Source of the DNA: Candidatus Hydrogenedens sp.
GTDB taxonomy: Bacteria; Hydrogenedentota; Hydrogenedentia; Hydrogenedentales; Hydrogenedentaceae
Direction of reading: 5' to 3'
DNA: 745 nucleotides
Assembly (NCBI GenBank): GCA_049968235.1
Contig: JBMFRC010000050.1
Coordinates: 1-745 of the forward strand
The notes beneath the pieces were generated by a model. That model saw nothing but the letters and a program-made list of their open reading frames with translations. It was not told where the DNA came from and made no database searches. Below are positions 1-745 of the stretch, piece by piece. Each line of letters begins with the position of its first letter. The first letter of the stretch is position 1. The translations under genes and the position numbers were made by a program.

Positions 1-745
1 TTAATTTCCTTTTAAGATAAATGGAAAGCAAACTTCTTAATTTTACAATTTCATGCATCATACCTATGGGAAAGGCACCAGAACCAACCGCTGGGTCGCA
101 TACCTTTATATCAGCAAGTAATCTGTCAATTTCTTCTGCATTTTTAATTATGCTTTCAGGCATTTTATGTTCATACTTTGTTTCTTTTTGTTCACCTCTT
201 TCAATCTTGTTTTTCTTTTCAAGGGCAGTTCTTTCATACTCTAAAATTAAATCTGCATATTTTACAAATTTCTCAATATCTTCCCTTCTTACTTTTCCAC
301 TTAGTTCCGTTTCAAGATAATTTATCAAACTCTCTTGGCACATATAATGGACAATCTCTCTTGGTGTATAATAGACACCATATTCTTTGTTGAATTTTGT
401 CTCTTCGCCCTTTTTACCTGATTTTAAAACTTTTACATATTCATCAAAATTATCCGGACGAATGGCATTCAGTTTTTCATAGATTTTTCCGAGTAGTTCA
501 GGGTCAAGGGCAACTTCTTTTTCAAGTGGTTCTTCTTCATTAACTGTGAAATTATATCTGTCAAAAACATCAAGGATGCCGTCTCCGATATCACCTTCTT
601 TTGTTCTGTTTGAATTTGAGAAAAGTTCATTTGGTAAAAGAATATCAACATCAACCCAGTCAAAATTATTTAATGGGTCAAAAAGCCCACCATTTAAAAA
701 AGGAATTTTACAATTAAATCTGCTGTAATAATGATCATCTGCTCC
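1..745 (-). CDS. Internal fragment (partial at both ends) of a large N6-adenine DNA methyltransferase-domain protein, of Eco57I-like / type IIG restriction-modification / BREX PglX-like architecture. Codons are phased so that 745-743 is codon 1 of the fragment; the frame stays open through position 2. Translation: GADDHYYSRFNCKIPFLNGGLFDPLNNFDWVDVDILLPNELFSNSNRTKEGDIGDGILDVFDRYNFTVNEEEPLEKEVALDPELLGKIYEKLNAIRPDNFDEYVKVLKSGKKGEETKFNKEYGVYYTPREIVHYMCQESLINYLETELSGKVRREDIEKFVKYADLILEYERTALEKKNKIERGEQKETKYEHKMPESIIKNAEEIDRLLADIKVCDPAVGSGAFPIGMMHEIVKLRSLLSIYLKRKL
   Basis: Manual reverse complement and translation show 248 consecutive sense codons with no stop. The other two minus frames reach stops within the first ~20 codons (TAA at codon 17 in frame 2, TGA at codon 3 in frame 3). 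Codon choice is coherent with a low-GC genome (AAA, GAA, AAT, TTT, ATT dominate). Canonical amino-MTase motif X (GVYYTP) and motif I (DPAVGSGAF) occur in the expected order and spacing class. No in-frame Met sits near the 745 end and no stop near the 1 end, so both termini lie outside the window. Confidence 0.9.
62..103 (-). other. Methyltransferase motif I (VCDPAVGSGAFPIG), the D/E-P-A-x-G-x-G AdoMet-binding glycine loop
   Basis: Codons 215-228. A hydrophobic beta-strand residue followed by DPAxGSGxF is the classic FxGxG/motif I signature (canonical form DPACGSGxFL). The local GC rise in + coordinates 61-100 is explained by the Pro/Ala/Gly codons of this motif. Confidence 0.85.
104..313 (-). 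other. Lys/Glu-rich, predicted helical insertion between motif X and motif I (ETELSGKVRREDIEKFVKYADLILEYERTALEKKNKIERGEQKETKYEHKMPESIIKNAEEIDRLLADIK)
   Basis: Codons 145-214. Charged residues recur with an i/i+3/i+4 pattern and there are no Pro or Gly runs. The ~85-residue gap between YYTP and DPAxGSG is far longer than the ~30 residues recalled for classical type I HsdM, which is my reason for assigning the Eco57I-like / type IIG / PglX branch. Confidence 0.55.
341..379 (-). other. Methyltransferase motif X (GVYYTPREIVHYM), the N-terminal helix/loop that contacts AdoMet in gamma-class N6-adenine MTases
   Basis: Codons 123-135 of the minus-frame translation. G-x-(Y/F)-(Y/F)-T-P followed by a hydrophobic helix matches the GxFYTP/GxYYTP motif of HsdM, Eco57I-family, MmeI-like and PglX proteins. 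Confidence 0.8.
461..574 (-). other. HsdM-N-like block: LDVFDRYNFTVNEEEP...DPELLGKIYEKLNAI (hydrophobic/acidic patch followed by the LGxxYExLL motif)
   Basis: Codons 58-95. The pattern 'F..Y.F...E.....D.xLGxxYExLL' precedes motif X in type I HsdM (recalled form DLLGDAYEYLL) and in type IIG/PglX-family proteins. Here it reads VALDPELLGKIYEKL. Confidence 0.65.
680..700 (-). other. FLNGGLF motif (codons 16-22)
   Basis: Seen directly in the translation. I recall an (F/Y)-L-N-G-G-L-F motif as conserved upstream of the MTase core in Eco57I-like / type IIG / PglX-type proteins. This is from memory and needs confirmation by profile search. Confidence 0.5.

What the first reader, a model, noticed from the sequence alone, without database searches (positions are those of the whole stretch)
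62..379. Gamma-class N6-adenine MTase core (motif X then motif I) with an unusually long charged spacer: type IIG / PglX-like rather than classical HsdM
Motif X (GVYYTP, + coordinates 341-379) lies N-terminal to motif I (DPAVGSGAF, 62-103). The two are about 85 residues apart and the gap is filled by a K/E-rich helical segment. Motif X before motif I is the gamma-class order shared by type I HsdM, Eco57I-like type IIG/IIL enzymes (the MmeI family) and BREX PglX. The long spacer and the surrounding NGGLF block argue for the large single-chain type IIG / PglX-like group, in which nuclease or other N-terminal domains, the MTase and a target-recognition domain are fused. If this is correct, motif IV (NPPY/NPPF/DPPY) should be encoded about 60-100 codons beyond position 1, in the same frame and continuing leftward off the window. 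A target-recognition domain should follow it.
Basis: partly seen in the sequence, partly recalled or inferred. Interest (0 to 1): 0.6.

Follow-up and report, generated by a model that had tools for sequence, protein, structure and literature searches.

The report
Adenine methylase fragment with helicase-nuclease partner
The window is an internal piece of a large, common DNA adenine methyltransferase gene of the "type IIG-like" kind. In relatives this gene almost always sits next to a helicase-nuclease gene, so it is an ordinary member of a known family whose usual label may be slightly wrong.

Summary
The minus strand is one open frame of 248 codons. GVYYTP (motif X) lies at 362-379 and DPAVGSGAF (motif I) at 71-97, with 88 K/E-rich residues between them, predicted with high confidence to be helical.

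The fragment matches a PADLOC "type IIG" profile at E=5e-103. A 99%-identical contig continues to NPPY, 136 codons past the window end rather than the predicted 60-100. Full-length relatives (~1,050-1,250 aa) add a TaqI_C recognition domain. It is not HsdM or BREX PglX.

The X-to-I distance is 94 aa, against 25 in HsdM, 32 in CamA and 49 in MmeI. About 63-70 aa is the baseline in the wider clade. The excess is a poorly conserved extension with many indels.

"Single-chain restriction enzyme" is not shown. The N-terminal domain has no clear nuclease motif. In 69 of 71 informative loci a PLD-nuclease/SNF2-helicase gene with intact catalytic motifs lies directly upstream.

Most likely this is the methylase-specificity subunit of a two-gene, ATP-dependent restriction-like system. 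That system has been noted in passing in the literature but not characterised. The window itself is an ordinary member of an annotated family.

The parts
2..745 (-). Internal fragment (248 codons, no start, no stop) of a ~1,050-1,250-aa gamma-class N6-adenine DNA methyltransferase-TRD fusion. It corresponds to about residues 300-550 of full-length relatives.
   Evidence: The frame is open. PADLOC PDLC03596 scores E=5.4e-103. [quoted passage not shown] In full-length representatives the match starts at about aa 300-312.
476..745 (-). C-terminal part of the helical domain that precedes the catalytic core (aa 1-90). It includes the conserved IPFLNGGLF block (NGGLF = 680-694) and the highly conserved FDRYNFTV..EPLEKEVA.DPELLGK block.
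386..475 (-). Subfamily-specific segment just before motif X (aa 91-120, KLNAIRPDNFDEYVKVLKSGKKGEETKFNK). It is absent or shorter in many relatives.
   Evidence: Alignment occupancy is 0.23-0.69. The NGGLF-to-X distance is 105 in 63 loci but 84 in 5 loci. P0108 and P0111 lack it.
305..379 (-). Motif X (GVYYTP, 362-379) and the conserved helix that follows it (REIVHYMCQESLINYL, aa 129-147).
   Evidence: Translation is confirmed. Y126, T127, R129 and V132 are invariant, and G123, P128, H133-Q137 are nearly invariant. The segment aligns to motif X of CamA, HsdM and MmeI. pLDDT is 95-98.
113..304 (-). Variable K/E-rich helical extension between motif X and motif I (aa 148-211). Predicted helices are 154-162, 164-182 and 197-211.
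   Evidence: pLDDT is 94-98. This is the least conserved part of the window (top-residue frequency 0.32-0.56), with indels after aa 151 and at aa 171-190. Family X-I distances are 83-129. Three of the five nucleotide differences from the 99%-identical L002 are non-synonymous and fall here, at aa 178, 184 and 201.
71..112 (-). Strand beta-1 plus motif I, the AdoMet-binding loop (DIKVCDPAVGSGAF; DPAVGSGAF = 71-97).
   Evidence: Translation is confirmed. D217, P218, A219 and G221-F225 are nearly invariant. The segment aligns to motif I of MmeI (DPACGCGNF), PglX (DPACGSGH), CamA and HsdM.
2..70 (-). Helix after motif I (PIGMMHEIVKLRSLLSIYLKRKL). The contig ends here. In relatives the chain continues to 'YELKRHCIENSLYGVDID...NPPY'.
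   Evidence: Helix 224-244 is predicted. The continuation is seen in L002.

Best explanation
**What the window encodes.** It is the middle of a large gamma-class N6-adenine DNA methyltransferase. The window covers, in order:
- the end of the PglX/MmeI/HsdM-like helical domain (NGGLF block);
- motif X;
- a helical module inserted into the Rossmann fold;
- motif I, the AdoMet-binding loop.

In full-length relatives the chain has a conserved ~160-aa alpha/beta N-terminal domain upstream. Downstream it continues to motif IV (NPPY) and a single TaqI_C-type target-recognition domain. One polypeptide should therefore recognise an asymmetric site and methylate one adenine.

**The system it belongs to.** The family is labelled 'type IIG' by homology. 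In nearly every relative, however, it is the second gene of a two-gene cassette. The first gene encodes an N-terminal PLD (HKD) nuclease fused to an SNF2-type SF2 ATPase.

**Most likely mechanism (inferred, not shown).** This is a two-component, ATP-dependent restriction-modification-like system, functionally a 'split type ISP' or type I/III-like system.
- The methylase-TRD subunit marks self DNA and reports unmodified sites.
- The PLD-SNF2 partner acts as the motor-nuclease effector, probably as a dimer because it has only one HKD motif.

**The X-I spacer.** It is a structured helical module. About 63-70 aa is common to the wider helicase-partnered clade, and PglX is similar (~68). The window's lineage adds a fast-evolving K/E-rich helical extension of unknown role. 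The extension is not needed for the helicase partnership.
For: **Identity**
- The open frame and motif positions are confirmed.
- PADLOC PDLC03596 scores E=5e-103 for the fragment, 6e-285 for P0122 and 0 for L012.
- Pfam Eco57I (150 bits against a cut-off of 25.3) and TaqI_C are found in full-length relatives.
- NPPY is present in the 99%-identical L002 and in 67 loci.

**Fold**
- The spacer is helical at pLDDT 94-98.

**Partner**
- A PLD+SNF2 ORF lies directly upstream on the same strand in 55 loci in full and in 14 more where it is cut by a contig edge. One locus has only a remnant and one has none.
- The partner carries Pfam PLDc_2, SNF2-rel_dom and Helicase_C.
- Its catalytic signatures HAK...GRVITGSSN, GLGKTY, DEAHRFR and QRVGRINR are at least 90% conserved in 46 loci.
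- Nothing else is conserved in the neighbourhood.
- Variable defence cargo is nested between the two genes, as happens in type I operons.
- Relatives at 30-34% identity on plasmids have the same partner.

**Precedent**
- The MANTIS effector MtsD is a PLD-SF2 dimer acting downstream of an MTase (10.64898/2026.09.23.753747).
- The gene pair is listed in Milman et al. 2023, Table 3 (PMC9881135).
- PglX homologues were formerly mislabelled type IIG in REBASE (PMC12707154).
Against: - The window's own genomic context is unknown, because the contig is only 745 bp. The partner is inferred from relatives, and even the 99%-identical L002 contig starts inside the MTase gene.
- No experiment exists for this family, as far as the held literature shows.
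- Cj0031 is a solitary type IIG enzyme. Milman et al. describe helicase-adjacent MTase genes as homologous to it, and it restricts phage on its own (PMC4889913). I did not test its relation to this family.
- The physical interaction between the two proteins, and any role of the spacer, are untested.
Confidence: 0.7

Rival explanations
1. It is a genuine single-chain type IIG restriction-modification enzyme. The conserved N-terminal alpha/beta domain is an active, divergent PD-(D/E)XK-like nuclease that cuts near the recognition site. The neighbouring PLD-SNF2 gene is an independent or merely accessory defence gene.
For: - The PADLOC 'REase_MTase_IIG' profile covers the full length, N-terminus included.
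- The N-terminal domain is highly conserved with invariant acidic and basic residues.
- Type IIG Cj0031 restricts phage without a helicase (PMC4889913).
Against: - There is no canonical D...(D/E)XK. The position-76 residue is variable, and K78 is K in 33 and Q in 19 of 60 sequences.
- There is no Pfam hit for the N-terminal 410 aa and no significant Foldseek hit.
- The near-obligate synteny (69 of 71 loci) with a nuclease-helicase that keeps its catalytic residues is hard to explain if the MTase protein were self-sufficient.
- The PADLOC label is homology-based, and PglX was mislabelled the same way.
Confidence: 0.2
2. It is the PglX/BrxX methyltransferase of a BREX system, as some database entries for relatives say.
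For: [quoted passage not shown]
- There are weak NCBIfam and PADLOC PglX hits.
Against: - NCBIfam BREX_1_MTaseX scores 17.9 bits for the fragment and 83.9 bits for full-length P0122, against a cut-off of 500.
- No PglZ, BrxC, BrxL, BrxA or BrxB-like gene recurs in 80 loci.
- The partner is a PLD-SNF2 helicase instead.
Confidence: 0.02
3. It is a component of a known multi-gene helicase-and-methylase system: BREX-related type 2 / MANTIS (DUF499 ATPase, DUF3780/3870, MTase, HKD-SF2 helicase), Hma, or class 1 DISARM (DrmMI).
For: - The partner has the same N-terminal HKD plus Swi2/Snf2 architecture as the BR type-2 / MtsD effector.
- There are PADLOC partial hits to DrmD, HmaA and BrxH for the helicase, and to DrmMI for the MTase.
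Against: - No DUF499, DUF3780, DrmA, DrmB or DrmC gene is present in or recurrent across the loci.
- MANTIS MtsC is a group-alpha MTase with a central TRD, whereas this is group gamma with a C-terminal TaqI_C TRD.
- The best PADLOC models are REase_MTase_IIG, with far better E-values than DrmMI.
Confidence: 0.04
4. It is a classical type I HsdM subunit.
For: - There are weak Pfam N6_Mtase hits.
- Nesting of cargo genes resembles type I operons.
Against: - The TRD is fused (TaqI_C) and the protein is about 1,100 aa.
- No hsdS or hsdR is nearby.
- The X-I spacing is 94 against 25 in HsdM 3KHK.
- The best profiles are Eco57I and IIG.
Confidence: 0.01

Closest known systems
Eco57I-type 'type IIG-like' gamma-MTase-TRD fusions (PADLOC REase_MTase_IIG PDLC03596; Pfam Eco57I PF07669 + TaqI_C PF12950)
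   Same: There is a full-length profile match, with E=0 for L012 and 5e-103 for the fragment. The motif order is X-I-IV, with NPPY and a C-terminal TaqI_C TRD. The size is about 1,100 aa.
   Different: No recognisable nuclease motif is present in the N-terminal domain. There is a near-obligate separate PLD-SNF2 partner gene. The X-I spacing is longer than usual.
MmeI (type IIL/IIG; PDB 5HR4)
   Different: MmeI has X-I = 49 aa and an N-terminal D-X8-EXK nuclease (from my own knowledge of the MmeI literature), and it works without a helicase. Here Pfam MmeI_N, MmeI_hel and MmeI_TRD are not hit, and MmeI_Mtase is only marginal at 29 bits against a cut-off of 27.
BREX PglX/BrxX (PDB 8C45, 9EWZ)
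   Different: Scores are far below the NCBIfam cut-offs. No BREX partner genes are present. The partner here is a PLD-SNF2 helicase-nuclease.
Type ISP enzymes (LlaGI/LlaBIII)
   Same: The functional parts list is the same: nuclease, SF2 motor, gamma-MTase and a single TRD recognising an asymmetric site (PMC3874165).
   Different: Type ISP is one polypeptide with an Mrr-type PD-QXK nuclease. Here the nuclease (PLD/HKD) and motor are on a separate protein, and the motor is SNF2-like.
MANTIS / BREX-related type-2 effector MtsD and SauUSI (PLD + SF2 ATPase nucleases)
   Same: The partner gene has the same N-terminal single-HKD nuclease plus SF2/SNF2 ATPase layout. MtsD acts downstream of an MTase-containing recognition complex.
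   Different: MANTIS needs a DUF499 AAA+ ATPase and DUF3780/3870, and it uses a group-alpha MTase. SauUSI carries its own SRA-like reader and targets modified DNA. Neither uses a gamma-MTase-TRD fusion.

Membership tests
Gamma-class N6-adenine DNA methyltransferase | Linear order motif X, then motif I (AdoMet loop), then motif IV, with the TRD C-terminal | tested here: met
   X (aa 123-128) lies before I (aa 217-225) in the window. IV and TaqI_C lie downstream in L002, P0122 and L012.
Gamma-class N6-adenine DNA methyltransferase | Catalytic motif IV (N/D)PP(Y/F/W) in the same chain | not testable with these tools
   The window's contig ends 31 aa after motif I. In the 99% DNA-identical L002, NPPY is 167 aa after motif I, and 67 of 67 loci that reach that far have NPP(Y/W).
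Type IIG restriction-modification enzyme (R and M in one polypeptide) | Profile match to curated or putative type IIG proteins | tested here: met
   PADLOC PDLC03596 scores E=5.4e-103 for the fragment, 5.6e-285 for P0122 and 0 for L012. The label is homology-based.
Type IIG restriction-modification enzyme (R and M in one polypeptide) | An endonuclease domain with catalytic motif in the same polypeptide | tested here: inconclusive
Type IIG restriction-modification enzyme (R and M in one polypeptide) | Works without a separate motor or nuclease subunit | tested here: not met
   By genomic association only: a PLD-SNF2 gene lies directly upstream in 69 of 71 informative loci with catalytic motifs conserved. 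Functional dependence is not tested.
BREX PglX | Score above the NCBIfam BREX MTaseX cut-offs | tested here: not met
   BREX_1_MTaseX scores 17.9 bits (fragment) and 83.9 bits (P0122) against a cut-off of 500. BREX_6 scores 53.1 against 900.
BREX PglX | Operon with pglZ, brxC and other BREX genes | tested here: not met
   No such gene recurs in 80 loci. The neighbours in L012 and L003 are unrelated.
Type I HsdM | Separate HsdS specificity and HsdR subunits, an MTase of ~500 aa without a TRD, and short X-I spacing | tested here: not met
   The TaqI_C TRD is fused and the protein is ~1,100 aa. No hsdS or hsdR is present. X-I is 94 against 25 in 3KHK.
Type ISP (LlaGI-like) | Mrr nuclease, SF2 helicase, MTase and TRD in a single polypeptide | tested here: not met
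   Helicase-nuclease and MTase-TRD are separate ORFs in all loci, and the nuclease is PLD rather than Mrr.
BREX-related type 2 / MANTIS (Gao_RL) | DUF499 AAA+ ATPase and DUF3780/3870 genes in the operon, with a group-alpha MTase | tested here: not met
   No such genes are present. The MTase here is group gamma, whereas MtsC is group alpha. Only the HKD-SF2 effector architecture is shared.
Class 1 DISARM DrmMI | Co-occurrence with DrmA, DrmB (DUF1998) and DrmC | tested here: not met
   There are only partial DrmMI and DrmD profile hits. No DrmA, DrmB or DrmC recurs.
MmeI family (type IIL) | MmeI_N nuclease, MmeI helical spacer, MmeI_Mtase, MmeI_TRD and MmeI_C domains | tested here: not met
   Only MmeI_Mtase is hit. 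It is marginal at 29 bits against 27 in L012, and below the cut-off in P0122 and the window. The similarity of the helical domain is structural only.

The most novel reading that the evidence does not exclude
The large family to which this fragment belongs has over 4,000 50%-identity clusters across many bacterial phyla and some archaea. It may not be a set of single-chain type IIG enzymes. It may instead be the modification-and-specificity subunit of an uncharacterised two-gene class of ATP-dependent restriction systems.

In that reading, a gamma-MTase-TRD fusion reports unmodified asymmetric sites to a dimeric PLD-nuclease/SNF2 motor. This would be a 'split type ISP' built with a different nuclease and motor.

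The conserved N-terminal alpha/beta domain and/or the variable K/E-rich helical arms of the MTase would be the coupling surfaces.
Probability: 0.5. Interest if true: 0.5.

Novelty: new member of a known kind. Interest (0 to 1): 0.3.

Why it matters
**For the window itself: little.** It is a correctly annotated fragment of a common DNA methyltransferase family.

**The wider point is annotation and mechanism.**
- Thousands of genes are labelled "type IIG", "Eco57I-domain" or even "PglX", yet they are tightly paired with a PLD-SNF2 helicase-nuclease.
- If restriction depends on that partner, these entries are mislabelled, as PglX once was.
- A widespread, compact two-gene ATP-dependent R-M architecture would then remain biochemically uncharacterised.
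- A fused MTase-TRD gives one-protein specificity, which makes such systems attractive for methylome prediction and for engineering.

Tried and rejected
**Searches that led nowhere**
- phmmer of the 248-aa fragment against PDB sequences gave no hit at E<=10.
- Foldseek of the fragment model against PDB gave a best E of 2.7, which is meaningless for a piece cut across domains.
- Rfam found nothing on either strand at E<=1.
- The repeat search found only a 15-nt chance pair.
- The phage collection had no protein-level match.
- phmmer of the helicase partner against PDB gave only generic SF2 C-terminal-domain hits.

**Tool limitation**
- The search for homologous proteins listed only proteins up to about 1.75 times the query length. 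Full-length relatives had to come from cluster members, genome contigs and the representative search.

**Ideas rejected**
1. *The extra spacer length marks the helicase-partnered lineage or is the docking site.* Rejected as a correlation. Relatives at 30-34% identity with X-I of 63 and 70 aa have the same PLD-SNF2 neighbour.
2. *Membership in BR type-2 / MANTIS, Hma or DISARM.* Rejected because there are no DUF499, DUF3780 or DrmABC genes and the MTase class differs.
3. *PglX.* Rejected on score cut-offs and context.
4. *The + strand 99-aa ORF (21-320) is a gene.* Rejected. It is the antisense shadow of the K/E-rich coding region, and such antisense ORFs recur in 27 loci only because the sense gene is conserved.
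5. *The contig end at 'SIYLKRKL' marks an insertion like the one in L009 and L010.* Rejected. The 99%-identical L002 reads straight on into 'NTYELKRHC'.
Full report
**1. What is in the window**

The 745-bp window is one open reading frame on the minus strand (248 codons, window 2-745) with no start and no stop. The other two minus-strand frames are full of stops. The window is a whole contig. [quoted passage not shown]

GVYYTP translates from 362-379 and DPAVGSGAF from 71-97. NGGLF is at 680-694. Motif X precedes motif I by 94 residues start to start, with 88 residues between them. That stretch is 31% K+E, against 17.5% in the rest of the window.

Chance is excluded. The fragment scores E=5.4e-103 against PADLOC profile PDLC03596, "REase_MTase_IIG". 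It also has 4,341 relatives at E<=1e-3 among 1.84 billion cluster representatives. Pfam and NCBIfam give only sub-threshold hits for the fragment (N6_Mtase, MmeI_Mtase, PglX). This is because the Eco57I domain proper lies downstream of the window.

**2. The rest of the protein, from relatives**

- L002 is a 2.5-kb contig from a Ca. Ratteibacteria MAG. It differs from the window at 5 of 745 bases.
- L002 reads on in frame through "...YELKRHCIENSLYGVDIDPGAVEICKLRFWLS..." to "GGFDIVIANPPYVSTKG".
- NPPY lies 167 residues after motif I, which is 136 codons beyond the window's end.
- P0122 is a full-length member of the same 90% cluster (1,275 aa). The cultured Thermodesulfobacterium thermophilum homologue is L012 9101-12493 (1,130 aa).
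- Both match PDLC03596 end to end (E=6e-285 and E=0). Both carry Pfam Eco57I (up to 150 bits against a cut-off of 25.3) and a C-terminal TaqI_C specificity domain.
- Representatives are typically 1,050-1,250 aa, with the window region starting at residue ~300-312.
- All 80 genome loci retrieved show NGGLF and a G(V/F/T/A)YYTP motif X. DPA(V/I/A)GSGAF is found in 76, and NPP(Y/W) in all 67 that reach that far.
- Hosts span many phyla, including Thermodesulfobacteriota, WOR-3, Aminicenantes, Chloroflexota, Bacteroidota, Patescibacteria and Planctomycetota. Archaea appear among the more distant hits.

**3. The spacer**

A family profile searched against PDB sequences gives direct comparators for the start-to-start X-to-I distance.

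| Protein | X-to-I distance (aa) |
|---|---|
| Type I HsdM (3KHK, G225 to D250) | 25 |
| CamA (7LNI, G29 to D61) | 32 |
| MmeI (5HR4, G312 to D361) | 49 |
| NCBIfam PglX profile | ~68 profile positions |
| Window | 94 |
| Close family, 76 loci | 83-129, median 100 |
| 30-34% identical plasmid relatives | 63, 67, 70, 106 |

"Unusually long" is therefore true against classical gamma-MTases and MmeI. About 63-70 aa is the baseline of the wider clade. The rest is a lineage-specific extension.

AlphaFold2 was run with a 60-sequence alignment and gave mean pLDDT 79.6. It predicts the X-I stretch as helices 129-147, 154-162, 164-182 and 197-211 with pLDDT 94-98. The stretch is a structured helical module, not a flexible linker.

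Its flanks are conserved: REIVHYMCQESLINYL after motif X, and PESI..NA..ID..LA.I.VCDPA before motif I. Its core (aa ~141-210) is the least conserved part of the window, with top-residue frequency 0.32-0.56. It carries the indels, after aa 151 and at aa 171-190.

Three of the five differences between the window and L002 are non-synonymous and fall there: K178R, G184S and K201E.

A second, smaller subfamily-specific segment sits just before motif X (aa 91-120). Many relatives also have another variable K/E-rich helical insertion between motif I and motif IV. Decorating the Rossmann fold with charged helices is a habit of this family. I could not determine what the extension does.

**4. Fold relationships**

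- Foldseek found nothing significant for either model.
- The family's IPFLNGGLF aligns with MmeI's PYINGKLFE.
- The first ~160 residues form an alpha/beta domain with many invariant polar residues: R59, D71, R87, Q90, R91, K107, D122, R124, S126, R153, E162, S164 and H165.
- That domain has no Pfam hit and no clean D...(D/E)XK. Position 76 is variable, and K78 is K in 33 and Q in 19 of 60 sequences.

**5. Genomic context**

*The partner gene.* In relatives the gene is the second of a two-gene cassette.
- A ~1,080-aa ORF lies directly upstream on the same strand. It carries an N-terminal PLD (HKD) domain, an SNF2-related ATPase and Helicase_C.
- It is present in full in 55 loci and cut by the contig edge in 14. 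One locus (L038) has only a remnant and one (L010) has none. Nine loci have no upstream DNA.
- Its catalytic signatures are at least 90% conserved in 46 loci: HAK...GRVITGSSN (a single HKD motif, which implies dimerisation as in Nuc, BfiI and MtsD), GLGKTY, DEAHRFR, ATPYNN and QRVGRINR.

*The rest of the neighbourhood.*
- Clustering all neighbouring ORFs of at least 150 aa shows nothing else conserved. There are no BREX genes, hsdS, hsdR or DUF499.
- About 25 loci have unrelated defence cargo nested between the two genes: Schlafen-AlbA2/HATPase_c_4, AbiEii, NYN, HepT/MNT, Bro-N, a MjaI R-M pair and DUF1016. This is a pattern familiar from type I operons.

*Distant relatives.* Relatives on plasmids from Prevotella, Nostoc and Planktothrix keep a PLD-SNF2 neighbour despite shorter spacers. 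Partnership therefore does not depend on the extension.

*The window itself.* Its own context cannot be seen, so the partnership is inferred from relatives.

**6. What it most likely is and does**

*Shown:*
- The fragment belongs to a gamma-class adenine MTase-TRD fusion of the Eco57I / "type IIG-like" family.
- The family is tightly linked to a PLD-SNF2 gene that keeps its active-site residues.

*Inferred:*
- The pair forms an ATP-dependent R-M-like system.
- The MTase-TRD subunit recognises an asymmetric site through its single TRD and methylates one strand.
- Unmodified sites license the PLD-SNF2 motor-nuclease.
- The parts list equals that of type ISP enzymes, but it is split over two proteins and uses a PLD instead of an Mrr nuclease (PMC3874165).
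- The effector architecture equals MANTIS MtsD and the BR type-2 helicase (PMC12839542; 10.64898/2026.09.23.753747).

*Main rival:* true single-chain type IIG activity from the N-terminal domain. It keeps about 0.2 probability.

*Ruled out:* PglX, HsdM, DISARM and MANTIS membership each fail at least one defining feature.

**7. Prior knowledge**

- The family has a PADLOC model and routine NCBI names.
- Milman et al. [quoted passage not shown]
- Shah et al. 2018 listed "C3a139 HKD+Snf2" near type III CRISPR loci (PMC6546367).
- I found no paper in the held library that names or characterises the two-gene system.
- A 2025 review notes that PglX homologues were "formerly listed as Type IIG" in REBASE (PMC12707154). 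That is a precedent for this kind of mislabel.

**8. Verdict**

The window is an ordinary new member of a known, annotated family. The modestly interesting point is that the family's "single-chain type IIG" label probably hides a two-component helicase-nuclease-dependent system. Interest is 0.3.

Noticed in passing
L009:2558-3473 and L010:~10700-11485 (also L035, and P0122 aa ~747-859): Homologous MTase genes carry in-frame insertions of an IS200-like / REP-associated tyrosine transposase (HUH) domain (Pfam Y1_Tnp E=3e-11, NCBIfam REP_Tyr_transpos E=4e-15 in P0122). In L009 and L010 the domain is flanked by tandem hairpin repeats (CACAGACA-TTCC-TGTCTGTG) with periods of 27, 33 or 36 nt. All periods are multiples of three, so the host ORF stays open. 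There are four cases at two sites: just after the motif-I helix, and just before NPPY. A REP-RAYT unit translated inside a host gene is unusual.
   Followed up: partly
L056, L066, L070, L069, L081, L075, L047, L032, L067, L041, L046, L053, L079 (between 'NLDY(K/R)IMQGNSLI' and 'FFLW.L.FSEVF'): A second K/E-rich helical insertion of 60-150 aa and variable length sits between motif I and motif IV in many relatives. It stretches the I-to-IV distance from about 170 to 229-324 aa.
   Followed up: partly
About 25 loci, e.g. L048:7685-9044, L028:8170-9101, L054:8477-9074, L004:8427-9071, L060:7059-9059: Unrelated defence-type genes are nested between the helicase and MTase genes: Schlafen AlbA_2+HATPase_c_4 (12-15 loci), AbiEii (4), NYN (3), a HepT+MNT toxin-antitoxin pair (2), Bro-N, a complete MjaI R-M pair and DUF1016.
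   Followed up: yes
L082 (Prevotella nigrescens plasmid NZ_CP082843.1) 9813-14150: Downstream of a distant helicase-MTase pair lie two inverted 'Eco57I domain' gene fragments and an Mpi-family DNA invertase. This is probably a shufflon that swaps the TRD end of the MTase, as described for such genes by Milman et al. 2023.
   Followed up: no
window 386-475 (-), aa 91-120: A ~21-30-aa segment just before motif X (AIRPDNFDEYVKVLKSGKKGEETKFNK) is present in the window's subfamily. It is missing in other family members, where the NGGLF-to-X distance is 84 instead of 105.
   Followed up: partly
window 8, 145, 196, 200, 213 (+ coordinates): These are the only five differences from the 99%-identical L002. 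Three are non-synonymous (K178R, G184S, K201E) and all three lie in the variable spacer core. The two synonymous ones are E182 and R246.
   Followed up: yes
window 21-320 (+), 99-aa ORF: This is an antisense ORF opposite the K/E-rich coding stretch. The same shadow ORF appears in L002, and antisense ORFs cluster in 27 loci. It is most likely an artefact of the codon composition of the sense strand (GAA/AAA opposite TTC/TTT), not a gene.
   Followed up: partly
L038:8917-9069 and L010 upstream 1-9073: These are the two exceptions to the synteny. L038 keeps only the last ~50 codons of the helicase gene. L010 has no helicase in 9 kb upstream, and its MTase gene carries the REP-RAYT insert. Both may be decaying systems.
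   Followed up: no
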